Shown here: positions 1-64,000 of the stretch, piece by piece | Position numbering within the stretch: position 1 is the first letter of the stretch | How the letters are laid out: every line of letters starts with the position of its first letter | Translations under genes and position numbers: made by a program | Source of the DNA: Escherichia virus TH15 | Length of the DNA stretch: 64,000 bases | Sequence record: MT446392.1 | Strand: one strand, 5' to 3' | The notes under the pieces: generated by a model | Databases searched by the model: none | The model's input: the letters and a program-made list of their open reading frames with translations, nothing else | Told to the model about the DNA's origin: nothing

Positions 1-1205
1 GATAGTGAATCGACAACGTTTTCAGGTTTAGTCGGGTCTTGACGTTCTTCTTGTACTTCACCTGTGATTAATGCAAACACTTCACCATCAATTGAATCCA
101 TCTTATAACAAACAGCTTTTGGGTTGCCGCTTATTGTGCTAAAACCAGCTTCAAACAATTTTTCACCAAACGTTGGAGAGTTAGGGTCATTATCAATCGG
201 AGCATCAGAAGATTTAGCTTTGTACACGCGGTCACGGCCAGAAACGTAAATCATGGAATCAGTCGTAGTAATTGCTTCAGCAATTGTTGAGATATAAGCA
301 GGGAGTCTTGCATACGTGCCAAATATTTCAATATCGAATCCGAGATTGATATCCGAACCAATTTTTGCAAATGTTATATCCTGAGAACTGAATCGAACAT
401 CATCAGCAGACCATCTTACGTCACTTGATTTACGACCGTAAAAAATTCGGTCATACCCGAGCACATAAGTTGTCGTATCTGATTGATAATAAATTGTGCG
501 CGATACGGGGTTGCCGATACGGTCATTAAACAATTTCACATAATACCAGTTCTGTCCTTTATCATTGGAGACTTTGACAGTTGTCTGGAATCGTTCAAAC
601 AAATACAACACGCCACCAAGTTCAGCAATCATCGTACGATTAACATCGTTACACACTGGCTGAATGCTACCCTGAATTTCGTGATATTGGTCTTCCTTTA
701 ATACATAGTTTGAAATTGAAGACAAATGAGAATATGCAGGAGTAAAGCTAAAATCTTCGGACATCAACGATGCCGTAATCGCATCATTATTAAAGTTAAT
801 ATAAGCCTGGTTGTTGTTTGCGAATTTTTCTTCAATGAATTTATTTGTTAATGTAAACTCACGCATGTGTTCAAATGTGTATGCGTTAGTTGCAAAGGTT
901 TCAAATTCTTCGGTATAAACCCAATCAGATTGCTCAAAACCCATTGCTGCAACGGCAACACGCATTTTGTAAAATGATACTGGACGAATAAAATCTTGTT
1001 CGAACCATTCATTGTCTGGAGTATAACCTAAATTCCTCCATAACAGATTTTCTTCTGGAATAGCAACACCATTTTCTTTTGTCGGAGCAATCTCAACAAA
1101 ATAATAAAAGTTGGCGCCAACATTATCCCATTTTATGCTAACCTGGTTAGCAGATAGTTTATCAATCCGTAAGCTGGTTACATAAGGGGCTTTAACACTC
1201 ATCAT
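1..1205 (-). CDS. 7: baseplate wedge protein gp7, N-terminal part (gene runs past window start)
   Basis: Minus-strand ORF from ATG at 1205 (SD aagga upstream) open to the window edge, hand-translated; N-terminus MMSVKAPYVTSLRIDKLSANQV resembles T4 gp7; lies downstream of gene 6 as in T4. Confidence 0.6.
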   Translation of the reverse strand, partial: MMSVKAPYVTSLRIDKLSANQVSIKWDNVGANFYYFVEIAPTKENGVAIPEENLLWRNLGYTPDNEWFEQDFIRPVSFYKMRVAVAAMGFEQSDWVYTEEFETFATNAYTFEHMREFTLTNKFIEEKFANNNQAYINFNNDAITASLMSEDFSFTPAYSHLSSISNYVLKEDQYHEIQGSIQPVCNDVNRTMIAELGGVLYLFERFQTTVKVSNDKGQNWYYVKLFNDRIGNPVSRTIYYQSDTTTYVLGYDRIFYGRKSSDVRWSADDVRFSSQDITFAKIGSDINLGFDIEIFGTYARLPAYISTIAEAITTTDSMIYVSGRDRVYKAKSSDAPIDNDPNSPTFGEKLFEAGFSTISGNPKAVCYKMDSIDGEVFALITGEVQEERQDPTKPENVVDSL

Positions 1206-1233
1206 GGTTTCCTTAAAAAGCCTCCGAAGAGGC

Positions 1234-3180
1234 TTATAGTGTAATTGGTTCGAGGTCAATCTTTGTATATTGGGGACGAAGGTCATTCTCAAATACAATC
1301 AGCGAACCATCTTGCGTGTATATATTATCTTGGTTAGGACTTGCATAAAGTTCGATTGATTGAACCTCAAAGCGGTCGGAGGTCAATCCAATCGCAGCGA
1401 TATCCCAAAAAATATAATCAGAATAATAGTCAATTTCGCCGATTGCGTAATAAACTGTTTGGTCAGCCGGAGCTTCCATTTTATTAAAGTCATCTTGTAG
1501 ATAAGGCTGGATGTTTACGTTTTCGATAACATCGCCTTGACGGAATGGACCAATTACCATTTTACCATCACCACGAGAATCTTTATCGGTTGCAACAATG
1601 CGAACGTTATAGGCTTCACCTGTGGTCGGAACAAATTCAAATTCACTTGATTCGACAGAACGGTTGCCATACTGGTTATAGTATTTAATGCCGGATTCTG
1701 GTGTCTTAAAGAAGTTCAGGACTTCACGCACCATCGAAATAGTTGCAGACGAACCAAGAATACTATGATCAGTATTATCAACATATGTGAGCATTTTTGA
1801 CTTAGCAAAACTTCTGTTAAAGATTTCGACTTCATCGATATAATAACGGTCAATTTGATTAATGATTTGCGCTTGCAACCATTGTTCAGATTCTTGTAAT
1901 TTGTTCAGCGCATAAGATACTTTGATATTATGTCTAAGGAACAAATAATCTGGAGAAATAACCGATGGTGTAATTGTTGATACGTTGAAATCCGCCAGGT
2001 AGTTCTGTATGTCCTCACGCTGCACTGCAGTGAGATATAGGCCCGATTTAGGCTTAACTGATATAAACGCATACCCAGGTTTATTGGCGTCCGTAAACGT
2101 CTGTACGGCTTGCACGATTGAGCCGAATCTTTCAGATACGAAGGTATCATAATCCGTTCCGGTGACAGCACGCATCTGCGCTTCACGTTTAACAACAGCC
2201 AGTTCACGGATTCGTTCGATATCTTCCTGGTCCCCGCCACCATCGGCACCGACATAATCAGGGTCGTCATTGTAGTTTTCGGTAATCTTATCCACTGTGA
2301 TATAAGACAACGTATCAGCATAACTGAAATCTACTGCACCGTTAGCATCCGCTCCTGATGTACGAAGATACTCAATAACAATTGTCGAATCTTGTACAGG
2401 TTTAAGACCGCCAATATAGTTGGCTTCCATAACGCCGCCGGCTACAGATTTAGTAGATTCACCTTCACCGAAGAAAAATTCCGTATAACCATCGATTGTT
2501 TCACGCATATAAAATATGGTGGAAGTCGAACCAGCGTGAACCATTGATTTGTTCGTCCAGTCAACCCACTCAACGCCGTTCACGTATAACTTAACTTCTT
2601 TGCGGTCGATATCCGGGTCACGAATAAGAATAGGTTGTTTCGGGTCATATAAAAGTTCTGTACGAATAATACGACCTTGTGCCAGAGATACAATCGGAAG
2701 GTATTGGTTGTTAATATCTTTAACTGCGATAACATTTTCAGTGGTAACAAAAACATAAGGGTCAGCTGATGTATCCCGAGCATAAGCCAGGAACTTAGTT
2801 CCACGAGGTATTTCAATATTCGATGGTTGCAGAGCATGGGAACACGTCAACATAACAGAAGTCTTTGCAGCTGAGCGAGAAGATGGAAGATAGCCATTAT
2901 CCTGTGCCGCCTGAACAACCGAAGACCTTAAGTTTGCAGTTCCGATGAATGTTTCATAAACCGCTGTATTAGCAAACTGCTGCATATACAATGTATTATA
3001 TGCAAGCATATCAATCAGGATGTTCATTCGCGAACCTACGAAATCATAATCCTTAAATTCATCCTGGCTTGATAACCAGTCGATGATGTTCTTTTTAATT
3101 TCTTCAAACGTAGCTCCCACAAATACTTTTGGGATAGCGTTAACGGTTCTTGTTAATTGGTAATTCGTAGGAGTAGCCAT
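1234..3180 (-). CDS. 6: baseplate wedge protein gp6
   Basis: 648-aa ORF (T4 gp6 about 660 aa); position between 5.4 and 7 in the conserved baseplate operon. Confidence 0.75.
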   Translation of the reverse strand: MATPTNYQLTRTVNAIPKVFVGATFEEIKKNIIDWLSSQDEFKDYDFVGSRMNILIDMLAYNTLYMQQFANTAVYETFIGTANLRSSVVQAAQDNGYLPSSRSAAKTSVMLTCSHALQPSNIEIPRGTKFLAYARDTSADPYVFVTTENVIAVKDINNQYLPIVSLAQGRIIRTELLYDPKQPILIRDPDIDRKEVKLYVNGVEWVDWTNKSMVHAGSTSTIFYMRETIDGYTEFFFGEGESTKSVAGGVMEANYIGGLKPVQDSTIVIEYLRTSGADANGAVDFSYADTLSYITVDKITENYNDDPDYVGADGGGDQEDIERIRELAVVKREAQMRAVTGTDYDTFVSERFGSIVQAVQTFTDANKPGYAFISVKPKSGLYLTAVQREDIQNYLADFNVSTITPSVISPDYLFLRHNIKVSYALNKLQESEQWLQAQIINQIDRYYIDEVEIFNRSFAKSKMLTYVDNTDHSILGSSATISMVREVLNFFKTPESGIKYYNQYGNRSVESSEFEFVPTTGEAYNVRIVATDKDSRGDGKMVIGPFRQGDVIENVNIQPYLQDDFNKMEAPADQTVYYAIGEIDYYSDYIFWDIAAIGLTSDRFEVQSIELYASPNQDNIYTQDGSLIVFENDLRPQYTKIDLEPITL

Positions 3181-3188
3181 TTTATTTC

Positions 3189-3482
3189 CTATTTTATAAA
3201 GACTTTTGATGAGGCTTGAGCCACAGTATCACCACATGAAATCGGGTCTGCCATCTGGACGGCCTTTTTGCCTGTAACATACACCTTTGATGTTCTAGGT
3301 TGGGTTACTCCACCATGGGTTTCATATGGTTTTTTAATTTCTGTATGTTCGGTAATAGGGTCCCCGGCAACTAACACAGGAATTCCCCCTGTGAATACTT
3401 TACCTTGGGTTGCATTGATTACAGTCGGCGGCCATGCTTCGTGACCTGCTGTAACACATTGATTAAAACTTAATCCAGCCAT
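3189..3482 (-). CDS. 5.4: PAAR-repeat baseplate spike-tip protein gp5.4
   Basis: 97-aa ORF immediately upstream of gene 6, same size and position as T4 gp5.4. Confidence 0.6.
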
Positions 3483-4004
3483 TTAATCCCTCGCGTATAC
3501 GTATGAACGCAATTTATCTGCACATCGGCTCCAGTTACCGACGATAGTTTTTGTGTAAACTTTTGTCATTGTCTTTCTTACTGGGGCCGGAGGTGGGTCT
3601 GTCTCGTTGCCTGCCCGACTATTACTACCACCAGAGTTCCCTGTGTCTCCTCCAGAGCTCTCTTCTTGAAAGTCATAGGTTAGGGTTACTGTGTATGAAA
3701 AGACCTTCTGGAGGCTCGCTGGGGCCCTCCAGAGATACAATTGAGTGCTCTTATCCACAGGAAGTTCTTCCCATGAAGCAGCAGTTTTGAATTCATCATC
3801 AAGCCGATATTTAAGTGCATCATCTGCAAATCCGAACACGGATTCATAAACACCATAAAGATGATTGCCCTCAACATTAACGCCAGGGGTGGCCTCATAT
3901 TCAGTTATATTTATTTCGACTAATGTTTCGTTTGTTTCTAATTGAGCTGTAAACGTAACATCGATTGAGGCTCCTTCCATGGAGTCTCCTAGGTCAGTGC
4001 TCAT
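3483..4004 (-). CDS. 5.1: hypothetical protein, gp5.1-like by position
   Basis: ORF 3483..4064; start placed at internal Met 21 (4004) because the longer start overlaps gene 5; Ser/Gly/Pro-rich C-terminus. Confidence 0.4.
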   Translation of the reverse strand: MSTDLGDSMEGASIDVTFTAQLETNETLVEINITEYEATPGVNVEGNHLYGVYESVFGFADDALKYRLDDEFKTAASWEELPVDKSTQLYLWRAPASLQKVFSYTVTLTYDFQEESSGGDTGNSGGSNSRAGNETDPPPAPVRKTMTKVYTKTIVGNWSRCADKLRSYVYARD

Positions 4005-4014
4005 TGGGGTTATA

Positions 4015-5757
4015 TTAGCCAATGTCAATCCTCGAACCATCAATAGTATATTGTCCAGATGCAATAGAACTCATTGAAGCCATAGTCTCGGACCAAGCAC
4101 CTGCACAAGTCCAAGATACAGTACCATTTACAGTCCAGTTTAAATTACCATTAGTCGTGCGAGTTTCATTACCTTCTACTAAGGTAGTCGCATCACCCTT
4201 AACAGTAACATCAGCATTTCCTTCAACAATAACAGTAACGTTGCCTTTAACTCTGAGTGTTCCATTACCTTCTACAGTTTTCTCTTCGTTACCACGAATA
4301 TGGATGGTTTCGTTTCCATCGGTCTGACGACGAACGTTAGCCATATTGTAATAGGTTTCATCACCGCCAACGTTGACTTTATTATTACCACCGACATAAG
4401 TACTCGAATCGCCCTGGGTCATATAATAACCATCGGCTACCGTCTTCGAAGTCTTACGACCATCTGGTGCAACTTCCTCGTAGGAGCCAGTCGGGTGAAT
4501 CAGTCGATAACGTTCTTGCCCTGGAGTGTTATCGAATTCCTGAATATGTCCGCCTTCGGTTTGCATTGTCTGCACATAAGGATATTCGCCCTTGTAACTT
4601 GATTCTGGCTCTTTAAATAGAATCCTCGTATCTTCTGGAGTCCACGGGTCGGCCGGGTCAGAATTTGTAGGGGCCGCAAAGGTTTGAATCATCCTATATG
4701 AACGCCCTTTAAATTCCATTTCTTTAGGGGCCATTATACCATATGATTCCATATTACCGGTAAGGATAATCATTGATACCCTTGATGCACGCCCTTTAGT
4801 TTGGTTAAACCATACTGAATTACGAGCTTCCTCAAATGCCTTTTTATAATCGCCTATTAACATTGCACTAAGCATTCCACGGAATTTAGCAAGTCCACCT
4901 AATCCCATTTGGAAAGCCATGTTTTCAAGAGCCATTTGTCTCGAACGGTTTTCTTTATTGTAAACCGGACCTACAACACTATGCCTACCTATATCACTTT
5001 GTACTTTCTTAAGGTCTTCCTGGAATAATTTGGAAGCCTCGTCCATTGATATTGCGCCAGGGTTACCTTTAACTTCACGGCCTATTTGATTAGATAATAT
5101 TTTGTTTATCTGATTCATATCTCTAATAGGTTGTGGTGTAATAAGGTGGCCAATCCCGACAGTCGGATAACCTTCGGTGTCCCAATATACTTTCAGACGA
5201 AGCCCCTCATCACGGTGAAGCATATTTTCAATTGTGAAATTAGGGTTATCGTCTGGCTTAACCTGACTTAAATCAAGACCATCAGGGTTAATACCCAAAT
5301 CAAGGTTTGAATCCTGGATTACGTTTGAAGTGGCATCATAACCAACTTCACCCCCTCGGTTAAGCGCTGCAGCATCATTACCGACATAAAGTGGGTATTG
5401 TCCTGTGGGGTCAGAGAAACCTTCGTTAGGATTTGCTTTTTGCCTTGAGGCTGAACCGTATGTACCAATGACAAGACCGTTGAGCTTCCACTTGTCTAAA
5501 AAGTGACCATACACCTGAGTCCCTGGTACCATACCAGTCATGGCAGTTTGAATTCCAGAAACCGACGCAGATGATGTTGGCATCAGCACAGACATCCATG
5601 GTAGGTCTTCAGTTCTGATACCTTTTACAGGCCCTTGTGATTTCTCATATGGATGCATACCCCATACACGAACACGGACTCTACCTTGCTGAAGCGGGTC
5701 CATTCGGTCTTCAACCACACCGACGAACCAGCTTACACTATCTGACATATTAATCAT
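4015..5757 (-). CDS. 5: baseplate hub / tail lysozyme gp5
   Basis: 580 aa; central lysozyme-like segment (GYPTVGIGHLI, cf. T4 lysozyme [10 protein letters not shown]) and C-terminal VxGxxTxxVEGN beta-helix repeats. Confidence 0.85.
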   Translation of the reverse strand: MINMSDSVSWFVGVVEDRMDPLQQGRVRVRVWGMHPYEKSQGPVKGIRTEDLPWMSVLMPTSSASVSGIQTAMTGMVPGTQVYGHFLDKWKLNGLVIGTYGSASRQKANPNEGFSDPTGQYPLYVGNDAAALNRGGEVGYDATSNVIQDSNLDLGINPDGLDLSQVKPDDNPNFTIENMLHRDEGLRLKVYWDTEGYPTVGIGHLITPQPIRDMNQINKILSNQIGREVKGNPGAISMDEASKLFQEDLKKVQSDIGRHSVVGPVYNKENRSRQMALENMAFQMGLGGLAKFRGMLSAMLIGDYKKAFEEARNSVWFNQTKGRASRVSMIILTGNMESYGIMAPKEMEFKGRSYRMIQTFAAPTNSDPADPWTPEDTRILFKEPESSYKGEYPYVQTMQTEGGHIQEFDNTPGQERYRLIHPTGSYEEVAPDGRKTSKTVADGYYMTQGDSSTYVGGNNKVNVGGDETYYNMANVRRQTDGNETIHIRGNEEKTVEGNGTLRVKGNVTVIVEGNADVTVKGDATTLVEGNETRTTNGNLNWTVNGTVSWTCAGAWSETMASMSSIASGQYTIDGSRIDIG

Positions 5758-6386
5758 AGCGACTTCTCCATCTCACGAATAAGCGCCGAAATAAAAGATT
5801 CGATATCGTTAGGGTCGATTATCTTTATTTCTCGTTTGTATTCATTTTTGCGAATAGCATCTTCATAGATATCCACTGCGGCTAATGGACCTTCGTATTG
5901 TGGGTATAATTTGTTTTTATCGCCTTTATCGTACCAGGTGTATGGATTATCAGGATAAGAAACAAGGTTCCAGAATTTTTCACCATCTTCATTTACATGA
6001 TAAAGAACCTGATTGCCCCCGACATTCGAATATTTCTGAATTGATGCTTGATAAGATGCTTCTTGGGTACAAAGCCAACCATAATACGGGTCATAGATAT
6101 CATTGAGCATAAGGAGAACCCAATAGAGCTGAGTGTTGCCGTATAGCTGATATGCTAATTCTTCCGGGCGCGGAGCTCCGGCAATGTAATAGGTTTTTGG
6201 TGTATAATTGGCCGCGACTCTATCAAAGTAAGCACGATAATTTCTGAAGATGTCTGTCATTGGAATGCTTAAGACGTCTTCTTTCGTTAATGATGCCGAG
6301 TTTTTTCTGATTGTTTTAGCATCATAATCAATTGGGTTAAAAAATGAAAAAAGCATAAAGCCTCCATTTATAAATAAGTATATCAA
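5754..6386 (-). CDS. 53: baseplate wedge protein gp53
   Basis: 210-aa ORF upstream of gene 5 and divergent from gene 4, as in T4; true start may be the internal Met at 6356. Confidence 0.55.
   Translation of the reverse strand: MIYLFINGGFMLFSFFNPIDYDAKTIRKNSASLTKEDVLSIPMTDIFRNYRAYFDRVAANYTPKTYYIAGAPRPEELAYQLYGNTQLYWVLLMLNDIYDPYYGWLCTQEASYQASIQKYSNVGGNQVLYHVNEDGEKFWNLVSYPDNPYTWYDKGDKNKLYPQYEGPLAAVDIYEDAIRKNEYKREIKIIDPNDIESFISALIREMEKSL
6369..6376 (+). promoter_or_regulatory. putative late promoter TATAAATA upstream of gene 4
   Basis: Exact TATAAATA about 29 nt upstream of the gene 4 ATG, in the divergent 53/4 intergenic region. Confidence 0.4.
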
Positions 6387-6404
6387 TATTTATTAGGAGG
6401 CTAT

Positions 6405-6854
6405 ATGGCGTACTCCGGGAAATTTAAGCCCACTAATATAGAAAAATATAAGGGCGACTGGAAGAAAATACAATACAGGTCAAGTTGGGAGGCTTGGTTG
6501 ATGAGATGGCTTGACAACCATCCGAACGTTGTTCAATGGGGTTCTGAGACTGTTATCATCCCTTACTTTAGCAATGCTGATGGTAAAAAGCGCAGGTATT
6601 ATATGGATTTCTGGGTTAAGTTTGATACAGGACAACAGTTCTTTTTCGAAGTTAAGCCATTAAAAGAAACAAGGCCTCCAGCCAAACCGGTTAATAATAC
6701 CGCCGCGAGTAAAAAGAGATTTATTAACGAGATGTACACCTGGAGCGTTAACTCTGACAAATGGAAAGCTGCACAAGCTACCGCGGATAAGATGGGTATA
6801 ACGTTCAGGATAATCACTGAAAACTCACTGAAAAAATTAGGATGGAAAGGATGA
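6405..6854 (+). CDS. 4: head completion protein gp4
   Basis: 149 aa (T4 gp4 150 aa); conserved position and divergent orientation relative to gene 53. Confidence 0.7.
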
Positions 6855-7675
6855 GTATTTTTACATTTATCAATGAATCTGCAGATAAACCGGGTCCGAA
6901 ACCCAGTAAATCCGAACAACAATGGGTTGAGATAGGGGTTGAATTTTATACAGCAAAAGAAAAGGGAATGACCTCGAAGAAGTTTGCTGAAGAGAAGGGA
7001 ATCAACTATTCAACCTTTACCAAAAGCATGTCAAGATATCATTCGAGAATTCAGACTGCTTATAAAGTATCCAAACTCAAAAAGAAACCTGCTGGTAAAC
7101 TTACAAAGGCTGAACGCCAGCTGATAATGGTGAATAGCTTTAGGAAGAGCATAAGAGATAAAATTGCTAACGAAGGTGCTGCAAGCAACACCAAATCTGC
7201 CAGATGGTTCGCTGAGACAATTAAGAAAGCTGTCAGAGGGCACGTAACGGCTAAACCTCAACCAGGTAAGATTTATGCTTATATCTATGATGCAAAGCAT
7301 AAGGATACTCTTCCGTACTGGGACAAATATCCATTAATCATTTATCTTGGGTTAGGTAAGCACAATTTGATGTATGGTTTGAACTTGCACTATATTCCAC
7401 CGAAGGCACGTCAAGAGTTCCTTGAGGAACTTCTTAAGCAATATGCTAATACTCCTACGATTACGAACAAGACTCATCTGAAGATTGATTGGTCAAAGGT
7501 GAAGGGATTTAAAGGGGCTGACCAGATGATTAAAGCATATATACCTGGTAATATAAAAGGCACTATCACTGAAATCAAGCCCAGCGACTGGGCAAATGTG
7601 GTATTACTCCCCCTCCAACAATTTATGTCGAAAGGCAAAAGATTCTCTTCACAAAAAGTATGGAGAAATTCATAA
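6842..7675 (+). CDS. 2: DNA end protector protein gp2
   Basis: 277 aa (T4 gp2 274 aa); position between genes 4 and 3. Confidence 0.7.
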
Positions 7676-7760
7676 TCTATTATCGGTCAGTGTTATTGGT
7701 AAGGACAAAAGGTCTAGAACCATTATAACACTGATTGGTTTAAAGCAAACAAGGTGCACT

Positions 7761-8360
7761 ATGTCAGGTTTATATAATCAAACTAACACGACTAACTTTA
7801 TATTAGAGGTAAGCGATTCAAACCTCACACAGACTTTTAAACTCAACGTTCAAGACGTTACCCTCCCAGGAGTTCACATCCCTGTTACAGATGTCCCGGG
7901 TGGAACACAAGGCATAAATCGCTCCAGTCTTCCTGGTAGTACAATAGAATTCGACCCGCTGATTGTTAACTTTCTGTGTGACAAAGACCTAAGGGCATGG
8001 CTTGATATCTATAAATGGATGCTCTCGCTTAACAACTACATCACACACGAATCAAAGGCATGGCATCCAAAGGGTCGTCCCGAAGCGGTCACGCTTCATA
8101 TCTTAGATAACAACAAGGACAAAATTGTCATGTCAATCCATTACTATGGAGCATGGCCGTCCGACCTGTCAGAGATTCAGTATTCATATAAAGAAGATTC
8201 TGACCCTGCTATCAACGCAACAGCAACTTTTAACTTTAAGTCTTTTGCTGTGGAAATTGATGGTATAATAATAGAAGGTAGACCACAGATTGATAGTAAT
8301 GCAGCAATGCAACAGGAAATCAGGTCTAAGTCAATGCATCCATCTATGAGAAACGTATGA
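7761..8360 (+). CDS. 3: tail completion / sheath stabiliser protein gp3
   Basis: ORF 7596..8360; start placed at Met 56 (MSGLYNQ..., 7761) after the end of gene 2; position as in T4. Confidence 0.6.
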   Translation: MSGLYNQTNTTNFILEVSDSNLTQTFKLNVQDVTLPGVHIPVTDVPGGTQGINRSSLPGSTIEFDPLIVNFLCDKDLRAWLDIYKWMLSLNNYITHESKAWHPKGRPEAVTLHILDNNKDKIVMSIHYYGAWPSDLSEIQYSYKEDSDPAINATATFNFKSFAVEIDGIIIEGRPQIDSNAAMQQEIRSKSMHPSMRNV

Positions 8361-9033
8361 AATTAATTGCGATTGTGGGTAAAAAACGCAGTGGTAAAGA
8401 TACGACTGCTGATTATGTTATTAGTCAAAACGGAACAAAGTGGCAACTTGCTGGTCCAATTAAAGAAGCGCTTTATAAAGCGTGGGTTCGTCAAGACCTG
8501 CCACACAATTTGACCCTGGAAAATTTTGATGGACAAGGTTATGACCGTGAAAAAACATTGATAATGAACAACACCGAAGCTCATATTCTTCTGGTTGATG
8601 CTCTTGAATGGTTAAAACAACAATATAATCTTGACCTTCCGAATCCAGATATGGTTCGTAAAATCATTGAATTTCACACACTAAATAATGTTGAGCCCTG
8701 GACAGTTAGACGTTTCATGCAGACCCTTGGAACTGACATCGTTTGTACAGAGTTCGACAGCATGTTTTGGATTAAAACTTTTGCATGCGATTATCTTGAC
8801 AACCTCTATTCTGGATATAAATATTACGTTGTCCCAGATGTTCGCCAAAAGAACGAACTTGATTCGCTTCGGGCGATGGGTGCTACAATAATCTTTGTAG
8901 AGCGCGATGAAGCAAATCATTCTACTGATACACACATTACGGAAGCTGGACTTCCACCACTAGCTAGTGACATTGTTATTAAAAACGATGGCACACTCGA
9001 AGAACTTTTTGATAAAATTAATAAGGTAATATA

Positions 9034-9034
<1 letters not shown>
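8357..9034 (+). CDS. 1: deoxynucleoside monophosphate kinase gp1
   Basis: 225 aa; N-terminal P-loop GKKRSGKDT; position between genes 3 and 57A as in T4. Confidence 0.8.
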
Positions 9035-9724
<690 letters not shown>

Positions 9725-9725
<1 letters not shown>

Positions 9726-9764
9726 TGTACAAATGAGTGTAGGTGCAGTATTATGTTCCTACAC
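9725..9764 (+). promoter_or_regulatory. early promoter cassette: -35 GTGTAC, -10 TATTAT bracketed by inverted repeat GTGTAGG/CCTACAC
   Basis: GTGTAC, 18-nt spacer, TATTAT; 7-bp inverted repeat flanks the -10; the ATG at 9753 lies inside the -10. Confidence 0.55.
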
Positions 9765-9785
9765 CAACGAACAAACGGAGTTAAA

Positions 9786-10118
9786 ATGAACATCAAGACT
9801 TATAACGAGTTTTTAGTCGAATCCGCCATCAATGAGACCAAATCAATTGATGATAGTGAAGGCTCTCTGAAATTTGGTTTATCCAAAAATGCAGATGGTG
9901 TTTTCTTTCAGATTGGTAATGAACGTTTTCAAACGTCCAAATATTCCAAAGCTGCAGTTGAAGCTGTCCTGAAATCTGGTGGCAAGTGGAAAGGCAAAGA
10001 AGGTACTAAAGAAATTGGTATCGCTGTTGACGGCGGTATGGCTTATTTCAAAATTGGTGATGAACAATTCATTATGTCTGCTCGCGGACGTAAAGAACTT
10101 GCAAAACTTTATAAATAA
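9786..10118 (+). CDS. internal-protein-like protein with capsid targeting sequence (MNIKTYNEFLVE)
   Basis: Start placed at Met 12 of ORF 9753..10118 (SD acggag); N-terminus matches the T4 IP capsid-targeting motif M-K-T-Y/F-x-E-F-x-x-E. Confidence 0.6.
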   Translation: MNIKTYNEFLVESAINETKSIDDSEGSLKFGLSKNADGVFFQIGNERFQTSKYSKAAVEAVLKSGGKWKGKEGTKEIGIAVDGGMAYFKIGDEQFIMSARGRKELAKLYK

Positions 10119-10126
10119 GGTTTCTT

Positions 10127-10399
10127 ATGAAAACTTTCAATGAATTTTTCAACGAGTCCCAACTGAATGAAGAAGTAAAAATTAGTAAATCAGTCAAAGC
10201 TATGATTGACAATATCAATCACCTGTATAGCATTGACTTAACTGACCATATAACAATTGGCAACAAACGCAACTTTTTCGCGTTTGACATTTCAGAACTT
10301 GACCAGAACCAAATTAATAACATTGAGCGTTTTGCCAATGATAAGGGTCTCCGCCACGAGACAGCTGGTTATAAAAAATATGCAATTTATCTAAAATAG
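10127..10399 (+). CDS. internal-protein-like protein with capsid targeting sequence (MKTFNEFFNE)
   Basis: 90 aa; CTS-type N-terminus. Confidence 0.6.
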   Translation: MKTFNEFFNESQLNEEVKISKSVKAMIDNINHLYSIDLTDHITIGNKRNFFAFDISELDQNQINNIERFANDKGLRHETAGYKKYAIYLK

Positions 10400-10407
10400 G
10401 ATTTCAA

Positions 10408-10707
10408 ATGCAAACTTTTCATGAATTTTTGGTAGAAAACAATTACCTGGCGGAAGCAAAAACCTGGCCTCTGGGCCTTCAGAAGAAAAACACCTACAAA
10501 TGGGTTGACTTCAAAGGCAAAGGCGACGCTGAAGACTTTGACCAGCTGCGTAAAAATGGTTATACCTTCCTTGACTCTAACTATAATAAAATTACCTCAT
10601 TTGGTCAGAAATCCAGCATCGCATATATTGAAACTGGTAAAAACACCCCTAAGAACATCACTGACGACTTCGCAGCTTATGGCGTGATTCGCGGTTCAAA
10701 AATGTAA
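10408..10707 (+). CDS. internal-protein-like protein with capsid targeting sequence (MQTFHEFLVE)
   Basis: 99 aa; CTS-type N-terminus. Confidence 0.6.
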   Translation: MQTFHEFLVENNYLAEAKTWPLGLQKKNTYKWVDFKGKGDAEDFDQLRKNGYTFLDSNYNKITSFGQKSSIAYIETGKNTPKNITDDFAAYGVIRGSKM

Positions 10708-10742
10708 TGTACATGATGGGATAACTGCAGTATAATTATCCC
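10707..10742 (+). promoter_or_regulatory. early promoter cassette: -35 ATGTAC, -10 TATAAT inside palindrome GGGATA...TATCCC
   Basis: -35-like hexamer, 18-nt spacer, TATAAT; GGGATA(n6)TATAAT-TATCCC palindrome; leader ATCAACTACTGGAG. Confidence 0.6.
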
Positions 10743-10762
10743 ATCAACTACTGGAGCTACTA

Positions 10763-11041
10763 ATGAAAACTTATCAAGAATTTATTAACGAATCAATTAG
10801 TCACCCGGATATGCTGGAAGACCTGAAAGGACATCTGATGGTTAAGGCCAAACCGGTTGATGGTGGCGCATTTGAGTTGTTTCTTGTTAAAGGCGAAAAC
10901 GGTCCTGATAACAAGAAAGTTTCAGCAATGATGTTGACTAAAGGTTACAAAGTCAGTTCTTCCTGGAATGCTCCATTCACTTACGCGGTAAGCCCTCGTG
11001 AACTGAAAAAAGTTAAAGCTGGACAATATACAAAAATTTAG
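10763..11041 (+). CDS. internal-protein-like protein with capsid targeting sequence (MKTYQEFINE)
   Basis: 92 aa; N-terminus matches the T4 IPI/IPII/IPIII targeting peptide. Confidence 0.65.
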   Translation: MKTYQEFINESISHPDMLEDLKGHLMVKAKPVDGGAFELFLVKGENGPDNKKVSAMMLTKGYKVSSSWNAPFTYAVSPRELKKVKAGQYTKI

Positions 11042-11076
11042 TGTACGTGATGGGATAGTTGCAGTATAATTATCCC
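11041..11076 (+). promoter_or_regulatory. early promoter cassette: -35 GTGTAC, -10 TATAAT inside palindrome GGGATA...TATCCC
   Basis: Near-identical copy (about 85 bp) of the cassette at 10707 including the first codons of the downstream gene. Confidence 0.6.
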
Positions 11077-11096
11077 ATCAACTACTGGAGCTACTA

Positions 11097-11351
11097 ATGA
11101 AAACTTATCAAGAATTTATTAACGAAGCCGCAGATGCAAAAGTTGAGTTTGCTTACGTTGGTTCCCCGCGCGGCAGTTTTTCTAATGAAGAATTCCGTCG
11201 TTCACTGGACAATTTCATGCAGTTAAGTGCTGAAGTATCGCATGATGGCCGTTATGACATCGTTACTATTAGCGGTTCTGAAGACCTTATCAAAAAGTGG
11301 TACAAGCAGAAAGATGTTGAGATGCGTTACTATCGTATCCCTAAAAAATAA
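11097..11351 (+). CDS. internal-protein-like protein with capsid targeting sequence (MKTYQEFINE)
   Basis: 84 aa; CTS-type N-terminus. Confidence 0.65.
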   Translation: MKTYQEFINEAADAKVEFAYVGSPRGSFSNEEFRRSLDNFMQLSAEVSHDGRYDIVTISGSEDLIKKWYKQKDVEMRYYRIPKK

Positions 11352-11386
11352 GTGTACATTTGAATGGGATAGCGTATAATTATCCC
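11352..11386 (+). promoter_or_regulatory. early promoter cassette: -35 GTGTAC, -10 TATAAT inside palindrome GGGATA...TATCCC
   Basis: GTGTAC, 17-nt spacer, TATAAT; palindrome; leader ATCAACTACTGAGGAG. Confidence 0.6.
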
Positions 11387-11408
11387 ATCAACTACTGAGG
11401 AGAATAAA

Positions 11409-11594
11409 ATGAAACGTTGCGAATTAATTAGAAATGTTACTGCCATTGTTGCTGTTACCGCTTTTGGTTTTAGCATGTTTGCTGGCTTTATGTTGAATAT
11501 GCTTTCAACTTCTGAGAATATAATCTCTTTAGTAGTGGCATTCTTAATTGGTTCAATCTCTTTTGTTATGGATAAAATCTCTAAAGGTGAGTAA
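11409..11594 (+). CDS. small hydrophobic protein (two predicted TM segments)
   Basis: 61-aa ORF behind a promoter cassette with SD. Confidence 0.45.
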   Translation: MKRCELIRNVTAIVAVTAFGFSMFAGFMLNMLSTSENIISLVVAFLIGSISFVMDKISKGE

Positions 11595-11595
11595 A

Positions 11596-11976
11596 ATGTA
11601 TAAAGTGTACGCGGATTATCAGGCAAACCCATCTGACAAACCAGAATGTCAAATTGGGTGGGCGCATGACACCCTGCTTGAAGCGGTAGATAACGCCCAG
11701 AAATTAGGATATAGTTACGTAGATATTGTTCAACCATCTGGAACGGTTATTACTCTTGAAGAATTCAAGAATATCAAAACAAACTTTTTACTCTTTGCTG
11801 GCGATAGCTATTATCCCCGGGGCGGTTATGCAGACCTAATCGCAAAAGCCGCTACCGAAGATGAACTGCGTGATATCATTAAAGAAAACGAGAATAAGCC
11901 TCAATATGGTTCTAACCGTTTTGACTGGTGGCAGATTGTTAATGCCAATACTCATACTATTGTTGATGAAGGTTGA
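11596..11976 (+). CDS. hypothetical protein
   Basis: ORF 11548..11976; start placed at Met 17 (MYKVYADY...) directly after the stop of the upstream ORF. Confidence 0.45.
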   Translation: MYKVYADYQANPSDKPECQIGWAHDTLLEAVDNAQKLGYSYVDIVQPSGTVITLEEFKNIKTNFLLFAGDSYYPRGGYADLIAKAATEDELRDIIKENENKPQYGSNRFDWWQIVNANTHTIVDEG

Positions 11977-12455
11977 TTATGAATATTAAATTTGGTCAGA
12001 CCATCCCTAAAGGTTATGTGATTGAAATTGAAACCTGGGAAAATGATGGTGACAACTATAAAACCCAGACAATATTTGGTGTAGAAGAACAAGAAATCCA
12101 GCAGTACAAATATATCCTGGAACTTTTTCAAGGCTCTCATTGTAACTATCCAGATAAATGTGGTAATTCAGAATGGGACGTAGTTAAAGACTTTCTTATC
12201 GCACACATTGAATCTGGTGTAAAATCTGGTCAATTAACTCCTGAATTCATTAACAAAACACTTTGTATTGAAAATCTGGAAAACCTGGTTGAAGGTGACA
12301 ACGGCCAGGAATTTGAATTATTGTGTTCTCTCCAGGAATTGCTGGGCGAGCCGGTGGAATATGATAGCGTTTTGCGCGTAGTTTCGTGGGTAAAATTATA
12401 CATCATCGAAGAAGAAATCCAAATACCAAACGTTAAAGCACTTAATATGCTTTAA
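11973..12455 (+). CDS. hypothetical protein
   Basis: 160-aa ORF, start overlaps upstream stop (possible start at 11979). Confidence 0.45.
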   Translation: MIMNIKFGQTIPKGYVIEIETWENDGDNYKTQTIFGVEEQEIQQYKYILELFQGSHCNYPDKCGNSEWDVVKDFLIAHIESGVKSGQLTPEFINKTLCIENLENLVEGDNGQEFELLCSLQELLGEPVEYDSVLRVVSWVKLYIIEEEIQIPNVKALNML

Positions 12456-12533
12456 GAGTTATGTGTTATTATTAATAAGTACCCTCTATTACCAAAGGTT
12501 CTTCCCTCAAAGAACCTCTCATAATAGAATTAA

Positions 12534-12607
12534 GGCCCTGTAGCTGGACGGTCAAGCGAGCGACTCATAATCGCTGGATGGTGGTTCGATTCCACCCAGG
12601 GCCACCA
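12534..12607 (+). tRNA. tRNA with anticodon CAU (Met, or Ile if lysidine-modified)
   Basis: Hand-folded cloverleaf: acceptor GGCCCTG/CAGGGCC, anticodon stem AGCGA/TCGCT with loop CTCATAA, T-arm GGTGG-TTCGATT-CCACC, encoded CCA. Confidence 0.7.
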
Positions 12608-12741
12608 AACTTATTTTAAATTATCATGGCGATAGGTATTGTAGATGCGGTTCGATTCCGTCCGGGGTAAGTGCCCTAGCATGCTTGGAGCATGAGTGAC
12701 TTAATATTGGTGGTTCGAGTCCACCCCGCTATGAACAAACA
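12608..12741 (+). other. tRNA-like remnants or small structured RNA: two T-arm-like hairpins without a complete cloverleaf
   Basis: GCGG-TTCGATT-CCGT (about 12647-12661) and GGTGG-TTCGAGT-CCACC (about 12709-12725); no matching acceptor strands found by hand. Confidence 0.3.
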
Positions 12742-12817
12742 CGAGGCATAGCTCAGAAGGAAGAGCAAGGACCTTCTAAGTCCTAGGTCGTAGGTTCGAT
12801 TCCTACTGTCTCGACCA
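12742..12817 (+). tRNA. tRNA-Arg (anticodon UCU)
   Basis: Hand-folded cloverleaf: acceptor CGAGGCA/TGTCTCG (one G-U), D-arm GCTC/GAGC with GG loop, anticodon loop CTTCTAA, T-arm GTAGG-TTCGATT-CCTAC, encoded CCA. Confidence 0.75.
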
Positions 12818-13132
12818 AACAAGAAACCGGGTCGCTACCGGTAAGTCGTCGGACTGAAGTTCCCTGTTTAAGGACTGACATTAATAAATCTTTATGTTTT
12901 GTTAATGACCCCTTATCTCACAGCTGAAACGGCGCACCTAATTATCGATTCGAGGAAATATCTTTGCCGTAAGCCGAGTGGCGTTTTTGACGGAACGTTC
13001 GGATATGGTCGAGATATGGCCTTTTAAAAATATTGAGTAGCGTCAACTACTTGATAACCGGGTTCGAATCCCGGCGTATCGTACAAACACTTGCCTAGCA
13101 GGTGGAACCCCGACAAGGTTACCCTAGGTTAA

Positions 13133-13161
13133 AGCCCCTCCCGAAAGGTTGGGGCTTTTTT
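13133..13161 (+). terminator. rho-independent terminator after the tRNA/RNA cluster
   Basis: Hairpin AGCCCC-(12 nt loop)-GGGGCT followed by TTTTTT. Confidence 0.6.
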
Positions 13162-13168
13162 ATAAATA
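13161..13168 (+). promoter_or_regulatory. possible late promoter TATAAATA
   Basis: Exact TATAAATA about 27 nt upstream of the ATG at 13195. Confidence 0.3.
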
Positions 13169-13194
13169 TAACGTACCCATAACTAAGGAAATTT

Positions 13195-13749
13195 ATGAAA
13201 CTTTTAAAATATCTAAGCTGGATTCTGTTAGTGCCACTGGATTTCATTTCAATGATTCTGGCTGTTATCCTTGCACCATTTGTAGTGCCGTTCCATAACA
13301 AAAAGACTGGTAAGCTTCCGTTCGGATTTGACTGGATGATGACATACGATAATCCAATTGATGGTGACCGTGGTCATGTTAAACGTTGGGAAAAAATCAG
13401 AAAATGGCCGTTAGGTGTTTACTTCCAGCGAGTGGCCTGGCTCTGGCGAAATAAAGCCTACAATTTTGCTTATCATAAGCTGGGTCGCGATTGCGATTCT
13501 AAATTCCATTATAAAGGTAATCCTGATGTTGAATCGGGCTCCCCGGATAAAGCTCACCATGGCTGGCTCTGGATGTGGAATGATAATGCATGGGGCGTGT
13601 TCGCTTCCGTACCTTATCTTAAAGTTGGTGGAATCACCTTTTATCTGCGCGTGTATTGCGGTTGGAAGCTCAAAAGTCTTCTGTCCCGTCCTATCCCGAA
13701 AGCTATGTTAGCCTTTCATATCAATCCCTTCCGTTTTTATAAGAACTAA
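13195..13749 (+). CDS. hypothetical membrane-anchored protein
   Basis: 184 aa; N-terminal hydrophobic segment; SD ctaaggaaa upstream. Confidence 0.5.
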   Translation: MKLLKYLSWILLVPLDFISMILAVILAPFVVPFHNKKTGKLPFGFDWMMTYDNPIDGDRGHVKRWEKIRKWPLGVYFQRVAWLWRNKAYNFAYHKLGRDCDSKFHYKGNPDVESGSPDKAHHGWLWMWNDNAWGVFASVPYLKVGGITFYLRVYCGWKLKSLLSRPIPKAMLAFHINPFRFYKN

Positions 13750-13752
13750 TCG

Positions 13753-13777
13753 AACCCGCTCCGGCGGGTTTATTTTT
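13753..13777 (+). terminator. rho-independent terminator
   Basis: AACCCGC-TCCG-GCGGGTT followed by T-tract. Confidence 0.6.
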
Positions 13778-13796
13778 AATATTTCTTCAAAAAGTA

Positions 13797-13826
13797 GTGT
13801 ACATCCGGATTGACCGGGTGCATAAT
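13797..13826 (+). promoter_or_regulatory. early promoter cassette: -35 GTGTAC, -10 CATAAT, ACTGAGTTAC-type leader
   Basis: GTGTAC, 18-nt spacer, CATAAT; leader GATTCCATACTGAGTTAC shared with cassettes at 14864, 33166 and 33755. Confidence 0.5.
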
Positions 13827-13876
13827 GATTCCATACTGAGTTACACACTGAATCACAAAAACTTTGGAGAAATAAA

Positions 13877-14302
13877 ATGAACTTTCTGACCCTGACCTCT
13901 GCATTCTCTGTTACCCGCATCACTAACAAAATGGTTGCTGATGAAGTATGTGAAATCTGCATTCGTGAAGATGCACTTATCCATCTGACTTCAACCCAAA
14001 TTGTTGCCATCGCCAAGTCCCTTAATTCTGAACTGAAGGTAAACACCAAACAGTCAAAAGAATCCATCATTGAATTAATCCAAGCTGAAATGATTGAATT
14101 CCCAATTGAAGAAGTTAAAGAAGAAAAAATCCAGTCCAAATCTGGTAACGCCCGTGACATTTGCTTCCAGGCATTTGCAGAAATTGATATGAATGATAAT
14201 GCAGCTCGTCGCGCTCTGATTGATGACCTGGTTACTACCCATGATATCAAAAAGACTGTTGTTCAGTCTTATGCTTCCAACTTCCGCAAAGCTCAAAAAT
14301 AA
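13877..14302 (+). CDS. hypothetical protein; C-terminal domain shared with the next gene (...VVQSYASNFRKAQK)
   Basis: 141 aa; C-terminal 45 aa paralogous to the C-terminus of 14386..14829. Confidence 0.5.
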   Translation: MNFLTLTSAFSVTRITNKMVADEVCEICIREDALIHLTSTQIVAIAKSLNSELKVNTKQSKESIIELIQAEMIEFPIEEVKEEKIQSKSGNARDICFQAFAEIDMNDNAARRALIDDLVTTHDIKKTVVQSYASNFRKAQK

Positions 14303-14313
14303 TTGAGAAAAGT

Positions 14314-14349
14314 GTTTTACTTCCAAGTGGGATAGTGTATAATTATCCC
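14314..14349 (+). promoter_or_regulatory. early promoter cassette: -35 GTTTTAC, -10 TATAAT inside palindrome GGGATA...TATCCC
   Basis: 17-nt spacer; palindrome flanks the -10. Confidence 0.55.
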
Positions 14350-14385
14350 ATACTGAGTTACCAAATAAACAAACGGGATAATAAA

Positions 14386-14829
14386 ATGAAAACTTCAAAA
14401 CTGGTTAAGTACGTTAAACTGGCATTAAACAACTCTTCTGAAGCTGAAGCGCAATCCGCAGCGCGTATGTTCTTCAAACGTCTGACAGCTGAAGGTATTT
14501 CATTTAACCCGGCAGTATTTGGTATCACTCGTGGCGAAGCTGCTAAACTGGCAACTCTGGCAGGTAAAATTTTTAAAGGTCTGAATGATGGACAGGTTAA
14601 ACCAGAAGTTAAACCTACTCCTAAAGCTGAACCAAAAGCTGAGTGTAAGGCACCTAAACGCTCCGGTATGAGCAACAAAGATTTATGCTATGATATGTTC
14701 AAAACTGTTAATATGTCTAATGGTGCTGCTCGCAGAGCTGTTATTGATATGATTGTGCGTGAGTTTGGATTCAACAAAGCATCAGTTCAATCTTATGCTT
14801 CCAACTTCCGCAAAGAATTTGAAATTTAA
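14386..14829 (+). CDS. hypothetical protein; C-terminal domain shared with the previous gene (...SVQSYASNFRKEFEI)
   Basis: Start placed at Met 18 of ORF 14335..14829 (MKTSKL..., SD gggataa); earlier ATG lies inside the promoter. Confidence 0.5.
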   Translation: MKTSKLVKYVKLALNNSSEAEAQSAARMFFKRLTAEGISFNPAVFGITRGEAAKLATLAGKIFKGLNDGQVKPEVKPTPKAEPKAECKAPKRSGMSNKDLCYDMFKTVNMSNGAARRAVIDMIVREFGFNKASVQSYASNFRKEFEI

Positions 14830-14836
14830 TTCAAAA

Positions 14837-14861
14837 AGGGGGTATACAAGCCCCCTGCTTT
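14837..14861 (+). terminator. hairpin terminator whose loop carries the -35 of the next promoter
   Basis: AGGGGG-TATACAAG-CCCCCT then GCTTT; loop contains GTATAC positioned 18 nt upstream of CATAAT (14866-14871). Confidence 0.5.
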
Positions 14862-14910
14862 AAGGCATAATGATTCCATACTGAGTTACCAAATAAAACT
14901 GGAGAATAAA

Positions 14911-15216
14911 ATGAAATTCATCATCAACCTGGCGCTTGTTGACTTTGATAAAACTGGTAATTTCGCATCTGCTGAAAATATGATTCGCAACACTAAGTTC
15001 AAAGTGCAAGTCCAGCAGGCGGTAGCAAAAGAGTTCTTTACTGATAAATTAACCCACGTTGTCAATCACCTGAATGTGCAAGTTAAATTCACTCGTAAAG
15101 CAGAAACTACAGTTGAATTTGATTTTGAATGTCGTTACCATGATGAATATGTTCGCCGCATCCTTAATATTGTATCTGATGAACTTTACTATGGTGTGCA
15201 GGAAAACAAAATCTAA
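14911..15216 (+). CDS. hypothetical protein
   Basis: 101-aa ORF behind a promoter cassette; SD ctggagaa. Confidence 0.5.
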   Translation: MKFIINLALVDFDKTGNFASAENMIRNTKFKVQVQQAVAKEFFTDKLTHVVNHLNVQVKFTRKAETTVEFDFECRYHDEYVRRILNIVSDELYYGVQENKI

Positions 15217-15220
15217 ATCA

Positions 15221-15256
15221 GTGTACGCTTTAACGGGAACATGATAGTATGTTCCC
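15221..15256 (+). promoter_or_regulatory. early promoter cassette: -35 GTGTAC, -10 TAGTAT bracketed by inverted repeat GGGAACAT/ATGTTCCC
   Basis: 18-nt spacer; 8-bp perfect inverted repeat around the -10. Confidence 0.55.
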
Positions 15257-15292
15257 TGGATAATAAAACATTAACCAACTGAAGGAAATACC

Positions 15293-15886
15293 ATGAATAC
15301 TTTAAAGAAACTTGTTGAATTCATCCGCTCCAAACTGGGTACTGCAATGGCACAAAACCTGTCTATTGAAGACCAATATACTAAAGCGGCAACAACCCTG
15401 ATTGACAAGATTACTGAGCTCCAGACTGCCCACGTTAAGTCTGTTAATGAAGAAAAACGCATCCGCGAGTTAGCGAATGAAAAAGACCAGCTCGCTGCTT
15501 CAAAAGAGCGTGAAATCCGTAAACTGATTGCTGATGGTGCTGATGTTCAGGTCCATGCTAAACTAGGTCTCCTGTATCGCCACACGGCTAAACAACTTCG
15601 TAAGAAGGCAGATGATTATGTTGAAATGCGTAATGAAATTAAATTGAAAGTTAAAGAGCTGGATGATTCTCGTCAGGAACTAGCTGTTAAACTGGAATAC
15701 ATCCGCGAAACTCGTAAGGTATCTGCCCTGGGTATTGCGACTGCAGATGATGTTGTTGAAATCGCTGCATTGACTAAGATTGATATTGAAGACACTCTGA
15801 TGCGTGTTGAAACCTTCAAAGGCCCACAGGTTGGTGTGGATACCACATCCGCTGACATTGAAGAATACATCAATTCACTTAAGTAA
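15293..15886 (+). CDS. hypothetical coiled-coil protein
   Basis: 197 aa, charged and helical composition. Confidence 0.5.
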
Positions 15887-15893
15887 GATAAAA

Positions 15894-15908
15894 GGGGGCT
15901 TTGCCCCC
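15894..15908 (+). terminator. GC-rich hairpin (weak terminator)
   Basis: GGGGGC-TTT-GCCCCC, no clear T-tract. Confidence 0.3.
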
Positions 15909-15929
15909 TAATTGGGAGAGGAGAATATT

Positions 15930-16484
15930 ATGACTTCATACGATAATCTTATATCAAATGTAGAATGGTTTGGCGGCAGTGGTCTTGCCACTGAAACTAA
16001 TACAGTTCTTTATAGAATCCGTGGTGACCTAGGTTATTCCAATGATTTCTTAAGAAGAACAACTAGTCGGGGCGATACTACCAAATTACCTTTTATTTTT
16101 GCTTTGGCTGAAGACCTTTCTTTCGCAGATGCCTTGGAAATTATTGACGTGAATCTGGGCATTCAACGAGTGGAATTCGCTGGACTACGTTATTCAGTGT
16201 ATGCATTAAACGACCCTAGCGATTATAGACAACTTATTGATGCAGACGATGATTATCATTTAGTGTGTTATTTGATGTTAGAAAATGGTGACCACTTTGG
16301 AATGGTTGACCGCCGTCCAACTTACTCTGATATTAAAAATTATGATAAAGATGAGCTTACTATTTTGGCTGCTGAGTATACATCAGAGAGTCGTAAGCAA
16401 CAACGGAAGCTTAATCGTTTTATTACTGAATGTCGTGAATATGCTAAAGGGGTTCAAAATGCGAACGCTATATCTGCCAAGTAA
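15930..16484 (+). CDS. hypothetical protein, C-terminal FITECR motif
   Basis: Start at ATG 15930 (track ORF begins at TTG 15912); SD gagaggag; C-terminal ...NRFITECREYAKG. Confidence 0.5.
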   Translation: MTSYDNLISNVEWFGGSGLATETNTVLYRIRGDLGYSNDFLRRTTSRGDTTKLPFIFALAEDLSFADALEIIDVNLGIQRVEFAGLRYSVYALNDPSDYRQLIDADDDYHLVCYLMLENGDHFGMVDRRPTYSDIKNYDKDELTILAAEYTSESRKQQRKLNRFITECREYAKGVQNANAISAK

Positions 16485-16818
16485 ACCAGAAAAATTTGTA
16501 TACGCGGACAAGATTGATAAAGACCTTATGCCTCCATTTGGAGCTTTGTCCATGTGCATCGTTGGGGTTATAATGATGGTGCTTTGTGGGGATATGGATA
16601 TCATTAGTGTCGGAGTCGCCTGGACACTAATAATCGCAACTCCTTTTATTACAGTCCTGAGTATGATTTTGATAAATGTGTGGCATCAAAATCATATGAA
16701 TAAAGGATATCGTGGACGAGTTAAAGAGTGGGAACAAAAATGTGTTTCCCTACAAAAAGAGCACAAAATTAAATGTGCAGAAGAATTTATCAAGGAGGTT
16801 CGCAATGGAACGGCCTAG
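16459..16818 (+). CDS. small membrane protein, C-terminal FIKEV motif
   Basis: Start at Met 59 of ORF 16285..16818 (MRTLYLP...), overlapping upstream stop; two hydrophobic segments. Confidence 0.45.
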   Translation: MRTLYLPSKPEKFVYADKIDKDLMPPFGALSMCIVGVIMMVLCGDMDIISVGVAWTLIIATPFITVLSMILINVWHQNHMNKGYRGRVKEWEQKCVSLQKEHKIKCAEEFIKEVRNGTA

Positions 16819-17158
16819 TCTTGCACTACATGTTTATCAATTGGCTGAATATGATATTGGTGCCAATTTATTATTAGGGATTGTTACCGCTATGCTCGGG
16901 GGCTTGGTTGGCCTGGTAATGACCACAGTTATGGCTGCAATCGAGGGAGTCATGCCTATTGAGATGGGCTTCTTTATGATAATTGCTCCGGCTGTTGTAG
17001 CCTATTTTATCCCGGTTGTGTATGATATCTGTCACACAAACACCTTGAATGCTCCCATCCGTAAGAGATACGCTTTGGCAATGGCTGAGTATAATAAGTT
17101 CCTGGACAAAACAAAACGTAATGAACTTGAAACCTTTATTAAGGAATGTAAATCATGA
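16805..17158 (+). CDS. small membrane protein, C-terminal FIKECKS motif
   Basis: Start at Met 32 of ORF 16712..17158 (MERPSLALH...); two hydrophobic segments; stop overlaps next ATG (ATGA). Confidence 0.45.
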   Translation: MERPSLALHVYQLAEYDIGANLLLGIVTAMLGGLVGLVMTTVMAAIEGVMPIEMGFFMIIAPAVVAYFIPVVYDICHTNTLNAPIRKRYALAMAEYNKFLDKTKRNELETFIKECKS

Positions 17159-17445
17159 ATAAAATTGAAATCGCTATCCCTAAGTATTATGATGAGAAAT
17201 CTGCAGAAAAAGCTATCTATTCTCTTCTAAATAAGACTTCTGAAATTGAAACACATTGTGAAGAAATCGCTGATGAATATGGCATTGAATTCAGCACCGG
17301 CGATTACGGCACAGGTCGTACATACCACCCAGTCGGTTATGAATGCTCTGAATGGTTTACCCATCATATTGAAGCCAATGGCGGTCGGGTTGAAAATGGT
17401 GTTGTTACCGTTGGTGCTTGGGTCTCCTCTTCTGAGATGTGTTAA
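17155..17445 (+). CDS. W-SSS-x-C family small protein, member 1 (ends ...GAWVSSSEMC)
   Basis: 96 aa; shares the EEIADxY N-terminal helix and W-V-S-S-S-E-x-C C-terminus with the four downstream ORFs. Confidence 0.55.
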   Translation: MNKIEIAIPKYYDEKSAEKAIYSLLNKTSEIETHCEEIADEYGIEFSTGDYGTGRTYHPVGYECSEWFTHHIEANGGRVENGVVTVGAWVSSSEMC

Positions 17446-17454
17446 GGAAATGGT

Positions 17455-17736
17455 ATGATGAACGATTACAGTAAAAATAAAGAACTGGCCAACGCAGTAA
17501 ACGAAATCCATAAAGCTATTCGGCGCGCCGAGGAAATTGCAGACAAATATGAGACTCATTTTAATATATACCCTGCTCGCGGTATGGGCGGTGACTATTA
17601 TTCTCCTGGCGCCTTGAAAGCTGACCTTGCTCATTGGGAAAACTACGGTGAAGCCCAATACGCCATTGTTAACCAACATGACTACACAACGGACCTTGAA
17701 AAAGGTGGTTGGGTTTCCTCTTCTTCTGAATGTTAA
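17455..17736 (+). CDS. W-SSS-x-C family small protein, member 2 (ends ...GGWVSSSSEC)
   Basis: 93 aa; tandem paralogue; stop followed by TAAGGAA SD of the next gene. Confidence 0.55.
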   Translation: MMNDYSKNKELANAVNEIHKAIRRAEEIADKYETHFNIYPARGMGGDYYSPGALKADLAHWENYGEAQYAIVNQHDYTTDLEKGGWVSSSSEC

Positions 17737-17744
17737 GGAATTAT

Positions 17745-17942
17745 ATGTCCCGTGAATTAGATTGTGCAATCCGTACTGCTGCGGCAGCTATTGAAAACGT
17801 TATCCAGATTTGCAAAGAAGAACGCGAAGAAGCTGATATCTATATTGACGGTCAGCGTAATCTGGAACAACATATTACGCTTTATAATGGTTGTATTACT
17901 ATTAGTGGTACCTCTTGGGTGTCCTCCTCTTACGAATGCTAA
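17745..17942 (+). CDS. W-SSS-x-C family small protein, member 3 (ends ...TSWVSSSYEC)
   Basis: Start at Met 6 of ORF 17730..17942 (SD aaggaa); tandem paralogue. Confidence 0.5.
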   Translation: MSRELDCAIRTAAAAIENVIQICKEEREEADIYIDGQRNLEQHITLYNGCITISGTSWVSSSYEC

Positions 17943-17950
17943 GGAAATAA

Positions 17951-18178
17951 ATGACTACTAAAACTGTTAAAGAAATTGAAGACCAAATCCGTGCACTAAT
18001 CTGTGAAGGTGAACAGCTGGCCGATAAAACTGGTGAATACTTTCATGTATATGCTGACAGTCTTCAACGATATATTCCTGCGGGCTGTCCAGAATATGAA
18101 GAATATGACTGGATTCGCGGTGATTATGGTATCCCAGAAGGTAAAGGTTTCTGGTACACCTCCTCTATGTCTTGCTAA
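17951..18178 (+). CDS. W-SSS-x-C family small protein, member 4 (ends ...FWYTSSMSC)
   Basis: 75 aa; tandem paralogue. Confidence 0.5.
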   Translation: MTTKTVKEIEDQIRALICEGEQLADKTGEYFHVYADSLQRYIPAGCPEYEEYDWIRGDYGIPEGKGFWYTSSMSC

Positions 18179-18187
18179 GGAATAAAA

Positions 18188-18412
18188 ATGTCTGATATTA
18201 ATGAATTAGAAAAAGCAGCTCTTGAACTGGCTGCGCTGTATAAGAAAGTTAAAGATATGGCTTCTGCTCAAGATTTCGGTATTGAGCTCGATGATTATGA
18301 TGGCGAAGTTCGTCTTGAAGACTGGTTGAACAGCTCTTGTTATGGTGAAGAAGCTGGTCGAACCTTCGTTGCTCACCCGGATGGTAAAATCTGGTACCCG
18401 AGCAGCTGCTAA
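18188..18412 (+). CDS. W-SSS-x-C family small protein, member 5 (ends ...KIWYPSSC)
   Basis: 74 aa; tandem paralogue, most divergent. Confidence 0.5.
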   Translation: MSDINELEKAALELAALYKKVKDMASAQDFGIELDDYDGEVRLEDWLNSSCYGEEAGRTFVAHPDGKIWYPSSC

Positions 18413-18456
18413 AATTATCACAAGGATGTGATAGGAGGACTTATGCACAAGATTTA

Positions 18457-18486
18457 GTATACAAGTCTAAAGAAACATAGTATCAT
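18457..18486 (+). promoter_or_regulatory. early promoter-like element: -35 GTATAC, -10 TATCAT
   Basis: 18-nt spacer; leader CTCGTCAACTAATGAGGAAA precedes the ATG at 18515. Confidence 0.4.
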
Positions 18487-18514
18487 TATCTCGTCAACTA
18501 ATGAGGAAATCAAT

Positions 18515-18745
18515 ATGTGGTATTACGCCCCAATGGCTGATGAGCCTGTGAAAATTAGTCGCGCTAAGTTTACAAAGATTTACGGCCTCGTTTATAAGAA
18601 GTCTGATTACGGTGTTCGTTTTGAAGATGCACACTGTATCAACGACCCTTATAATGAAGACCTCTATGGCAAATTGGTTCCTATCGTTAAGGGGTCCGCC
18701 TCTGAGATGATAGATGAATCTAATATCTCTGCTGCTGAAATTTAA
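18515..18745 (+). CDS. hypothetical protein
   Basis: 76-aa ORF with SD. Confidence 0.45.
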   Translation: MWYYAPMADEPVKISRAKFTKIYGLVYKKSDYGVRFEDAHCINDPYNEDLYGKLVPIVKGSASEMIDESNISAAEI

Positions 18746-18763
18746 GTTACTGAGGAAAATATT

Positions 18764-19723
18764 ATGATGTTAGTTATTGGCTCTCGCGCATTACATAACG
18801 CCGGTCTGATTGAAAGTAAGAAAATTGAAAACTCTGATTGGGATTTTATCGCTGACCAGGGTTCCTGGAACAGCTTTAAAACCCAGATGATGGGGCAGCA
18901 TGTTCATGTGGATAACCCAGATGTGCAAGCTTTTAAATGTATGCACAATGGTAAAGAAACTTATTTTGAAGCGTACATCGTCCGCGCACTGACAAGTGTT
19001 CGTGAGTTGACTGATGAGTTGCAAGAGGAAGATTTTACTTCCAGTTATCGTCTGCTCAAATATGCAAAGGCAAATATTCAGAAAGACCGTCTATCTGGTT
19101 TTTACTGGGCGACCCCTGATATTTGTCTGGCAATTAAATTGTCTCATCGTTACCTGAAGAACAATCCATTCTTCCTGAAGACAATGAGCCATATTAATTA
19201 CCTTCGTAATAAGGGTGTTGTTCTTAATGATGAACTACAAAAAATCATGCAACAACGACAGGCAGAAACACTGTCATATAGTCACCCTAAACTAGACGTG
19301 GGCAAGAAAACTTTCTTTAATGATACAATCTATACCCTTGACCATGACTCCATCCACGAGGCCGTGGCGCTTGCTGATAAGCCTGCATATAAGTTCTATA
19401 TGAAGGATGATTCAGAAGTCATGACCTCACGTGAAAAATTTGAAGCACTCCCTGATGTTATTAAACTGGCAGGGGTTTATGAAGAAGCATGTGTGCTCGC
19501 TCTGGAGCGTTCGCAGGTTCCTAACGAGTTTAGTATCCCGGCCAGTCATAGCTTCCATATGGCTCTGGAAAAAGTCTGCACCTCCATTACTTCTGGATGG
19601 TTTCGTGAGTATGCCTGGGAACATTACCAGGATGTGGTTAATATGTACAACACCCTGGGTCGCGAAGACTATGTTAAACGTTTCAAGGCTAACCAGCATT
19701 TAATTCGTCCTTTTTCAAAATAA
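18764..19723 (+). CDS. Pol-beta-superfamily nucleotidyltransferase-like protein (function unknown)
   Basis: 319 aa; N-terminal VIGSRA ... SDWDF ... ETYFEAYIV arrangement fits the hG[GS]-x(9-13)-D-x-[DE] minimal NTase signature. Confidence 0.4.
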   Translation: MMLVIGSRALHNAGLIESKKIENSDWDFIADQGSWNSFKTQMMGQHVHVDNPDVQAFKCMHNGKETYFEAYIVRALTSVRELTDELQEEDFTSSYRLLKYAKANIQKDRLSGFYWATPDICLAIKLSHRYLKNNPFFLKTMSHINYLRNKGVVLNDELQKIMQQRQAETLSYSHPKLDVGKKTFFNDTIYTLDHDSIHEAVALADKPAYKFYMKDDSEVMTSREKFEALPDVIKLAGVYEEACVLALERSQVPNEFSIPASHSFHMALEKVCTSITSGWFREYAWEHYQDVVNMYNTLGREDYVKRFKANQHLIRPFSK

Positions 19724-19725
19724 GT

Positions 19726-19755
19726 GTGTACAACCAAATGGGGCTATGACATAAT
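19726..19755 (+). promoter_or_regulatory. early promoter cassette: -35 GTGTAC, -10 CATAAT
   Basis: 18-nt spacer. Confidence 0.5.
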
Positions 19756-19782
19756 GGTCCCACAATCAATGAGGAAAATATT

Positions 19783-20469
19783 ATGAACGGTCCTAAAACT
19801 TTTAATAGTCAAGCTCGTGCAGTTGGTGGTTTTGCACATAACGTACAAAATGACCAAATCAAAAATGAACCAATGTTCTTTAACTGTGATTTGAGTTTTG
19901 CTTGGGATAATGGTGGTCCAATCACTCGTAGCTTTATTGCCAATCTCCCAATTGATTGGACTAATCAACATGTTGTGTTTGATTCACGTGCGCATATGTT
20001 AATGCCAGGTTGGTATCCAGCTATCCCTGGCTATCATCATGATGATGTTCCTCGTCCACCCATTCCAACAGGACAACATTTTATTACTGCAGGACAACCT
20101 GATTATGACAATCCTCGCTATTTGTCTGAACACATTCTTGGTCTTGTTAACGCTGATGTGTGCCCTACCCATTTTGCTACAGGCGAAGCCACCTTTAGTG
20201 AAATCCCAGAAGGTGAACTGATTTATCGCCAATGGCATAAAGAAGTTCTGGCTAAAATTGAATCAGGTGAATTAGAGCAATGGGAAGCTCCTGACCGCAC
20301 ACTCCTGCAGTTTAATTGTCATACCTGGCATACTGGTTCCCAGACAGTGCGCAATGGCTGGCGTTGGTTTGGTCGTGTATCTCGTAACACTGACCGTGTT
20401 AAAAATATTACCAATGAAATCCGCGTTAATGCCCAAGTATATCTGGAATTCCCTATGGAGGGATGGTAA
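19783..20469 (+). CDS. hypothetical protein
   Basis: 228-aa ORF with SD gaggaaaa. Confidence 0.5.
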   Translation: MNGPKTFNSQARAVGGFAHNVQNDQIKNEPMFFNCDLSFAWDNGGPITRSFIANLPIDWTNQHVVFDSRAHMLMPGWYPAIPGYHHDDVPRPPIPTGQHFITAGQPDYDNPRYLSEHILGLVNADVCPTHFATGEATFSEIPEGELIYRQWHKEVLAKIESGELEQWEAPDRTLLQFNCHTWHTGSQTVRNGWRWFGRVSRNTDRVKNITNEIRVNAQVYLEFPMEGW

Positions 20470-21044
20470 TGATGTATGAACCCGGTTGCATGGGTGATAT
20501 GAAAGGTCCACAAGGATGTGCAGGTATTCCAGTTCCAAGAGATGAATTTATGATTACCAAAAGATATTGGGCAAACCTTGATGATGGTGATGAAGGAATC
20601 AAGGTGGAAAACGTTGATTGGTCGCACTGTAACCGTCATATGAAAGAGCTTTTGATTGAGGAATATAAAATGAAGCACATCGTTAAAGGTTGGCAACCAG
20701 AACCACATAAAGAACAAACACCTGACCCATTGATTTGTTATAGTGAAAAATATGGTTTTCGTACATGGAGCGATGAATATGACAAGTTGGTGTGCTCCAG
20801 GTTCTATGTTTGGATGGGAATACTATTTTTTCCAATCCTGTGGTTTTTCCTGACAACGAAAAATGACTTGCCAATTTGCGTATTCGGGGCAGCAGTATCT
20901 GCGGCCATTGCAGGTATTATCGCATCATTTTTGTGGACCTCTGTTATTGAAGTACCTTTTCGTATTTCTAAAGTTAAAAAGGTATATGACAATATCACAA
21001 AGAAAAATACATTAAACTCTTTTATTGAGGAATGTCGTAAATGA
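20463..21044 (+). CDS. membrane protein, C-terminal FIEECRK motif
   Basis: 193 aa; two C-terminal hydrophobic segments; tail matches the FIxEC family at 15930-17158; stop overlaps next ATG. Confidence 0.5.
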   Translation: MVMMYEPGCMGDMKGPQGCAGIPVPRDEFMITKRYWANLDDGDEGIKVENVDWSHCNRHMKELLIEEYKMKHIVKGWQPEPHKEQTPDPLICYSEKYGFRTWSDEYDKLVCSRFYVWMGILFFPILWFFLTTKNDLPICVFGAAVSAAIAGIIASFLWTSVIEVPFRISKVKKVYDNITKKNTLNSFIEECRK

Positions 21045-21277
21045 GTATTGCAATTTATATTAAATCAGAGTCATGTGATTCTTACCTGTATTCCTATGAT
21101 AAAGGTACGCCCGAAGTTGAAATCAAAGATGATTTAGAAATTGACCTGGACTTGTTCCGCCCGATTTCTGAATACAGAGTTCAAACTTCTAGTAGTGAAT
21201 CGCCATCAACAGAAACACGTATTGAAATTATTATGGCCGAAATCTTTAAAAAATCTTGGGAACGTGATGATGAGTAA
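21041..21277 (+). CDS. hypothetical acidic small protein
   Basis: 78-aa ORF translationally coupled on both sides. Confidence 0.45.
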   Translation: MSIAIYIKSESCDSYLYSYDKGTPEVEIKDDLEIDLDLFRPISEYRVQTSSSESPSTETRIEIIMAEIFKKSWERDDE

Positions 21278-21728
21278 GAAAAACGTGGTGAAAGAATTAT
21301 CTGCTGGCATTATTTTCATGACTGAAGATAAAGAGTTATTCATGGGTCGTGTGACTGGTTCTCGCAAACCGGGTATGCCTGCACATAAATGGGATATCCC
21401 TAAGGGTCATGTTGAAGCCGGCGAATCCCCGATTGAAGCGGCTATGCGTGAATGTGAAGAAGAAACAGGCTTTACCCAGTATGACCCGGCATTCTTAAAA
21501 GACCTAGGCGAGTTCCGTTATTCAGATAACAAAAACCTTCACCTGTTTTTGTACACGGTCCCGGTCGAGCATGAGCAATTCAGACATAGTAAATGCTCCG
21601 CATATCATACATTCCCGGATGGTAGTTCGGTCCCAGAGTTTGATGCATTTGCTCTGATTAAACCGAGTCAATGGCAATACGTAATGGGTAAATCGATGTA
21701 TAAGGTTTTGACTCAAATTTTCGGATAA
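21267..21728 (+). CDS. nudE: Nudix hydrolase NudE
   Basis: Start at Met 43 of ORF 21141..21728; Nudix box GHVEAGESPIEAAMRECEEETGF; lies immediately upstream of e as T4 nudE (e.1). Confidence 0.75.
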   Translation: MMSKKNVVKELSAGIIFMTEDKELFMGRVTGSRKPGMPAHKWDIPKGHVEAGESPIEAAMRECEEETGFTQYDPAFLKDLGEFRYSDNKNLHLFLYTVPVEHEQFRHSKCSAYHTFPDGSSVPEFDAFALIKPSQWQYVMGKSMYKVLTQIFG

Positions 21729-21739
21729 TAAATACACAT

Positions 21740-22495
21740 ATGAATTATCTAAAAATATATGAATCTTTAATAGTATCTGCTATTAAAAGACCTCTTACAC
21801 AAGGATACACCGAAAAACATCATATTTTACCGAAATCGATGGGTGGTAATGATTCTATTGATAATTTAGTTACCCTTACCGCCCGTGAACATTTTATTGC
21901 ACACTTATTATTGGCAAGAATTTTTAAGAATCGCGAAATGTGGTCCGCTGCATATATGATGGCTTCAACAAGTCTAACTAACTCGGATAGACATAGATGC
22001 TCGTCACATTTATATGAATTATTGCGTAAACAAGCGTCGGTATATAATTCAGGTGAAAATTCTCCAAATTGGGGAATAAAACGTTCTGAAGAAACACGAT
22101 TAAAAATGTCAATTTCAAAAATGGGTATCAGGAATCCAATGTACGGTATTCCACAATGTTTGGAACACTCTCATAAAATTAGCCTTGGTGTTACCGAAGC
22201 TTTTAAAAATCCAGAAATGAAAGAACGCCACCGTCAAAGTGTTTCTGGAGAGAATAATGGGTTTTATGGAAAAAAACATTCCGAAAAAAGTTTGGAAAAA
22301 CAGCGGAATACAAAACGGAAAGGATTTCCTTGGGACAATTATTTGGAATTGTACCCAATTTGGGTTTCATTAAATTGCCCCAAGCATCCAACATTCACAA
22401 ATGAACTTGTTAAATTGGGATACCCCAAAAAGAAGCTTGTTCGAATAGTGGAAGAGTTTAAAAATGAATATATTCGAAATGCTACGCATAGATGA
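21740..22495 (+). CDS. HNH homing endonuclease
   Basis: 251 aa; N-terminal [11 protein letters not shown]...[20 protein letters not shown] is the typical HNH core; NUMOD-like basic repeats at the C-terminus; overlaps start of e by 32 nt. Confidence 0.7.
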
Positions 22496-22952
22496 AGGTT
22501 GTAAATTAGATTTGTATAAAGATACCGAGGGGTACTATACCATTGGTATCGGGCAACTGATAACTAAGAACCCATCGAAAGATGTTGCTCGTGCCGAGCT
22601 CGACAAGCTCATGGGTCGCGTCTGTAATGGTCGCATAACCCAGCACGAAGCTGAAACATTGTTTAACCGTTCGGTCGAAAAAGCTAAAGCCGGAATATTG
22701 AGGCATCCTGTCTTAAAACCTGTTTATGATGTACTGGATGAAGTTCGTCGTTGTGCACTCATTAATATGGTATTCCAGATGGGTGTTGCCGGGGTTGCTG
22801 GTTTTCCTAAGGGACTGCGATTGCTCAAGGCCAAATCGTGGGAAGCTGCTGCTAAGGAACTGGCGGACTCAAGATGGTATAAAGTCCAGACTCCAAACCG
22901 GGCCAAACGAGTTATTGAAACTTTCCGTACTGGAACTTTTGACGCTTATTAG
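22464..22952 (+). CDS. e: endolysin (T4 lysozyme homologue, gene e)
   Basis: 162 aa; [12 protein letters not shown]...[11 protein letters not shown]...[13 protein letters not shown]...[13 protein letters not shown] closely parallels T4 lysozyme. Confidence 0.9.
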
Positions 22953-22989
22953 TTTACATCTCCAAACGATAGGGTTATAATGACCCTAT
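22952..22989 (+). promoter_or_regulatory. early promoter cassette: -35 GTTTAC, -10 TATAAT bracketed by inverted repeat ATAGGGT/ACCCTAT
   Basis: 18-nt spacer; 7-bp inverted repeat around the -10; leader ATCAACTACGGAG. Confidence 0.55.
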
Positions 22990-23007
22990 CAACTACGGAG
23001 AACAAAC

Positions 23008-23424
23008 ATGACTCGCATTAATTTAACCCTGGTATCTGAACTTGCTGACCAACACCTTATGGCTGAATACCGCGAGCTTCCTCGCGTGTTTGGTGCTGTT
23101 CGTAAGCATGTGCAAAATGGTAAAAAGGTGTCTGACTTTAAAATCCCATCATCTTTTCTTTTAGGAACTGGTCATGTCACCTTCTTTTATGATAAGCTTT
23201 TGTTCCTTAAAAACCGTCATCAAGAACTTATTGCTGAATGTTTAAAGCGAGGGTTTAATATAAAAGATATTTCTACCCAAGATTTAAATGATATTCCTGA
23301 TGAATGGAAGAATGATTATCAACCATCAATCTGGTCAATTGAAATCAGTCAATCCAGACTGAATGAGAAAATTTCTCAAAAGCCTACCTGGTACAAATAC
23401 TATGGGAAAGCTGTGTACGCTTAA
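23008..23424 (+). CDS. denV: endonuclease V (pyrimidine dimer DNA glycosylase) DenV
   Basis: 138 aa; [34 protein letters not shown]... closely parallels T4 DenV, same length. Confidence 0.9.
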
Positions 23425-23442
23425 CTAAAAAGGTTGTATAAT
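23413..23442 (+). promoter_or_regulatory. early promoter cassette inside the 3' end of denV: -35 GTGTAC, -10 TATAAT
   Basis: 18-nt spacer; -10 overlaps the denV stop region; the ATG at 23434 lies inside the element. Confidence 0.45.
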
Positions 23443-23472
23443 GATTTTATCAACCAAACAATGGAATATAAA

Positions 23473-23736
23473 ATGAAAACTTATCAAGAATTTATTACTG
23501 AATCTGCCAAAGCTCCTGCTGGTTCCTTTAAAGTCCGTGCCTTCGCTGGTGATGCTGAAGACTTTGGCTCACTGAAGCGCAACGGTTATTCTTTCTTTGG
23601 TGGTGATGGTAAAGAAATTGTTACCTATGCAAAACGTCGCGAAATCGCATTCGTGGTTGCTGGTAAGAAAGTATCCCCAGAAGATATTGAAGTTGACTTT
23701 GAGACCTTTGGTATTGTTTCTGGCGGTAAAGCTTAA
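23473..23736 (+). CDS. internal-protein-like protein with capsid targeting sequence (MKTYQEFITE)
   Basis: Start at Met 14 of ORF 23434..23736; CTS-type N-terminus; position matches T4 ipII/ipIII near denV. Confidence 0.6.
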   Translation: MKTYQEFITESAKAPAGSFKVRAFAGDAEDFGSLKRNGYSFFGGDGKEIVTYAKRREIAFVVAGKKVSPEDIEVDFETFGIVSGGKA

Positions 23737-23738
23737 CT

Positions 23739-23767
23739 GTTTACTTTATGATGGGATAGTGTATAAT
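23739..23767 (+). promoter_or_regulatory. early promoter cassette whose -10 overlaps the start codon of the next gene
   Basis: -35 GTTTAC, 17-nt spacer, GGGATA, TATAAT; the ATG at 23766 is formed by the last two bases of TATAAT plus G. Confidence 0.5.
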
Positions 23768-24065
23768 GTTAACTTATCAAGAATTTATCACAGAAGCCAA
23801 AGTTCCTAAAGCATTTCAAATTGGGGTTCAAGGCAATTTAGACCAACAATATGTTGATGCTATTGTAGCAAGCCTCGGTAAACAAGGGGTGCAAGTGGAT
23901 TTGGTTGATTTTACCAAAGGCAATACTTTTAATATTGTTACATCTAAAGGTTCTTTAGCTAAAGTTAAAAAGGCCTTTGGCGTAGCACAAGCATACGAAA
24001 TCGACCATTCTGAATTCGAAAATAAAGGTCGCCAGAACACAATTAAAGGCTCTGGTTCTTTTTAA
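23766..24065 (+). CDS. internal-protein-like protein with capsid targeting sequence (MLTYQEFITE); leader deleted
   Basis: 99 aa; CTS N-terminus with K2L change; no SD, ATG inside the upstream -10. Confidence 0.5.
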   Translation: MLTYQEFITEAKVPKAFQIGVQGNLDQQYVDAIVASLGKQGVQVDLVDFTKGNTFNIVTSKGSLAKVKKAFGVAQAYEIDHSEFENKGRQNTIKGSGSF

Positions 24066-24229
24066 TAAAGGCAAACCGACCCTCTCCTCATGAACGTCGT
24101 GTCCTCTGAGTGATGGACCTTTCCCTACCTGTAATAAGGTCGAGCCCGAGTGCGGTAAGGGGTTTACATTCGGATACATGGATGAATTAATGTGCCAAGG
24201 AATGGCCCCAAAACCTTAAGAGAAACAAT

Positions 24230-24775
24230 ATGAGAACTTTTTTAACTGGACCTTATCTATCCCTGATGAATGCTTTTACCCACCATTCTGATGCTCGAAT
24301 AGAAGAACTTTGTAAGACCGATTGTTATATTCCTCCAATGGAAGTCTTGCTCAAAGAATACTGCACACTCCGTATGGATGGCGGGCGACAATCAGGTAAA
24401 TCTACTGCAGTAACTAATTTTGCTGCTAACTGGATTTATGACGGAGGTACAGTAATTGTCCTGTCTAATACCTCGGCTTATGCAAGAATTTCATCCGATT
24501 CTATCAAAAATGATTTTATTCGTTTTAGCGCGGAAGATATTCGTTACCGGCTTTTCCATGATTCATTACGTAGCTTTATCGGTAATAAAGGTTCTAAATT
24601 CCGTGGCCTTGCGCTTTCACGCGTATTGTATATAATTGATGAACCTATTAAAGCTCCTGATATGGACAAGATTTACGATATCCATATGAAAACTGTACAA
24701 CACTGCTGCCATGCTCATTGTTTTAAAACGGGTGAAACAGTTCGTCCTCAATTTTTTGTGATTGGAATGCAATGA
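24230..24775 (+). CDS. P-loop NTPase-like protein
   Basis: 181 aa; Walker A-like GGRQSGKST about residue 50. Confidence 0.45.
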   Translation: MRTFLTGPYLSLMNAFTHHSDARIEELCKTDCYIPPMEVLLKEYCTLRMDGGRQSGKSTAVTNFAANWIYDGGTVIVLSNTSAYARISSDSIKNDFIRFSAEDIRYRLFHDSLRSFIGNKGSKFRGLALSRVLYIIDEPIKAPDMDKIYDIHMKTVQHCCHAHCFKTGETVRPQFFVIGMQ

Positions 24776-25128
24776 TGAATACTATCGAAGTTTTTGAATA
24801 TTGTTATAGCAGCTCCGCTTGTAATAAAAAGGCCCTCGTAGAAAACTATGAGATATTCCATTTTAAACCTAAACGGTATCGTTTGACTAAAGGTCCATTC
24901 AAGGGACAACAGGTTCTCTGTACCGCACCAAATGAACGTCTGATGAATATCATTCCATATTTCAAAATGGAATTCATTGGCAGACGTTATAAAGGGCTAA
25001 TCACTCAAAGCCTGATGGCTTATGGCTCTGATCCGATTTTGATGGAACAAACCGAATTTAAAAAGTTTTATACAGGTTCAGCCGTTTTAGCTGAACCTAA
25101 AGGCTTTACGGTGGCCCATCATGGCTAA
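24772..25128 (+). CDS. hypothetical protein
   Basis: 118-aa ORF, start overlaps upstream stop. Confidence 0.45.
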   Translation: MMNTIEVFEYCYSSSACNKKALVENYEIFHFKPKRYRLTKGPFKGQQVLCTAPNERLMNIIPYFKMEFIGRRYKGLITQSLMAYGSDPILMEQTEFKKFYTGSAVLAEPKGFTVAHHG

Positions 25129-25339
25129 ATTGATTATCGAAGGTTCTGATGAAGCCTTGAAAAGATTCGTTGAATGGTTTAATGGCCCGGGCGAACAAGA
25201 CTTTCTGGAAGTCTGGGACGGTGGTCAATGGAATGGTAAAGAAATGGTTTACCCAACTACCTATATCTCCGTGCAAGGGTGGACTGACAGACTTCGTTTG
25301 GTAGAATATGATATCGCAACTGGCGAGGAAGTGAAATGA
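25121..25339 (+). CDS. hypothetical protein
   Basis: 72-aa ORF, translationally coupled. Confidence 0.45.
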   Translation: MAKLIIEGSDEALKRFVEWFNGPGEQDFLEVWDGGQWNGKEMVYPTTYISVQGWTDRLRLVEYDIATGEEVK

Positions 25340-25599
25340 TTGAAGATATCAAAGGTTACAAGCCACATACCGACGATAAAATCGGTAAAGTGAACGCTAT
25401 TAAAGATGCAGAAGTTCGTCTTGGATTGATGTTTGATGCTCTGATTGAAGAAGCATATATCTTGAAAGAAAATGAAACAGAGCAACAAACCAAAGAAGAT
25501 ATGGATGCAGTGCAGGCTCTTAAGTATGCTAAGCAACATCTAAAAGAAGCCAGCATGTGGGCATGTCGTGCAGTATTTCGACCCGAGGAAAAATACTAA
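25336..25599 (+). CDS. hypothetical protein
   Basis: 87-aa ORF, translationally coupled. Confidence 0.45.
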
Positions 25600-25904
25600 T
25601 GGCGCAGATTAATTCTGGTTTTGGTTATGAGTTATCAACCGCTTCTCATCGCCGCATAAATGATTCCAATCCGTTTGGATTCACATCGAAACAGCCAAAA
25701 ATTCAAAGTCTAGACGATTTCCAGGAAGTTATTCGTAAGGCCTTTCAGGACTACGGGAACTATCTTAAAGAAGATTCAAACGACTGTCTTGAAGAAGATG
25801 AAATTGCTTACTACGAGCAACGCCTTGAACAGCTTAAGAATTTGCACGCTGTTCGTGCCGAAGTCTCACAATCATTAAATAAGCTAATTCGTTTTAAAGA
25901 ATAG
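25599..25904 (+). CDS. hypothetical protein
   Basis: Start at Met 15 of ORF 25557..25904 (TAATG overlap with upstream stop). Confidence 0.4.
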
Positions 25905-25939
25905 TGTACAAGCAGGTTGAAATGAGTTATGATTATCCC
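25904..25939 (+). promoter_or_regulatory. early promoter cassette: -35 GTGTAC, -10 TATGAT, half palindrome TATCCC
   Basis: 18-nt spacer; leader ATCAAACAAAAGGAG precedes regB. Confidence 0.45.
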
Positions 25940-25960
25940 ATCAAACAAAAGGAGATAATC

Positions 25961-26419
25961 ATGACTACTATCGATTCAAGTGTTTACATTCGCCGCAATA
26001 AACTTCGTCGTATTTTTGAAACGGAGTTCCTCAAAATTAATAATGCTATCAACAAGGCTTGTAAAGAAGCAGGCCTTGAAGCATTCTTCATTAAGTACAG
26101 TCCACACCTGTTGGACCGTGCAATCCAACGTGAAATTGACGAACAATATGTTTTTGACTTGTTTGGAAAAATCACACCACATGTAAAAGAAATTGTTGAA
26201 TTCCTGGAGATGAAACCACTCCCGGAAGTTGAAGCACAAATTGACCCGAATGTGAACTACCGTCCACTTCGTCTGGAAATCACAGACAAGAACCTATGGT
26301 TAGGAATGACAGTTAACCCAGCTCTTCCTGGGAAGTCTCCAACCATGTGTTGTCGTATGGCGTTTGTTAACTCTAATCGTCTGGAAGGAAAAATTAGCAC
26401 AAAAGTGATTTATATCTAA
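25961..26419 (+). CDS. regB: endoribonuclease RegB
   Basis: Start at Met 20 of ORF 25904..26419; ...YIRRNKLRR...HLLDRAIQREIDE...RPLRLEITDKNLWLG... parallels T4 RegB. Confidence 0.85.
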   Translation: MTTIDSSVYIRRNKLRRIFETEFLKINNAINKACKEAGLEAFFIKYSPHLLDRAIQREIDEQYVFDLFGKITPHVKEIVEFLEMKPLPEVEAQIDPNVNYRPLRLEITDKNLWLGMTVNPALPGKSPTMCCRMAFVNSNRLEGKISTKVIYI

Positions 26420-26429
26420 TGGGGAATTC

Positions 26430-26972
26430 ATGAAAAAAGTAATAGCCACTTTACTATTGACAGTTAGTATGTCTGCCCATAGCGTAGAGCCTACTTTCAG
26501 TAATGAACAGATGGAAAATCTTCAATATGCGTATGCATTTGGAGAACAGTTCCAGAAAAATGGTAAGTACAAAGAAAATCCGCACCAACATAATGGTTTG
26601 GGATATATCATGGCTGGATTAACCTGGCAGGAAAGTTCTGCCGGGGTTAATACAGGATTAAATAAAGATAAGCATCATGCATATGGTATATTCCAAAATT
26701 ATCTTCCAACCGTGCGCGAGCGCGTAAAACAGGTTGGGTGGACAATGACAGATAAAGAAATAATCAAGATGATAAGCAAGAGAGAGAACAGTGCACGCTG
26801 GGCTTATATTGAGCTTTCATACTGGTTGAACATTCACAAGGGGGACATAAGAAAAACACTATCATCATATAACGCAGGGTGGAATGTGAAAGCTGGAAAT
26901 ACGTATGCTTCACAGGTCCTAGAAAAAGCTAACTACTTAAAATCACGAGGCCTATTAAAAACGGTGGATTAA
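26430..26972 (+). CDS. secreted protein, possible lytic transglycosylase (SLT-like)
   Basis: 180 aa; N-terminal signal peptide; QESSAG ... AYGIFQ resembles the SLT catalytic ES ... G-h-M-Q pattern. Confidence 0.4.
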   Translation: MKKVIATLLLTVSMSAHSVEPTFSNEQMENLQYAYAFGEQFQKNGKYKENPHQHNGLGYIMAGLTWQESSAGVNTGLNKDKHHAYGIFQNYLPTVRERVKQVGWTMTDKEIIKMISKRENSARWAYIELSYWLNIHKGDIRKTLSSYNAGWNVKAGNTYASQVLEKANYLKSRGLLKTVD

Positions 26973-27332
26973 ATGGTAAGAGTCATAACTTTAGCCATAG
27001 GGTTAGTATTCAGCACGGGAGGAATAGCTTCAGTACAGAGCGATGATAATAATAGCATCATAGAATATGCAACGAGGACGGCCAAAGATTATTGTGCATC
27101 AAGCAATGTGGATTGTGTAATCCAGTTTAGTGCCAAACTCACTGCTGCATATAAAGACGGTCAAAATGATGTTGAACACACTCTTATGAAAAAGAGTATT
27201 TTATCCAACAAATATGAAAAGAAACTATTTGAAATGGATTGTATTCTGTCGAGTGCCAAATATAAAGCGGCCTGCACCAGTATGGTTGACAGGTTAGTCG
27301 ATTCCTATAACAGAGGATTGAACTCTAAATGA
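26973..27332 (+). CDS. secreted Cys-containing protein
   Basis: 119 aa; N-terminal signal-like hydrophobic segment. Confidence 0.45.
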   Translation: MVRVITLAIGLVFSTGGIASVQSDDNNSIIEYATRTAKDYCASSNVDCVIQFSAKLTAAYKDGQNDVEHTLMKKSILSNKYEKKLFEMDCILSSAKYKAACTSMVDRLVDSYNRGLNSK

Positions 27333-27793
27333 TTGTTAACTATATTAAGGGCGATATTGTCGCCCTTTTTCTCGAAGGAAACATCATAGCTCATGGCTGT
27401 AATTGTTTCCATACAATGGGTTCAGGCGTTGCTGGCCAACTGGCAAAGGCTTACCCAAAAATTTTAGAAATGGATAAGACATCAACTGAATACGGTTCCC
27501 GAGAAAAACTCGGTGATATGTCTATCGTTTTTAAACATAAACCAACTGGATTTGGTATGTGCTATAACCTTTATACCCAGTATGAACCGGGTCCAAATCT
27601 GGATTATGGTGCTTTAGTAAATTGCATGATAGAATTAAATCGACAAGCAGAATCCCTTTTGTTCAAGCCTGTGATTTATATTCCCAGGATTGGATGTGGT
27701 ATTGCAGGTGGTGATTGGGATAAGGTTTCCCGGTTAATTGATATGTTTACTCCTGACATTGATTTGATAGTGGTGGATTATGAGTCAAACTAG
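27329..27793 (+). CDS. macrodomain protein (ADP-ribose binding/processing fold)
   Basis: 154 aa; GDIV...NIIAHGCNC...GSGVAGQLA... and C-terminal IPRIGCGIAGGDW match the conserved macrodomain motif layout. Confidence 0.5.
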   Translation: MIVNYIKGDIVALFLEGNIIAHGCNCFHTMGSGVAGQLAKAYPKILEMDKTSTEYGSREKLGDMSIVFKHKPTGFGMCYNLYTQYEPGPNLDYGALVNCMIELNRQAESLLFKPVIYIPRIGCGIAGGDWDKVSRLIDMFTPDIDLIVVDYESN

Positions 27794-27986
27794 TATTCTT
27801 AAAAATGCTCACTGTGAAAAGTGTAAATGGCCAGTTGTTTTTGCTTTATGCAACGATGAAATGATATGTGATTTTGATTATTGGTGCTATTGTTCTAATA
27901 AAGGGTGTGTGAATCATGCAGGCGCCGGTTTCTATTCCGGGTTTCAACCGTATCCAGACTTTGTAAAACAAGGTGAACCGAAATGA
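27780..27986 (+). CDS. Cys-rich small protein (putative zinc-binding)
   Basis: 68 aa with CxxC ... CxxxxxxC ... CxC ... C pattern. Confidence 0.45.
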   Translation: MSQTSILKNAHCEKCKWPVVFALCNDEMICDFDYWCYCSNKGCVNHAGAGFYSGFQPYPDFVKQGEPK

Positions 27987-28168
27987 GTTTAAGTATTAGT
28001 CAGAAAAGTAGATTGTTTGAGCTTATCCATGAGCTTTTGGACGAGCATACGGAAGCGAACGCTTTTTATGATGAATACGGCCCGATAGATGCCGAACATC
28101 AGGAAGAATTTGCTAATCGGTTTGATGAGAAAGAAAACGAATTAATTGCTTATGTGAATACTCTTTAA
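27983..28168 (+). CDS. hypothetical acidic small protein
   Basis: 61-aa ORF, translationally coupled. Confidence 0.4.
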   Translation: MSLSISQKSRLFELIHELLDEHTEANAFYDEYGPIDAEHQEEFANRFDEKENELIAYVNTL

Positions 28169-28177
28169 GAAGGTGAT

Positions 28178-28750
28178 ATGGCGAGTTTAATTTATCATTA
28201 CGCAGCAATGAATGCAGGCAAAACAGCTTCATTGCTGACTGCAGCTTATTCCTATAAAGAGCGTGGAATGAGTGTGCTTTTGCTAAAACCTGTTATTGAT
28301 AATCGGGACTCGGAATCTGAAATTAAATCACGTATTGGTATTAGCCAGGAAGCAAACCTGGTAACGGCCGACATGAACCTGTTTGAATTCTATAAATGGG
28401 CCGAGTCTCAAAAGGATATCCATTGTGTCCTGGTTGATGAAGCTCAATTTTTGTTACCAGAGCAAATTGACCAGTTAGCACGAGTGGTTGATAATTACAA
28501 TATCCCCGTTATGTGTTACGGGTTAAGAACAGATTTTCGGGGTCAATTATTTCCCGGTTCAGCCAGACTTCTGGCTATTTCGGATAAACTGGTTGAATTA
28601 AAGGGCGTCTGCCATTGCGGCCGGAAAGCAACCATGACCGCTCGAGTAATCGACGGTGCTGCTGTAAAGGACGGCGAGCAAGTGTTAGTCGGTGGGAATG
28701 AATCGTACGTATCTTTATGCAGGAAACATTGGCTCGAATTGACAAGCTGA
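28178..28750 (+). CDS. tk: thymidine kinase
   Basis: 190 aa; P-loop NAGKTASL, VDEAQF and C-terminal CxCG...C zinc motif typical of type II thymidine kinase. Confidence 0.85.
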   Translation: MASLIYHYAAMNAGKTASLLTAAYSYKERGMSVLLLKPVIDNRDSESEIKSRIGISQEANLVTADMNLFEFYKWAESQKDIHCVLVDEAQFLLPEQIDQLARVVDNYNIPVMCYGLRTDFRGQLFPGSARLLAISDKLVELKGVCHCGRKATMTARVIDGAAVKDGEQVLVGGNESYVSLCRKHWLELTS

Positions 28751-28757
28751 GGTCCTT

Positions 28758-29033
28758 ATGATATATAAGATTTGGACGTATATCTCTATTTTTGTTATTG
28801 CTGGAATTGCATTTATCCCCACACAAACAGATAGCGAGAGATATGAAAGGGAAATTGAAATAGTAGCAAGCACGTACCATTCTGTTAATAAAGAATGCCC
28901 GAATAAAAATGGAATAAATTTACAAAAAGCACATTATATGCTGACTGTTACTAGCCCAGTGCAAAGAATATGGGTTGATAGACATTTTTCTGATTTATTT
29001 GCAATATATTGTTTCAAGTTTAAAAGATTATAA
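28758..29033 (+). CDS. small membrane protein
   Basis: 91 aa with N-terminal TM segment. Confidence 0.45.
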   Translation: MIYKIWTYISIFVIAGIAFIPTQTDSERYEREIEIVASTYHSVNKECPNKNGINLQKAHYMLTVTSPVQRIWVDRHFSDLFAIYCFKFKRL

Positions 29034-29107
29034 ATACAGTTACTAACTAGTATTCCGCTATGTTAAGGCTGCAAAGCGTAATCATGACCAACAATAAGGA
29101 GTCCTTT

Positions 29108-29404
29108 ATGGACCTTATTCGAGGACTTTCTCTAAGTCTATTACTAATGGGCTGTTTAGGCCCAAATCTGTCCTCTGCTACAGATGGTAAATTTACCCAG
29201 TATGCAGATAGTGCGATGCAAATCTATTCGCAATTCAAAGAACCCAGCGTCGAGCAGTCCGAACAATTTTGGGCTTTTATTAAAACCGAATGGAACAATA
29301 AGAGTCAATGTGTAAATGAAATCACATGTCAAATTGATGGCCGGGCTGCTGCAGTCGAATACGCTAAATTAATGAAGGTAAAATTGGAAGATGAAATTCG
29401 ATGA
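29108..29404 (+). CDS. putative lipoprotein
   Basis: Start at Met 17 of ORF 29060..29404 (strong SD aaggag); signal peptide with lipobox-like LLMGC. Confidence 0.45.
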   Translation: MDLIRGLSLSLLLMGCLGPNLSSATDGKFTQYADSAMQIYSQFKEPSVEQSEQFWAFIKTEWNNKSQCVNEITCQIDGRAAAVEYAKLMKVKLEDEIR

Positions 29405-29774
29405 TTTCGTAACAGGTCGTGGGTCTGAGGTGGATTCATACATTGGGTGGCTATTAACCTCTTTAGCATATTTTAAGTCCGCCCATCTTGAAACCAAAAG
29501 TTACGCCCGCCATAAAGCTTATGATTTCTACTTCACAGAAATCCAAGGTCCACTCGACCAGTTCAGTGAGCAATGGTTAGGTTACAGCGGGAAACAATAC
29601 AAAGCTGCATTACCGTCCGCCTCGGACTTGCCGAAAGATACAATTTTGTTTTTAGATGAAATGATTAAAAGCTCGGAAAGAGTCTATAAAGTTGTACCCA
29701 AGGCTATTCAATCGACTCTGGACGATATCGTTGGAGTTTTCTTTCAGACTAAGTATCTGTTAACACTAGAGTAA
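29391..29774 (+). CDS. hypothetical protein
   Basis: 127-aa ORF, translationally coupled. Confidence 0.45.
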   Translation: MKFDDFVTGRGSEVDSYIGWLLTSLAYFKSAHLETKSYARHKAYDFYFTEIQGPLDQFSEQWLGYSGKQYKAALPSASDLPKDTILFLDEMIKSSERVYKVVPKAIQSTLDDIVGVFFQTKYLLTLE

Positions 29775-29781
29775 TTCAAAA

Positions 29782-29807
29782 GGTCTGCCTTCGGGTGGAC
29801 CTTTTTT
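29782..29807 (+). terminator. rho-independent terminator (UUCG-loop hairpin)
   Basis: GGTCTGCC-TTCG-GGTGGACC followed by TTTTTT. Confidence 0.55.
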
Positions 29808-29816
29808 CATTTAGGG

Positions 29817-29852
29817 GTTTACATCCTCATAAAAAGGGTGTACTATTATCCC
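29817..29852 (+). promoter_or_regulatory. early promoter cassette: -35 GTTTAC, -10 TACTAT, TATCCC half-site
   Basis: 18-nt spacer; leader ATCAACTACTGAGGAG. Confidence 0.5.
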
Positions 29853-29874
29853 ATCAACTACTGAGGAGAACACA

Positions 29875-30078
29875 ATGAGAATTAAAAATATCAAGATTGA
29901 TGCAGTTAATACTGGTGATGAGGTTGTTATCTATCTTAATGATTATGCAATCTTTATGGACAGTGCCACTGATGAAGAAGTGGTTGAACTCTTACAGAAA
30001 GCTCCATTTGAACTGTGTGAAGAAGATGCTACTCATCTTTCATCAGCAATTTTCTCATTATCATATGTGGTGGAATAA
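29875..30078 (+). CDS. hypothetical small protein
   Basis: 67-aa ORF behind a promoter cassette. Confidence 0.45.
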   Translation: MRIKNIKIDAVNTGDEVVIYLNDYAIFMDSATDEEVVELLQKAPFELCEEDATHLSSAIFSLSYVVE

Positions 30079-30314
30079 TGAAACTTACAAATACCATGGT
30101 TTCATTGGAATATGAAACCAATAATCATATTCTTGAAATTAAGATATTTGATGACAGAAGCATATTTGCTGATTACAGGGGGTACAGAATCCGCTTGGAA
30201 AAGGAACAGCTTAAAGATGTTGAGCTTTTTAAAGAAACATTAAAAAGTTGCGGGTGTAAACTGAAAAATACTCAAGTCCAAGAATTAATTTCTACCATTA
30301 TCAAATACTGGTGA
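30078..30314 (+). CDS. hypothetical small protein
   Basis: 78-aa ORF, translationally coupled. Confidence 0.45.
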   Translation: MKLTNTMVSLEYETNNHILEIKIFDDRSIFADYRGYRIRLEKEQLKDVELFKETLKSCGCKLKNTQVQELISTIIKYW

Positions 30315-30317
30315 TAT

Positions 30318-30500
30318 ATGATTACTTTAGAACAAATTGAAAAAATTATTAAACTCGCTCGCGATATTGAAATTGACTCATATGAACTAGCTGTTGAACA
30401 TTGCGAAGGATATTCATATTCTGGGATAGAGCAGTGCAAACGTGATTTAAATGGTTCTAAAGAAAAATTAGTCGCTTATCTAAACGAGTTGAAAGCATAA
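30318..30500 (+). CDS. hypothetical small protein
   Basis: 60-aa ORF. Confidence 0.4.
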   Translation: MITLEQIEKIIKLARDIEIDSYELAVEHCEGYSYSGIEQCKRDLNGSKEKLVAYLNELKA

Positions 30501-30757
30501 TGGCTGTTGGATTTGCAAAAGATGGTGCTGAACAGTTAGAGATGGAAGCGGTTGTACAAGCCGCTATCACCCATGCGAGAGCACAGGTTTCAGTTGAAAG
30601 GGAGTCTGCTAAATTCTGTTTTGACTGCGATGAAAAAATTCCTGAAGCGCGGAGACAAGCGATTAAAGGTGTGATATATTGTGTTGGTTGCCAATCAATG
30701 CATGATAAAGTTTTTAAACGTGAGCCACGTAACTGTTGGCATAGGAGCATGAGATGA
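30500..30757 (+). CDS. TraR/DksA-family C4 zinc-finger protein
   Basis: 85 aa; CFDCDEKIPEARRQAIKGVIYCVGCQ matches the C4-type zinc finger of the TraR/DksA family. Confidence 0.5.
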   Translation: MAVGFAKDGAEQLEMEAVVQAAITHARAQVSVERESAKFCFDCDEKIPEARRQAIKGVIYCVGCQSMHDKVFKREPRNCWHRSMR

Positions 30758-30848
30758 TTTACTATCTTGAACCTTGGGCTTGGTTAATAATGGCTGTAGG
30801 GCCTGTTTTAATTGGTTTATTCTTTTCATGGTTAGCGAGGAAACTGTA

Positions 30849-31064
30849 ATGTTATACGACCCTAGTGGTAATTCTGAAAATGGTGTGATTGTTCTGGAGC
30901 CTGAGCATCCGACTGGTGATGTATACCGTACCGTTGAAGTGTGTGAATGTAATTTCGTTGAAGGAAATACCGGTGGGATTTCCATTGAGCAAGATGATGA
31001 TGTTATTTACCTGGATGCAAGCCAAGTAGAAGCTCTTTATAGTATTTTAAAACATAACCGTTAA
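30849..31064 (+). CDS. hypothetical small protein
   Basis: Start at Met 26 of ORF 30774..31064 (SD gaggaaa); a 31-aa hydrophobic peptide ORF lies just upstream. Confidence 0.4.
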   Translation: MLYDPSGNSENGVIVLEPEHPTGDVYRTVEVCECNFVEGNTGGISIEQDDDVIYLDASQVEALYSILKHNR

Positions 31065-31076
31065 GAGGAAATTAAA

Positions 31077-31631
31077 ATGATTATTGAAAAATCTGGGTTG
31101 TTTGGTGACCTGACTGCCGATGTAATTGATAATGCAATCGTGCTTAAACAAGAAGATGATACAGTCGTTTTGACCATTCAAGATATTCAGAACCTGTACG
31201 AGTTGTCTGTTATTGATGCAGAGCAGTATATTCGAACTCGTAATCGTGTCTTTAAAATTAACGATGAAGTTGTGGCTTGGTTGTATCGAGGTGAAAATGG
31301 CTTTAATCTGGAAACCGAATGGGCTTGTTTATCCATTAAAAACCGTTCAGAATTTTTAGAGAAAATTTTTAAACTCTTCCAAGAAGAGTGTGTACCTGAG
31401 CTCGAATGGAAAATCCCCGGTTGTGATGCTATTATACATTCAAGCGAAACCTTTGAAGGTGATGAAGAAGGTGATTATAATACTGAATTCAGTGTCTACC
31501 AATATCAAGGTCGCGATATGTTATCTATCATCCAGACCCACGGTGGTGAAGCTGAAGTAGTATTCACTAAAGACGAATTAAAAGTTCTGGTAAAATACCT
31601 GAACACTGTTATCCCAACTATGAACCCTTAA
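31077..31631 (+). CDS. hypothetical protein
   Basis: 184-aa ORF with SD gaggaaa. Confidence 0.5.
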   Translation: MIIEKSGLFGDLTADVIDNAIVLKQEDDTVVLTIQDIQNLYELSVIDAEQYIRTRNRVFKINDEVVAWLYRGENGFNLETEWACLSIKNRSEFLEKIFKLFQEECVPELEWKIPGCDAIIHSSETFEGDEEGDYNTEFSVYQYQGRDMLSIIQTHGGEAEVVFTKDELKVLVKYLNTVIPTMNP

Positions 31632-31641
31632 GGAAAATATT

Positions 31642-32094
31642 ATGATTATCAATACAAACTCTTGGCACGCTAAATTACACGACCGTTTTTATGACCGTCA
31701 TTCTCGACCACACTCTTTGTGTGCTTACTTCTGGAAAATTGTATGGGCCTGTTTTGTTTGTGCAGGTTTTATTGGCAGTACAGTCTTCTGCTTAACTGTT
31801 GCAGGTGCTGGTGTATTGGAGCAGTTCTTTGTATTAAGTATTCCGGTTGGTTTAGGGCTAGGGTTTATTTTAGGACTGGCTACAATGGCTATTATTCTGG
31901 CGGTAGTATTTGGTTTAATGTATGGTCTAATGAATTTATGGTCCTGGTATGATTTACGTAAAGAAGAAAAAGAATGGGAACGAATTAAAGCTGGGCGTGA
32001 AGGCCGAGAAACTAAAGAAAACGTTTTCATTCAATATATCAAAGCTCGTAAATCTAAGATGTGCCCGGTAATCCATTTTGAGGCGAAGAAATGA
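31642..32094 (+). CDS. membrane protein
   Basis: 150 aa; multiple hydrophobic segments. Confidence 0.5.
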   Translation: MIINTNSWHAKLHDRFYDRHSRPHSLCAYFWKIVWACFVCAGFIGSTVFCLTVAGAGVLEQFFVLSIPVGLGLGFILGLATMAIILAVVFGLMYGLMNLWSWYDLRKEEKEWERIKAGREGRETKENVFIQYIKARKSKMCPVIHFEAKK

Positions 32095-33101
32095 GAACAG
32101 TTATGAAGGGCTATTTTGGCTCACATCTTTATGGAACAAGTACTCCGGAATCTGATGTTGATTTTAAAGAAATCTTTGTTCCACACCCACGTGACATTCT
32201 GTTAGGTACGGCTATGAACCATACCAACTTGAACACGAATAATACGGCATCCAAAAACACTAAAGACGATGTTGACCACGAGCTTTATAGTCTGAAATAT
32301 TTCTTTAAACTGGCGGCTGAAGGCGAAACTGTTGCTCTGGACATGATTCACACTCCGGCTAACCTGGTAGTCAAATCCGATTTACCAGATGTATGGAAGT
32401 TTATCCAAGACAACCGTTCACGGTTCTATACGACCAACATGAAAGCATATTTGGGGTACGTCCGTAAGCAAGCTTCAAAATATGGTGTTAAAGGTTCTAG
32501 ACTGGCTGCTTTACGTGGTGTACTGGCAATTGTTAACCAGATTCCTGAACAGTGGGTTGACTACCAAGAAGATGGTTCGACTAAACAACGTCGCACTAAA
32601 GTTGAAGATATTAAGCATCGTCTCCCAGAGAACGAATTCTGTGAATGGGTATTCCATAACCATGAGAAAACTGGCCCTCAAACGTTTTATACTGTTCTCG
32701 GTCGCAAATACCAAACTACTTTGTCATTAATCGAGCTTAAGCAATCTCTGAATAAACTTGATGCTGAATATGGTGAACGTGCTCGTAAGGCTGAAGCTAA
32801 CGAAGGTATTGACTGGAAAGCTCTGAGCCACGCTTATCGTGCTGGATATCAGTTGAAGGAAATTTATATGACCGGTGACCTTCAATATCCTTTACGAACA
32901 GCCCCATTTATCCTTGAAATCAAACAAGGGCTACATGCTTTTAAAGATGTACAGGCTGAACTTGAAGCTATCGTTGATGAAGTCGAAACTAATGCCATCT
33001 GGGCTGCTAAGAACGGTATGCCCGATAAGGTAGACATGAAGTTCTGGGACAAGTTTGTTGAAGAGGTATATCTTGACAACCACAATTCCTATTATTGTTA
33101 A
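32091..33101 (+). CDS. nucleotidyltransferase (Pol-beta superfamily) domain protein
   Basis: 336 aa; N-terminal GSHLYGTSTPESDVDF is a clear G[GS]-x(9-13)-D-x-D NTase signature. Confidence 0.5.
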   Translation: MRTVMKGYFGSHLYGTSTPESDVDFKEIFVPHPRDILLGTAMNHTNLNTNNTASKNTKDDVDHELYSLKYFFKLAAEGETVALDMIHTPANLVVKSDLPDVWKFIQDNRSRFYTTNMKAYLGYVRKQASKYGVKGSRLAALRGVLAIVNQIPEQWVDYQEDGSTKQRRTKVEDIKHRLPENEFCEWVFHNHEKTGPQTFYTVLGRKYQTTLSLIELKQSLNKLDAEYGERARKAEANEGIDWKALSHAYRAGYQLKEIYMTGDLQYPLRTAPFILEIKQGLHAFKDVQAELEAIVDEVETNAIWAAKNGMPDKVDMKFWDKFVEEVYLDNHNSYYC

Positions 33102-33107
33102 ATTCTA

Positions 33108-33134
33108 AGGACCCTTCGGGGTCCTTTTTTATTT
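33108..33134 (+). terminator. rho-independent terminator (UUCG-loop hairpin)
   Basis: AGGACCC-TTCG-GGGTCCT followed by TTTTTT. Confidence 0.7.
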
Positions 33135-33143
33135 TAAAAAGTA

Positions 33144-33173
33144 GTGTACAACAAGATGGTCATGAGGCATAAT
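33144..33173 (+). promoter_or_regulatory. early promoter cassette: -35 GTGTAC, -10 CATAAT, ACTGAGTTACC leader
   Basis: 18-nt spacer; leader GATTCCATACTGAGTTACCAAATAAAAACGGGAG. Confidence 0.55.
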
Positions 33174-33213
33174 GATTCCATACTGAGTTACCAAATAAAA
33201 ACGGGAGAATAAA

Positions 33214-33420
33214 ATGTTAGAATTAATCAAAGCTGCTGGTGAAAAAGGTCTGATGGTTAACACTCGTGACCCTGAACAACGTCAAGCATTTGGTGAGTTA
33301 AAAGCCAAAGGTCTGGTTAAAGCATCCCTTGGTATTGGTAATGCTTTGCGTGTGACTTTGACCCCTGCAGGTAAAGCAATGTTCTTCCCTAAACCATTAC
33401 CAAAACGTCGTCGCAAGTGA
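33214..33420 (+). CDS. hypothetical basic small protein
   Basis: 68-aa ORF behind a promoter cassette. Confidence 0.45.
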   Translation: MLELIKAAGEKGLMVNTRDPEQRQAFGELKAKGLVKASLGIGNALRVTLTPAGKAMFFPKPLPKRRRK

Positions 33421-33426
33421 GGAATT

Positions 33427-33729
33427 ATGAAAAAGTATGAAATTGACATGATTGATGCATGTCTTAAATCTGCTGACCATTTTAAGTTGAAAATGCACAA
33501 GTTAAGAGGAATGGTCAAAACTCCAGAAGAGAAGAAACGTTATGCTCTGAAGGAGAAATGTAAAGCTCTTATCATGATGGATAAGATGCAAATGGTCGCC
33601 GCAGAAGCCCACAGGACAAGAAAAGCAGAGGCCCTTGGTGTTTATATGGCTGAACAGATTCATCGCGCACAGCAAGCCGTTAAGAGCGCCTGGTTCAGTG
33701 GCAGTGATGGTGAAAGAACTTTTAATTAA
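33427..33729 (+). CDS. hypothetical protein
   Basis: 100-aa ORF with SD. Confidence 0.45.
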   Translation: MKKYEIDMIDACLKSADHFKLKMHKLRGMVKTPEEKKRYALKEKCKALIMMDKMQMVAAEAHRTRKAEALGVYMAEQIHRAQQAVKSAWFSGSDGERTFN

Positions 33730-33731
33730 AT

Positions 33732-33761
33732 GTGTACACCAGTATGGGAGCGTGACATAAT
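33732..33761 (+). promoter_or_regulatory. early promoter cassette: -35 GTGTAC, -10 CATAAT, ACTGAGTTACC leader
   Basis: 18-nt spacer; same leader class as 33144. Confidence 0.55.
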
Positions 33762-33799
33762 GTTCCTATACTGAGTTACCAAACAAACGGGAGAATAAA

Positions 33800-34324
33800 A
33801 TGGAAGCCAAATCAATCTTTAATCTGATTAATTACAATAATGGTAATTTTAAATCAGAAGCACAAAGCAAGTTCTTTAATGATGTTGCTTGTGCAGGTGA
33901 GATTACAGTATCAGGCGGTCAAACTTATAAAAACGCCTGGAACTGGATTGTAAATGTTGATTCAGTTGGTATTGTTGATGTGTATAAAAACACCAACAAA
34001 AACCGCTCTTTGTTCTGGTCAAGAGAGACTAATGCTGAGTATCAGGCAACAAGAGCAAAGAAAAATATGCCTACTGAATCTGATGTACAGAACATCAAAT
34101 CAGATATCCAATATTATGATGGTCTGATTGCTGAACAACAAGCAGTGCTTGATAAGTTCAATGAAATCAAAGCATGTAAAGAGATTCCTGAATTCATGAG
34201 GGAATCAGTTAATGAACAATACAATCTCACTTCAGAGCGTATTGAAACCTATACCAAACAAAGAGCAGAGCGCCAGGTACTCCTTCAGAAGTTTGAAGAG
34301 CGTTTAAAGACGGTTCTCGCATAA
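33800..34324 (+). CDS. hypothetical protein
   Basis: 174-aa ORF with SD gggagaa. Confidence 0.5.
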   Translation: MEAKSIFNLINYNNGNFKSEAQSKFFNDVACAGEITVSGGQTYKNAWNWIVNVDSVGIVDVYKNTNKNRSLFWSRETNAEYQATRAKKNMPTESDVQNIKSDIQYYDGLIAEQQAVLDKFNEIKACKEIPEFMRESVNEQYNLTSERIETYTKQRAERQVLLQKFEERLKTVLA

Positions 34325-34387
34325 ACGCTTTATACCAAGGATGGTATAATGGTTCTGACCTTTGATTAATCTATTGAGGAAAATAAT

Positions 34388-34801
34388 ATGTCACAAGCAA
34401 TTAATGAAATTCGTTCTGAAGTTAAAAAAGCAGTTAAATTTAACAGTATTCCGAGCACTAAAGATGTGGTTTTAAATGTTTTATATATGATGTGGAATAA
34501 GTTCAATGTTTGTACTAATTCTGCTGAATTCACTAAAATCTTTAATAAAACAACGGGCTTGCTTACATTAGAAGACCGAGTCATGAAATCTCTTCATCGT
34601 TCAGGTATGTTGTCTCGTGCTAATGCCAAAATTTTACTTAAAAATTATAATAAAGGTTATGACCTTTATGGTCGTGCGATTAGCACCATGACATTTGATG
34701 AAGTGGTCAAAGACCTTCATACTAACCAACGCCGTTTATTGGCATTAGGTGCTCGTTTAGCAAGCGGTCAAGATAAACAAATGACCTTTAAAAACCAATA
34801 A
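34388..34801 (+). CDS. hypothetical protein
   Basis: 137-aa ORF with SD gaggaaa. Confidence 0.5.
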   Translation: MSQAINEIRSEVKKAVKFNSIPSTKDVVLNVLYMMWNKFNVCTNSAEFTKIFNKTTGLLTLEDRVMKSLHRSGMLSRANAKILLKNYNKGYDLYGRAISTMTFDEVVKDLHTNQRRLLALGARLASGQDKQMTFKNQ

Positions 34802-34910
34802 TTCTTTAGATTATAAACTATTTAATGTTATTAAAGGTCAAAATGAAGGCGAATACAGTATTTCTTCTTTTAGTGGATGTCAATACGAAAACTGGAAATT
34901 CCATCTTCGT

Positions 34911-35237
34911 TTGGCTTTGTCTGAACTCGAACATCATGGGGTTCTTACCTTCTATGATGTTAAAACTGGAGGCGTCCAGCGTATTAAACTATGTCAAATT
35001 AAAGACCGAGTTGTAGTTGATAGTCCTTCAGAACAAGCTCCTAAAATGGAACCTGTTCCAGTGCGAAGCAATGAAAAATATTCAGAGCAAATTGAGCTTT
35101 TCACTAAACAGATTGAAGAGCTTAACATCACCATCCAGCAGCAAGATGATGAAATTTTCCGTCTGTCAGGACTGAATAATGCAGCGAAAGCCGAACGTCA
35201 GAAACTGATGAACGTTATTAAATTGCTTAAGGATTAA
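34911..35237 (+). CDS. hypothetical coiled-coil protein (start uncertain, possible frameshift)
   Basis: Track ORF begins at TTG 34911; the frame is open from about 34785 without an ATG, while an overlapping frame carries ATGs at 34825 and 34843. Confidence 0.3.
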   Translation: MALSELEHHGVLTFYDVKTGGVQRIKLCQIKDRVVVDSPSEQAPKMEPVPVRSNEKYSEQIELFTKQIEELNITIQQQDDEIFRLSGLNNAAKAERQKLMNVIKLLKD

Positions 35238-35321
35238 TTATGGAATGGCTTGCTGTTCTTGGTTATGTATTCGTTGCCACAGGTATTCTGTGGCTGATAT
35301 TCTCAAATATTGTAGGTTAAT

Positions 35322-35537
35322 ATGGAAATTGTAGGTTTTATTCTCCTTTACTTTATGTTAGGATTCATGACGACCATTATCATTCATAAATCGGGTGATT
35401 GGAATCCAATCGAAATTGAATCAAGTTATGATGCAGTATTCATTACACTAGTATGGCCTCTGCTTTGGTTTGCTTTGGCAATTATGATGGTGTTTTGGCC
35501 TATTGCTAAATTCTATGAAAAATTATTTGGACTATGA
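35322..35537 (+). CDS. small membrane protein
   Basis: 71 aa, two hydrophobic segments. Confidence 0.5.
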   Translation: MEIVGFILLYFMLGFMTTIIIHKSGDWNPIEIESSYDAVFITLVWPLLWFALAIMMVFWPIAKFYEKLFGL

Positions 35538-35538
35538 T

Positions 35539-36438
35539 ATGAAAATTAAAACTCGCGCTGAATATGCTAGTAGTTATGAACCACATGACGGTCGTGTGAC
35601 TCGTCTTATCGCAATGAATTCTTTGGTTAACTTTGGCAAAATCAAATCAGGTTCTGCTACCCAGGGGTATGGTCAACGTATTGTAAGAATTAACTCTCTG
35701 AATGATTACTGCCGCCGCCCAGCGTTTTTGTTTGGTGCCACGGTTCGTAAGAGTATCAAGGAAATTCTGGCCGGCGGATTTCGTATTCGCAAAGCTCCGG
35801 TTAACATCAAGAACTATAATTTTAACTCTGACAACTTGATTATCAATATCAAGAATGATGGTGTACAGATTAAGTTCAAACCAACTACCAAGGGCGATGT
35901 TGCTCTTTGTCATAACTTTAAAGAGGTTATGGGTATTGCGCTGTTTTATATGCGCCATGCTGTTGAATCGTACACGTTTGATGAAGATACAAATTATATC
36001 CACCAAACGGAAAAATTCCTCAAAACTATAGTCATTGATATTAAATTAACTAAAGAATATCTTTTGTCTTATGCTCCTTATCAAGAGAAAAATGAACCAG
36101 AAGAGGAAAAGGAACCAGAAATGGAACGTATCCCTACCGCATCATATGGCCCAGCATTTGCAGGTCAGTTTAAATCTTACGACCAGACTAAAATTTCACC
36201 ACTGGAAGTTAAAAATATGTATCAATGGAAAATCCAGCCAAACAGCTCTCTTGAAATCTTTAACCCACCAATGAAGCCTATTGAGAGCTATCATGCTGAT
36301 GCTATCCGGGAATCAGTTAACCGCTTAAATGGTCTGATTGAAGATGAGAAAAAGGGTATCCAGGATGTTCTGAATCGCATCAAGAATATGGAAAAACAAC
36401 GCAATAAATTGCAAGCGGCAATCAAAGCATTAAAATAA
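35539..36438 (+). CDS. hypothetical protein
   Basis: Start at Met 13 of ORF 35503..36438, directly after the upstream stop. Confidence 0.5.
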   Translation: MKIKTRAEYASSYEPHDGRVTRLIAMNSLVNFGKIKSGSATQGYGQRIVRINSLNDYCRRPAFLFGATVRKSIKEILAGGFRIRKAPVNIKNYNFNSDNLIINIKNDGVQIKFKPTTKGDVALCHNFKEVMGIALFYMRHAVESYTFDEDTNYIHQTEKFLKTIVIDIKLTKEYLLSYAPYQEKNEPEEEKEPEMERIPTASYGPAFAGQFKSYDQTKISPLEVKNMYQWKIQPNSSLEIFNPPMKPIESYHADAIRESVNRLNGLIEDEKKGIQDVLNRIKNMEKQRNKLQAAIKALK

Positions 36439-36496
36439 TGTTTACTTCCAAGGATGGAGGGAGTATAATGAATTCCTACTTTATGAGGAGAACACT

Positions 36497-37489
36497 ATGA
36501 CACGTAATGAATATATCCAGGCCTTTAACTCAACTATCGACACAAAAGTAAAACCATTAATAGGTGAATCGGCTATCCTTTTAATTATCAATTTCTGGTT
36601 AAATCAGATTGACTCGACAATTGTTGCATCTGGACGCTTCAAGAAAGACATTGCAACTATTGCGAGTCGTGCTGGTAACGATGATATCAAGAAAACTTTT
36701 AAAAGTTCCCGAGTCCTGGCATACCTGGTTAATAAAGACCTTCTTAACAAGTTTGGTGTTGAATCCAGACGTGGTAAAGGTACAATTGGATATCATTGGT
36801 TTGGCGATGTTGAAAAATACTATCTTGATAAACAAGGCTATACTGCTTCTGAATTCGCAAATTGTTGGGCTCGTGAATTCAGAGATAACAAAATGTCTAT
36901 CATCAAATCAGCGACAAAATTGATGGGTGGTGATTTTCGCACTATCTCCCATTTGGCTGAGCACATGATAAATGTTAAAGATTCTGGTGAAAACCAGGTA
37001 ATTATTGCAGTTAAGTATGAATTCTTTACGCCAGTGGCTACTCCAGAAAATGTCAAAAAGTACCTTGATGTTGCCTGTACGCTTACTCATCAGCTGCAGT
37101 GTGCACTTAATTATATGCGCACTGTTGAAAAAATTAAAGTAGACCCTATCACCAGTGCTCATGGTTGGAAAGGTTGGAAAATTGTGGTGACATTACGCGA
37201 AGTTAAATGTGCAAAGCAACCAACTGTTGCAGAAATCTATAAAAAGAAAAGTGAGGAAATTATGAATGCTCCGCATGAAGTTACTACCCTTGAAGACCTG
37301 ATTGATAACCTGAATAATGAGCCAGTGAAACAAAAAGCGCCTGAAATTGTTGCCCTGGAAACAGCGTATAATGAAGCTCTTGCTGTTAATAAAAAGGCAA
37401 CTGAAGACTATACAAAAGCCAAGCGACTTTGGGAAGAATCAACCAATCGTCTGGATAAACTGGAACAGGCTCTGGAGCTGTTGAAATGA
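36497..37489 (+). CDS. hypothetical protein
   Basis: 330-aa ORF with SD gaggag. Confidence 0.5.
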   Translation: MTRNEYIQAFNSTIDTKVKPLIGESAILLIINFWLNQIDSTIVASGRFKKDIATIASRAGNDDIKKTFKSSRVLAYLVNKDLLNKFGVESRRGKGTIGYHWFGDVEKYYLDKQGYTASEFANCWAREFRDNKMSIIKSATKLMGGDFRTISHLAEHMINVKDSGENQVIIAVKYEFFTPVATPENVKKYLDVACTLTHQLQCALNYMRTVEKIKVDPITSAHGWKGWKIVVTLREVKCAKQPTVAEIYKKKSEEIMNAPHEVTTLEDLIDNLNNEPVKQKAPEIVALETAYNEALAVNKKATEDYTKAKRLWEESTNRLDKLEQALELLK

Positions 37490-37803
37490 AAAATCGTTTA
37501 AGAGAAGATATTGCTGCAGCCTCTAATACAGATTTATTGAAATTTATTAAAGAAGCCGAGCTCGATGAAATTAAATTGAATGGAAAAATTCATGGCTGTG
37601 ATGATTATAGCCGAGATATTCCTGATTGGAATGCTATTATTAAAATTGTCGAACGTCGTGAAAAAGCTTCTAAGAACGTTCCTAACTGTCCTATGTGTGG
37701 AACTGAACAAGTCCAGTTGATTCAATGGCGACATAATCCGCTTCAGTATAAATGTCGCATGTGTAAACACAAATTTGAGAGAGATGAAAATGGCAAAGCG
37801 TAA
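37486..37803 (+). CDS. zinc-ribbon protein
   Basis: 105 aa; CPMCG ... CRMC pair near the C-terminus. Confidence 0.45.
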
Positions 37804-38035
37804 AGAATATGTTGAGACCGCCGAAAGGGTGGTCCGTGAATTAACTCTGGCCTATTATAAAGAACACGGCAAATTTCCGGATAGTTATTCGGTATTGAAA
37901 TCCGCTTTAACCCGTTCGTATAATAATATCCTTACTGAAGTGCATGATATCAGAAATGCACACCTTAAAGAAACTGGAACAGAGCTTGACCGCTCTGAAG
38001 TATTCAAACAAGTATTAGGAATTCAAGATGTTTAA
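37790..38035 (+). CDS. hypothetical protein
   Basis: Start at Met 6 of ORF 37775..38035. Confidence 0.4.
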
Positions 38036-38291
38036 AGTATATGGCTATGATTCAAACATTCATCGTTGTGTTTTCTGCGACAATGCAAAACGTCTACTTG
38101 ACGTTAAAAAACAGCCTTACGAATTCATCAACGTGATGCCTGAAAAAGGTGTGTTTGATGATGAGAAGATTGCTCAACTCCTGGCTGCACTTGGTCGCGA
38201 ATCCCAAATTGGTTTGACTATGCCACAAGTGTTTGCTCCTGACGGAAGTCATATTGGTGGCTTCGACCAACTGCGAGAATATTTCAAATGA
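38028..38291 (+). CDS. nrdC: thioredoxin / glutaredoxin NrdC
   Basis: 87 aa; [24 protein letters not shown]...[25 protein letters not shown] closely parallels T4 NrdC including the CxxC site. Confidence 0.9.
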
Positions 38292-38477
38292 TTGAATTAA
38301 TGTTGGGTGTTTTGTATCTTATCATTGGTATTGGTTATGCTAAGACCCTAGCTAAATTAGATGATTTCGGTGCAGGTGATTTTTGTTGGTGGCTGACGTC
38401 TATGATTTGTTGGCCTTTATTTCTGGTTGGTGCTTCATTCTGGAACTTTAAATGATTGACGAATTTATGGTGGAATT

Positions 38478-38786
38478 ATGATTGGATTAAATGAACAGAC
38501 TATTTTTCTAGGTGATGGTACCGAAGATGACCTAGAATATAAACTCTATGAATACATGGTAGCCCTGGCGAAAGAAGAAGGTATTGACTTTGCTGTGGCT
38601 AATCCATATGGCGAGAACACCGTTGTAATCGGTGGCACTGCTTATGAAGTCCAATGGCAATACGTTGGGCTTGAATCTGAAGAATATGAAGAAGATAAGC
38701 ATGGCGATTGGCATCCGGTTGGTCCTTGGTATTGGGACGACGGCGAGCCTGATTTTGAAGTAAGTAGTTATTGGTGTGACCGTTAA
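38478..38786 (+). CDS. hypothetical acidic protein
   Basis: 102-aa ORF. Confidence 0.45.
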   Translation: MIGLNEQTIFLGDGTEDDLEYKLYEYMVALAKEEGIDFAVANPYGENTVVIGGTAYEVQWQYVGLESEEYEEDKHGDWHPVGPWYWDDGEPDFEVSSYWCDR

Positions 38787-38832
38787 GCCATGGTATACCG
38801 CTCGATGGGAAACTGTCGAGCCAGAGGAACCG

Positions 38833-38862
38833 GTTTACAACGGTTTCGAAACAGAGTATAAT
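38833..38862 (+). promoter_or_regulatory. early promoter cassette: -35 GTTTAC, -10 TATAAT, palindromic spacer GGTTTCGAAAC
   Basis: 18-nt spacer. Confidence 0.5.
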
Positions 38863-38902
38863 GAACCTTCAAACAATGATTTAATCGATATGGAGTTTGG
38901 AT

Positions 38903-39076
38903 ATGAGTACCAAAATTGAAGTTGGCCGTCACAAAGGCCGTTTAATTGAACATTCTCTTTACGAGTTGTCGGATTCTCGTAAGTTACCTGATGAAGAATC
39001 TGCTTTAATTTTTGCCGCGGCAGATTATATTCATTGGCTTGAAGCCCAACTTCGCTTTTCTGATGAGGTCTTTTAA
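38903..39076 (+). CDS. hypothetical small protein (57 aa, below the ORF-track cutoff)
   Basis: Hand-translated MSTKIEVGRHKGRLIEHSLYEL...; stop overlaps next ATG (TAATG). Confidence 0.35.
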   Translation: MSTKIEVGRHKGRLIEHSLYELSDSRKLPDEESALIFAAADYIHWLEAQLRFSDEVF

Positions 39077-39345
39077 TGTTTTTAGAAATTGTTAATATTC
39101 ATGCTGCTCAATCAGGTTTTATGAAAGAGCTTCAAGACGCGGGATTTAAAAATGGTGATGTTATCCAGGCGTTAAGACAACGTTTTGACCCTGATGTTGA
39201 ATGTAATGTTTGGGACGTTGTTGAAGCAGATGAATACCTTTTTGATACCATAGAAATTGAAGGGTCATGGACCTGTATCACTGAGTATATGATAATTGAT
39301 AATGGTAACGTTGAATGCCATTATCCTTGTTTTAGGATTGTTTAA
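39076..39345 (+). CDS. hypothetical small protein
   Basis: 89-aa ORF, translationally coupled. Confidence 0.45.
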   Translation: MFLEIVNIHAAQSGFMKELQDAGFKNGDVIQALRQRFDPDVECNVWDVVEADEYLFDTIEIEGSWTCITEYMIIDNGNVECHYPCFRIV

Positions 39346-39521
39346 TGAAAACTAAATTAGTCTATACTGAAAAATTAAATGGTGCCAAGGTCTGGAAACT
39401 TCTTATCAAAGGAAGTCCTACCGACCAGTTTATGGCCACCTGTGTGGGATTGTATACTCGTCCTACCAAAAAGATGATTCGTCAATTTAAACGGTTGCAT
39501 CGCTCTTTCTATAATATTTAA
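39345..39521 (+). CDS. hypothetical basic small protein (58 aa, below the ORF-track cutoff)
   Basis: Hand-translated MKTKLVYTEKLNGAKVWKLL...; TAATG coupling to the upstream ORF. Confidence 0.35.
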   Translation: MKTKLVYTEKLNGAKVWKLLIKGSPTDQFMATCVGLYTRPTKKMIRQFKRLHRSFYNI

Positions 39522-39557
39522 TAAATACCCTTATCTAATAATGGTAGGGGTTAAATT

Positions 39558-40634
39558 ATGCAAGATTATGGCCATTGGTCTGTATTTGAAGAAGTTGACA
39601 TTAAAAATTATATTGGGTTTGTGTACGTGATTACATTTGAAGACGGTCGCAAATATGTTGGTGCTAAAAAGATTTGGAAACGAATCAAAGCAGCTCCATG
39701 CACATTCAAGCGCGGTCCCAAAAAAGGTTTTGAAGAATCTGATTGGAAAACCTACACATCCTCATCAAATGAGTTAAACTCAATTCTGGAAAATGGTATA
39801 AAGCCAAAAGAAATGATTATCATGGGTTGGTATCCAACTTGGGGTAAAACACTTATGGCTGAAATGGAAATGCAACTAGCTAATGATGTTTTGCGAGACC
39901 CAATGTGGCTCAACAAACAGATTGGTGGTCATTTCAACCCCAACTGTTTTGATGATTTGACTCAAGATGATATTGCTCGATGGATTGAATTTGACAAAGG
40001 CAATGAACATGTTAATTGGCCTGTGATGTATAAAATGGGTCAGAAAACTAAATATGTTAAACCTGACGAAGTTGAAAATTATTTGGCGAAGGGTTGGCAG
40101 TTTGGGCGTTCTCGTTCAGAAAAGCATGGAATAATTACCAATTGTTCTTCGTATAAAATTTGGGATTACCAGACTGATACGGAAGTTGAAGTCGTTAACC
40201 AAACCGAGTTCGCGCAAGAAAATGAAATCTCTGCAAGTCATTTAACCAGACTGTTACAGGGTGATTTAGACCTAATTCAGGAACGTTGGGGCTTACCTCC
40301 GACCATTGCACGACAAAGATACAAATTTGCTTTGGCTGATGATAGTGTAAAATTTATATCGAACGCTGATGTTGAACAATATTTTGGTGTTGGTCGCGGT
40401 GGTTGTGCAAAAATATTAAAAGATGGAAAAATTAAAAAGTTGGTCGTGGAAGACAAAAAATCGCATAAAGCAAAACTTGCAACCATGGATTTAGTCAAAA
40501 CAGTTCGACATGAAAAAGTTTCACAAATGGAATTAAACTTTTTCAAAGATATGGTTAATCCGCTATCTCAAACTGAAAGAGATAACTTAACAGTATGGCT
40601 CGAAAGCTATATACAGTATTTAAAAAACAACTGA
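39558..40634 (+). CDS. possible GIY-YIG-type (Seg-like) endonuclease
   Basis: 358 aa; N-terminal YIGFVYVITFEDGRKYVGAKK resembles the GIY-(10 aa)-YIG module; remainder unassigned. Confidence 0.35.
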   Translation: MQDYGHWSVFEEVDIKNYIGFVYVITFEDGRKYVGAKKIWKRIKAAPCTFKRGPKKGFEESDWKTYTSSSNELNSILENGIKPKEMIIMGWYPTWGKTLMAEMEMQLANDVLRDPMWLNKQIGGHFNPNCFDDLTQDDIARWIEFDKGNEHVNWPVMYKMGQKTKYVKPDEVENYLAKGWQFGRSRSEKHGIITNCSSYKIWDYQTDTEVEVVNQTEFAQENEISASHLTRLLQGDLDLIQERWGLPPTIARQRYKFALADDSVKFISNADVEQYFGVGRGGCAKILKDGKIKKLVVEDKKSHKAKLATMDLVKTVRHEKVSQMELNFFKDMVNPLSQTERDNLTVWLESYIQYLKNN

Positions 40635-40772
40635 GGAAATCGCTCAAATGATTAATTTTTATGGCTACATATTTTATGCTTTAGCTGAATCTATGAATGA
40701 TATTATCCGCCGCATGGGTGACGAGTATCCTTCTCAATGGCTATTCCTCGTAACCAATACAGGACCTTTCTA

Positions 40773-40988
40773 ATGAATAATTTTCGCAATGCGGCGGCAG
40801 ATATCCTGGCAAACATAACGCTTGTGTTGTTCATCGTTTGTCTGCTTATTCTGGCTATCCCGTTTGGTTTGCTGTTTGTTATCATCGGTTGGTTAAGCAC
40901 TAATCCTGGCCTCGAAAGCTCTGAATTCAACAAAAGAATCCAGGCTATTCATAATACCATTGCAAAAATGCTGAAGGTGAAAGAATGA
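40773..40988 (+). CDS. small membrane protein
   Basis: Start at Met 13 of ORF 40737..40988, coupled (TAATG) to a 41-aa upstream ORF at about 40648-40772. Confidence 0.4.
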   Translation: MNNFRNAAADILANITLVLFIVCLLILAIPFGLLFVIIGWLSTNPGLESSEFNKRIQAIHNTIAKMLKVKE

Positions 40989-41284
40989 AACGTTTTGAAG
41001 AATATGTAGCTACTAATTGGACCGCATGGGACAAGTTCGGTGATGAATGGTACTTCCATGACTGTGACTTGGACCCGAAATTCTTTGCTGATAAAGAAGA
41101 AGACCTTAAAGATATCTATGCTCTATCTGAGATTCATGGAATCAAACCGACGGTTTATTTCTCTTTCGACGACACTGGTTTCCTTGTACAGGTTTATGTC
41201 CCGTATGCAACCGCCAGCGATGAAGAAGTTATTAAAACCTGGAACTACCAAGGAGTGATTTCCTGTGGGCCAAAACTCGACTAA
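40985..41284 (+). CDS. hypothetical protein
   Basis: 99-aa ORF, translationally coupled. Confidence 0.45.
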   Translation: MKRFEEYVATNWTAWDKFGDEWYFHDCDLDPKFFADKEEDLKDIYALSEIHGIKPTVYFSFDDTGFLVQVYVPYATASDEEVIKTWNYQGVISCGPKLD

Positions 41285-41582
41285 GATTGAAATCTATGGT
41301 ATCCCCGAAGAAGTCGGTCGATGCCCTGGTTGTATGCACGTCAGGAGCCTTCTGGGCTCCTTAAACCTTCCTTATACATTCTATTCAGTCCTTAACAAAC
41401 AAGGCTCTGAAATCGCTTATGACAGGCCATTAATCGTGTCTTTGGCTAAGCGTGCTGGATATCCTACCCTTAACATTCGTTACCCAGTGATTTTTGTCAA
41501 TGATGAAAAAATGACCAATATTCCTGCCTTTAAAACAAAACTGATATCCCTGGGGTATGACCAGGACTTAATTGAAGATTAA
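41265..41582 (+). CDS. thioredoxin-fold (glutaredoxin-like) protein
   Basis: 105 aa; CPGC motif near the N-terminus in an NrdC-like context. Confidence 0.4.
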   Translation: MGQNSTKIEIYGIPEEVGRCPGCMHVRSLLGSLNLPYTFYSVLNKQGSEIAYDRPLIVSLAKRAGYPTLNIRYPVIFVNDEKMTNIPAFKTKLISLGYDQDLIED

Positions 41583-41584
41583 AA

Positions 41585-41618
41585 AGGGGTGTACAAGCCC
41601 CTTTGAATGATGTATCAT
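41585..41618 (+). promoter_or_regulatory. overlapping terminator hairpin and early promoter (-35 GTGTAC in the hairpin loop, -10 TATCAT)
   Basis: AGGGG-TGTACAAG-CCCCT hairpin; GTGTAC, 18-nt spacer, TATCAT; ATGAT/ATCAT inverted repeat around the -10. Confidence 0.5.
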
Positions 41619-41649
41619 TATCCCATCAACTACTGATGAGGAAAACAAA

Positions 41650-41832
41650 ATGGTTATTCAAGATAAAGAAATTAAAGTTGACCGGTATTATTCTGTAAAT
41701 GGCTATCCTGTACAGGTAACCAAAGTGACTGACCAAGATGTATGGTATCGTCCTTTGAAATGGCCTGATGCTCCGTTGATGGTGTGTGACCGTAGCTTGT
41801 TCAATACAGTTGCAAAAGGACCTAAATTATGA
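41650..41832 (+). CDS. hypothetical small protein
   Basis: 60-aa ORF with SD gaggaaa. Confidence 0.45.
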   Translation: MVIQDKEIKVDRYYSVNGYPVQVTKVTDQDVWYRPLKWPDAPLMVCDRSLFNTVAKGPKL

Positions 41833-42077
41833 GCCTTAAATTGCACGCAATGAAAAATATCATTACCCTTAATCTGGATGATGAGCGTCTGATTTTTCTC
41901 ACCATCACTGATAAGAATATTGAAATTGCAAATGGTCCTAAGACTTATTGTTGCCCAGTAAAAAATTGGAAGCATGTAACCTTTTTGTCCCTGGGCGAAC
42001 GTCTGGAAGACCTTAAGTTGGATTTGGGTATCAAAGATATCCAGTATATCAAAAATCTTATTGACGCTAACTGCTGA
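41829..42077 (+). CDS. hypothetical small protein
   Basis: 82-aa ORF, translationally coupled. Confidence 0.45.
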   Translation: MSLKLHAMKNIITLNLDDERLIFLTITDKNIEIANGPKTYCCPVKNWKHVTFLSLGERLEDLKLDLGIKDIQYIKNLIDANC

Positions 42078-42084
42078 GGTAACT

Positions 42085-42378
42085 ATGGGTAAAACTATTC
42101 GTCGCAAAGAATTGTCTGTAAAAGATTTTTATTATTCAGGGCGTCGTCAGGCGCGCTGTGGTGTAAGTCAGGAACAAGTTGAAGAAAATATCTTCCGTTC
42201 AGACAAATGGAAGCGTATGCGTGGTGTTGATTCAGAAGTTAAGAATGAGATGAATCGTCAACTGCGTAAAGAAGTTCGTCAGTTGAAAAAAGATGTGTAC
42301 GTTGAGGATGATTTTGATTATAATACTTCTCATCGTGTTGCAAAGCGTAAATCAAATGAATGTTACCGTTATAGCTGA
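42085..42378 (+). CDS. hypothetical basic protein
   Basis: Start at Met 9 of ORF 42061..42378 (SD gaggt). Confidence 0.45.
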   Translation: MGKTIRRKELSVKDFYYSGRRQARCGVSQEQVEENIFRSDKWKRMRGVDSEVKNEMNRQLRKEVRQLKKDVYVEDDFDYNTSHRVAKRKSNECYRYS

Positions 42379-42517
42379 GGAAAATATGAATATCAAACGA
42401 ATGTTTTTTAAGCAGGGGTTATACACTTTAAATGCTACTCCAAAGGGTGATACAACTAAGTGGTCAGTAAATGACTGGATTAAATTCATTGATGAAAATG
42501 GCAATTGGAAAATTTAA

Positions 42518-42715
42518 ATGAATCCTGAATCTAAATTATCACAGCGAATTGCCGAATCTCGTCGTCAGTTCTTTGAAAATATGATGGCCCAAGGTATTGA
42601 TGACGAAGTTTTTCTGAACTGGTTTTGGAATCACAAATATTCAAGCTGTTCAGGAGCAATATTAATATCCGTCGCATTGATGTATGAAGGATGGAAAGCC
42701 GCTAAAGCGCAGTAA
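42518..42715 (+). CDS. hypothetical small protein
   Basis: 65-aa ORF. Confidence 0.4.
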   Translation: MNPESKLSQRIAESRRQFFENMMAQGIDDEVFLNWFWNHKYSSCSGAILISVALMYEGWKAAKAQ

Positions 42716-42723
42716 AAACCAAC

Positions 42724-42745
42724 GGGGTCATGGTATAATGACCCC
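42724..42745 (+). promoter_or_regulatory. -10 TATAAT inside perfect palindrome GGGGTCAT...ATGACCCC
   Basis: 8-bp inverted repeat arms flank the -10; no good -35 seen. Confidence 0.4.
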
Positions 42746-42782
42746 AAGGATAATAAAATTTTAATTGAATGAGGAATATATC

Positions 42783-43109
42783 ATGACTGCATCTATCACT
42801 AACACCATCGCTAATTTCGCATTTGCTAAAGTCAACACTCTGATGAAATCTGGTTTCGTTACTCCTGAGATTCTGGACCAGTGGGAAGGTGATGTACAGA
42901 AGTTGATTATTGCAGAAGGTCAGACAATGGGTAAAGCACGTATTCGTGAAAGCCTTGTTCAGTATATCCTGAATGAATTTGATGTAGTAGCGTTTGGTCT
43001 GCCGCTCCCACGTGAAAACAAAGAAGTTTCTGACAAAGCCATCAAGCGCATGAATTCCCAGCGCAAGAAAGGTTTTGTTGACCTGAAAATTGTTAAGGGC
43101 GAGAAATGA
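42783..43109 (+). CDS. hypothetical protein
   Basis: Start at Met 7 of ORF 42765..43109 (SD gaggaa). Confidence 0.45.
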   Translation: MTASITNTIANFAFAKVNTLMKSGFVTPEILDQWEGDVQKLIIAEGQTMGKARIRESLVQYILNEFDVVAFGLPLPRENKEVSDKAIKRMNSQRKKGFVDLKIVKGEK

Positions 43110-43372
43110 TTAAAATTAAACTCTCTCATTATGAGAAAAACCTGGAAATGATTACTATGAAAGAAGAACTCCTAAATGATATCCGCTTTACGGGTTACGC
43201 AGTTCAATTTAATGATGTTGGTGTCCTCCAGATTGAAGGCGACCACTTTATTATTGAATATGAATTCAAGCAGTATTGGTTGTATGCCAAAGATGAAGTT
43301 GGCGGGATTGATTATGTTGACCAGTTTGATAAGCTTGATGATGTTTTAGAAGCTGCCCAATTGGTGCACTGA
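43106..43372 (+). CDS. hypothetical small protein
   Basis: 88-aa ORF, translationally coupled. Confidence 0.45.
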   Translation: MIKIKLSHYEKNLEMITMKEELLNDIRFTGYAVQFNDVGVLQIEGDHFIIEYEFKQYWLYAKDEVGGIDYVDQFDKLDDVLEAAQLVH

Positions 43373-43638
43373 TGCACATCAATCATACAATGATATCCGT
43401 CCAGGACCTGGGAACGTTTTGGGTGGATGAATTCATGAAAATAACATTCTTCCCACACGCAGAAGGGTATGGCTCCTGGGAATCTCATATCAGCATGTTG
43501 AATGAAGGTCAATACCGCAACGAGCATGACCGGCTGATGGAATTCATTAGTGATGCTGAGGTTATCCCTTATATTGACATCCACGAATTTAAGGCAATTA
43601 TGGAGAAGGTCTTCCAGGCTTACTGTTTACTTCGCTAA
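43372..43638 (+). CDS. hypothetical small protein
   Basis: 88-aa ORF, translationally coupled. Confidence 0.45.
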   Translation: MHINHTMISVQDLGTFWVDEFMKITFFPHAEGYGSWESHISMLNEGQYRNEHDRLMEFISDAEVIPYIDIHEFKAIMEKVFQAYCLLR

Positions 43639-43686
43639 CGCTTTGTATCAAGGATGATATAATATTCATATACTAAGTGAGGCGAT

Positions 43687-44244
43687 ATGAACGAAATTAA
43701 ATTAACCAAGAATAACTATGTAAATAATAAAGAGCTTCTGAAAGCTATTTCGGAGTGGAAACAGAAGCTGAATGCGAACACCGACCCAAATAAAATTATT
43801 CGCCAGAACGATGTTATTGGTCTGGCAATTATGCTTATAGCCGAAGGTCTTAGCAAACGTTTCAACTTTTCAGGATATACCCAATCTTGGAAGCAGGAAA
43901 TGATAGCGGACGGAATTGAGGCCGCAATAAAAGGTCTTCATAACTTCGACGAAACAAAATACGATAATCCACATGCTTACATAACAATGGCTTGCTTCAA
44001 TGCTTTCGTTCAGCGTATCAAAAAAGAACGTAAAGAAATGGCAAAGAAATATAGCTACTTCGTCCATAACGTGTACGATTCACGTGACGACGATATGGTG
44101 GCTCTGGCTGACGAAACATTTATCCAGGACATCTATGACAAAATGACACAGTACGAATCCTCCTTAGTTAAAGCGCCAGGGTCTGATAAGAGCGCCAAAG
44201 ATAAAGAAGGTGATTTGGATTTTTTATATGGAACATCAATTTGA
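43687..44244 (+). CDS. 55: late-transcription sigma factor gp55
   Basis: 185 aa; ...NYVNNKELL...[40 protein letters not shown]... closely parallels T4 gp55, same length. Confidence 0.9.
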
Positions 44245-44461
44245 TATTACCGATTTTTTAGATAAAATCGAGGAAGACTTTACAGCGCTCCCATATTTCA
44301 TTAAACTTTATCTGCGAGACATAAAAGGTCTTCCAATTGATATCGACCCTTTAAACGTCCGGAATCTGGAATTTACTTCACCGGATAATAACGTTGATTA
44401 CCGTTATCATGTGGATAATGCTAATCTATATTTTACAATTGAGTTAACTCCCAAGGATTAA
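44228..44461 (+). CDS. hypothetical small protein
   Basis: Start at Met 7 of ORF 44210..44461, overlapping the end of gene 55. Confidence 0.4.
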
Positions 44462-44462
44462 T

Positions 44463-44774
44463 ATGCAAGCTCCAGATATTTCTCAACTGACCGATAAGCA
44501 GATTGAAGAAGCACAGGAACGTCTCGAAGAAGCGAACGCACTCGAAGCTACCAGCCAGGCAGCAAAGATTCTGAAAAAGAATGCTCGTGAAATTGAACGC
44601 CTGAATAAGCATGCTCAAGGGGCAGTGCTGGAAAACAATTTTGAAGCATACAAATATGCTTTAGTTAAACTGCGTGGAATTTACCGCCAACCAGTTACGG
44701 AAGACCTGATTAAGTTGATGTGGGAAACTACTCGCAAGCAAATTTGGGAAATCGTAAATGGCATTAGTAAATAA
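44463..44774 (+). CDS. hypothetical protein
   Basis: 103-aa ORF. Confidence 0.45.
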   Translation: MQAPDISQLTDKQIEEAQERLEEANALEATSQAAKILKKNAREIERLNKHAQGAVLENNFEAYKYALVKLRGIYRQPVTEDLIKLMWETTRKQIWEIVNGISK

Positions 44775-44958
44775 ACCTTTTAAACGGCTTCTTGTTGGAG
44801 CCGCTTTCAGACTTCGCTCATATGGTAATATCTGTATTAAGCAGACTGAAACCGAATACAAAATGATTGGCCAGTATTCTGACGGTATTTTTCAGATTGA
44901 GCCAGTAGCGAAGGTGTGGGTTGATTCACATCAACTTAAGAAATGGTGGCAAAGGTGA
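44758..44958 (+). CDS. hypothetical small protein
   Basis: 66-aa ORF. Confidence 0.4.
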   Translation: MALVNKPFKRLLVGAAFRLRSYGNICIKQTETEYKMIGQYSDGIFQIEPVAKVWVDSHQLKKWWQR

Positions 44959-45214
44959 TAACATGGACGGCGGGCTAATGAAAGACGAACATCCAGATTT
45001 TTAAGAGGTCATATGAATGACGAGTACGAAAAAGTTTAAGAGACTACGTTATGATGAATTCGACGGATTTTGATAAGATTAAATCTGACAAAAATGAGAT
45101 GATGCTTCAATTTGAAGCCGCTCGTATTAAAGCAGAAAATGAAGGTACTATTACCTATAAACCCATCAAGTTCAAGTCTTCTCATGAACCTCTGTATGGT
45201 GTATTAATTGGAAA

Positions 45215-45237
45215 GGAAGCCTAGTGCTTCCTTTTTT
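45215..45237 (+). terminator. rho-independent terminator
   Basis: GGAAGC-CTAGT-GCTTCC followed by TTTTTT. Confidence 0.65.
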
Positions 45238-45264
45238 GCTTTATAGTCGGGATGATAAAATGAA
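45232..45264 (+). promoter_or_regulatory. possible MotA-type middle promoter (TTTGCTTTA box, about 12-nt spacer, TAAAAT)
   Basis: MotA-box-like TGCTTTA overlapping the terminator T-tract, -10-like GATAAAAT downstream. Confidence 0.3.
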
Positions 45265-45281
45265 CCAACTGAGGAGAACAT

Positions 45282-45425
45282 ATGGAATTATTTTTAGGAT
45301 ATGTCGTGTTATTCATGGCATTCTACACATTCACACGAACTTGTTGGATAGGATTCTTTTCTACTCCTGACGGGTTCATCTCATTAATTTTATTTTGCAT
45401 TGCGATAACGGCGCTTGGCTTATGA
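45282..45425 (+). CDS. small hydrophobic peptide (47 aa, below the ORF-track cutoff)
   Basis: Hand-translated MELFLGYVVLFMAFYTF...; strong SD gaggagaa; stop overlaps gene 47 start (ATGA). Confidence 0.4.
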   Translation: MELFLGYVVLFMAFYTFTRTCWIGFFSTPDGFISLILFCIAITALGL

Positions 45426-46441
45426 AAATTTTAAATTTAGGTGATTGGCACTTAGGTGTCAAAGCTGACGACCCATGGGCTCAAAACATTCAACGCGATG
45501 GTATTTTACAGGCGATTGCATATTCCAAGGCAAATGGGATTAAAGTCTGGATTCAATATGGTGATATTTTTGACGTCCGTAAGGCCGTAACGCATAAGAC
45601 GATGGAATTCAGCCGCGAGATTATGGAACTCCTTCGTGAAGCAGGAATTACTATGCACACGATAGTCGGGAACCATGACATGAATCTGAAGAATAAGATT
45701 CATCCTAATGCTATCACTGAACTCCTGAATAAGTATGACCATGTTAAAATCTACGACAAGCCAACGACTGTTGATTTTGACGGTTGTCAGATTGATATGA
45801 TTCCATGGATGTGTGACGAGAACGCGACTGACATTCATCAACACATCAAAACTTCTGGTGCCGAATATTGCATCGGTCATTGGGAATTAACTGGGTTTTA
45901 TTTCTATAAAGGATTGAAATCTCACGGACTTGAGCCTGATTTCCTTAAGAAGTACAAGCAAGTTTGGTCTGGTCACTTTCACACCATTTCAGAAGCTGCA
46001 AACGTTAAGTACATCGGTACACCATGGACATTAACAGCAGGTGATGAGAATGACCCGCGCGGATTCTGGGAATTTGATACCGAAACCGAAGAGATGAAAT
46101 TTATTCCGAATGAAACCACCTGGCATCGGAAGATTTTCTATCCAAACGAAACTATTAACTACGACGACTTCAAAGACTTATCAGTCCGTGTTATTGTAGA
46201 AAAAGTCGATAAAGACCTGACCAAGTTCGAATCTGAATTAGAAAAGCGTGTGCATGAATTGCGTGTTGTCAATAAGGTTGATAACAGTGTTGATACATCA
46301 GATTCCGAAGAAGAGTTAGACATAAAACGCTTAACTGATATGATGGCAGAATATATCGATGCATTACCTGATGCCAATGAGAAAGAATCAAAAGCTCTCA
46401 AAGCATTGGCCAACAAATTATATCTTGAGGTGCAACCGTGA
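45422..46441 (+). CDS. 47: recombination nuclease subunit gp47 (Mre11/SbcD-like)
   Basis: Start at Met 10 of ORF 45395..46441 gives 339 aa as in T4 gp47; N-terminal LNLGDWHLG metallophosphoesterase motif. Confidence 0.85.
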   Translation: MKILNLGDWHLGVKADDPWAQNIQRDGILQAIAYSKANGIKVWIQYGDIFDVRKAVTHKTMEFSREIMELLREAGITMHTIVGNHDMNLKNKIHPNAITELLNKYDHVKIYDKPTTVDFDGCQIDMIPWMCDENATDIHQHIKTSGAEYCIGHWELTGFYFYKGLKSHGLEPDFLKKYKQVWSGHFHTISEAANVKYIGTPWTLTAGDENDPRGFWEFDTETEEMKFIPNETTWHRKIFYPNETINYDDFKDLSVRVIVEKVDKDLTKFESELEKRVHELRVVNKVDNSVDTSDSEEELDIKRLTDMMAEYIDALPDANEKESKALKALANKLYLEVQP

Positions 46442-46701
46442 GACTTTATGATTTTAATGAAGCGGGACTTGAACATATCCGCGAATGTGATGTGGTTGAC
46501 GATGATAACCAACCGAATACGATTAAGTATTGGTTTGAAGCCATTACTGACCGGGAAACCGGCCAACTTATCAAAGTCTATGTAGTCACTGATTGGGCTG
46601 TAGAATTTAGCTTTAATGTAATGGAAGATGATACTCCAGAGACATTAATTCATATGGCTGAATCATGTATCAAGGATGCTTATTACGATGAAGACTTTTA
46701 A
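46438..46701 (+). CDS. hypothetical acidic small protein
   Basis: 87-aa ORF between genes 47 and 46. Confidence 0.45.
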   Translation: MRLYDFNEAGLEHIRECDVVDDDNQPNTIKYWFEAITDRETGQLIKVYVVTDWAVEFSFNVMEDDTPETLIHMAESCIKDAYYDEDF

Positions 46702-48370
46702 GCTAAAGAAAGTTATCTATAAAAATATCATGTCAGTTGGAGCGCAAGCAATTACGGTTCAACTTGATAAAGTCCAGAAAACTCTGGTGACCGGTAAGAA
46801 CGGTGCAGGTAAATCAACCTTCCTTGAAGCCGTTACATTTGCATTGTTTGGTAAGCCTTTTCGTGATGTTAAGAAAGGGCAGTTGATTAACTCGAGCAAC
46901 AAAAAAGATATGCTCGTTGAATTGTGGATGGAATATGATGGAAAAGAATACTATATCAAGCGTGGGCAAAAACCCAATGTTTTTGAAATCTCTTGTGGCG
47001 GTGAACGTCTTGATGAATCTGCCAGCAGTAAAGACTTCCAAGCAGAATTTGAACAGCTTATCGGAATGTCATACGCCAGTTTCAAACAGATTGTCGTGCT
47101 CGGCACAGCTGGATATACCCCTTTCATGGGCCTATCCACTCCTGCAAGAAGAAAACTTGTCGAAGACCTGTTAGAGGTTTCTGTACTGGCGGATATGGAT
47201 AAGCTGAACAAATCTCTTATCCGTGAAGTCAACAGTCAAATCCAGGTGATTGATGTTCAGCATGATGGTGTTGTGCAACAGATTAAAATCTACCAGGACA
47301 ACGTTGAAAAGCAGAAAAAATTATCAGGTGATAATCTGCTGCGGTTGCAAACGATGTATGATGATTTGGCTTCAGAAGCTCGTGATATCAAATCAACGAT
47401 TGATGAAGCAACGACAAGATTGACCGAGATTATTTTGGGCGAAGACCCTGAACAGGAACTGACGAAAGTCAAGCAAGAATCGTTCCTGATTAAATCGAAA
47501 ATCGATAGCTTCCGTAAAGTAATCGGTTTGTACGAGAAAGGCGGTTGTTGCCAAACGTGTTTGAGTCAATTGTCGCCAGGAGACTCCATAGTCCCCAGGA
47601 TTGAGACAAAGATTGAAGAGTATAATCGTGAGTCTGATAGCCATAAAGCTCTCCAGGCCTCCATTCAGGAGCGATTTGATGCGTACGCTGAAGCAAGACA
47701 AAACCAACGTACAATAGCTCAAGAGATTCAAACTAAGAAACAAACATTAATCCAGACTGTGGATAAAGCTAAAAAGGTTAAGACGTTAATTGAACAAGCT
47801 AAGTCTGAATTCATTGACCATGCCGATGATATTAAAACGCTTCAAGACCAGCTTGATAAAATAGTCAAACAGAAATCTGACCTTGTTATGGAAAAATATC
47901 AACGTGGTATCTTAACTGATATGTTGAAAGATTCTGGAATCAAAGGCGCGATTATTAAGAAATATATTCCTATCTTTAATAAGCAAATTAATGCTTATCT
48001 GAAAGTTATGGAAGCTGATTATAGTTTTACGCTTGATGAAGAATTCAACGAAACAATTAAATCTCGTGGGCGTGAAGACTTTAGCTATGCATCATTTAGC
48101 CAGGGTGAAAAAGCTCGTATCGATATTGCATTGTTGTTTACATGGCGTGATATTGCTGCGAAAGTATCTGGTGTGCAAATTAGTACGTTGATTCTGGATG
48201 AGGTCATGGATTCAGCCACTGACGCCGAAGGCATCAAAGCTATCCAGGCAATTATCAATAAATTAGAAGGTCAAAACGTGTTTATCATTAGCCATCGTGA
48301 ACACGACCCAGAAGCATATGGGCAGCATCTTCAAATGAAAAAAGTTGGTCGATTTACTGTTCTGGAATGA
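46688..48370 (+). CDS. 46: recombination nuclease ATPase subunit gp46 (Rad50/SbcC-like)
   Basis: Start at Met 5 of ORF 46676..48370 gives 560 aa as in T4 gp46; Walker A GKNGAGKST; closely parallels T4 gp46. Confidence 0.9.
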   Translation: MKTFKLKKVIYKNIMSVGAQAITVQLDKVQKTLVTGKNGAGKSTFLEAVTFALFGKPFRDVKKGQLINSSNKKDMLVELWMEYDGKEYYIKRGQKPNVFEISCGGERLDESASSKDFQAEFEQLIGMSYASFKQIVVLGTAGYTPFMGLSTPARRKLVEDLLEVSVLADMDKLNKSLIREVNSQIQVIDVQHDGVVQQIKIYQDNVEKQKKLSGDNLLRLQTMYDDLASEARDIKSTIDEATTRLTEIILGEDPEQELTKVKQESFLIKSKIDSFRKVIGLYEKGGCCQTCLSQLSPGDSIVPRIETKIEEYNRESDSHKALQASIQERFDAYAEARQNQRTIAQEIQTKKQTLIQTVDKAKKVKTLIEQAKSEFIDHADDIKTLQDQLDKIVKQKSDLVMEKYQRGILTDMLKDSGIKGAIIKKYIPIFNKQINAYLKVMEADYSFTLDEEFNETIKSRGREDFSYASFSQGEKARIDIALLFTWRDIAAKVSGVQISTLILDEVMDSATDAEGIKAIQAIINKLEGQNVFIISHREHDPEAYGQHLQMKKVGRFTVLE

Positions 48371-48375
48371 GCCTC

Positions 48376-49092
48376 TTATTGAGGCTTCATTTTGCAGTTA
48401 TCAAAATGCCAACGTTTCATATTAGCTGGTGTACCGACTACATTACAGTGTGGACACTGAATTTTGGGGTCCACCTTTTTCTTCCGGTTTGGATTGGATT
48501 TGCAGAATTGTCGGTGAGTGGATATAACACACTTTTTACCTTCAATACCACAAAATTCACAAGTTAAAATTTCATGTTTAGCTTGTTTTAATCCTACTGA
48601 AATTTTTTGCTTTCGTTCTTCTGAAATAGTATGAACAACCTTGTTTGGACCTTTGGAACAGTTATCAAAATGCCAACGATTCATATTGCCAACGAGACCG
48701 GTTTTTCCACAATGTGGACATTCAACTCTCGGTTTTAATTTGGCAGATTCTGACATTTTCTTTCTGGTTTCATCGGAGAAAATTTTATTTTGTTGAGCTT
48801 CCAAGTTTTTACGACGAAGCCATCCAAATAATTTGTTTTTGCTTCTGTCGGTGTTTGGTGCAGAAACTGTCATCATGCGTGCGGCATAGACCAAAGAAGC
48901 ATTATTTGGATGCATTTTGACCAACAGTTGATGACAAACGAAATGTTCCTCGGGAGTTAAATCAACAAGATTTGAAGCGTCGTCTGCCCCACCCATACAA
49001 CGGGGTATAATGTGATGACTTTCAGAGTATGTGGTTAATTTGCGATTCAATGCTCTGCTAATAAGCTTTTGGTAAATGATGTTATAATTCAT
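48376..49092 (-). CDS. HNH homing endonuclease with repeated C-terminal zinc-finger-like motifs
   Basis: Start at Met 68 of minus ORF 48376..49293: MNYNIIYQKLISRA...ESHHIIPRCMGG is the typical HNH start; three CPHCG...NMxRWHFDNC-type repeats follow. Confidence 0.7.
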   Translation of the reverse strand: MNYNIIYQKLISRALNRKLTTYSESHHIIPRCMGGADDASNLVDLTPEEHFVCHQLLVKMHPNNASLVYAARMMTVSAPNTDRSKNKLFGWLRRKNLEAQQNKIFSDETRKKMSESAKLKPRVECPHCGKTGLVGNMNRWHFDNCSKGPNKVVHTISEERKQKISVGLKQAKHEILTCEFCGIEGKKCVISTHRQFCKSNPNRKKKVDPKIQCPHCNVVGTPANMKRWHFDNCKMKPQ

Positions 49093-49329
49093 ATCAGACC
49101 CTTGTTTGATACTGCAACGGATAATATTATTTATGAGCAATTTTTTAACCGGGCAGCATTTACTGGCTGTCCCCGAAATTAAACGATATGTGTTAGTTAA
49201 TACCTTTTCGAAAGATGAACACCTAGTTACTGAACGTGACTTACAAAACGCTTTCGGTGAAGAATATGTTAAAATAATCGCGAACAGACACAAAGCCTGG
49301 TTCGCATATGAATACTTTGATTAATTGAA

Positions 49330-49755
49330 TTGAATAGAGAGAATATTATGAACAACGTAACTGCTAAAGATATCCAAGTTAAAACCATCCGCACCGACGC
49401 TAACCCACATAACCAAAACCGCATCCGTAAATCCTGGGTCCTGGCATGTGATGAAGTATCTGCCACCCGTCTGAAATCACTTCCTCAAGAAGTTAAATTT
49501 ATGTTGTATGGTGTTATTGATACTGATGTATCTGATAAGTGGATTGAACTGATGCAACGTCATTACACCGAATCTCTGGCAGCTGGTGCTAAACTGGTTA
49601 TCGACCGTGACGGCTCCGAACGTCTAGAAGATGATTACTGTGTTGACTTCGATGACCACCTGGTCCAAGCTGGTTCTATTATTGCTGCGCAACTTCCAGA
49701 GTATATTGAATCTCTTCCGGAAGCTATCCGCAAACAAATGGCAGTTGTTGCGTGA
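49330..49755 (+). CDS. hypothetical protein (position corresponds to T4 rpbA/45.2)
   Basis: 141-aa ORF upstream of the gene 45 cluster. Confidence 0.4.
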   Translation: MNRENIMNNVTAKDIQVKTIRTDANPHNQNRIRKSWVLACDEVSATRLKSLPQEVKFMLYGVIDTDVSDKWIELMQRHYTESLAAGAKLVIDRDGSERLEDDYCVDFDDHLVQAGSIIAAQLPEYIESLPEAIRKQMAVVA

Positions 49756-50639
49756 ATTTGATTTATAAAATAACCTTTATAACAAGGGAACAAAATAACG
49801 AATTCCCTTGTTATTATATTGGTTCAAAGGTTGATGCGACATTTAACGGTCAAAATATTCTCGACAAAAATAATAAAATTTATACAGGTTCTCCGAATTC
49901 AAAATACACTAAGCTGTATAATGAATTGATTGATAGAGGTGACTATATTGTTACTATCATTGGAGAAACAAAGCAGGACCCAAGAAAAATAGAAAATATT
50001 TTTCAAATGTCAGTTAAAGCTGTAACCAATGAGAAGTACTTTAATAAAACGTATGCTCACGACCAAAGCCGGTATGATGCTCCTGGATATGCTCCATACC
50101 GAAACTTGAAAACAGGTAAAGTCGTTAAATTGCATCCATCTGAACTTACATCTGATTATGTTGGTGTTCGTAAAGACTGCTCAATTTCGGATAAGCACAT
50201 TCAAGCAATTAAAGACTTTCAAAAAGAATATTGGACTGCCGAAGCTCGACAAGCAAGGTCTATTGAAGTCAAAAATCGTTATAAAGATGCCGAGTATGCT
50301 TTAAAATTCAAAGTTATAATGAATACATCTGAAGTATACGAAAAATATTTAAAATCAATTACTGAATATTGGAATAATTCAGATAATAGAATAAAGGCTT
50401 CAAAACGAGCAACTGAAAGAAATGCTAGTCCTGAGTTTAAAGAAAAATTTAGGAAATCCAAAGCAAGGGGAACCTGGTTGCAGTATGAAGATGAACTTAA
50501 AACATTGTGGAATGCTTTAGGTCAACCGGGGTATATTAAGTTTAGAAAACACGCCATTGAACATGGGTTTAATGATGAAAATTATCAGGGTGCAATCCGG
50601 TCCTGGTCAAATTATTATGTTAATAGGAAAATGAAATGA
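49752..50639 (+). CDS. GIY-YIG homing endonuclease (Seg-like)
   Basis: 295 aa; N-terminal LIYKITFITREQNNEFPCYYIGSK is a GIY-(13 aa)-YIG module; lysine-rich repeats follow. Confidence 0.6.
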   Translation: MNLIYKITFITREQNNEFPCYYIGSKVDATFNGQNILDKNNKIYTGSPNSKYTKLYNELIDRGDYIVTIIGETKQDPRKIENIFQMSVKAVTNEKYFNKTYAHDQSRYDAPGYAPYRNLKTGKVVKLHPSELTSDYVGVRKDCSISDKHIQAIKDFQKEYWTAEARQARSIEVKNRYKDAEYALKFKVIMNTSEVYEKYLKSITEYWNNSDNRIKASKRATERNASPEFKEKFRKSKARGTWLQYEDELKTLWNALGQPGYIKFRKHAIEHGFNDENYQGAIRSWSNYYVNRKMK

Positions 50640-51331
50640 AATTTAGTCGTGACACCATCGCAGTTCTGAAAAACTTCACCTCCATCTACTCTGGCATTAT
50701 GCTTAAGCCGGGTAATACCATCTTGACTCGTTCCGTAACTGGAGCGTCATATGGCGAAGCCGAAATCAATGATACAATTGACTTTGAAGCTGCGATTTAT
50801 GACCTGAACGGCTTCTTAAGTATCCTGGGCCTGGTAACTGACCAAGCTGAAGTATCTCTAGCTGAAGACGCATCAAACATCATTATCAAAGACCAACGTT
50901 CAACGATTCACTGGCCTGCAGCAGACCCGAGCACTATCGTGTTCCCTGCTAAGAAGATTCCTTTCCCGGTAGCTAAGGTTATCTTCGACCTGAAAGGCAG
51001 TGACCTGCAGCAGCTTCTGCGTGTGGCTGGTGGTTTGTCTCTGGATACTTTTGCAATCACCAACAAAGACGGTAAGATTGTTATCCATGGTTATAACCAG
51101 CTCGAAGATAAAGAATTAGCGCGTCCATTGTATTCCCTGGTGTGTGGTGATTACGAAGGTGATGCAGCGTTTAAATTTATCATTAACAAACTGAACATGA
51201 AAATGATTCCGGCTGATTACCGTGTTATGCTTTGGGCGAAAGATGATAAATTTGCTACGAAGTTTGAAGGCACACAAGCAAGTTATGTGATTGCAATGGA
51301 ACAAGGCTCTAGCCACGAATTCCAAGATTAA
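50636..51331 (+). CDS. 45: sliding clamp gp45
   Basis: 231 aa; MKFSRDTIAVLKNFTSIYSGIMLKPG...IHWPAADPSTIVFP... closely parallels T4 gp45. Confidence 0.9.
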   Translation: MKFSRDTIAVLKNFTSIYSGIMLKPGNTILTRSVTGASYGEAEINDTIDFEAAIYDLNGFLSILGLVTDQAEVSLAEDASNIIIKDQRSTIHWPAADPSTIVFPAKKIPFPVAKVIFDLKGSDLQQLLRVAGGLSLDTFAITNKDGKIVIHGYNQLEDKELARPLYSLVCGDYEGDAAFKFIINKLNMKMIPADYRVMLWAKDDKFATKFEGTQASYVIAMEQGSSHEFQD

Positions 51332-51385
51332 TAAATGGGGCTTCGGCCCCATGGAGTATTGAGTAGAAACTAATGAGGAAAATAT

Positions 51386-52345
51386 ATGTTAACGGTTAAT
51401 GACAAAGAATTCATGTGGGAACAAAAATACCGCCCAGGTACATTATCAGAGTGTATTCTGCCGGCTCATGATAAAGAAACATTAGAGGCGATTGTTAAAA
51501 AAGGTTTGATTCCTAACTTGATTCTGGTCAGTAGTTCCCCTGGTACTGGTAAGACAACAGTTGCGAAAGCTATGTGCGCGGATACGAATTCTGATATGCT
51601 GTTTGTTAACGGCTCCGATTGCCGAATTGACTTTGTGCGTAATGAATTGACTCGCTTTGCATCATCCAAATCAATCGAAGGACGCCGTAAGGTAATCGTG
51701 ATTGACGAGTTCGACCGCGCGGGTCTGGCGGAATCCCAGCGACACCTCCGTAGTTTCATGGAAGCTTATTCAAGCAACTGTTCTATCATTATGACCGCGA
51801 ACAACATCGATGGTATCATCACTCCATTGCAGTCCCGTTGTCGTGTGATTAAATTCGGTGAGTCAACCGATGAAGACCGCACCTCCATGCTTAAGCAGAT
51901 GATTCATCGTTCAGTGGCTATCTGTAAGAACGAAGGTGTTGAAATCGAAGACCTGAAAGTTGTTGCTGCCCTGGTTAAGCATAACTTCCCGGACTTGCGT
52001 AAGACAATTAACGAGCTTGACCGTTACTCTGCGAAGGGTGTTATCGATTCTGGTATCTTAAGTATCGTGACAAATAATCGCACTCCAATCGATGATGTGA
52101 TTGATGCCCTTAAAGACCGTAACTTTAAAGTTCTTCGTGGTCTGGCACCGAAATTTGCAAACGATTATTCAAACTTCATTGCCAAGCTCGCTGATGAAAT
52201 GTATGGCAAACTGACTGGTGCAAGCATCATCCGTATGTATGAAATTGTGGGTGAGAACAATCAGTATCACGGGCTGGCAGCGAACACCGAAGTTCACCTG
52301 ACCTACTTGTTTGCTCAACTGGCTGGGGAAATGAAATGGCTGTAA
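51386..52345 (+). CDS. 44: clamp loader large subunit gp44
   Basis: 319 aa as in T4 gp44; Walker A SSPGTGKTT; conserved position. Confidence 0.85.
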   Translation: MLTVNDKEFMWEQKYRPGTLSECILPAHDKETLEAIVKKGLIPNLILVSSSPGTGKTTVAKAMCADTNSDMLFVNGSDCRIDFVRNELTRFASSKSIEGRRKVIVIDEFDRAGLAESQRHLRSFMEAYSSNCSIIMTANNIDGIITPLQSRCRVIKFGESTDEDRTSMLKQMIHRSVAICKNEGVEIEDLKVVAALVKHNFPDLRKTINELDRYSAKGVIDSGILSIVTNNRTPIDDVIDALKDRNFKVLRGLAPKFANDYSNFIAKLADEMYGKLTGASIIRMYEIVGENNQYHGLAANTEVHLTYLFAQLAGEMKWL

Positions 52346-52914
52346 GTCTCTTTGATGATGACGTTCAATTAAACGAACATGAGGTTGCGTGGAAATCACG
52401 CGACTTTAACAAAATTCAGGAATTGTCTGATTCATACAAAGAGAAAGCCGAAAATGAATTGTTTGCGATTCTTAATGATGTCACCGTGAGTAAAAAGCCT
52501 CGGTGTCTGATTCAATCGGAAAACTATAATAAATTTTGGTTGGACAATGCCCTGAGCCAACATGTTGATTGTATTATGCAGGTCAATGTGATGAACTTAA
52601 TCGGGGCCGGGTTAACAGACCAGCAGCATTACAATTATCTGTTGCATGCAGTTCCACAAGGCAAGCGTTATGGCAAATGGGCGAAGGCTGAGCCGGATGT
52701 AGTCAGCGTCCAGCTTGTGTTAAAGCTTTTAATGAAATATTATACAATTAATGCAGATGATGCTTTGATGTATATGGAAACATTGAAAGTCAAAGGTAGT
52801 CTTAAAGATGTTTTGAAAAAGACAAAGGGTCTGGTGACGGATGAATTCTTAAAGACCGTTACCAGTAATGTGAAAGAACAAAAAGAAATTAAAAAACAAA
52901 TATTGGAATGGTAA
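52336..52914 (+). CDS. 62: clamp loader small subunit gp62
   Basis: 192 aa (T4 gp62 about 187 aa); overlaps the gene 44 stop; conserved position. Confidence 0.8.
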   Translation: MAVSLFDDDVQLNEHEVAWKSRDFNKIQELSDSYKEKAENELFAILNDVTVSKKPRCLIQSENYNKFWLDNALSQHVDCIMQVNVMNLIGAGLTDQQHYNYLLHAVPQGKRYGKWAKAEPDVVSVQLVLKLLMKYYTINADDALMYMETLKVKGSLKDVLKKTKGLVTDEFLKTVTSNVKEQKEIKKQILEW

Positions 52915-52915
52915 A

Positions 52916-53284
52916 ATGATTGAAATTACATTAAAGCAACCTGAAGACTTCCTGAAAGTTAAAGAAACTCTGACCCGTATGGGCATCGCAAATAATAAAG
53001 ACCGTGTGCTGTACCAGAGCTGTCACATCCTCCAAAAGCAAGGTCGTTACTATATTGTTCACTTCAAAGAAATGCTGCGCATGGATGGCCGCCAGGTGGA
53101 TATTGATGGCGAAGACTATCAGCGCCGTGATTCCATCGCTCAACTGCTCGAAGACTGGGGCTTAATCGCTATCAAAGAAGAAGAGCATAATGAATTGTTC
53201 GCAGTAACAAATAACTTCCGTGTTATCTCATTCAAACAAAAAGACGACTGGAAGCTCGTGGCCAAATATACAATTGGAAATTAA
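52916..53284 (+). CDS. regA: translational repressor RegA
   Basis: 122 aa; MIEITLKQPEDFLKVKETLTRMGIANNKDRVLYQSCHILQK... closely parallels T4 RegA, same length. Confidence 0.9.
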   Translation: MIEITLKQPEDFLKVKETLTRMGIANNKDRVLYQSCHILQKQGRYYIVHFKEMLRMDGRQVDIDGEDYQRRDSIAQLLEDWGLIAIKEEEHNELFAVTNNFRVISFKQKDDWKLVAKYTIGN

Positions 53285-53285
53285 T

Positions 53286-53504
53286 ATGAATACTGAAATT
53301 AAACAAGAATTGATGAATGACATTAAAGTTGCTTATGGATTGACTGAAGACCAGACCGTATTTGACCTTGATGAAGATTTACAGCTAGAATTCCAAAAAG
53401 AATTTGAAAGGGCTGTTAATCCAAACTGCAAAGTTTTCCAAGCCGTTATTAAAACTATTACATCCGAAGGCGTAAGGTATACTCGTCATGCGGTAGAAAT
53501 TTAA
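53286..53504 (+). CDS. hypothetical small protein
   Basis: Start at Met 23 of ORF 53220..53504, right after the regA stop. Confidence 0.4.
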   Translation: MNTEIKQELMNDIKVAYGLTEDQTVFDLDEDLQLEFQKEFERAVNPNCKVFQAVIKTITSEGVRYTRHAVEI

Positions 53505-53509
53505 AGCAA

Positions 53510-53529
53510 AGGGACTTCGGTCCCTTTTG
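53510..53529 (+). terminator. UUCG-loop hairpin / weak terminator upstream of gene 43
   Basis: AGGGAC-TTCG-GTCCCT followed by TTTGT; then TAGTATAAT -10-like element at 53531-53538. Confidence 0.45.
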
Positions 53530-53589
53530 TAGTATAATAGCGTCAAGTCATAAAACAAAAGTCAATCACTCGACTATAAAGGAAACCAA

Positions 53590-55113
53590 ATGCAAGAATT
53601 TTATTTAACTATCGAACAAATCGGTGACAACCTGCTCGAACGGTACATTGACAAGAATGGTCATGAACGTGTTCGTGAAATCCCTTATGCTCCATGCTTG
53701 TTTATGCATGCTCGCGAAGACCAGGCTGCAAAGTATACAGACATCTATAATAAAGGTTGTGTGAAAAAAGAATTCGATTCCATGCGTGATGCATCCCAGT
53801 GGATGAAGCGCATGAACGATATGGGCCTCGAAGCTATGGGTATGGACGATTTCAAACTCGCGTACCTGAGCGACCGTTACCCACATGAAATCAAATACGA
53901 TTCAAGTAAAATCCGTGTGGCTAACTTCGATATCGAGGTGACATCTCCTGATGGGTTCCCTGAGCCGTCTGAAGCACGTCACCCTATCGATGCCCTGACG
54001 CACTATGATTCGGTAGACGATAAATTCTATGTCTTTGACCTTTTGAGCTCGCCATACGCCACTGTGGAGCAATGGTCTATTGATATTGCTGCTAAGCTGC
54101 AGGAAGATGGCGGTGATGAAGTCCCCGAAGAAATCCTGGAAAAAATTGTTTATATGGCTTTCGATTCAGAAGAAGAAATGCTCCAGCAGTATTTGGTATT
54201 CTGGAACGAGAAAACTCCGGTTATGTTAACTGGTTGGAACATCGAGAAATTTGATATTCCGTATATCTACAACCGCATTAAAAATGTATTTGGTGAAGCT
54301 ACGGCCAAACGTCTGAGCCCACATCGTCGTACAAAAGTTAAAGTCATTAACAACGGCTTTGGTGAAGAACAAGAAATCATTCAGATTCTGGGTATCTCTG
54401 TTCTGGATTATCTGGACCTGTACAAAAAGTTCAGCTTCACAAACCAACCGTCTTACTCGTTGGACTATGTTGCGGAATCTGAGCTGGGTGTTGGTAAACT
54501 TCCGTATGATGGCCCGATTTCTAAATTACGTGAATCCAATCACCAGCGATACATCAGCTATAACATCATTGACGTTTATCGTGTTGTGCAGATTGACCGT
54601 AAGCGACAGTTCATTAACCTGAGCCAATCGATGGGTTATTATGCAAAGATGCAGATTCAGTCTGTATTCAGCCCAATCAAAACTTGGGATGCGATTATCT
54701 TTAACAGTCTGAAGACTCAAAACAAGGTTATCCCTGAAACCAAATCACATGTTCGTCAATCGTTCCCTGGTGCATTTGTTAAGGAACCGATTCCGAACGC
54801 ATACAAATATGTAATGAGCTGTGACTTAACATCTCTGTATCCGAGCATCATCCGACAGATTAACATCAGTCCAGAAACGATTGCCGGGTCATTTGCACCA
54901 GCCCAGATGCACGAATACATCGCAGGAACTGCTGACCGTCCATCTGATGCATTTAGTTGTGCGCCAAATGGTATGATGTATTTTAAAGATGTTGCGGGTA
55001 TTATTCCGACAGAAGTTGAGAAAGTTTTTAATCAACGAAAAACCGAAAAGAAAAAGATGTTGGCGGCACAACGTAATAGTGAATTGATTAAAGAAATTTT
55101 ACATGGAAAATAA
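53590..55113 (+). CDS. 43: DNA polymerase gp43, N-terminal segment (exonuclease and N-terminal domains)
   Basis: 507-aa ORF ending in a stop; contains B-family polymerase N-terminal and 3'-5' exonuclease regions (e.g. FDIEV); continues in ORF 55791..56966. Confidence 0.85.
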   Translation: MQEFYLTIEQIGDNLLERYIDKNGHERVREIPYAPCLFMHAREDQAAKYTDIYNKGCVKKEFDSMRDASQWMKRMNDMGLEAMGMDDFKLAYLSDRYPHEIKYDSSKIRVANFDIEVTSPDGFPEPSEARHPIDALTHYDSVDDKFYVFDLLSSPYATVEQWSIDIAAKLQEDGGDEVPEEILEKIVYMAFDSEEEMLQQYLVFWNEKTPVMLTGWNIEKFDIPYIYNRIKNVFGEATAKRLSPHRRTKVKVINNGFGEEQEIIQILGISVLDYLDLYKKFSFTNQPSYSLDYVAESELGVGKLPYDGPISKLRESNHQRYISYNIIDVYRVVQIDRKRQFINLSQSMGYYAKMQIQSVFSPIKTWDAIIFNSLKTQNKVIPETKSHVRQSFPGAFVKEPIPNAYKYVMSCDLTSLYPSIIRQINISPETIAGSFAPAQMHEYIAGTADRPSDAFSCAPNGMMYFKDVAGIIPTEVEKVFNQRKTEKKKMLAAQRNSELIKEILHGK

Positions 55114-55801
55114 ATTGCATTTTGTGTATAAAATTACAAATAACATTAATGGTAAAATTTACATCGGTGTTCACAGCACCGATGATATTAATGATGGATA
55201 TTTGGGCAAAGGTACTTTAATTCAGAAAGCTATTAAAAAATATGGGAAATCTAATTTTAAAAAGGAAATTTTGGAATTTTTCGAGGACCGCACTTCAGCC
55301 TTTGACAAAGAGCGAGAGCTTGTAACCAGAGAATTTGTCAGTTTGACAACAAACTATAATTTAAAAACTGGCGGCGAAGGTGGTGCAATGTATGGTAAAA
55401 CCAATCCGATGTATGGTCGAACATATAGGAAGTCGGAATCAGAGAAGACCCAAATTTCGTTGCGATTTAAAAATGTTCCCAAAACCAACCAGCACAAACA
55501 AAACCTATCCAATTCATTACTCGGTAAACCCAGACCGGACATCGCTGAGAGACAGCGCGGATTGTTACCCTGGAATGTTAATTCTATTCGCAATAACAAA
55601 ACCAGACTAAGAAAATTCGCCGACCTGGATATTATTTTCGATTATTGGTCTAGTCATAAATGTGGTGTTAAAGCATTAGCGAATTGGTATCAACTGGCGA
55701 CGTATAATGAATTAGCATCCGTTATGCGATTCATTAAAAAGTATGGTGACCCGCGACTGAATGGTGATTGGAAAAAATTTAAGGCTGACTATGAATATTG
55801 A
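55103..55801 (+). CDS. GIY-YIG homing endonuclease inserted within gene 43
   Basis: 232 aa; HFVYKITNNINGKIYIGVHS is a GIY-(10 aa)-YIG module; MYGKTNPMYGRT repeats; overlaps both polymerase ORFs by about 11 nt. Confidence 0.75.
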   Translation: MENKLHFVYKITNNINGKIYIGVHSTDDINDGYLGKGTLIQKAIKKYGKSNFKKEILEFFEDRTSAFDKERELVTREFVSLTTNYNLKTGGEGGAMYGKTNPMYGRTYRKSESEKTQISLRFKNVPKTNQHKQNLSNSLLGKPRPDIAERQRGLLPWNVNSIRNNKTRLRKFADLDIIFDYWSSHKCGVKALANWYQLATYNELASVMRFIKKYGDPRLNGDWKKFKADYEY

Positions 55802-56966
55802 TTATAATGCTGATTTTACAGAAGAACAAATCGAATACTTAAAAACTTTGTCTAAAGATGAATTGGAACACCATTTATACAATTCTCAAATGGCTGAAGT
55901 AGCTGCAAACACCGCGCAGATTAACCGTAAACTGCTTATCAATAGCTGTTATGGTGCTCTGGGCAATATCTGGTTCCGTTACTTTGACCTGCGAAATGCA
56001 ACTGCGATTACATCTTTCGGGCAACTTGCATTGCAGTGGATTGAGCGTAAAGTTAACGAATACTTCGATAGTGTTTGTGGTACAAGTGGTGAGACTTACG
56101 TATTCTATGGCGATACTGACTCCATTTATATCCAGTGCGATAACCTGATTAAAAAGGTTGGTGGTGAATCTAAATTCCGCGATACAAACCACCTGGTTGA
56201 CTTCATGGACAAGTTTGCAAAAGACCGTCTGGAACCGGCAATTGATAAAGCTTTCCGTGAACTGGCCGAATACATGAACAATAAACAGCACCTTATGTTT
56301 ATGGACCGTGAAGCGATTGCATGTCCTCCGCTGGGTTCTAAAGGCGTGGGTGGATTCTGGACGGCGAAGAAGCGTTATGCGTTGAACGTGTATGATATGG
56401 AAGGCACACGATATGCTGTTCCGAAACTGAAAATTATGGGTCTGGAAACTCAAAAGTCGAGCACTCCAAAAGCATGTCAGAAAGCTCTGAAAGAATGTAT
56501 CCGTCGCATGCTGCAAGAAGGTGAAGAATCTCTGCAGACATACTTCAAGGAATTCAATAAGGAATTTAATGAGCTTAACTACATGACCATCGCAGGTGTA
56601 TCATCGGTTAACAACATCCAGAAATATAATGAGGGCGGTTTCCCTGGATTTAAGTGCCCGGCTCATATCAAAGGTGTGCTTGCATATATGCGTGCAACTA
56701 AAGGGCTGAAGACTGTTCCGCAAATCATGGAAGGGGAAAAGGTGTATGTGCTTCCTCTTAAAGTTGGTAATCCGTTTGGCGAAACCGTGATTGCGTGGCC
56801 ATCAGGGATTGAACTCCCGATTGAAATTCGTGACCAAGTCTTGCAGTGGATGGACTACAACACACTGTTCCAGAAGACTTTTGTTAAGCCATTGACAGGG
56901 TTCTCTGAAGCAGCTAAGGTTGATTACGAGAAAAAAGCATCTCTTTTTGATATGTTTGATTTTTAA
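55791..56966 (+). CDS. 43: DNA polymerase gp43, C-terminal segment (palm/thumb, motif C YGDTDS)
   Basis: Start at Met 11 of ORF 55761..56966; INSCYGALGN and YGDTDSIY polymerase motifs. Confidence 0.85.
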   Translation: MNIDYNADFTEEQIEYLKTLSKDELEHHLYNSQMAEVAANTAQINRKLLINSCYGALGNIWFRYFDLRNATAITSFGQLALQWIERKVNEYFDSVCGTSGETYVFYGDTDSIYIQCDNLIKKVGGESKFRDTNHLVDFMDKFAKDRLEPAIDKAFRELAEYMNNKQHLMFMDREAIACPPLGSKGVGGFWTAKKRYALNVYDMEGTRYAVPKLKIMGLETQKSSTPKACQKALKECIRRMLQEGEESLQTYFKEFNKEFNELNYMTIAGVSSVNNIQKYNEGGFPGFKCPAHIKGVLAYMRATKGLKTVPQIMEGEKVYVLPLKVGNPFGETVIAWPSGIELPIEIRDQVLQWMDYNTLFQKTFVKPLTGFSEAAKVDYEKKASLFDMFDF

Positions 56967-57038
56967 GTGTTTACAATGGCAAAGGATTGCCGTATGATTA
57001 CTCCATCAATTACTGATGATTAACTTAAGGATATTAAA

Positions 57039-57281
57039 ATGGAAACATTAATTGCGGGTACTGTTGTTCTTGGTGCTGGTTCTTTCTTCTTGGCTGCACT
57101 GACCTATTTTCTACCGTGGATTATCGCGCTACTGCGTGGAACCAAAAGTAATTGCGGAATCTTCTTTGTTAACCTTCTGTTAGGTTGGACAATGGTTGGG
57201 TGGTTTATTGCGTTTATTTGGGCACTCGTTGCTGAACGTAAATCAAACGCACAGTTAATTATCATCAAGGAAACCAAATGA
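57039..57281 (+). CDS. imm: superinfection immunity membrane protein Imm
   Basis: 80 aa with two TM helices, downstream of gene 43 as in T4. Confidence 0.6.
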   Translation: METLIAGTVVLGAGSFFLAALTYFLPWIIALLRGTKSNCGIFFVNLLLGWTMVGWFIAFIWALVAERKSNAQLIIIKETK

Positions 57282-57421
57282 AGATAATTACAATTATTGT
57301 ACTGATTGCATTTTTTAGTATGTCAATCTATTGGGCAATAATGACTCCGCATATGATTCCAACTTTAATTTTGGGTTGGATATTTTTGGGACTCCAAGCC
57401 CGTTATGAATGTTTTAATTGA
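57278..57421 (+). CDS. small hydrophobic peptide (47 aa, imm.1-like by position)
   Basis: Hand-translated MKIITIIVLIAFFSMSIYWAIM...; ATGA overlap with imm. Confidence 0.4.
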   Translation: MKIITIIVLIAFFSMSIYWAIMTPHMIPTLILGWIFLGLQARYECFN

Positions 57422-57431
57422 GGAAAATACA

Positions 57432-57935
57432 ATGAAAAAGTTAGCTATCGCAGCTGTTATGCTGCTATCTGGTTGTGCTTACCAGGGTGATGTAGTTAAT
57501 GTCAGTGAAATTGGTAAAGCGCGAATTGCTGCAGACCGTCAGGTGCATAATGGTTCCTTTGATTTCAAAGGTGGTACTGGGCTTATCTACAAACGCGACA
57601 ATAGTCAGTGTGGAAATAACTGCGCGAAATATGCTCAACAAGAAATTGAGTACAAACGCGAGCAAGCTGCGAAGCATGATGAAGTAATCGCTAAATTAGA
57701 AGCAGAAACTAAGCGACAAAATGACTTGGATACTGTTAACCAGATTTCACAGGTCTGCATGTCTTACATCAATATGCAGATAAACATCATGCGCGCGGAA
57801 GCTTATCAGGCAGCGGAGACTGGTTCTCCAAAAGCCAATGAGTATCGCGATATGTATCAGCGTTCTGCTCAAAATCGTCTGAGCTATATTAATAAATGTG
57901 TGGCTAAAGAGAAAGCCCGCCAAGGTATTAACTAA
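57432..57935 (+). CDS. lipoprotein (candidate superinfection-exclusion factor)
   Basis: Start at Met 10 of ORF 57405..57935; signal peptide plus lipobox LLSGC; occupies the interval where T4 has genes 42 and beta-gt. Confidence 0.5.
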   Translation: MKKLAIAAVMLLSGCAYQGDVVNVSEIGKARIAADRQVHNGSFDFKGGTGLIYKRDNSQCGNNCAKYAQQEIEYKREQAAKHDEVIAKLEAETKRQNDLDTVNQISQVCMSYINMQINIMRAEAYQAAETGSPKANEYRDMYQRSAQNRLSYINKCVAKEKARQGIN

Positions 57936-57942
57936 CATTAAT

Positions 57943-57969
57943 TGCTCTAAAAATACAGTGATATAATTA
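57943..57969 (+). promoter_or_regulatory. possible MotA-type middle promoter upstream of uvsX
   Basis: MotA-box-like TTGCTCTA, about 13 nt, then TATAAT (57964-57969). Confidence 0.3.
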
Positions 57970-58020
57970 TCCTATCTTAAACCTGTGAGAAAAATATAAT
58001 GGTGCCTATGGAAAAAATGA

Positions 58021-59199
58021 ATGTCTATTGCAGATTTGAAATCCCGTTTGATTAAAGCTTCTACATCCAAAATGACCGCGACTCTTACCAAGTCCAAGTT
58101 TTTTAATGATAAAGATGTAGTTCGTACAAAAATCCCGATGCTGAACATTGCAATCAGCGGTGCACTAGATGGTGGTATGCAGTCAGGTTTGACTATTTTT
58201 GCTGGTCCGTCAAAACACTTTAAATCCAATATGGGTTTAACGATGGTCTCTGCATATATGAACAAATACCCCGAAGCAATCTGTTTGTTCTATGATTCAG
58301 AATTTGGTATCACAGAAGCCTATCTGCGTGCAATGAAAGTAGACCCGGAACGTGTTATTCATACACCAATCCAGTCGGTTGAACAATTGAAAGTTGATAT
58401 GGTTAACCAGCTTGAAGCAATTGAGCGTGGTGAAAAAGTCATTATCTTTATTGACTCAATCGGTAACATGGCGTCGAAAAAAGAAACAGAAGATGCGATG
58501 AACGAAAAAGTCGTTGGTGATATGACTCGCGCTAAATCCCTGAAATCTCTGTTCCGTATTGTTACCCCATATTTTAGTATCAAGGATATTCCTTGTGTCG
58601 CGGTTAACCATACAATTGAGACGATTGAGATGTATAGCAAAACCGTTATGACCGGTGGTACAGGTGTTATGTATTCTGCGGACACCGTATTCATTATCGG
58701 CAAACGCCAGATTAAAGAAACCGGTAAAGAGCTTGAAGGTTTCCAATTTGTACTGAACGCCGAAAAATCTCGTATGGTCAAAGAGAAAAGTAAATTCTTC
58801 ATTGATGTAAAATTCGATGGTGGTATTGACCCGTATTCTGGCCTGCTTGATATGGCAATGGAAATTGGATTTGTGGTGAAGCCGAAAGTTGGTTGGTATA
58901 ACCGTGAATATCTTGATGTTGAGACCGGTGAAATGGTCCGCGAAGAAAAATCATGGCGAGCAAAAGATACTAACTGCACTGAATTCTGGGGCCCGCTGTT
59001 CAAGCACGAACCTTTCCGTGATGCAATCAAACGTCATTACCAACTGGGTGCAATCGATAGCAATGCTGTTGTTGATGCCGAAGTTGATGAGCTTATTAGT
59101 TCGAAAGTTGAAAAATACTCTGCACCAGAAGGCAAATCAAAACCATCTGCGGCAGACATCGAAAACGATTTAGATATGATGGAAGACCTTGATGAGTGA
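58021..59199 (+). CDS. uvsX: recombinase UvsX (RecA-like)
   Basis: 392 aa; ...LKSRLIKASTSKMTA...KIPMLNIAISGALDGGMQSGLTIFAGPSKHFKSN... closely parallels T4 UvsX. Confidence 0.9.
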   Translation: MSIADLKSRLIKASTSKMTATLTKSKFFNDKDVVRTKIPMLNIAISGALDGGMQSGLTIFAGPSKHFKSNMGLTMVSAYMNKYPEAICLFYDSEFGITEAYLRAMKVDPERVIHTPIQSVEQLKVDMVNQLEAIERGEKVIIFIDSIGNMASKKETEDAMNEKVVGDMTRAKSLKSLFRIVTPYFSIKDIPCVAVNHTIETIEMYSKTVMTGGTGVMYSADTVFIIGKRQIKETGKELEGFQFVLNAEKSRMVKEKSKFFIDVKFDGGIDPYSGLLDMAMEIGFVVKPKVGWYNREYLDVETGEMVREEKSWRAKDTNCTEFWGPLFKHEPFRDAIKRHYQLGAIDSNAVVDAEVDELISSKVEKYSAPEGKSKPSAADIENDLDMMEDLDE

Positions 59200-59533
59200 T
59201 ATCGATTTATCTGATTTAGATAATTTCGAGAAAGATGCGGAGGGAGCTAAGGCTCCTTCTGTGCCTTACTACGAAAAAAGTTTGGAGATTATCCGGCAAT
59301 CCATGGGAACTGTACGACAGGAAATTCTGTTATCACTTCCCGATGGGTCCAGTCACATCGTGTACGTAACCGGAATTAAAATTGAACCATCTGGAAAAGT
59401 TTCAGTTGATTTCGGCACCCCTTCTGAAGACCGCAAAGCGGAGCTTGCAGTGCATGTAGAAAAGTGTGTTACAATGCAAATACAAGATGAAATTGATAAG
59501 ATTAAAATGAAAAAGAGGTGGTGGAAGTGGTAG
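59189..59533 (+). CDS. 40: gp40-like protein
   Basis: 114-aa ORF between uvsX and gene 41 as in T4. Confidence 0.5.
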   Translation: MMSDIDLSDLDNFEKDAEGAKAPSVPYYEKSLEIIRQSMGTVRQEILLSLPDGSSHIVYVTGIKIEPSGKVSVDFGTPSEDRKAELAVHVEKCVTMQIQDEIDKIKMKKRWWKW

Positions 59534-60957
59534 AAACTATTTTATCCCAGCTACTCTTTAACAAGGAATATTTTGTTAAAGTCTGGCCATATCTGAATAA
59601 TACATATTTTGAAAAGGGTCCTGCGAAGACCCTTTTTAATACGATTAACGAACATGTAAAAGAATATCAAGCAGTGCCAACTAAGACTGCACTTGATATC
59701 GCGCTCGACGGTTCTGACCTTTCTGAAGTTGAATATGAAGGCACAAAGAAACTCTTAGGAGTCCTGGCCGATACTCCAGAAGACCAGGAATGGTTGGTCA
59801 GAGAAACCGAGAAGTATGTACAGAAGTCTGCGATGTTCAATGCCACATCCAGGATTATCGAAATCCAGAGTAATGCCGAACTTCCGAAAGATAAGCGTGA
59901 TAAACGAATCCCGGATATCGGGGCTATCCCTGACATTATGCGCGATGCATTGTCTATTTGTTTTGACTCTGCTCTGGGCCATGACTGGTTAAACGATTAC
60001 GAAGCTCGATTCCAGACTTATCTGAACAAATCGAAGAAAGTTCCGTTCCGTATTAACATCCTGAATAAAATTACGAAGGGTGGAGTTGAGTACGGTACAG
60101 AGAACGTTTTACTAGCCGGGACAAACGTCGGGAAATCCCTTGGACTCTGTTCATTAGCCGCTGACTATCTTCAGACTGGTCATAACGTTCTTTATATAAG
60201 CATGGAAATGGCTGAAGAAGTATGTGCCAAACGTATTGATGCCAACTTGCTGGATGTGTCTCTGGATGATATTGATGAAGGTCATATATCATGGGCGGAA
60301 TATAAAGCTAAGATGGAAAAATGGCGTGCTTCCGGGACTCTCGGGACTCTGAAGATAAAACAATATCCAACTGGGGGCGCGCATGCGGATACCTTCCGTG
60401 CATTACTGAACGAGTACAAACTGAAGCAAGGATTTGTACCAGATGTGATTATTGTTGACTACCTGGCAATCTGCGCAAGCTCAAGACTGAAAACGTTTAC
60501 CGAAAACAGTTACGGCCTGATTAAGATGGTTGCAGAAGAACTTCGTGGTCTGGCGGTCGAGAAAAATGTGGTCCTATGGACCGCGGCGCAGACAACCAGG
60601 GGCGCGAACGTTGCAGCTGAGATTGATATGGCTGACATCGCAGAATCCTTTGGTATTGCTCACACGGCTGACTTTATGTTGGGTGTTGTTGAGACCGAAG
60701 AATTCGCTCAAATGGGACTGCAGTTAATCAAACAGCTTAAGTCTCGTTATGGCGATAAGAACTACTATAATAAATTCAAGATGGGTGTTAAGAAAGGTAA
60801 TCAACGCTGGTATGAGGTTGATGATGATTCAGCTCCTAAACAAGGCCCTACGGTGAAAGAAGCCACTGGTGAGATGAATCGTCAGGCTGAAATGAATAGA
60901 CAAACCAGGGTCAACAGGAGCGACCTGGATGACCTTGCCGCTCAAATGAAATTTTAA
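59518..60957 (+). CDS. 41: replicative DNA helicase gp41
   Basis: 479 aa with GTG start (59518 or 59527); ...LFNKEYFVKVWPYLNNTYFE...GTNVGKSLGLCSLAADYLQTGHNVLYISMEMAEE... closely parallels T4 gp41. Confidence 0.9.
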   Translation: MVEVVETILSQLLFNKEYFVKVWPYLNNTYFEKGPAKTLFNTINEHVKEYQAVPTKTALDIALDGSDLSEVEYEGTKKLLGVLADTPEDQEWLVRETEKYVQKSAMFNATSRIIEIQSNAELPKDKRDKRIPDIGAIPDIMRDALSICFDSALGHDWLNDYEARFQTYLNKSKKVPFRINILNKITKGGVEYGTENVLLAGTNVGKSLGLCSLAADYLQTGHNVLYISMEMAEEVCAKRIDANLLDVSLDDIDEGHISWAEYKAKMEKWRASGTLGTLKIKQYPTGGAHADTFRALLNEYKLKQGFVPDVIIVDYLAICASSRLKTFTENSYGLIKMVAEELRGLAVEKNVVLWTAAQTTRGANVAAEIDMADIAESFGIAHTADFMLGVVETEEFAQMGLQLIKQLKSRYGDKNYYNKFKMGVKKGNQRWYEVDDDSAPKQGPTVKEATGEMNRQAEMNRQTRVNRSDLDDLAAQMKF

Positions 60958-60968
60958 AATATTTTAAA

Positions 60969-60989
60969 AGGGGCTTACAGCCCCTTTTT
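60969..60989 (+). terminator. rho-independent terminator after gene 41
   Basis: AGGGGC-TTACA-GCCCCT followed by TTTTTC. Confidence 0.65.
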
Positions 60990-61002
60990 CTTATGTTATA
61001 AT
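60973..61002 (+). promoter_or_regulatory. early promoter overlapping the terminator loop (-35 GCTTAC, -10 TATAAT)
   Basis: 18-nt spacer; leader GACCCTATCAACTACTGGAG. Confidence 0.45.
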
Positions 61003-61028
61003 GACCCTATCAACTACTGGAGAATAAA

Positions 61029-61346
61029 ATGAAAACTATTGATTGCAAAGCGGAATACAAAGTTTATTATCATGGCTCAAGCTCTAATGCTGGAATCCAA
61101 AATATGCTTTGCCCTCCTGATGCAACTGGTGTTCTGTCAGAAGTTGGGCGCAAGAAAAATTTAGGGCGTGTGTTTTTTACTGAAGATATTGGTTTGGCAC
61201 GTATCTATGCAGGAAGAGCAGCTCGTTCAGTGGGAGGAGAACCCCGTCTTTATCGTGTGATTGCACCTGTTGATGTGGTTTGTTTAAATGATACTAAAGG
61301 CGCAACAGTTTATCACGCAGACTGGGCGTTTTGTGAGGAAATCTAA
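61029..61346 (+). CDS. small protein with ADP-ribosyltransferase-fold-like H-G-S motif (tentative)
   Basis: 105 aa; KVYYHGSSSNAGIQNML...GRVFFTEDIGLARIYA resembles the H-G-S ... aromatic ... acidic layout of PARP/Tpt1-type folds. Confidence 0.3.
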   Translation: MKTIDCKAEYKVYYHGSSSNAGIQNMLCPPDATGVLSEVGRKKNLGRVFFTEDIGLARIYAGRAARSVGGEPRLYRVIAPVDVVCLNDTKGATVYHADWAFCEEI

Positions 61347-61559
61347 ATGTATAAATTAGAGAACGTAGTGTTTATTGGTTGGTTTGAAAATGGTAATATG
61401 TTTACCAAAGAAACCGCGCTGGATGTTAGTGACCAAAAAATGATTGAATGGGTTACGGTGCAGTATGCAGAGGTGAATAATGCGCTGGTGAAAGCCTTTG
61501 TTAATGACAATAAAGTTTTTGAATGTGATTATCGTATCCACTTATCTGAGGAAATCTAA
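61347..61559 (+). CDS. hypothetical small protein, paralogue of 61560..61901
   Basis: 70 aa; shares the ...NNALVKAFVNDNKVFECD block with the next ORF; junction GAGGAAATCTAAATG on both sides. Confidence 0.45.
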   Translation: MYKLENVVFIGWFENGNMFTKETALDVSDQKMIEWVTVQYAEVNNALVKAFVNDNKVFECDYRIHLSEEI

Positions 61560-61901
61560 ATGGCTTTTAATCCAGAAGACCGCGTAAAAGTAACAATCAA
61601 AGTGAGTGCTGTTGGCGTTCCATCTTTTGAGCGCTCAAGTATGTTCCATCCCGCAGGTATTCACTGGTATGTTCAGAAGACTGCTGATAACTATAATGCG
61701 CTTGTTGAAGCTTTTGTTGATGACAAGCTAATTCATAAAGTAGACATGCGTAAGGGTACCGCATTGCGTAATCTGATTTTGACCGTTGAAGCGCAACTGT
61801 TAAATGAAGAAATCTGCCTTACTGATATTGAAGCAGCTCTTCATATTGCACGTGCTGAATATTACAACTTGACCGGTTTTTCAGTTGAAGGCGAAAAATA
61901 A
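61560..61901 (+). CDS. hypothetical protein, paralogue of 61347..61559
   Basis: 113 aa; shares the ...YNALVEAFVDDKLIHKVD block. Confidence 0.45.
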   Translation: MAFNPEDRVKVTIKVSAVGVPSFERSSMFHPAGIHWYVQKTADNYNALVEAFVDDKLIHKVDMRKGTALRNLILTVEAQLLNEEICLTDIEAALHIARAEYYNLTGFSVEGEK

Positions 61902-61936
61902 GTGTACAACAAAGGGATAATGCAGTATATTATCCC
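61902..61936 (+). promoter_or_regulatory. early promoter cassette: -35 GTGTAC, -10 TATATT inside palindrome GGGATAA...TATCCC
   Basis: 18-nt spacer; leader ATCAACTACTGAGGAG. Confidence 0.55.
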
Positions 61937-61959
61937 TATCAACTACTGAGGAGATTGAA

Positions 61960-62253
61960 ATGAAAAAGTTATTAATCGCGGCAATTCTTACCGTAGCATC
62001 ATGTGGTACAGCTCCTGTAACCGCTGGACTTGATAAAGACCTTTGTGAGTGGTCTATGACTGCTGACCAGACTGATGTTGAACATCAGATTTATGCTGAT
62101 ATCATGAATATTACTAAACGTGACCGCCCAGATATGGTTAAAGAAGTATCTGACCAACTGGCTTCTGGCGACGTTATGCAGTATAACTATGTTCTGTATT
62201 GCGATGCTTCATTTGACAACAGCAAGATTGTTCAATGGGTTACAGGTGAATAA
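61960..62253 (+). CDS. putative lipoprotein
   Basis: 97 aa; signal peptide with lipobox TVASC. Confidence 0.5.
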   Translation: MKKLLIAAILTVASCGTAPVTAGLDKDLCEWSMTADQTDVEHQIYADIMNITKRDRPDMVKEVSDQLASGDVMQYNYVLYCDASFDNSKIVQWVTGE

Positions 62254-62254
62254 A

Positions 62255-62695
62255 ATGATTAACAGAAATTTAGTTATCAAAAAACTTCGTTGTAAAAATC
62301 AAAATGCACAGGCATACAGGATGTTTTGGAGCGACGACCCCATCCAATACCTGGGTTATTTTCTTGTTGATAGTGATAATAGAATTACGTTTGCTCATAA
62401 ACTTCTTAACAAAGAATTAAACCATTGGCAAGAACTTATTGCGGTCAAGTCTAAATTATTTTCGCGCAATACAATGCACCAATTGGTTTATTTTTTCGCT
62501 GATGGTATTCCTGACAAGGTTGAATTTGATGGGTTTGAATTTAAAGACATCAACCCTGATAATGAATTGAATGACAGTATTGTTAATATGGGTATCCCGG
62601 GTAAGTACATCAAAAACAGTCTTTTGAAACTTCTGGAAACTCCTGTATATTCAGTTGACGACCAAATTTTTAATGCCTTCATGAAGCGAGATTAA
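62255..62695 (+). CDS. hypothetical protein, C-terminal DDQIFNAFMKRD tail
   Basis: Start at Met 46 of ORF 62120..62695, directly after the upstream stop; C-terminal tail shared with the next gene. Confidence 0.45.
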   Translation: MINRNLVIKKLRCKNQNAQAYRMFWSDDPIQYLGYFLVDSDNRITFAHKLLNKELNHWQELIAVKSKLFSRNTMHQLVYFFADGIPDKVEFDGFEFKDINPDNELNDSIVNMGIPGKYIKNSLLKLLETPVYSVDDQIFNAFMKRD

Positions 62696-62696
62696 T

Positions 62697-63056
62697 ATGA
62701 GTTATTATAATTTTCTGAATTTTGAACTGGTGAGCAATAATGATGGTAATGCCCGTTATGAATTTCGTGAGCCTCGGTTTAATCAGGCGATTGGTTATAT
62801 TATCGTTAAAGATGATGTTATCATAAAGGCTCGCTCATTTATGGTAATGAGTGGACCTTATGAAGATACTCGTGGCTATCCATTTGATAAAAAGAATGTA
62901 CGCGATTGTGCAGCATGGATAACCGGAAACCCTGAAATTGGGGTCATGATATCTACTGAAGCAAATGACATTCTGGAAGGGGCTTGGGTTAAAGCTCAAG
63001 AACTGCCTACTGATATTGATGACCAGATTTTTAATGCCTTCATGAAGCGAGGTTAA
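62697..63056 (+). CDS. hypothetical protein, C-terminal DDQIFNAFMKRG tail
   Basis: 119 aa; the last 12 codons plus stop/start junction are near-identical to those of the preceding gene. Confidence 0.45.
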   Translation: MSYYNFLNFELVSNNDGNARYEFREPRFNQAIGYIIVKDDVIIKARSFMVMSGPYEDTRGYPFDKKNVRDCAAWITGNPEIGVMISTEANDILEGAWVKAQELPTDIDDQIFNAFMKRG

Positions 63057-63057
63057 T

Positions 63058-63279
63058 ATGTTTGTTTTGACCCAATTCTCTAAAGCAATATATAGTTACT
63101 CTTGTCAGTGGGAAGTCTTTATTGATACTCCTTCGCCTAAGTATGGTGTTTTTGGACGAGTAACTACACAAGCTTACGTTGCGCGACCGACTAAACGTCA
63201 GATTCGTAAGCTTAAAAAGGCACATCGTCAATTGATTAAAAGAAGGGAACAATATGAGTGCAATGTGTACGGGCTCTAA
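63058..63279 (+). CDS. hypothetical basic small protein
   Basis: 73-aa ORF, translationally coupled. Confidence 0.4.
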   Translation: MFVLTQFSKAIYSYSCQWEVFIDTPSPKYGVFGRVTTQAYVARPTKRQIRKLKKAHRQLIKRREQYECNVYGL

Positions 63280-63445
63280 GATTTCGGTCTTCCAGATTTT
63301 TGAAGAATATGAAATCGTGTCGCAAGACCAAGAAGCAATCCATGTTATCGCTGATGATGGTGTTACCTGGATTATTCCATTGTATCATGAAGACACTTAT
63401 GAAGTGACTGATGCAAATGGTGATAAAGCTATCTTCGTTGTATAA
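63254..63445 (+). CDS. hypothetical small protein
   Basis: 63-aa ORF. Confidence 0.4.
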   Translation: MSAMCTGSKISVFQIFEEYEIVSQDQEAIHVIADDGVTWIIPLYHEDTYEVTDANGDKAIFVV

Positions 63446-63447
63446 AT
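63440..63447 (+). promoter_or_regulatory. putative late promoter TATAAATA
   Basis: Exact TATAAATA about 17 nt upstream of the ATG at 63464. Confidence 0.4.
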
Positions 63448-63463
63448 AGCGGAAAGGGGGTGT

Positions 63464-63631
63464 TATGAAAACATTCAAAGATTTTATAAACGAAGATATG
63501 GTTGCAGGTGATGCAGGTGGAAACCCAACTAATATCGCAACAGGTACCACTTCCGGGGCAGTTGTCAATAAAGGCCCTGAACAAATCCCATCAAAAAAGC
63601 GTAAGAATAAAGACGATAAACCTACAGTATA
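63464..63631 (+). CDS. small protein with capsid-targeting-type N-terminus (MKTFKDFINE; 55 aa, below the ORF-track cutoff)
   Basis: Hand-translated MKTFKDFINEDMVAGDAGGNPTNIATGTTSGAVVNKGPEQIPSKKRKNKDDKPTV; SD aaaggggg; preceded by a late-promoter motif. Confidence 0.45.
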
Positions 63632-63664
63632 ATGGTCCTTCGGGGCCATTGAAATGAGGAAACT

Positions 63665-64000
63665 ATGTCATATATTGATAGAGAATTTGCAATCAGAGCT
63701 TTATCGTATCAACCACGTTATAGAGAAGTCACCGGGAGCACATTTAAGGCAAACTGTCGTTGTAAGGTTTGCGGTGACTCCCAGAAAGATTCACACAAGG
63801 CCCGATTCTGGGCGTATACCAATCCGTCTGATGGTGCGGTTTACGTGAAATGTTTTAACTGTGACTACTCCACGCATATAAGCAAATACATAAAAGAGTT
63901 TGAGCCGGATTTGCACCGGGAATATATGGTTGAGAAGTACAAGGAAAACGCCTTCGGTCGACAACGTAATGAAGTTGCAGAAGCTCCGAAAGAACAAGAA
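63665..64000 (+). CDS. 61: DNA primase gp61, N-terminal part (gene runs past window end)
   Basis: Hand-translated open frame from ATG 63665 to the window edge: ...CRCKVCGDSQKDSHKARFWAY...VKCFNCDYSTHISKYIKEFEPDLHREY... resembles the T4 gp61 zinc-binding N-terminus. Confidence 0.75.
   Translation, partial: MSYIDREFAIRALSYQPRYREVTGSTFKANCRCKVCGDSQKDSHKARFWAYTNPSDGAVYVKCFNCDYSTHISKYIKEFEPDLHREYMVEKYKENAFGRQRNEVAEAPKEQE

What the first reader, a model, noticed from the sequence alone, without database searches (positions are those of the whole stretch)
12608..13132. tRNA cluster holds only two intact tRNAs plus tRNA-like fragments and a 300-bp structured non-coding stretch
Beside the intact tRNA-Met(CAU) and tRNA-Arg(UCU), three canonical T-arm hairpins (about 12647-12661, 12709-12725, 13058-13074) have no acceptor or anticodon arms that I could pair by hand. 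The 12818-13132 region has no ORF but contains an anticodon-arm-like hairpin (ACCGG-GTCGCTA-CCGGT, 12826-12842) before the terminator. These may be decayed tRNA genes or stable small RNAs like those adjacent to the T4 tRNA cluster.
Basis: partly seen in the sequence, partly recalled or inferred. Interest (0 to 1): 0.4.

Follow-up and report, generated by a model that had tools for sequence, protein, structure and literature searches.

The report
Phage tRNA operon with tRNA-like RNAs
This stretch of a T4-like phage genome encodes two real tRNAs, the two long-known T4 small RNAs rnaD and rnaC, and a previously unannotated 108-base tRNA-like RNA with two T-loops that is also found in unrelated N4-like phages, so the "fragments" are working RNA genes, not decayed tRNAs.

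Summary
The sequence features are real. All five GGTTCRANTCC T-loop motifs in the 64-kb window lie on the + strand between 12583 and 13071, against 0.24 expected by chance. ARAGORN and Infernal find only two canonical tRNAs: CAU at 12534-12607 (probably Ile2) and Arg-UCU at 12742-12817.

The 300-bp "structured non-coding stretch" is already known. It is about 90-93% identical to T4/RB5 rnaD (species 2 RNA, window 12819-12939) and rnaC (species 1 RNA, 12945-13083). Its third T-arm lies in rnaC, which does have an acceptor-like stem.

The two T-arms in the spacer between the tRNAs are not debris. They belong to one 108-nt RNA at 12626-12733, made of:
- an acceptor-like stem and a true T-arm;
- an inner T-loop hairpin;
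- a variable hairpin;
- a hairpin with a GG loop.

This RNA occurs in T4-like phages of three genera and in N4-like Gamaleyavirus and Kaypoctavirus. Across 21 distinct sequences, 98.9% of cells are paired and 13 of 26 pairs show compensatory changes. It is not in Rfam, it is unannotated in every GenBank record examined, and two pattern and BLAST searches of bacterial genomes found nothing.

Its function is unknown. My best guess is a tRNA "top-half" mimic that RNase P excises from the tRNA precursor.

The parts
12448..12472 (+). Candidate T4-type middle promoter (MotA box TGCTTTA 12448-54, 12-nt spacer, TATTAT 12467-72) upstream of the RNA operon. Tentative.
   Evidence: The pattern TGCTTNA-N11-13-TANNNT matches here. 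The window has 8 matches against 3.3 expected, so a single match is weak evidence. The consensus itself comes from established T4 knowledge, not from a test here.
12534..12607 (+). Canonical tRNA with anticodon CAU, with encoded CCA. Called Met by ARAGORN; probably tRNA-Ile2, the AUA reader after lysidine modification.
   Evidence: ARAGORN. Rfam tRNA 62.6 bits. The best E. coli matches (80.5% over the full length) are annotated tRNA-Ile. The tRNA at the equivalent position in KLB31 is annotated tRNA-Ile2.
12626..12733 (+). Unannotated 108-nt tRNA-like RNA with two T-loop hairpins. Layout:
- acceptor-like stem ATGGCG 12626-31 / CGCTAT 12727-32;
- tentative 2-bp mini-hairpin 12632-33 / 12638-39 with loop AGGU;
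- invariant GUAGAU 12641-46;
- H1 (T-arm-like) 12647-61;
- H2 (variable stem-loop) 12664-77;
- H3, CATGC-UUGGA-GCAUG, 12680-94;
- conserved single-stranded GACUUAAUAUU 12698-708;
- true T-arm 12709-25;
- discriminator G12733.
   Evidence: Alignment of 21 distinct sequences from three phage clades. 98.9% of cells are paired against 41-58% for slid controls, and 13 of 26 pairs change on both sides. RNAalifold independently returns the same five helices. Covariance model R1 scores 110.9 bits here and at most 19 bits on any tRNA or on rnaC. No Rfam family matches.
12742..12817 (+). Canonical tRNA-Arg(UCU), the AGA reader, with encoded CCA.
   Evidence: ARAGORN. Rfam tRNA 68.4 bits. Orthologous to the RB5, JS98 and VR25 tRNA-Arg.
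12819..12939 (+). Orthologue of T4 rnaD (species 2 RNA, 121 nt). Its 3' end reads CCU here, not the CCA of T4 and RB5.
   Evidence: Aligns end to end with the rnaD annotated in RB5 (KM606995). The hairpin stem covaries (RB5 GCCGG/CCGGC; PSTCR6 ACUGG/CCGGU).
12945..13083 (+). Orthologue of T4 rnaC (species 1 RNA, 139 nt), itself tRNA-like:
- acceptor stem CGAUUCG 12946-52 / CGUAUCG 13075-81;
- T-arm 13058-74;
- hairpin with invariant loop CGUCAA, about 13031-53;
- long extra arm.
   Evidence: Aligns with the rnaC annotated in T4 strain 147 and RB5. Single-sequence fold -49.2 kcal/mol, z = -3.7. Compensatory changes in the acceptor, the T-arm and the CGUCAA hairpin in PG7, PS49 and VPA32.
13084..13132 (+). 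Conserved 3' trailer hairpin between rnaC and the terminator.
   Evidence: Conserved in T4, RB5, VR25 and also in JS98, which lacks rnaC. Folds with z = -2.2 together with the terminator.
13133..13161 (+). Intrinsic terminator (AGCCCC...GGGGCU followed by a U-run) that ends the RNA operon.
   Evidence: Terminator scan, fold, and 'terminator' annotated at the homologous site in several T4-like records.

Best explanation
Window 12448-13161 is one + strand operon of stable RNAs in a Gaprivervirus-type T4-like phage. In order it holds a promoter region, tRNA(CAU, probably Ile2), a 108-nt double-T-loop tRNA-like RNA, tRNA-Arg(UCU), rnaD, rnaC, a trailer hairpin and a terminator.

Shown:
- the two tRNAs;
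- the orthology of 12819-13083 to T4 rnaD and rnaC, which are known RNAs of unknown function;
- that 12626-12733 is a selected, structured RNA family shared by T4-like and N4-like phages.

Inferred mechanism for the new RNA:
1. It is transcribed within the tRNA precursor.
2. Its acceptor-like stem (6 bp plus one mismatch) stacks on a canonical 5-bp T-arm. This gives the 12-layer minihelix that RNase P, 3' trimming enzymes and the CCA-adding enzyme recognise, so it is cut out like a tRNA and accumulates as a stable RNA of about 108-111 nt.
3. It has no anticodon arm. In its place sits a second module: a T-loop hairpin, a variable stem and a GG-loop hairpin. With the GG in the 5' single strand, this gives two T-loops and two GG motifs, enough for two tRNA-like 'elbows'.
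4. It therefore most likely acts by mimicking the top half of tRNA, binding or titrating a tRNA-recognising host or phage factor, rather than by decoding.

The confidence of 0.6 is for the whole statement. By step: about 0.97 for rnaD/rnaC and the two tRNAs, 0.9 that the 108-nt element is a real selected RNA fold, 0.65 that it is excised as a discrete stable RNA, and 0.4 that it acts in trans as a tRNA mimic.
For: Two tRNAs only.

Orthology to rnaD and rnaC: 679 phage records cover at least 80% of 12815-13170, with rnaC and rnaD annotated under the match in RB5, T4 147 and Kha5h.

Evidence for the new RNA:
- It is identical in VR5, VR25 and TH22. It is 95-98% identical in Kanagawavirus (PEi20, KLB31) and Karamvirus CkP1, although the flanking genes differ. 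It is 75-80% identical in Gamaleyavirus and Kaypoctavirus podoviruses.
- 98.9% of cells are paired. 13 of 26 pairs have double changes, against at most 2 in slid controls. The covariation score is 0.451 against 0.04-0.07.
- RNAalifold gives the same fold without being told it.
- Frequent G-U pairs fix the strand as +.
- There is one copy per genome at more than 100 bits, with nothing else above 19 bits.
- In Kanagawavirus it starts 3-4 nt after the CCA of the preceding tRNA, and here it ends 8 nt before tRNA-Arg. That is tRNA-like spacing.
- Most N4-like copies encode N73-C-C after the stem.
- In N4-like phages it also sits among tRNA genes.
Against: - There is no expression, processing or binding data for the new RNA. 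RNase P cleavage, CCA addition and stability are all inferred from shape.
- The single-sequence fold is not unusually stable (z = -0.19) and its minimum-energy structure misses the T-arm.
- The alignment holds only three clades, so some covariation counts reflect a few events. The 2-bp mini-hairpin was found post hoc.
- The acceptor stem has 6 rather than 7 Watson-Crick pairs, and the T4-like copies encode no CCA.
- The two-elbow idea rests on invariant nucleotides, which covariation cannot test.
- No conserved protein neighbour points to a partner.
Confidence: 0.6

Rival explanations
1. The T-arm hairpins are remnants of decayed tRNA genes, for example the tRNA-Asn or tRNA-Tyr that occupy this slot in JS98 and RB5, and have no function of their own.
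For: JS98 and RB5 carry tRNA-Asn (RB5 also tRNA-Tyr) between the CAU tRNA and tRNA-Arg. By eye, the 3' part of the element (GACTTAATATTGGTGGTTCGA) resembles the anticodon-loop to T-arm stretch of tRNA-Asn with small deletions. Its T-arm is nearly identical to that of the neighbouring CAU tRNA. An origin from tRNA genes is therefore plausible.
Against: The same 108-nt unit is kept in three T4-like genera and two N4-like genera, with compensatory changes in all five helices and invariant single-stranded blocks. Pseudogenes do not keep 98.9% pairing at 75% sequence identity.
Confidence: 0.03
2. The element acts only in cis, as a tRNA-shaped punctuation signal. It directs RNase P or RNase E cuts that separate neighbouring tRNAs or release and stabilise downstream mRNAs, and has no role once excised.
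For: It always lies inside tRNA or RNA operons. In PEi20, KLB31 and CkP1 it sits directly upstream of protein-coding genes. The acceptor plus T-arm minihelix is the minimal RNase P substrate (established knowledge; the YrlA example is in PMC4201824).
Against: A punctuation signal needs only the outer minihelix. The inner three hairpins and about 35 invariant single-stranded or loop positions (GG, GUAGAU, UAGC, UGG, GACUUA) are conserved across phage families. In the window its neighbours are tRNAs, which carry their own RNase P sites.
Confidence: 0.2
3. It is a chargeable non-canonical tRNA or tmRNA-like molecule, for example one alanylated through a G3-U70 pair, that enters translation or ribosome rescue.
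For: The window, PEi20, KLB31 and L009 copies have G3-U70 in the acceptor-like stem. The 5' single strand with GG next to the acceptor stem recalls the D-loop analogue of the tmRNA tRNA-like domain (own knowledge, not tested here).
Against: There is no anticodon arm and no tag reading frame. ARAGORN finds no tmRNA. Rfam tmRNA models match only the bare T-arms at 5-9 bits. G3-U70 is replaced by A-U in CkP1 and by C-G or U-A in all N4-like copies. The discriminator varies, and the T4-like copies encode no CCA.
Confidence: 0.05
4. It is a bacterial-type Y RNA (YrlA-like) that binds a Ro60/Rsr protein.
For: The inner module has the same arm order as the YrlA tRNA-like domain: T stem-loop, then a stem-loop of variable sequence, then a D-like stem-loop (PMC4201824, compared).
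Against: The Rfam YrlA model gives no credible match. It scores 14.5 bits (E=7.4) over the outer T-arm and the start of tRNA-Arg in the wide search, and nothing in the narrow one. The GNCGAAN0-1G Ro-binding motif is not conserved (GGCGAU in T4-like copies, GACGGG or GGCAAG in N4-like copies). YrlA lies within 4 kb of rsr, and no such gene is annotated in any of the loci fetched.
Confidence: 0.04

Closest known systems
Bacteriophage T4 species 1 RNA (rnaC) and species 2 RNA (rnaD)
   Same: Window 12945-13083 and 12819-12939 are these genes: about 90-93% identity, the same order after tRNA-Arg, and the same terminator. The new 108-nt RNA resembles rnaC in kind. Both are small RNAs encoded inside a phage tRNA operon, with an acceptor-like stem next to a canonical T-arm and non-tRNA arms in between, and both are of unknown function (PMC3014915, PMC9697503).
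   Different: Beyond the T-arm, the 108-nt RNA shares no detectable sequence or covariance-model similarity with rnaC or rnaD (13.8 bits on T4 rnaC). It has a second T-loop hairpin and a GG-loop hairpin. It is absent from T4 itself. Unlike rnaC and rnaD, it is also found in N4-like podoviruses.
YrlA bacterial Y RNAs (Rfam RF02553; Chen et al. 2014, PMC4201824)
   Same: The inner module has the arm order T-like, variable stem, D-like. YrlA shows that tRNA-mimicking modules can be modified by tRNA enzymes and, given a 7-bp stem, cleaved by RNase P and extended with CCA.
   Different: There is no Rfam match, no conserved Ro60-binding motif and no nearby rsr gene. Here the ends of the RNA form an acceptor-like stem next to a second, true T-arm rather than a Ro-binding stem. 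The D-like hairpin has a 5-nt loop.
tRNA-like domain of tmRNA
   Same: An acceptor stem plus T-arm with a single-stranded, GG-containing D-loop substitute and no anticodon arm. G3-U70 is present in some copies.
   Different: There is no mRNA-like region, no pseudoknots and no P2 helix. G3-U70 is not conserved, and neither ARAGORN nor Rfam detects a tmRNA.
Canonical tRNA (Rfam RF00005)
   Same: Genomic position and spacing inside a tRNA cluster, an acceptor-like stem, and a consensus T-arm (GGUUCGAnUCC).
   Different: It has no D-stem of normal size and no anticodon arm with a 7-nt loop. It is 108 nt long with three extra hairpins, and neither Infernal nor default ARAGORN detects it.

Membership tests
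Canonical tRNA | Cloverleaf detected by tRNA covariance or heuristic models (7-bp acceptor, D-arm, anticodon arm with a 7-nt loop, T-arm) | tested here: not met
   For 12626-12733 and 12945-13083 there is no RF00005 hit even at E<=10 and no ARAGORN call at default settings. Only with lowered thresholds does ARAGORN force calls with a 22-nt 'intron' or a 4-base anticodon. The feature is met for 12534-12607 and 12742-12817.
T4 rnaC (species 1 RNA) | Full-length sequence homology to the annotated T4/RB5 rnaC | tested here: met
   Window 12945-13083 aligns end to end with RB5 and T4 rnaC (139 nt) with few substitutions.
T4 rnaC (species 1 RNA) | Position downstream of tRNA-Arg and rnaD, upstream of the operon terminator | tested here: met
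   The order is the same as in RB5 and T4 strain 147.
T4 rnaC (species 1 RNA) | Accumulates as a stable RNA in infected cells | not testable with these tools
   This is known for T4 (Northern blot in PMC9697503). There are no data for this phage.
T4 rnaD (species 2 RNA) | Full-length sequence homology to the annotated RB5 rnaD, immediately after tRNA-Arg | tested here: met
   Window 12819-12939 aligns with RB5 rnaD (121 nt), starting 2 nt after the tRNA-Arg CCA.
T4 rnaD (species 2 RNA) | Encoded 3'-terminal CCA as in T4 and RB5 | tested here: not met
   The window and VR25 read CCT at 12937-39 where T4 and RB5 read CCA. This is a minor difference that CCA repair could compensate (inference).
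YrlA / bacterial Y RNA | Match to the Rfam RF02553 covariance model | tested here: not met
   The only match is 14.5 bits against a gathering score of 69 (E=7.4), over the outer T-arm and into tRNA-Arg. The 121-nt search gives nothing.
YrlA / bacterial Y RNA | Conserved GNCGAAN0-1G Ro60-binding motif near the 5' end | tested here: not met
   The 5' ends are AUGGCGAU, GACGGGUC and GGCAAGC in the three clades.
YrlA / bacterial Y RNA | Encoded within about 4 kb of a Ro60/Rsr (TROVE) gene | tested here: inconclusive
   No such product is annotated in any fetched locus. The window's proteins were not scanned for TROVE domains.
YrlA / bacterial Y RNA | tRNA-like module with arm order T, acceptor-like stem-loop, D | tested here: met
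   H1 (T-loop), H2 (variable sequence, covarying) and H3 (GG loop) follow that order (PMC4201824).
tmRNA | tRNA-like domain plus tag reading frame, detectable by ARAGORN or Rfam tmRNA models | tested here: not met
   ARAGORN finds no tmRNA. Rfam tmRNA-family hits cover only the bare T-arms at 5-18 bits.

The most novel reading that the evidence does not exclude
The 108-nt RNA founds an undescribed class of phage 'double top-half' tRNA mimics: two acceptor/T-arm-like minihelices, each with its own T-loop/GG elbow and no anticodon. The class would be exchanged horizontally between the tRNA clusters of unrelated virulent enterobacterial phages (Straboviridae and Schitoviridae). It would act in trans as a decoy or adaptor for a tRNA-recognising factor, for instance by neutralising a host defence that senses or attacks tRNA acceptor or elbow regions, or by redirecting a tRNA-processing enzyme. 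The mosaic of other short unannotated modules shared between the G7C RNA region and further phage groups suggests it is one member of a wider pool of such RNAs.
Probability: 0.25. Interest if true: 0.8.

Novelty: new variant of a known kind. Interest (0 to 1): 0.5.

Why it matters
Most of the finding is ordinary: two tRNAs plus the classical T4 rnaC and rnaD genes. Recognising them still corrects many database records, which leave them blank, call them hypothetical proteins, or in PG7 annotate rnaC as a 95-nt tRNA-Met.

The useful result is the spacer element. It is a compact RNA with strong covariation support that tRNA finders and Rfam miss, and it is conserved between T4-like myoviruses and N4-like podoviruses. 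After 50 years the roles of T4's own tRNA-like RNAs are still unknown. A second, independent tRNA-like family in the same genomic niche, with a clean alignment and a covariance model, offers a new and testable way into what such RNAs do for phages: processing, modification-enzyme or nuclease titration, or anti-defence.

It also shows that the "minimal" two-tRNA clusters of Gaprivervirus are not eroded clusters. They are compact operons that keep the readers of two codons I recall as rare in E. coli (AUA, AGA; not tested here), plus three non-coding RNAs.

Tried and rejected
- Rfam at E<=10 on 12400-13250 and on 12620-12740: nothing beyond the two tRNAs. The remaining hits were chance-level or cover only a T-arm (Plastid-ycf2 on the reverse strand of the tRNAs, permuted tmRNA, YrlA, NsiR1).
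- ARAGORN with introns, lowered thresholds and mitochondrial mode: only forced, inconsistent calls on the element and on rnaC.
- Single-sequence folding of the element is uninformative (z = -0.19) and the minimum-energy fold disrupts the T-arm. Only comparative analysis reveals the fold.
- BLAST of the element against 5,426 complete E. coli genomes gave no match. The pattern scan of 185,579 species-representative bacterial and archaeal genomes gave 0 hits. So no bacterial or prophage copy was found by these two searches.
- The metagenome pattern scan gave only Gamaleyavirus-like contigs and no new clade. The pattern was strict, so distant relatives would be missed.
- An all-against-all column search for pairing between the two long single-stranded segments found no convincing helix. 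Many spurious 'covarying' pairs arise because there are only three clades. Only the 2-bp mini-hairpin 12632-33 / 12638-39 looked consistent, and I keep it as tentative.
- I considered hairpin H3 as an anticodon arm (loop CUUGGAG, anticodon UGG). I rejected this because the closing C-G pair covaries with A-U, so the loop is 5 nt, and position 37 would be U in the N4-like copies.
- I considered GACUUAAUA as an anticodon-loop mimic (UAA). There is no flanking stem, and the 'anticodon' varies (UAA/UAG).
- Literature searches for a description of this element returned nothing specific. A bulk catalogue of about 10,000 candidate viral structured RNAs (PMC10690425) could contain it, and I could not check that.
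Full report
**Origin of the window.** The region 12400-13250 is 96.9% identical to Escherichia phage TH22 and 94-95% identical to vB_EcoM_VR25 and VR5, which belong to Gaprivervirus (Straboviridae, Tevenvirinae). The window is therefore from a T4-like phage. The flanking genes are the trna.2/3/4-type ORFs upstream and small hypothetical ORFs downstream, as in JS98 and VR25.

**Check of the observation.**
- ARAGORN on all 64 kb reports two genes: tRNA(CAU) at 12534-12607 and tRNA-Arg(UCU) at 12742-12817.
- Rfam at gathering thresholds reports the same two and nothing else in the window.
- With permissive filters up to E=10 on 12400-13250, no further tRNA hit appears.
- The three extra T-arm hairpins are at the stated coordinates.
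- GGTTCRANTCC occurs five times in the window, all on the + strand between 12583 and 13071. The expectation is 0.24, and none of 100 shuffles reaches five.
- The hairpin ACCGG-GTCGCTA-CCGGT is at 12826-42.
- Only ORFs of 30-42 aa overlap 12818-13132.
- A terminator lies at 13133-13161.

So the features are real and non-random. What does not hold is the statement that the T-arms lack acceptor stems, as shown below.

**The 300-bp stretch is T4 rnaD plus rnaC.**
- A blastn search with 12815-13170 finds 799 phage records, 679 of them covering at least 80% of the query at mostly 86-95% identity. Where the records are annotated in detail (RB5, T4 strain 147, Kha5h), the features under the match are tRNA-Arg, rnaD, rnaC and a terminator.
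- Aligned with RB5, the window's 12819-12939 corresponds base for base to rnaD ("species II RNA", 121 nt), and 12945-13083 corresponds to rnaC ("species 1 RNA", 139 nt).
Its stem covaries (A-U to G-C in RB5, C-G to U-G in PSTCR6) while its loop GUCGCUA is invariant.
It is followed by CGUAUCG (13075-81), which pairs with CGAUUCG (12946-52).
- In the Karamvirus homologues the acceptor stem reads CGGUUCG/CGUUCCG. The T-stem changes CCGGG/CCCGG to CCUGG/CCAGG or CCAGG/CCUGG. A hairpin with the invariant loop CGUCAA keeps pairing through several changes.
- The single-sequence fold of rnaC is a four-armed, tRNA-like shape at -49.2 kcal/mol, z = -3.7.
- Both RNAs are known from T4, are expressed during infection, and still have no assigned function (PMC3014915; PMC9697503).

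This part of the finding is therefore "already known".

**The spacer between the two tRNAs holds one conserved RNA, not two fragments.**
- A blastn search with 12606-12741 finds only 39 records. They fall into three groups: identical copies in VR5, VR25 and TH22; 95-98% identical copies in T4-like phages of other genera (Kanagawavirus PEi20, PEi26 and KLB31; Karamvirus CkP1); and 76-80% identical copies over 12641-12732 in G7C-like N4-like podoviruses (Gamaleyavirus).
- A reciprocal search with the G7C copy adds two Klebsiella Kaypoctavirus-type phages at 74-75%.
- No feature is annotated on the element in any of these records; Mimir124 has an opposite-strand ORF call over it.
- In the T4-like genomes the flanks differ. 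In Kanagawavirus the element follows a CAU tRNA by 3-4 nt and is followed by protein genes. In CkP1 it lies between two CDSs.
- In the N4-like genomes it lies in an ORF-poor region of about 1.2 kb that also holds tRNA genes.

**Structure of the element.** I trimmed 21 distinct sequences to the element and aligned them. By eye, the following helices are present in all three clades:
- acceptor-like stem, ATGGCG 12626-31 with CGCTAT 12727-32;
- H1, GCGG-UUCGAUU-CCGU, 12647-61;
- H2, GGGGU-AAGU-GCCCU, 12664-77, which varies in sequence and length;
- H3, CAUGC-UUGGA-GCAUG, 12680-94;
- the T-arm, GGUGG-UUCGAGU-CCACC, 12709-25, separated by one nucleotide from the 3' strand of the acceptor-like stem.

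Counting on the alignment gives these results:

| Measure | This structure | Partner slid by 1-3 columns |
|---|---|---|
| Cells forming a standard pair | 98.9% | 41-58% |
| Pairs with a change on both sides | 13 of 26 | at most 2 |
| Covariation score | 0.451 | 0.04-0.07 |

No column shuffle out of 500 reached the observed values. RNAalifold, run without my structure, returns the same five helices (25 pairs, 13 with compensatory changes). Numerous G-U pairs, which would be C-A mismatches on the other strand, fix the RNA on the + strand.

About 48 columns are invariant. They include single-stranded or loop blocks: GG (12635-36), UAGAU (12642-46), CC (12662-63), UAGC (12677-80), UGG in the H3 loop, and GACUUA (12698-703).

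A covariance model built from this alignment scores 110.9 bits at 12626-12733. It scores more than 100 bits once in each related locus. It scores at most 19 bits on any tRNA and 13.8 bits on T4 rnaC. The family is therefore distinct and single-copy.

An all-pairs scan suggested one further 2-bp helix, 12632-33 with 12638-39, closing the loop AGGU. It has 3-4 pair types per position. Because I found it post hoc in an alignment of only three clades, I treat it as tentative.

**What the element is not.**
- It is not a canonical tRNA.
- It is not a tmRNA. ARAGORN finds none, and Rfam tmRNA models touch only the bare T-arms.
- It is not in Rfam 15 under any name.
- Two searches of bacterial genomes found nothing: BLAST against 5,426 complete E. 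coli genomes, and a strict pattern scan of one genome for each of 185,579 prokaryotic species.
- Viral and metagenome scans with the same strict pattern return only members of the same three clades.
- Decay of tRNA genes is excluded as the present state by the compensatory changes. A tRNA origin remains plausible. The outer T-arm is almost identical to that of the adjacent CAU tRNA, and the GACUUAAUAUUGG-T-arm stretch resembles the anticodon-loop to T-arm part of the tRNA-Asn that occupies the same slot in JS98 and RB5 (by eye).

**How it most likely works (inference).**
- The 6-bp closing stem, one non-canonical layer (A-C or U-C) and the 5-bp T-stem make a 12-layer stack topped by a consensus T-loop. 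[quoted passage not shown]
- The element is spaced like a tRNA gene within the operon. Most N4-like copies encode N73-C-C after the stem.
- I therefore expect excision from the polycistronic precursor into a stable RNA of about 108-111 nt.
- In place of D and anticodon arms there is a single strand with an invariant GG, then H1, H2 and H3. H1 has a consensus T-loop, H2 is a sequence-variable stem, and H3 has a GG-containing loop.
- This is the same arm order (T, acceptor-like stem-loop, D) that Chen et al. describe for the tRNA-like module of YrlA Y RNAs. That module is modified by TruB and DusA, and one YrlA with a 7-bp stem is cut by RNase P and receives CCA (PMC4201824).
- Two T-loops and two GG motifs could form two tRNA-type elbows. 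That would make the RNA a fusion of two tRNA "top halves" with no decoding end.

The most economical function is mimicry: binding or titrating something that recognises the acceptor/T-arm/elbow part of tRNA. Whether that is a processing or modification enzyme or a host defence factor cannot be decided here.

I put the steps at roughly these probabilities:

| Claim | Probability |
|---|---|
| It is a real, selected RNA fold | 0.9 |
| It is excised as a discrete stable RNA | 0.65 |
| It acts in trans as a tRNA mimic | 0.4 |
| It acts specifically as an anti-defence decoy | 0.15 |

**Membership versus resemblance.** The resemblance to YrlA is architectural only. The Rfam YrlA model does not match, the Ro60-binding motif is not conserved, and no rsr gene is annotated nearby. 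The resemblance to the tmRNA tRNA-like domain is likewise partial. G3-U70 occurs in four T4-like copies but not in CkP1 or any N4-like copy. The closest relative in kind is T4 rnaC, encoded 210 nt downstream, but the two share nothing beyond the T-arm.

**The operon as a whole.**
- A MotA-box/-10 match lies at 12448-72. It is weak evidence.
- The terminator at 13133-61 bounds a unit that reads: tRNA(CAU), new RNA, tRNA-Arg(UCU), rnaD, rnaC, trailer hairpin.
- The best E. coli matches to the CAU tRNA are annotated tRNA-Ile, and the tRNA at the equivalent position in KLB31 is annotated tRNA-Ile2. This phage therefore appears to keep exactly the readers of AUA and AGA. That both codons are rare in E. 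coli is from my own knowledge and was not tested here.

**Verdict.** The previously unannotated double-T-loop RNA at 12626-12733 is the part worth following up.

Noticed in passing
L005 1965-3195 (G7C, NC_015933 34295-35525): The roughly 1.2-kb ORF-free region of G7C-like phages is a mosaic of short unannotated modules, each shared at about 80-90% identity with unrelated phages:
- about 2277-2363 with phiEco32-like/Kuravirus podoviruses;
- about 2372-2467 with Klebsiella Pylas, Salmonella FSL SP-058 and the T4-like Yersinia phages TG1 and phiR1-RT;
- 2486-2597 is the double-T-loop RNA.

By eye, module 2371-2469 has an outer stem GTGAGAAC/GTTCTCAC enclosing an acceptor-like stem CTTGGC/GCCAGG next to a T-arm. 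This suggests a wider pool of non-canonical tRNA-like RNA genes exchanged between phage tRNA clusters.
   Followed up: partly
window 12534-12607: The tRNA that ARAGORN calls Met(CAU) is probably tRNA-Ile2, the lysidine-modified AUA reader. Its best E. coli matches (80.5% over the full length) are annotated tRNA-Ile, and the tRNA at the equivalent position in KLB31 is annotated tRNA-Ile2. With tRNA-Arg(UCU), the cluster would keep the readers of AUA and AGA.
   Followed up: partly
window 12937-12939: The rnaD orthologue ends in CCT in the window and in VR25, where T4 and RB5 have CCA. If mature rnaD needs a CCA end, it would have to be repaired after transcription.
   Followed up: no
L001 (JS98, NC_010105) about 2290-2300: JS98 and JS10 keep rnaD and the trailer/terminator but have a clean deletion of the whole of rnaC. 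rnaC is therefore dispensable in at least one T4-like lineage.
   Followed up: no
L037 754-848 (Enterobacter phage PG7, KJ101592): The rnaC homologue of PG7 is annotated as a 95-nt 'tRNA-Met'. Many Tequatrovirus records annotate 'hypothetical protein' ORFs over rnaC/rnaD or leave them blank.
   Followed up: no
window 13084-13132: A hairpin between rnaC and the terminator is conserved with compensatory differences between the window (CCTAG...CTAGG) and T4 (GCCTTG...CAAGGC). It is retained even in JS98, which lacks rnaC. It may be a processing or stability element of the precursor.
   Followed up: no
window 13161-13168: TATAAATA, the T4 late-promoter consensus (own knowledge), lies directly after the terminator U-run and 27 nt upstream of the ATG at 13195.
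   Followed up: no
L023 860-2150 (Klebsiella phage VLCpiP4a, ON602749): After its five annotated tRNAs, this Kaypoctavirus has about 1.3 kb without ORFs. The stretch contains further T-arm-like hairpins (for example near 905-925 and 1365-1385) and a block homologous to the 3' part of the G7C RNA region, ending in a terminator.
   Followed up: no

Follow-up and report, generated by a model that had tools for sequence, protein, structure and literature searches.

Two adjacent, predicted early genes of a Gaprivervirus share a putatively homeodomain-like C-terminal module fused to unrelated N-terminal domains

Genes A (13877..14302, + strand, 141 aa) and B (14386..14829, + strand, 147 aa) of a T4-type coliphage are homologous in their C-terminal domain alone, and their N-terminal domains are unrelated to each other. 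We regard the fuller explanation as about evenly poised between right and wrong: A and B would be early proteins that combine a common homeodomain-like HTH module for nucleic-acid binding with different N-terminal effectors. Small HTH proteins and ORFans flanked by promoter-early stem-loop (PeSL) motifs are already well-known kinds. What is new here is that three PHROG families, all annotated as 'unknown function', are united by one homeodomain-like module, together with the distribution of that module among phages.

A common C-terminal domain on unrelated N-terminal domains

The analysed window, the whole stretch of 64,000 nucleotides taken from sequence record MT446392.1, comes from a Gaprivervirus, that is, an SP18/VR26-like T4-type coliphage of the Tevenvirinae. 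Megablast of positions 13100-15300 identified this source; it matched ~80 T4-type phages, with Escherichia phages TH22 and TH40 (97%), VR26 and Shigella phage SP18 at the top, all four members of the genus Gaprivervirus. Two tRNA genes (12534-12607 and 12742-12817) lie just upstream of the A/B locus, a DUF7338 gene (13195-13749) is the upstream neighbour of A, and the gene that follows B (14911..15216) is driven by an early-promoter cassette of its own. Annotations of relatives place an e.6 homologue downstream of A and B and assign the locus to the e-tRNA hyperplastic region of T4-type genomes. The neighbouring genes vary among Gapriverviruses, as judged from megablast coverage classes. An Rfam search of 12400-15400 returned the two tRNAs and no other match.

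The preliminary description had placed both ORFs at the right coordinates on the + strand and had correctly read the C-terminal motif string ending in VQSYASNFRK. In a mechanical ORF list gene B begins further upstream, at a GTG (14335). Its real start is the ATG at 14386, because all homologues begin there (e.g., P0020, 147 aa) and position 14335 lies inside the promoter.

We compared the two proteins by sequence, by family profile and by predicted fold. BLASTP produced a single local alignment (A 68-138 against B 71-143; 42% identity, E 1e-16), which contains a shared C-terminal module of ~52-56 aa ending in VQSYASNFRK. The module first described at this position therefore exists, at this size rather than the 45 aa originally given. 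Over their full lengths, A matched phrog_9997 (E 9e-72, residues 1-141) and B matched phrog_18416 (E 8.5e-92, residues 1-147), and each cross-matched the other's profile solely over the C-terminal ~55 residues (E ~1e-15). Both also matched a third profile, the 71-aa phrog_17275. By tblastn, the N-terminal 85 residues of A and 95 residues of B were significantly similar neither to one another nor to any other part of the window; the E for A 1-85 against the B region was 2.7. The predicted N-terminal folds differ as well, that of A consisting of strands and helices and that of B being all-helical. These comparisons bear out the earlier reading of a shared C-terminus with unrelated N-termini, and the dissimilar N-termini with their different folds rule out its stated counter-scenario, a full-length duplicate that had been misread. 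Fusion, N-terminal replacement or truncation could each fit the present data as the direction of the event.

The N-terminal part of A (residues 1-80; 13877-14116) is modelled as an acidic domain of three strands (residues 3-6, 12-16 and 27-30) and helices (31-36, 39-49 and 61-74) of helix-extension-helix-like arrangement, followed by a disordered linker at residues 84-89. It may resemble SAP, HeH and Rho_N domains in its two modelled helices with an extended segment between them, in the pattern L-x2-L-x3-Q-[LI]-V-x-I-A-K-S-[LM]-N-x-E-L-K-V-N-x-K-Q-S-K-E-x-[IL], and one GenBank record names an A orthologue 'rho-N domain-containing protein'. It differs from those domains in the extra three-stranded sheet ahead of the helices. 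None of 19 A-type proteins matched Rho_N (PF07498) or SAP (PF02037) at E<=10, and the A N-terminus had no sequence match in the PDB.

Gene B opens with a basic three-helix domain (residues 1-68; 14386-14589; helices 3-15, 19-36 and 49-59) that includes a weak DUF2786-like hairpin, and continues through a disordered linker rich in Lys, Pro, Ala and Glu (residues 69-95; 14590-14670), of which residues 69-91 are disordered in the model. DUF2786 (PF10979) matched six of eight B-type N-termini over residues 12-34 (LALNNSSEgEA..AAr.FF), all of them under the gathering score; the best match, that of the window protein, reached E 0.02 and 14.4 bits versus the required 23.9. DUF2786 is without known function and never appears in the title or abstract of the papers that we found to mention it. 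The B N-terminus was also aligned with T7 Gp2 (RNA polymerase inhibitor, 2wnm), at a non-significant E of 0.36, and this candidate was dropped.

Distribution and age of the module family

The window holds two copies of the module only, as determined by tblastn. A third candidate at 56472-56567 (tblastn E 0.035) falls inside the DNA polymerase gene and was discarded as a chance match. When the module was searched by tblastn against 50,697 phage records, 45 were matched: ~34 Gapriverviruses, most with three places each, and, outside that genus, Morganella phages MP1 and Rgz1, Providencia phage PSTRCR_127, Acinetobacter phages ZZ1, Henu6, W16 and 133, and Erwinia phage RF1. Translation of the loci showed an A-type plus a B-type protein in both MP1 and RF1, and an A-type protein only in the Acinetobacter T4-like phages. 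The order DUF7338-A-B is kept, at 55-62% identity, in a metagenomic T4-like contig (L012). RF1-like phages are not T4-type; their genomes, of ~45 kb, encode RusA, a primase, and a terminase and portal of another kind, and in them A and B adjoin the terminase gene with one unrelated gene in between. Neither tblastn nor an exhaustive profile search detected the module in T4.

Gapriverviruses have their third copy outside the window, where a stand-alone module of 71 aa (phrog_17275) is encoded between gene 52 and motA. In SP18 this solo copy (phrog_17275, E 7.8e-53) ends 2 nt before the motA start codon. T4 motA.1, which occupies the corresponding position in T4, was considered as its homologue and rejected, being an unrelated 49-aa predicted periplasmic peptide.

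The exhaustive profile search covered 1.84 billion representative proteins and returned 16 at E<=0.001, 13 of which are true family members. They comprise A-types, B-types, a B-type with a ~60-aa insert (P0031), proteins with a third N-terminus (P0026 and P0033) and short or solo forms (P0030 and P0035). Looking for the module on other N-termini, as the preliminary description suggested, showed a family wider than the A-B pair, with stand-alone and insert-bearing forms among its members. Compared with the B-type N-terminus, the third N-terminus gave an hhalign probability of 59% and nothing by BLASTP; judged from these alignments, it is probably a divergent B-like domain. The family is narrow, with its module carried on two, perhaps three, kinds of N-terminus and also occurring alone.

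A neighbour-joining tree of the module core grouped the sequences by N-terminal type and not by genome, the exception being the P0026 and P0033 modules, which fell beside the Gaprivervirus A module. Because both architectures are kept as a pair in several lineages and the modules cluster by type, we conclude that the pair is old and not the outcome of a recent local shuffle. The term domain-shuffled paralogue pair, used for A and B at first, remains apt insofar as the two are paralogues by their shared domain with different N-termini, with the qualification that the event was ancient and not local.

One segment of the module is far more alike in the two genes than the rest. A 31-nt box encoding VQSYASNFRK (GTTCAGTCTTATGCTTCCAACTTCCGCAAAG at 14261..14291 in A and GTTCAATCTTATGCTTCCAACTTCCGCAAAG at 14785..14815 in B, both on the + strand) is identical at 30/31 nucleotides, and the remaining module is ~50% identical at the DNA level. 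Nine of the ten box codons are the same, versus 4.0 expected from the codon usage of the window (P ~0.001). This near-identity within Gapriverviruses is what a recent duplication or gene conversion in one phage would leave behind, and the likeness of A and B would then be an accident without functional meaning. We give that account almost no credence: protein identity between the modules is just 42-50% outside the box, modules from different phages group as A-type or B-type, MP1, L012 and RF1-like phages have all conserved the two architectures, and box codon identity in RF1 and in L009 is 4/9, at chance level. We exclude a recent local duplication as the origin of the whole pair. The identity of 30 nucleotides and nine codons makes a short gene-conversion tract possible in Gapriverviruses, and strong codon selection at the box is a possible alternative cause; at most, then, there was micro-conversion of the box in a pair that is itself old. 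Co-variation of NFRK and NYRK endings within genomes was also considered. It was concordant in five genomes, failed in L011 (NYRK in A, NFRK in its neighbour) and failed again for the SP18 solo copy (NYMK versus NFRK), and was abandoned.

The predicted fold of the module and its candidate target

AlphaFold2 models were computed from 19 sequences for A (mean pLDDT 84) and from six for B (mean pLDDT 74), and in both a disordered linker connects two domains. The module is modelled as a three-helix bundle of ~50 residues, with a long C-terminal helix and with helix 2-turn-helix 3 geometry, at a pLDDT of 88-91 in the B model. It occupies 14147..14299 in A (+ strand; residues 91-141, with helices at 92-100, 108-122 and 126-140) and 14671..14826 in B (+ strand; residues 96-147, with helices at 97-105, 113-127 and 131-145); helix 3 bears VQSYASNFRK, and a short basic arm precedes helix 1. 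Its closest structural matches were BEN domains and homeodomains, and on these models its fold class is a three-helix bundle of homeodomain-like HTH type. Foldseek against viral models returned family members only, and no annotated protein.

The module alignment points in the same direction. The segment I-D-x-[LI]-[VC]-x-x-[FYH]-[GND]-[FIL]-x-K-x-x-V-Q-S-Y agrees with the canonical HTH pattern of 20 residues: positions 4, 8, 10, 15 and 18 are hydrophobic, and a turn residue occupies position 9. Of all PDB sequences, just one matched a 24-module profile at E<0.1, the ATBF1 homeodomain 2da3, which at E 0.008 and 19 bits is borderline. This borderline alignment (E 0.008) covers helix 2-turn-helix 3 in register, laying VVQSYASN on VVQVWFQN. 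The register would place the invariant Asn of the module at homeodomain Asn51 and the Arg two residues further on at Arg53, both of them DNA-contact positions in homeodomains, and the invariant Q, S and S at homeodomain positions 46, 47 and 50, which face the major groove. TAL effectors, which came up in the first PDB profile search (E 3e-13), were rejected; that score was a sum over 14-23 repeats with a per-repeat E >400, and the matches were gone with the better 24-sequence profile.

Conservation is concentrated in helix 3. In the module alignment C, F and VQSY are invariant and S, N and R/K nearly so, and the helix as a whole, VQSYASN[F/Y]RK, hardly varies among the phages of Escherichia, Morganella, Erwinia and Acinetobacter. 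From helical periodicity, several of its conserved residues should be solvent-exposed. The odds that the module is an HTH of homeodomain-like type and binds nucleic acid with this invariant third helix are, in our judgement, even or slightly better.

Several properties count against DNA binding. Protein A as a whole is acidic (pI 5.5), and the module, although moderately basic in most members (pI 8.7-9.8), is near neutral in some RF1-like ones (6.8-7.8), which is unusual for a DNA binder. The homeodomain match is borderline, and solo copies have Met in place of the Arg53 equivalent. Curated families also give no support to any function assignment: A and B matched no Pfam, NCBIfam or annotated PHROG family, the solo copy was likewise null in NCBIfam, and no homeodomain, HTH or BEN model of Pfam was matched at E<=10 by A, by B or by 12 isolated modules.

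The main rival to nucleic-acid binding is that the module is a protein-protein docking domain. It would then link the varying N-terminal domains with a single conserved partner, perhaps RNA polymerase or sigma-70, perhaps H-NS, HU or another nucleoid protein, or a protein of the phage itself; alternatively, it would form A-B-solo hetero-oligomers. A conserved protein surface would also be compatible with a helix 3 that hardly changes between phages of four host genera, and the overall acidity of A fits docking too. A and B occur together even in a phage type unrelated to the others, and the solo copy shares a transcript with motA, within the motA/asiA region. However, the top structural and sequence matches are DNA-bound HTH domains with the DNA-contact residues in register, and exposed, conserved Q, S, S, N, R and K would be typical of recognition helices and not of hydrophobic interfaces. 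Since the Acinetobacter phages have A without B, the two are unlikely to form an obligatory complex. Docking is thus a possibility that we take seriously but tend to doubt, and we prefer the reading in which helix 3 contacts nucleic acid.

Early promoter cassettes, possible roles and comparison with known systems

The preliminary description assigned each gene its own promoter cassette, and a sigma-70-type promoter was indeed found upstream of both. The cassette before gene A includes, as its stem-loop part, a terminator-like hairpin located by terminator scan after the DUF7338 gene (13752..13771, + strand; GAACCCGC-tccg-GCGGGTTT with a T run). The early sigma-70 promoter and leader of A follow at 13798..13844 (+ strand), with the promoter at 13798-13826 (TGTACA-17-CATAAT) and the leader CCATACTGAGTTAC at 13831-13844. 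Those of B extend over 14316..14361 (+ strand), with the promoter at 14316-14343 (TTTACT-16-TATAAT) and the leader CCATACTGAGTTAC at 14348-14361. The -10 of B sits within the inverted repeat GGGATA..TATCCC, which is all that the A-B junction has in this respect; the terminator scan found no terminator between the two genes. After B, the hairpin GGGGGTATACAAGCCCCC (14837-14856) overlaps the next early-promoter cassette (together 14837..14889, + strand), in which the + strand promoter of gene 14911..15216 lies at 14843-14871 (TATACA-17-CATAAT) and is again followed by CCATACTGAGTTAC.

The repeated unit before A, B and the next gene is (AT-rich)-GTGTACA-N17/18-CATAAT-gattCCATACTGAGTTACCAAATAAA-SD-ATG. 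Its start-site and leader motif, CCATACTGAGTTAC, has seven matches in the window at <=2 mismatches versus 0.3 expected, and like cassettes precede unrelated early genes at 33178 and 33766. They also precede A, B and the solo gene in SP18, EAWsc9, MP1, L011 and L012. The leader segment CCATACTGAGTTACCAAATAAA occurs 9-13 times per Gaprivervirus genome, behind early promoters. In Acinetobacter and RF1-like phages, A has a similar sigma-70 promoter and a CAT start-site motif at equal spacing, without the long leader. From the promoter type, with sigma-70 cassettes upstream of all copies, every module gene is expected to be immediate-early; the background on early expression in T4 is described elsewhere (PMC2988021).

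The conserved leader raises a second alternative, in which the module would bind RNA, such as the 5' leader of early transcripts (ACUGAGUUACCAAAUAAA), and its carriers would be post-transcriptional regulators. In Gapriverviruses and in the Morganella and Providencia phages the module is accompanied by a conserved leader, transcribed and situated downstream of the early -10, and T4-type phages are reported to regulate early mRNAs post-transcriptionally (PMC3014915). Nevertheless, Acinetobacter and RF1-like phages have the module without such a leader, a few phages hold one leader copy and no module, and the co-occurrence of leader and module is phylogenetically confounded, since it rests on two related lineages. 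Homeodomain-like HTH domains, furthermore, are mainly double-stranded-DNA binders. We consider RNA binding improbable.

Still less probable, in our estimation, is the specific proposal that the invariant helix reads the start-site and leader element CCATACTGAGTTACCAAATAAA, as DNA or as RNA, and that A, B and the solo protein thereby switch off or adjust early transcription. In its favour, cassette and module are distributed almost coincidently in two lineages; the Acinetobacter and RF1-like phages speak against it. If true, it would explain the transcriptional fusion of the solo gene to motA.

Returning to the favoured reading, binding of nucleic acid by a homeodomain-like module, we can outline how the proteins might work. 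A and B would be immediate-early single-gene cassettes, each with a strong sigma-70 promoter, between the tRNA genes and e.6. The module would bind nucleic acid, most likely double-stranded DNA, via helix 3, and so might anchor the differing N-terminal domains to one target. To that target A may bring its acidic beta-sheet and helix-extension-helix domain, and B a basic helical hairpin with a Lys/Pro/Ala linker behind it that recalls histone H1. The likely role would be early modulation of transcription or of nucleoid DNA, for which the T4 MotB family offers an analogue. We hold with lower confidence the view that A, B and the solo protein might share one common target, to which each would bring a different effector, and act on early transcription or nucleoid DNA.

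As it stands, this is one more uncharacterised accessory-gene family of the hyperplastic region, and the practical value at present lies in better annotation of three PHROG families as sharing a tri-helical, HTH-like domain. If DNA binding holds, the consequences would be broader. The module would define an unnamed homeodomain-like DNA-binding family, made in the first minutes of infection and carried by several T4-type phage groups and one unrelated phage type. A single recognition helix would be reused on at least two effector domains and also free-standing next to motA, a compact system for combining a fixed targeting domain with variable effectors. SP18-like therapeutic coliphages would gain three candidate regulators of their poorly understood early phase.

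Among known folds, the module is likest to the HTH domains of homeodomains and BEN proteins (engrailed 1du0, the Oct-1 POU homeodomain 1pog, ATBF1 2da3 and the Bsg25A BEN domain 4x0g), which are likewise three-helix bundles of ~50 residues. It differs from them in its longer helix 2 (15 residues) and in its occurrence in phages. Compared with homeodomains in particular, it has Tyr and Ala in place of Trp48 and Phe49 and is much less basic than the true members, and its DNA binding is predicted.

In its way of working, the closest parallel is T4 MotB, an early non-specific DNA-binding protein that alters H-NS-DNA complexes, whose homologues conserve the DNA-binding C-terminal domain and have alternative N-terminal domains (PMC7827196). 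The comparison extends to the way of working only: MotB is predicted to consist of KOW and OB-fold domains, a fold unrelated to that of the module, and the two share no sequence similarity, since the exhaustive profile search returned the module family alone. Like MotB, A and B are small two-domain proteins of Tevenvirinae, predicted to be early, that are encoded in a 'non-essential' region and combine a fixed C-terminal with alternative N-terminal domains.

The genomic setting corresponds to that of PeSLs, composite motifs that flank ORFans in the hyperplastic regions of T4-type phages (PMC2839356, PMC4122927); JS98, JS10 and SP18 receive no mention in the 2014 PeSL paper (PMC4122927). At the A/B locus we found all the defining parts of a PeSL, namely stem-loop, sigma-70 early promoter, SD and ATG, repeated around single ORFs. 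Differing neighbours among Gapriverviruses, and a similar A promoter in the unrelated RF1-like phages, are indirect signs that such cassettes may mediate recombination or mini-circle shuffling of the ORFs that they flank. The locus departs from the PeSL pattern at the A-B junction, which is without a terminator-type stem-loop. It agrees with it in that A, B and the next gene each stand behind an AT-rich stretch, a sigma-70 promoter, a Shine-Dalgarno sequence and an ATG, that stem-loops lie just upstream of or overlap two of the three promoters, and that the hyperplastic region lies beside tRNA genes. What sets these cassettes apart from other PeSLs is that their consensus, GTGTACA-N17/18-CATAAT-gattCCATACTGAGTTACCAAATAAA, has an unusually long conserved transcribed leader.

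Genes A and B in RF1-like phages and on a metagenomic contig

Genes A (13877-14302) and B (14386-14829), whose products share a C-terminal module behind unrelated N-termini, are both present in Erwinia phage RF1 (L003, 3719-5191) and in its ~45-kb metagenomic relatives (L009, 5001-6479), where they adjoin the terminase gene. These phages are not T4-type: their terminase and portal differ, and they encode RusA and a primase. An HNH/endonuclease VII-like gene lies between A and B in RF1, and an unrelated 127-aa ORF is found there in L009. The RF1-like A gene is preceded by a T4-style promoter (GTGTACA-N17-TACTAT). The occurrence of both genes, together with such a promoter, in phages that are not T4-type suggests that the A-B pair, promoter included, moved horizontally between phage types.

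On a short metagenomic contig (L011, 1-1027), the A-type gene is followed by a gene encoding not B but P0026, a module protein with a third, FNGVPRG-containing N-terminus. Its module is closest to the Gaprivervirus A module, and its gene has a promoter cassette of the same kind as those before A and B. This arrangement may be evidence of real module exchange.

Neighboring genes and internal features of the pair

Upstream of A, a gene at 13195-13749 encodes a full-length match to DUF7338 (Pfam E 1e-62; phrog_2143), a protein labelled 'amidase-6 domain-containing' in one GenBank record. The order DUF7338-A-B is kept on a metagenomic T4-like contig (L012), whose A and B proteins are only 55-62% identical to their counterparts here. 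Nearby, tRNA-Met(CAT) and tRNA-Arg(TCT) are separated by a 134-nt spacer (12608-12741) containing two T-arm-like segments, GGTTCGATTCCGTCC and GGTTCGAGTCCACC. ARAGORN called no tRNA in this spacer; the two segments are probably decayed tRNA genes. Phage SP18 has a tRNA-Asn gene between the Met and Arg tRNA genes. EAWsc9 has these two side by side, and its CAT tRNA is annotated as tRNA-Ile2.

Within the A coding sequence, a terminator scan flagged a perfect 7-bp inverted repeat, AAGACTG-ttgtt-CAGTCTT (14252-14270), on the minus strand. It extends into the beginning of the 31-nt box encoding VQSYASNFRK and is absent from B; we consider that it probably arose by chance. The disordered linker of B (residues 69-95; 14590-14670) consists of a Lys/Pro/Ala/Glu repeat (KPTPKAEPKAE...) and differs in length among strains. 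In EAWsc9 (L001, 4250-4717) it is longer by eight residues, corresponding to two additional PKAE units, and this probably accounts for the 'H15 domain-containing' label of B in the EAWsc9 record.

The early-promoter cassette and a stand-alone module gene

Conservation of the early-promoter cassette runs ~25 nt beyond the -10 element, into the transcript. The layout is CATAAT-gatt-CCATACTGAGTTACCAAATAAA-SD-ATG; its CAT, constant in spacing, represents the usual start-site motif. Copies with this leader lie on the plus strand of the window at 13831, 14348, 14876, 33178 and 33766, and at further loci (L001, L002, L004, L007, L011 and L012). The cassette with its leader is common to Gaprivervirus, at 9-13 copies per genome, and to Morganella and Providencia T4-like phages. 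A 35-nt blastn search did not find it in other phage groups, except as single weaker matches in four coliphage/Shigella phage genomes, and none was seen in the T4 motA region or in the Acinetobacter and RF1-like loci examined.

The module also occurs alone, outside the window, as a 71-aa protein (phrog_17275) encoded in SP18 (L007, 3001-3216) by a gene with its own early-promoter cassette. This gene is flanked by gene 52 and motA and stops 2 nt short of the motA start, which makes its co-transcription with motA probable. In T4, this position is occupied by the unrelated motA.1.

Follow-up and report, generated by a model that had tools for sequence, protein, structure and literature searches.

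A conserved C-terminal tail shared by T4-type e.5, e.4, e.3 and e.2 proteins at the gene junctions of Escherichia virus TH15

Four plus-strand genes in a 64,000-nucleotide window of Escherichia virus TH15 (MT446392.1; the window is the whole stretch of DNA that was analysed) encode proteins that end in a common tail with the consensus h-x-x-F-[IV]-x-x-C-[RK], which can also be written as h-x-x-F-[IV]-x-[E/x]-C-[RK]. These genes are the counterparts, in this Gaprivervirus-like phage, of e.5, e.4, e.3 and e.2 of phage T4. We consider it probable that the tail is chiefly a short protein motif with a docking role, to which its use as a ribosome-binding site and its part in recombination are secondary.

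A shared C-terminal tail of the FIxEC type had been claimed for these ORFs in a first-pass annotation, and it is indeed present in all four of them, beyond what shuffling would produce. FITEC, FIKEV, FIKEC and FIEEC are found, in gene order, near the ends of the e.5-, e.4-, e.3- and e.2-like ORFs (Table 1). The pattern FI.E[CV] has only four matches in the plus-strand frames of the 64 kb, each at most 16 residues from a stop, and the sole further match lies in a non-coding antisense frame. With the broader pattern F[IV].[ED][CV], confined to the last 22 residues, 5 of 127 predicted proteins are recovered against an expectation of 0.15, and none of 5000 shuffles reaches five. A whole-genome scan of the close relative TH40 detects [FW][IVL]xxCR near the C terminus in e.5 and e.2 only, indicating that the tail is no genome-wide habit. 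The accompanying description of a membrane-protein family holds for three of the proteins, each with two predicted transmembrane segments, but not for the first, in which none is predicted.

Table 1. Coordinates of the tail-bearing genes, their tails and initiation sites, and of other repeated junctions in the window
Feature	Position (strand)	Remarks
G+C-rich hairpin GGGGGC-TTT-GCCCCC	15892..15909 (+)	between e.6-like gene and gene A
Gene A, e.5-like	15930..16484 (+)	184 aa; soluble; overlaps gene B by 26 nt
Gene A tail L-N-R-F-I-T-E-C-R-E-Y-A-K	16410..16448 (+)	without ribosome-binding site
Ribosome-binding site for gene B and ATG	16446..16461 (+)	AAAGGGG at 16446-16452
Gene B, e.4-like	16459..16818 (+)	119 aa; two transmembrane segments; overlaps gene C by 14 nt
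Gene B tail A-E-E-F-I-K-E-V-R	16777..16803 (+)	Val in place of Cys
Ribosome-binding site for gene C and ATG	16792..16807 (+)	AAGGAGG at 16792-16798
Gene C, e.3-like	16805..17158 (+)	117 aa; two transmembrane segments, then long C-terminal helix
Gene C tail L-E-T-F-I-K-E-C-K	17126..17152 (+)	
Ribosome-binding site and ATG of the next gene	17141..17157 (+)	AAGGAA at 17141-17146 (Lys-Glu codons)
e.2-like gene	20469..21044 (+)	191 aa (193 from ATG 20463); N-terminal domain and two transmembrane segments
e.2-like tail L-N-S-F-I-E-E-C-R	21012..21038 (+)	
Ribosome-binding site and ATG of the next gene	21027..21043 (+)	GAGGAA at 21027-21032 (Glu-Glu codons); downstream gene 78 aa
Exact junction GAGGAAATCTAAATG, first copy	61335..61349 (+)	
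Exact junction GAGGAAATCTAAATG, second copy	61548..61562 (+)	
DDQIFNAFMKRD-stop tail and next start, first copy	62657..62699 (+)	
DDQIFNAFMKRG-stop tail and next start, second copy	63018..63060 (+)	

Gene A has the properties of the T4 e.5 family: it lies directly after e.6, as in T4, falls within the family range of about 180-270 aa, is soluble by the absence of any predicted transmembrane or hydrophobic segment, and shows full-length similarity to the family (PF26876/phrog_8788; E 1.7e-113 for the latter). In direct BLAST comparisons with T4 e.5 the tail alone aligns, and the Marfa homologue bridges both proteins over 143-184 residues; likewise, a profile of the window, QL01, O157tp3 and T4 e.5 sequences retrieves PF26876 proteins. 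Gene B (phrog_2604, E 5.6e-45) aligns with the e.4 proteins of T4 and O157tp3 and displays their hallmarks, namely two spans (predicted at 26-44 and 56-74), a length of about 120-130 aa, an N terminus of the form M(S)KP..LYLPSKP and a location between e.5 and e.3; its near-identical relatives P0047, P0048 and P0053 carry PF26873. Gene C (phrog_2330, E 1.5e-44) likewise has the two spans, the length of about 117-124 aa and the long C-terminal helix of the e.3 family, and tblastn recovers Tequatrovirus e.3 at 23-25% identity with 99% of the query covered, while a profile retrieves the 'e.3' of PP01 (P0022). The e.2-like gene (phrog_2203, E 1.3e-69) combines two transmembrane segments with an N-terminal domain of the pattern W..LDDGDEG..VDW..C that aligns with T4 e.2, the architecture of the T4 e.2/Y06M family, and its relatives P0060-P0076 carry PF26896 (Phage_T4_Y06M). 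In this phage, unlike T4, e.3 and e.2 lie apart, with about 3.3 kb of other genes in between. The e.2-like alleles are strongly divergent, being 43-75% identical to relatives whose flanking genes are 72-100% identical. Two points matter for annotation: in the T4 reference, e.2 is a remnant with a broken frame, and nudE is annotated to begin within the e.2 tail.

A local copy of Pfam gave no significant match for the four tail proteins themselves, although their relatives do list PF26873, PF26876 and PF26896; NCBIfam gave no match for them, nor did PDB sequence searches with e.2 and with the e.5 profile. Literature searches on the e.4, e.5 and e-segB ORFs returned nothing relevant, and no shared tail is described in the sources searched. 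The AlphaFold2 model of the gene C product (pLDDT 81) consists of helices at 18-47, 52-67 and 69-116, with the second transmembrane helix continuing straight into the helix that ends at residue 116 of 117. Fold searches with this model recovered its relatives alone from a viral library; TolQ/ExbB-like hairpins in the PDB were non-significant (E above 0.5, TM-score about 0.3) and were rejected. One deposited annotation reads 'MotA-ExbB domain', which probably reflects the same weak TolQ/ExbB-like match. The model of the e.5-like protein was too poor (pLDDT 48) for a fold search.

Comparison across phages shows where the conservation of the tail lies. In an alignment of the e.3, e.4 and e.2 modules from four genera the tail Phe is the only invariant column, with the tail Glu conserved to 90% or more. 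Position statistics, which rest on 26 non-redundant tails, give a hydrophobic residue at -3 in 25, Phe at 0, Ile or Val at +1 and Arg or Lys at +5 in every one, and Cys at +4 in 22, the e.4 lineage having lost this Cys in favor of V, S or I. Position +2 takes nine different residues and, together with +3, is the most variable, these two being the supposed Shine-Dalgarno codons. The codons for the tail Cys, Arg, Tyr and Ile undergo synonymous change with the residues unchanged. In e.5 alignments of proteins that are about 20% identical, ECREY.K is the longest invariant run, and the Cys, Arg and Tyr codons of the gene A tail vary synonymously while the residues stay fixed. As the residues are kept across genera through such changes, DNA homology is not maintained over long distances. 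None of the 9 fixed codons in the e.3 tail varies synonymously, whereas 21 of 33 do so in the gene body (Fisher p = 0.0013); this conservation exceeds what the protein needs, so that part of the signal there reflects a nucleic-acid constraint or recent recombination.

A full HMMER scan of 1.84 billion representatives yielded 14 clusters only; among the members shown, every untruncated one retains the tail, even the distant P0077, P0079 and P0080. Phages of Klebsiella, Serratia, Enterobacter and Aeromonas each carry one to six tail-bearing genes after e.6, and the proteins in the e.5 position are connected across these phages by full-length similarity. The first-pass annotation had offered three readings of the tail, as a translational-coupling junction, a cassette boundary or a functional C-terminal motif. 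The last of these is the best supported: tails kept in homologues without a coupled downstream gene, which that annotation had itself named as evidence against a pure junction, do occur. The e.5 homologue of Aeromonas phage avDM5 ends in FVDYCRRTASKK and a stop, followed by 67 nt with a promoter-like sequence, and in Roth76, EnA02 and SP18/JS98 small soluble tail-bearing genes are followed by gaps of 29-64 nt. The small soluble tail-bearing genes of Marfa, Roth76 and EnA02 resemble the JS98_gp124/SP18gp135-type protein, which ends in KLFLEYCRSDVQL and a stop; first read as a chance match, this protein is possibly a member of the tail family. As such small soluble proteins show no detectable similarity outside the tail, some of them could be chance or convergent matches.

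The hairpin between the e.6-like gene and gene A, whose stem was reported on the complementary strand by the hairpin scan, has comparable counterparts 3' of e.6 in T4, O157tp3 and QL01. It is probably the end of the upstream transcription unit, which would place the beginning of the tightly packed block at gene A. Throughout the window junctions are tight, 75 of 126 (60%) leaving at most 12 nt (45 overlapping and 30 with gaps of 0-12 nt), and all four tail junctions have the layout of coupled junctions, with a start in or near the upstream stop and a ribosome-binding site inside the upstream ORF. In most cases the start of the next gene falls at or ahead of the stop, so its ribosome-binding site must be written in tail codons. 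The proposal that the Shine-Dalgarno sequence sits in the tail codons is correct for three of the four genes, in which it lies 6-8 nt before the ATG. It fails for gene A, where the FITEC codons (tttattactgaatgt, 16419-16433) contain none and lie 26 nt before the ATG at 16459; the end of this frame had moreover been cut short, as it continues 10 codons further to AKGVQNANAISAK and a stop. Nor does the next ATG overlap the stop at every junction, as had been stated: the ATGA overlap (4 nt) is present at two of the four, at 17155-17158 between gene C and its neighbor and at 21041-21044 between the e.2-like and the 78-aa gene, and the other two overlap by 26 and 14 nt.

In comparison with T4, the e.5-like gene of the window contains an insert of 4 codons from which a new ribosome-binding site and start arise. 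Across the family the site shifts among the codons for K-E, E-E, C-R-K, R-G and W-R, or spans the stop, without any shift of the motif. Codon choice follows the site: Arg at +5 is encoded by AGG in 17 of 17 tails of the form C-R-[KN]-[IL]-[KR]-stop, where the site reads gCAGGAAa, and in 0 of about 55 other tails. Among residues from site-bearing codons in this genome, E is overrepresented 3.6-fold, and G, R and K are enriched as well. The coupling-junction reading is therefore right about the site in three tails and about selection on codon choice, but such junctions are general across the genome and the conserved F, I/V, C and R are left unexplained. The ribosome-binding site is superimposed on the tail where geometry allows and is incidental to the motif.

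Other repeated junctions had been reported in the window, and both the GAGGAAATCTAAATG repeat and the DDQIFNAFMKR tails exist as claimed (Table 1). The genes after the two GAGGAAATCTAAATG copies are paralogues, and those before them are unrelated, both ending in EEI-stop. These unrelated proteins have this ending in common because the duplicated downstream gene brought along its own initiation region. In the two proteins with DDQIFNAFMKR tails similarity is confined to the last 27 residues.

Cassette exchange at the tail junctions, the second reading offered, is supported by precise deletions of e.4 and e.2 and by allele-swap breakpoints at tails. The initiation segments of genes B and C (Table 1) are the left and right copies, respectively, of an imperfect junction repeat flanking the e.4 cassette, and in JS98-type phages the e.5/e.4 junction is joined to the e.4/e.3 junction at the ATG, with 346 nt lost and e.4 gone. 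Gene B is present or missing as a unit among relatives, Dhakavirus loci being without it. Likewise, PST-type Tequatroviruses (at least 25 records) have the e.3 tail joined to the e.2 tail with a loss of 485 nt, about 22 nt being shared at the breakpoint. In the e.2-like tail, identity to VR5 steps from about 50% to 100% at approximately 21015-21020, and the gene C tail is a local DNA identity peak and a mosaic breakpoint relative to QL01 (97-100% identity, versus 40-65% in the gene body). The block intervening between e.3 and e.2 in non-T4 genera starts right after the e.3 tail, and T4 e.5 and e.4, otherwise dissimilar genes, have an exact 16-nt AAATTTGTTAAGGAAT in common. As the tail is a near-identical DNA island in genes that are about 50% identical, crossovers fall there. 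These comparisons draw on GenBank phage records; single-protein scans of viral contigs gave 12 loci only. T4_ev240, considered as a laboratory-derived e.2 deletion, is only about 95-96% identical to T4 in this region and hence uninformative on real-time deletion. e.4, e.2 and e.5 are each absent from some phages, and their individual dispensability in nature argues against an obligate complex of all members.

Our best guess is that the tail acts as a docking helix. It would close a cytoplasmic alpha-helix and mark early proteins encoded between e.6 and the lysozyme gene of T4-like phages, a set made up of several inner-membrane proteins with two spans (e.4, e.3 and e.2, plus additional copies in other genera) and of one or more soluble proteins, among them e.5. 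The conserved residues are spaced at i, i+3, i+4 and i+7 and so lie on one face of the helix. Through this face, proteins that otherwise diverge fast may dock on the inner side of the membrane, either to a shared partner or to one another. The proposed docking is derived from the conservation pattern and one monomer model, and in e.5 the helical state of the tail is putative. Two further properties would stem from the packed genome and not from what the motif is for: codon choice, the free residue at +2 and tail length let selection fit the ribosome-binding site of the next gene, and crossover at the tail island leads to precise single-gene loss and to swaps of divergent alleles.

It is highly improbable that translation is the reason for the tail, with conservation acting on the initiation region of the following gene and the shared residues arising as a by-product. 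In favor of this view, three window tails place a good ribosome-binding site 6-8 nt ahead of the following ATG, the e.3 tail has frozen synonymous sites, AGG Arg codons occur exactly where the site forms, and the EEI-stop ending is shared only through the initiation region of a duplicated downstream gene (61335, 61548). However, what a ribosome-binding site requires is an unbroken run of five or six purines, whereas the conserved F, I/V, C and R are helically spaced, and the variability is greatest precisely at +2 and +3. Moreover, the e.5 motif is at least 26 nt upstream of the next start and synonymously variable, the site moves between codons while the motif stays, and homologues that keep the tail in the absence of a coupled gene have already largely refuted the idea. 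We also regard as unlikely a tail that is a selected recombination linker, the coding counterpart of the PeSLs of T4-type phages, with the protein motif secondary. Two independent precise deletions between tail junctions, the allele-swap breakpoints at tails, the e.3-e.2 block that begins right after the e.3 tail in non-T4 genera, the exact AAATTTGTTAAGGAAT repeat of T4 e.5 and e.4 and the documented PeSL-mediated shuffling (PMC2839356) are all in its favor, but evolvability is under weaker selection than a protein is, crossovers will gather at any conserved island within divergent DNA even if it is not selected for that purpose, and the repeats, of about 16-22 nt, are both short and imperfect.

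Quite unlikely, too, is a tail that serves as a membrane-binding amphipathic helix resting on the inner leaflet, comparable to the tails of MinD and FtsA, or as a proteolysis or modification signal instead of a partner dock. The amphipathic pattern with basic residues at +5 and +6 and the presence of the tail on a soluble protein encoded beside membrane proteins agree with this notion, as does the resemblance of the core E-F-I-x-E to the N-terminal MKT[YF]xEF[IL]xE of internal-protein genes in the same window. Yet the near-invariant Cys-Arg pair is unexpected for simple lipid binding and the motif is C-terminal, not N-terminal; furthermore, beyond the genera of E. coli phages, position +3 shows H, Y, M, G, S, K or R instead of Glu, so that an I-x-E protease site is not general.

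A bolder reading, less likely than not, is that the F-I-x-x-C-R tail is a dedicated C-terminal address tag and thus the counterpart of the N-terminal peptide that targets internal proteins to the capsid. Such a tag would bring a rapidly changing set of early proteins, both soluble and membrane-bound, to a single common partner from phage or host, while its codons double as initiation region for the following gene and as homology for the insertion and removal of cassettes. Should this be true, the e.5-e.2 cluster would represent a self-contained exchange of specificity modules under a host arms race. e.2-e.5 are among the many T4 early genes without an assigned function, and a tail kept from E. 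coli to Aeromonas phages provides a concrete handle on them. The locus is also a clean natural case of three constraints on the same 25-30 nucleotides, which serve at once as protein motif, as ribosome-binding site and as homology for recombination; the codon evidence separates the three.

The e.5, e.4, e.3 and e.2 genes of T4 follow e.6 and precede nudE and e in the same order as here, with the same sizes and two-span topology, and their tails (FVKECREYVK, FVKESRCKSQS, FVIDCRKIK and, in the e.2 remnant, FITECRKLK) are recognizable although the proteins are about 20-25% identical to those of the window outside the tail. ATGA-overlap coupling in compact phage operons also places the site in the last codons of the upstream gene; such ordinary coupling accounts for the richness of these codons in purines, whereas the conservation of F, I/V, C and R and the persistence of the tail in uncoupled genes fall outside it. 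The internal proteins of T4 carry an N-terminal capsid-targeting sequence, MKTYQEFIxE, which is cut after the Glu by the prohead protease, and several genes of this type are present in the window. Like the tail, it is a short conserved terminal peptide on highly variable small proteins. However, the capsid-targeting peptide is N-terminal, cleaved and found on packaged soluble proteins, whereas the tail is C-terminal, is borne mostly by membrane proteins and has a variable Glu +3 in other genera. The PeSLs of T4-type phages are intergenic elements of about 100 bp with a strong sigma-70 early promoter and a terminator stem-loop, and recombination between them excises or inserts single small genes with the expression signals kept (Arbiol et al. 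2010, PMC2839356). The four tail junctions have no intergenic DNA (overlaps of 26, 14, 4 and 4 nt), and the scan detected no promoter-plus-hairpin at them. Both PeSLs and tails are short repeats at gene boundaries in variable regions; the tail repeats, in contrast, measure 16-22 nt, lie within coding sequence and carry a ribosome-binding site and start where PeSLs carry a promoter and terminator. The shuffling of T4-type phages at conserved boundaries is thereby extended from intergenic promoter/terminator cassettes to coding tails.

The C-terminal tails singled out by the first-pass annotation are present in the window, and the feature is real and non-random. The pattern F-I-x-E-[C/V] has four matches in plus-strand frames of the 64 kb, each at most 16 residues from a stop codon, and the sole further match lies in a non-coding antisense frame; the composition predicts about 0.06 occurrences of FI.EC. 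A looser motif in the last 22 residues recovers five proteins against 0.15 expected, a number reached in 0 of 5000 shuffles. The window belongs to a T4-like phage; its best DNA matches are Gaprivervirus and Dhakavirus phages (e.g. VR26, TH40 and SP18; 92-95% identity), and the genes under study carry the labels e.6, e.4, e.3 and e.2 in annotated relatives. A scan of the complete TH40 genome found the tail confined to the e.6-lysozyme cluster. Certain details of the original description need amendment. Its "membrane-protein family" holds for gene B, gene C and the e.2-like gene, with two hydrophobic segments each, but gene A has none, and the ORF of gene A runs 10 codons past the next gene's ATG rather than ending where proposed. 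The Shine-Dalgarno sequence was placed in the tail codons, yet the FITEC codons of gene A contain no site, that of gene B (AAAGGGG) being nine codons 3' of the motif. An ATG overlapping the stop (ATGA) is seen only at the junctions of C and the e.2-like gene, whereas A/B overlap by 26 nt and B/C by 14 nt.

Gene order around the tail-bearing genes and positions of other repeated elements in the window
Feature	Coordinates	Remarks
e.6-like gene	15293-15886	followed by a hairpin
Gene A, e.5-like	15930-16484	
Gene B, e.4-like	16459-16818	
Gene C, e.3-like	16805-17158	
Five small tandem paralogues (phrog_899; 65-96 aa)	17155-18412	between gene C and e.2-like gene
DUF7275 gene, 228-aa gene		between gene C and e.2-like gene
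e.2-like gene	20469-21044	
78-aa gene, nudE		after e.2-like gene, in this order
HNH-type homing endonuclease gene	21740-22495	between nudE and lysozyme gene; 32-nt overlap with lysozyme start
T4 lysozyme gene (e)	22464-22952	
15-nt junction repeat GAGGAAATCTAAATG	61335-61349, 61548-61562	exact; exactly two copies
DDQIFNAFMKR[DG] proteins	62255-63056	adjacent; 146 and 119 aa
MKT[YF]xEF[IL]xE starts	9786-11351, 23473-24065, 63465-63632	seven or eight small genes

The same tails are found in T4, the Mosigvirus O157tp3 and the Dhakavirus QL01, on proteins that share only ~20-47% identity with their window counterparts. The tails are FVKECREYVK, FIMECREYVK and FITECREYAK in e.5, FVKESRCKSQS and FVKEIRCKSLNS in e.4, FVIDCRKIK, FIKECRK and FIKECKS in e.3, and FITECRNLR and FIEECRK in e.2. 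An alignment of the two-span modules of e.3, e.4 and e.2 has a single invariant column, the tail Phe; the longest invariant run in e.5 is ECREY.K. Among Gaprivervirus and Dhakavirus genomes, variable residues occupy 2/11 tail positions against 69/106 in the body of e.3, and 3/11 against 123/177 in e.2. In a profile of 26 non-redundant tails, numbered from the Phe at 0 (F in all 26), I or V at +1 and R or K at +5 are likewise found in every sequence, C at +4 in 22 and a hydrophobic residue at -3 in 25; position +2 takes nine different residues, and +3 is E or D in 25/26 within the E. coli-phage genera and free elsewhere. When a profile of the two-span module was run with HMMER against all 1.84 billion representatives, only 14 clusters were recovered. 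Among the matches listed, all untruncated proteins keep the tail, including the most distant (…FIKECKS, …FIREVRNAKTR, …FIDDCKNWR, …FVRDCRKTK), which are encoded on a metagenomic T4-like contig where four or five consecutive tail-bearing genes precede nudE and lysozyme. By following e.6 into other genera, we found a soluble e.5-position protein ending F-[IV]-x-x-C-R in Klebsiella phages Marfa and Roth76, Serratia phage LC53, Enterobacter phage EnA02 and Aeromonas phage avDM5, with full-length similarity connecting these proteins across genera. Most of these phages also have several two-span proteins with such tails (FIKEVRRK, WIRSCRK, FIKECR, FIKGCRK, FINDCRKARK, FIAECRGKNEIQS, FISRCRIKR and similar).

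The conserved tail positions are spaced i, i+3, i+4, i+7, and the e.3-like protein was modelled with confidence (pLDDT 81), its second transmembrane helix running without a break up to residue 116 of 117; together these place the conserved residues on one face of a long helix tip. To judge from the basic stretch that follows the second transmembrane segment, this helix would lie in the cytoplasm. NCBIfam and PDB sequences yielded no matches for the tail-bearing proteins, and fold matches were weak and not significant; the most likely role of the tail would be that of a docking helix common to variable proteins. Mosigvirus has a fifth two-span member of 101 aa with the tail NLENFIKECRGK before the 228-aa gene (8777-9082 and 7508-7813 in loci L003 and L021), of which the window has no copy. 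Tequatrovirus e.3 variants of 76-97 aa (database proteins P0050, P0051, P0054, P0056 and P0059; e.g. Escherichia phage LH2) end …NWQRKKGLQNTIKRI without the tail and appear frameshifted; they are natural tail-less alleles usable for phenotype tests.

The first-pass annotation had proposed that the tail might be a translational-coupling junction, a recombinational cassette boundary or a functional C-terminal motif. The ribosome-binding site of the next gene does not explain the motif, because the codons that would form it, +2 and +3, are the variable ones; because the e.5 motif, located well before the next start, shows synonymous changes (tgt/tgc, cgt/cgc/aga, tat/tac) with its residues fixed; and because the motif stays put while the site shifts among codons between lineages, from K-E (AAGGAA), E-E (GAGGAA), K-E-V (AAGGAGG) and C-R-K (GCAGGAAA) to R-G (CGAGGA), W-R (TGGAGG) or across the stop (TAGGAAAA). 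Furthermore, uncoupled homologues keep the tail: that of e.5 in avDM5 retains FVDYCRR followed by 67 nt with promoter-like sequence, and in Roth76, EnA02 and SP18/JS98 tail-bearing genes for small soluble proteins are followed by gaps of 29-64 nt. Such retention had been named in advance as pointing to a purely protein-level role, and along with the residues conserved across genera it argues for a functional motif. What stands of the coupling proposal is that a ribosome-binding site is under selection in addition to the motif. Arg +5 is AGG in 17/17 tails of the form C-R-[KN]-[IL]-[KR]-stop, where AGG forms the site, and in 0 of ~55 others, which use cgt, cgc, cga or aga; tails in which x-E already spells AAGGAA or GAGGAA are two residues shorter; and across 11 Gaprivervirus and Dhakavirus genomes synonymous variation affects 0/9 fixed codons of the e.3 tail against 21/33 in the body (p = 0.0013). 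However, the embedded-site arrangement is generic in this genome and not special to tail-bearing genes. The window's 126 adjacent plus-strand gene pairs include 45 that overlap and 30 with 0-12 nt between them, and the codons that carry a site encode an excess of E (3.6x), G, R and K.

The tails also mark sites of recombination. Loci lacking e.4 (JS98, IME281, IME341 and further single-piece records) have an e.5 ending …AKEVQNGTA and then ATGgaacggcct, a sequence in which the window's left junction (aaaggggttcaaaATG) is joined to its right junction (aaggaggttcgcaATGgaacgg); the 346 nt that are lost extend precisely from one ATG to the other, and the two junctions match at 13/16 positions in VR26. 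In at least 25 Tequatrovirus records without e.2 (PST, PP01, IME340 and others) the e.3 tail is joined to the e.2 tail within gaTTGCAGGAAAttaaaATGa, with 485 nt lost and ~22 nt common at the breakpoint. In sliding comparisons with VR5 or QL01, the window shows ~40-57% identity through the membrane part of e.2, leaping to 97-100% at its tail (21015-21020 for VR5, ~21023 for QL01); e.3 likewise rises from 40-65% in the body to 97-100% at 17118-17148. No other genes of the neighbourhood diverge as much as these two, which have 43-47% identity where their neighbours have 72-100%. The cassette-boundary proposal thus holds, but we take the crossovers to follow from the presence of a conserved island in divergent DNA rather than to be why that island exists. 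Protein P0066 of Escherichia phage vB_EcoM-UFV05 (106 aa; PF26873 and PF26896), in which the e.4 N terminus is fused to the second membrane segment and tail of e.2, is a deletion hybrid of paralogues with its breakpoint inside the membrane region, not at the tail. In the Mosigvirus vB_EcoM_WFL6982, e.4 and e.3 are kept but e.6 and e.5 are missing, as is everything from gp255 to the 78-aa gene; members are therefore individually dispensable.

In T4 (NC_000866, 67491-67960), the reference e.2 (102 aa) is a frame-broken remnant of a gene intact (162 aa) in other Tequatroviruses: shifted frames of the 161-nt "gap" before nudE still contain …NLNNFITECRKLK and, ahead of it, the second membrane segment. 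For T4 nudE, the start as annotated (MQEIKM…) falls inside the e.2 tail codons, and the second ATG, overlapping the stop, looks more likely. The HNH gene of the window looks like a mobile insertion, since SP18, QL01 and T4 have no gene between nudE and lysozyme. A C-terminal tail also defines a second family, the five tandem paralogues: each ends in W-[VY]-[ST]-S-S-x-x-C or W-Y-P-S-S-C, the Cys being the final residue, and is followed by 8-9 nt with an AGGAA ribosome-binding site; these endings recur in Marfa, LC53, EnA02, QL01 and O157tp3 (WVSSSEMC, WHPSSC, WLSSSDMC). The MKT[YF]xEF[IL]xE starts are of the capsid-targeting type known from T4 internal proteins; their core E-F-I-x-E resembles the tail of the e.5/e.4/e.3/e.2-like genes, perhaps by coincidence.

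The same logic had been extended to other junctions, where tail-plus-junction repeats do recur but with different histories. The genes after the two copies of the 15-nt repeat are paralogues (42% over 31 residues), and those before show no relationship but share the ending EEI, which fits a duplication that carried a gene along with its initiation region. The DDQIFNAFMKR[DG] proteins are alike only in their last 27 residues (52% identity), with 37/40 nt matching at the junction. The three-residue EEI ending is a picture of pure hitch-hiking, unlike the F-I-x-x-C-R tail.

For the latter, the protein motif is primary, the junction secondary and generic, and the cassette boundary a consequence. 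As genes, these are already known among the uncharacterised T4 ORFs. What appears to be new, though not revolutionary, is the tail they have in common, how widely it extends across genera, and how clearly three overlapping constraints can be told apart. The same conserved-boundary recombination logic is followed by PeSLs (PMC2839356), but these are intergenic promoter/terminator cassettes, which the tail junctions of this locus are not.
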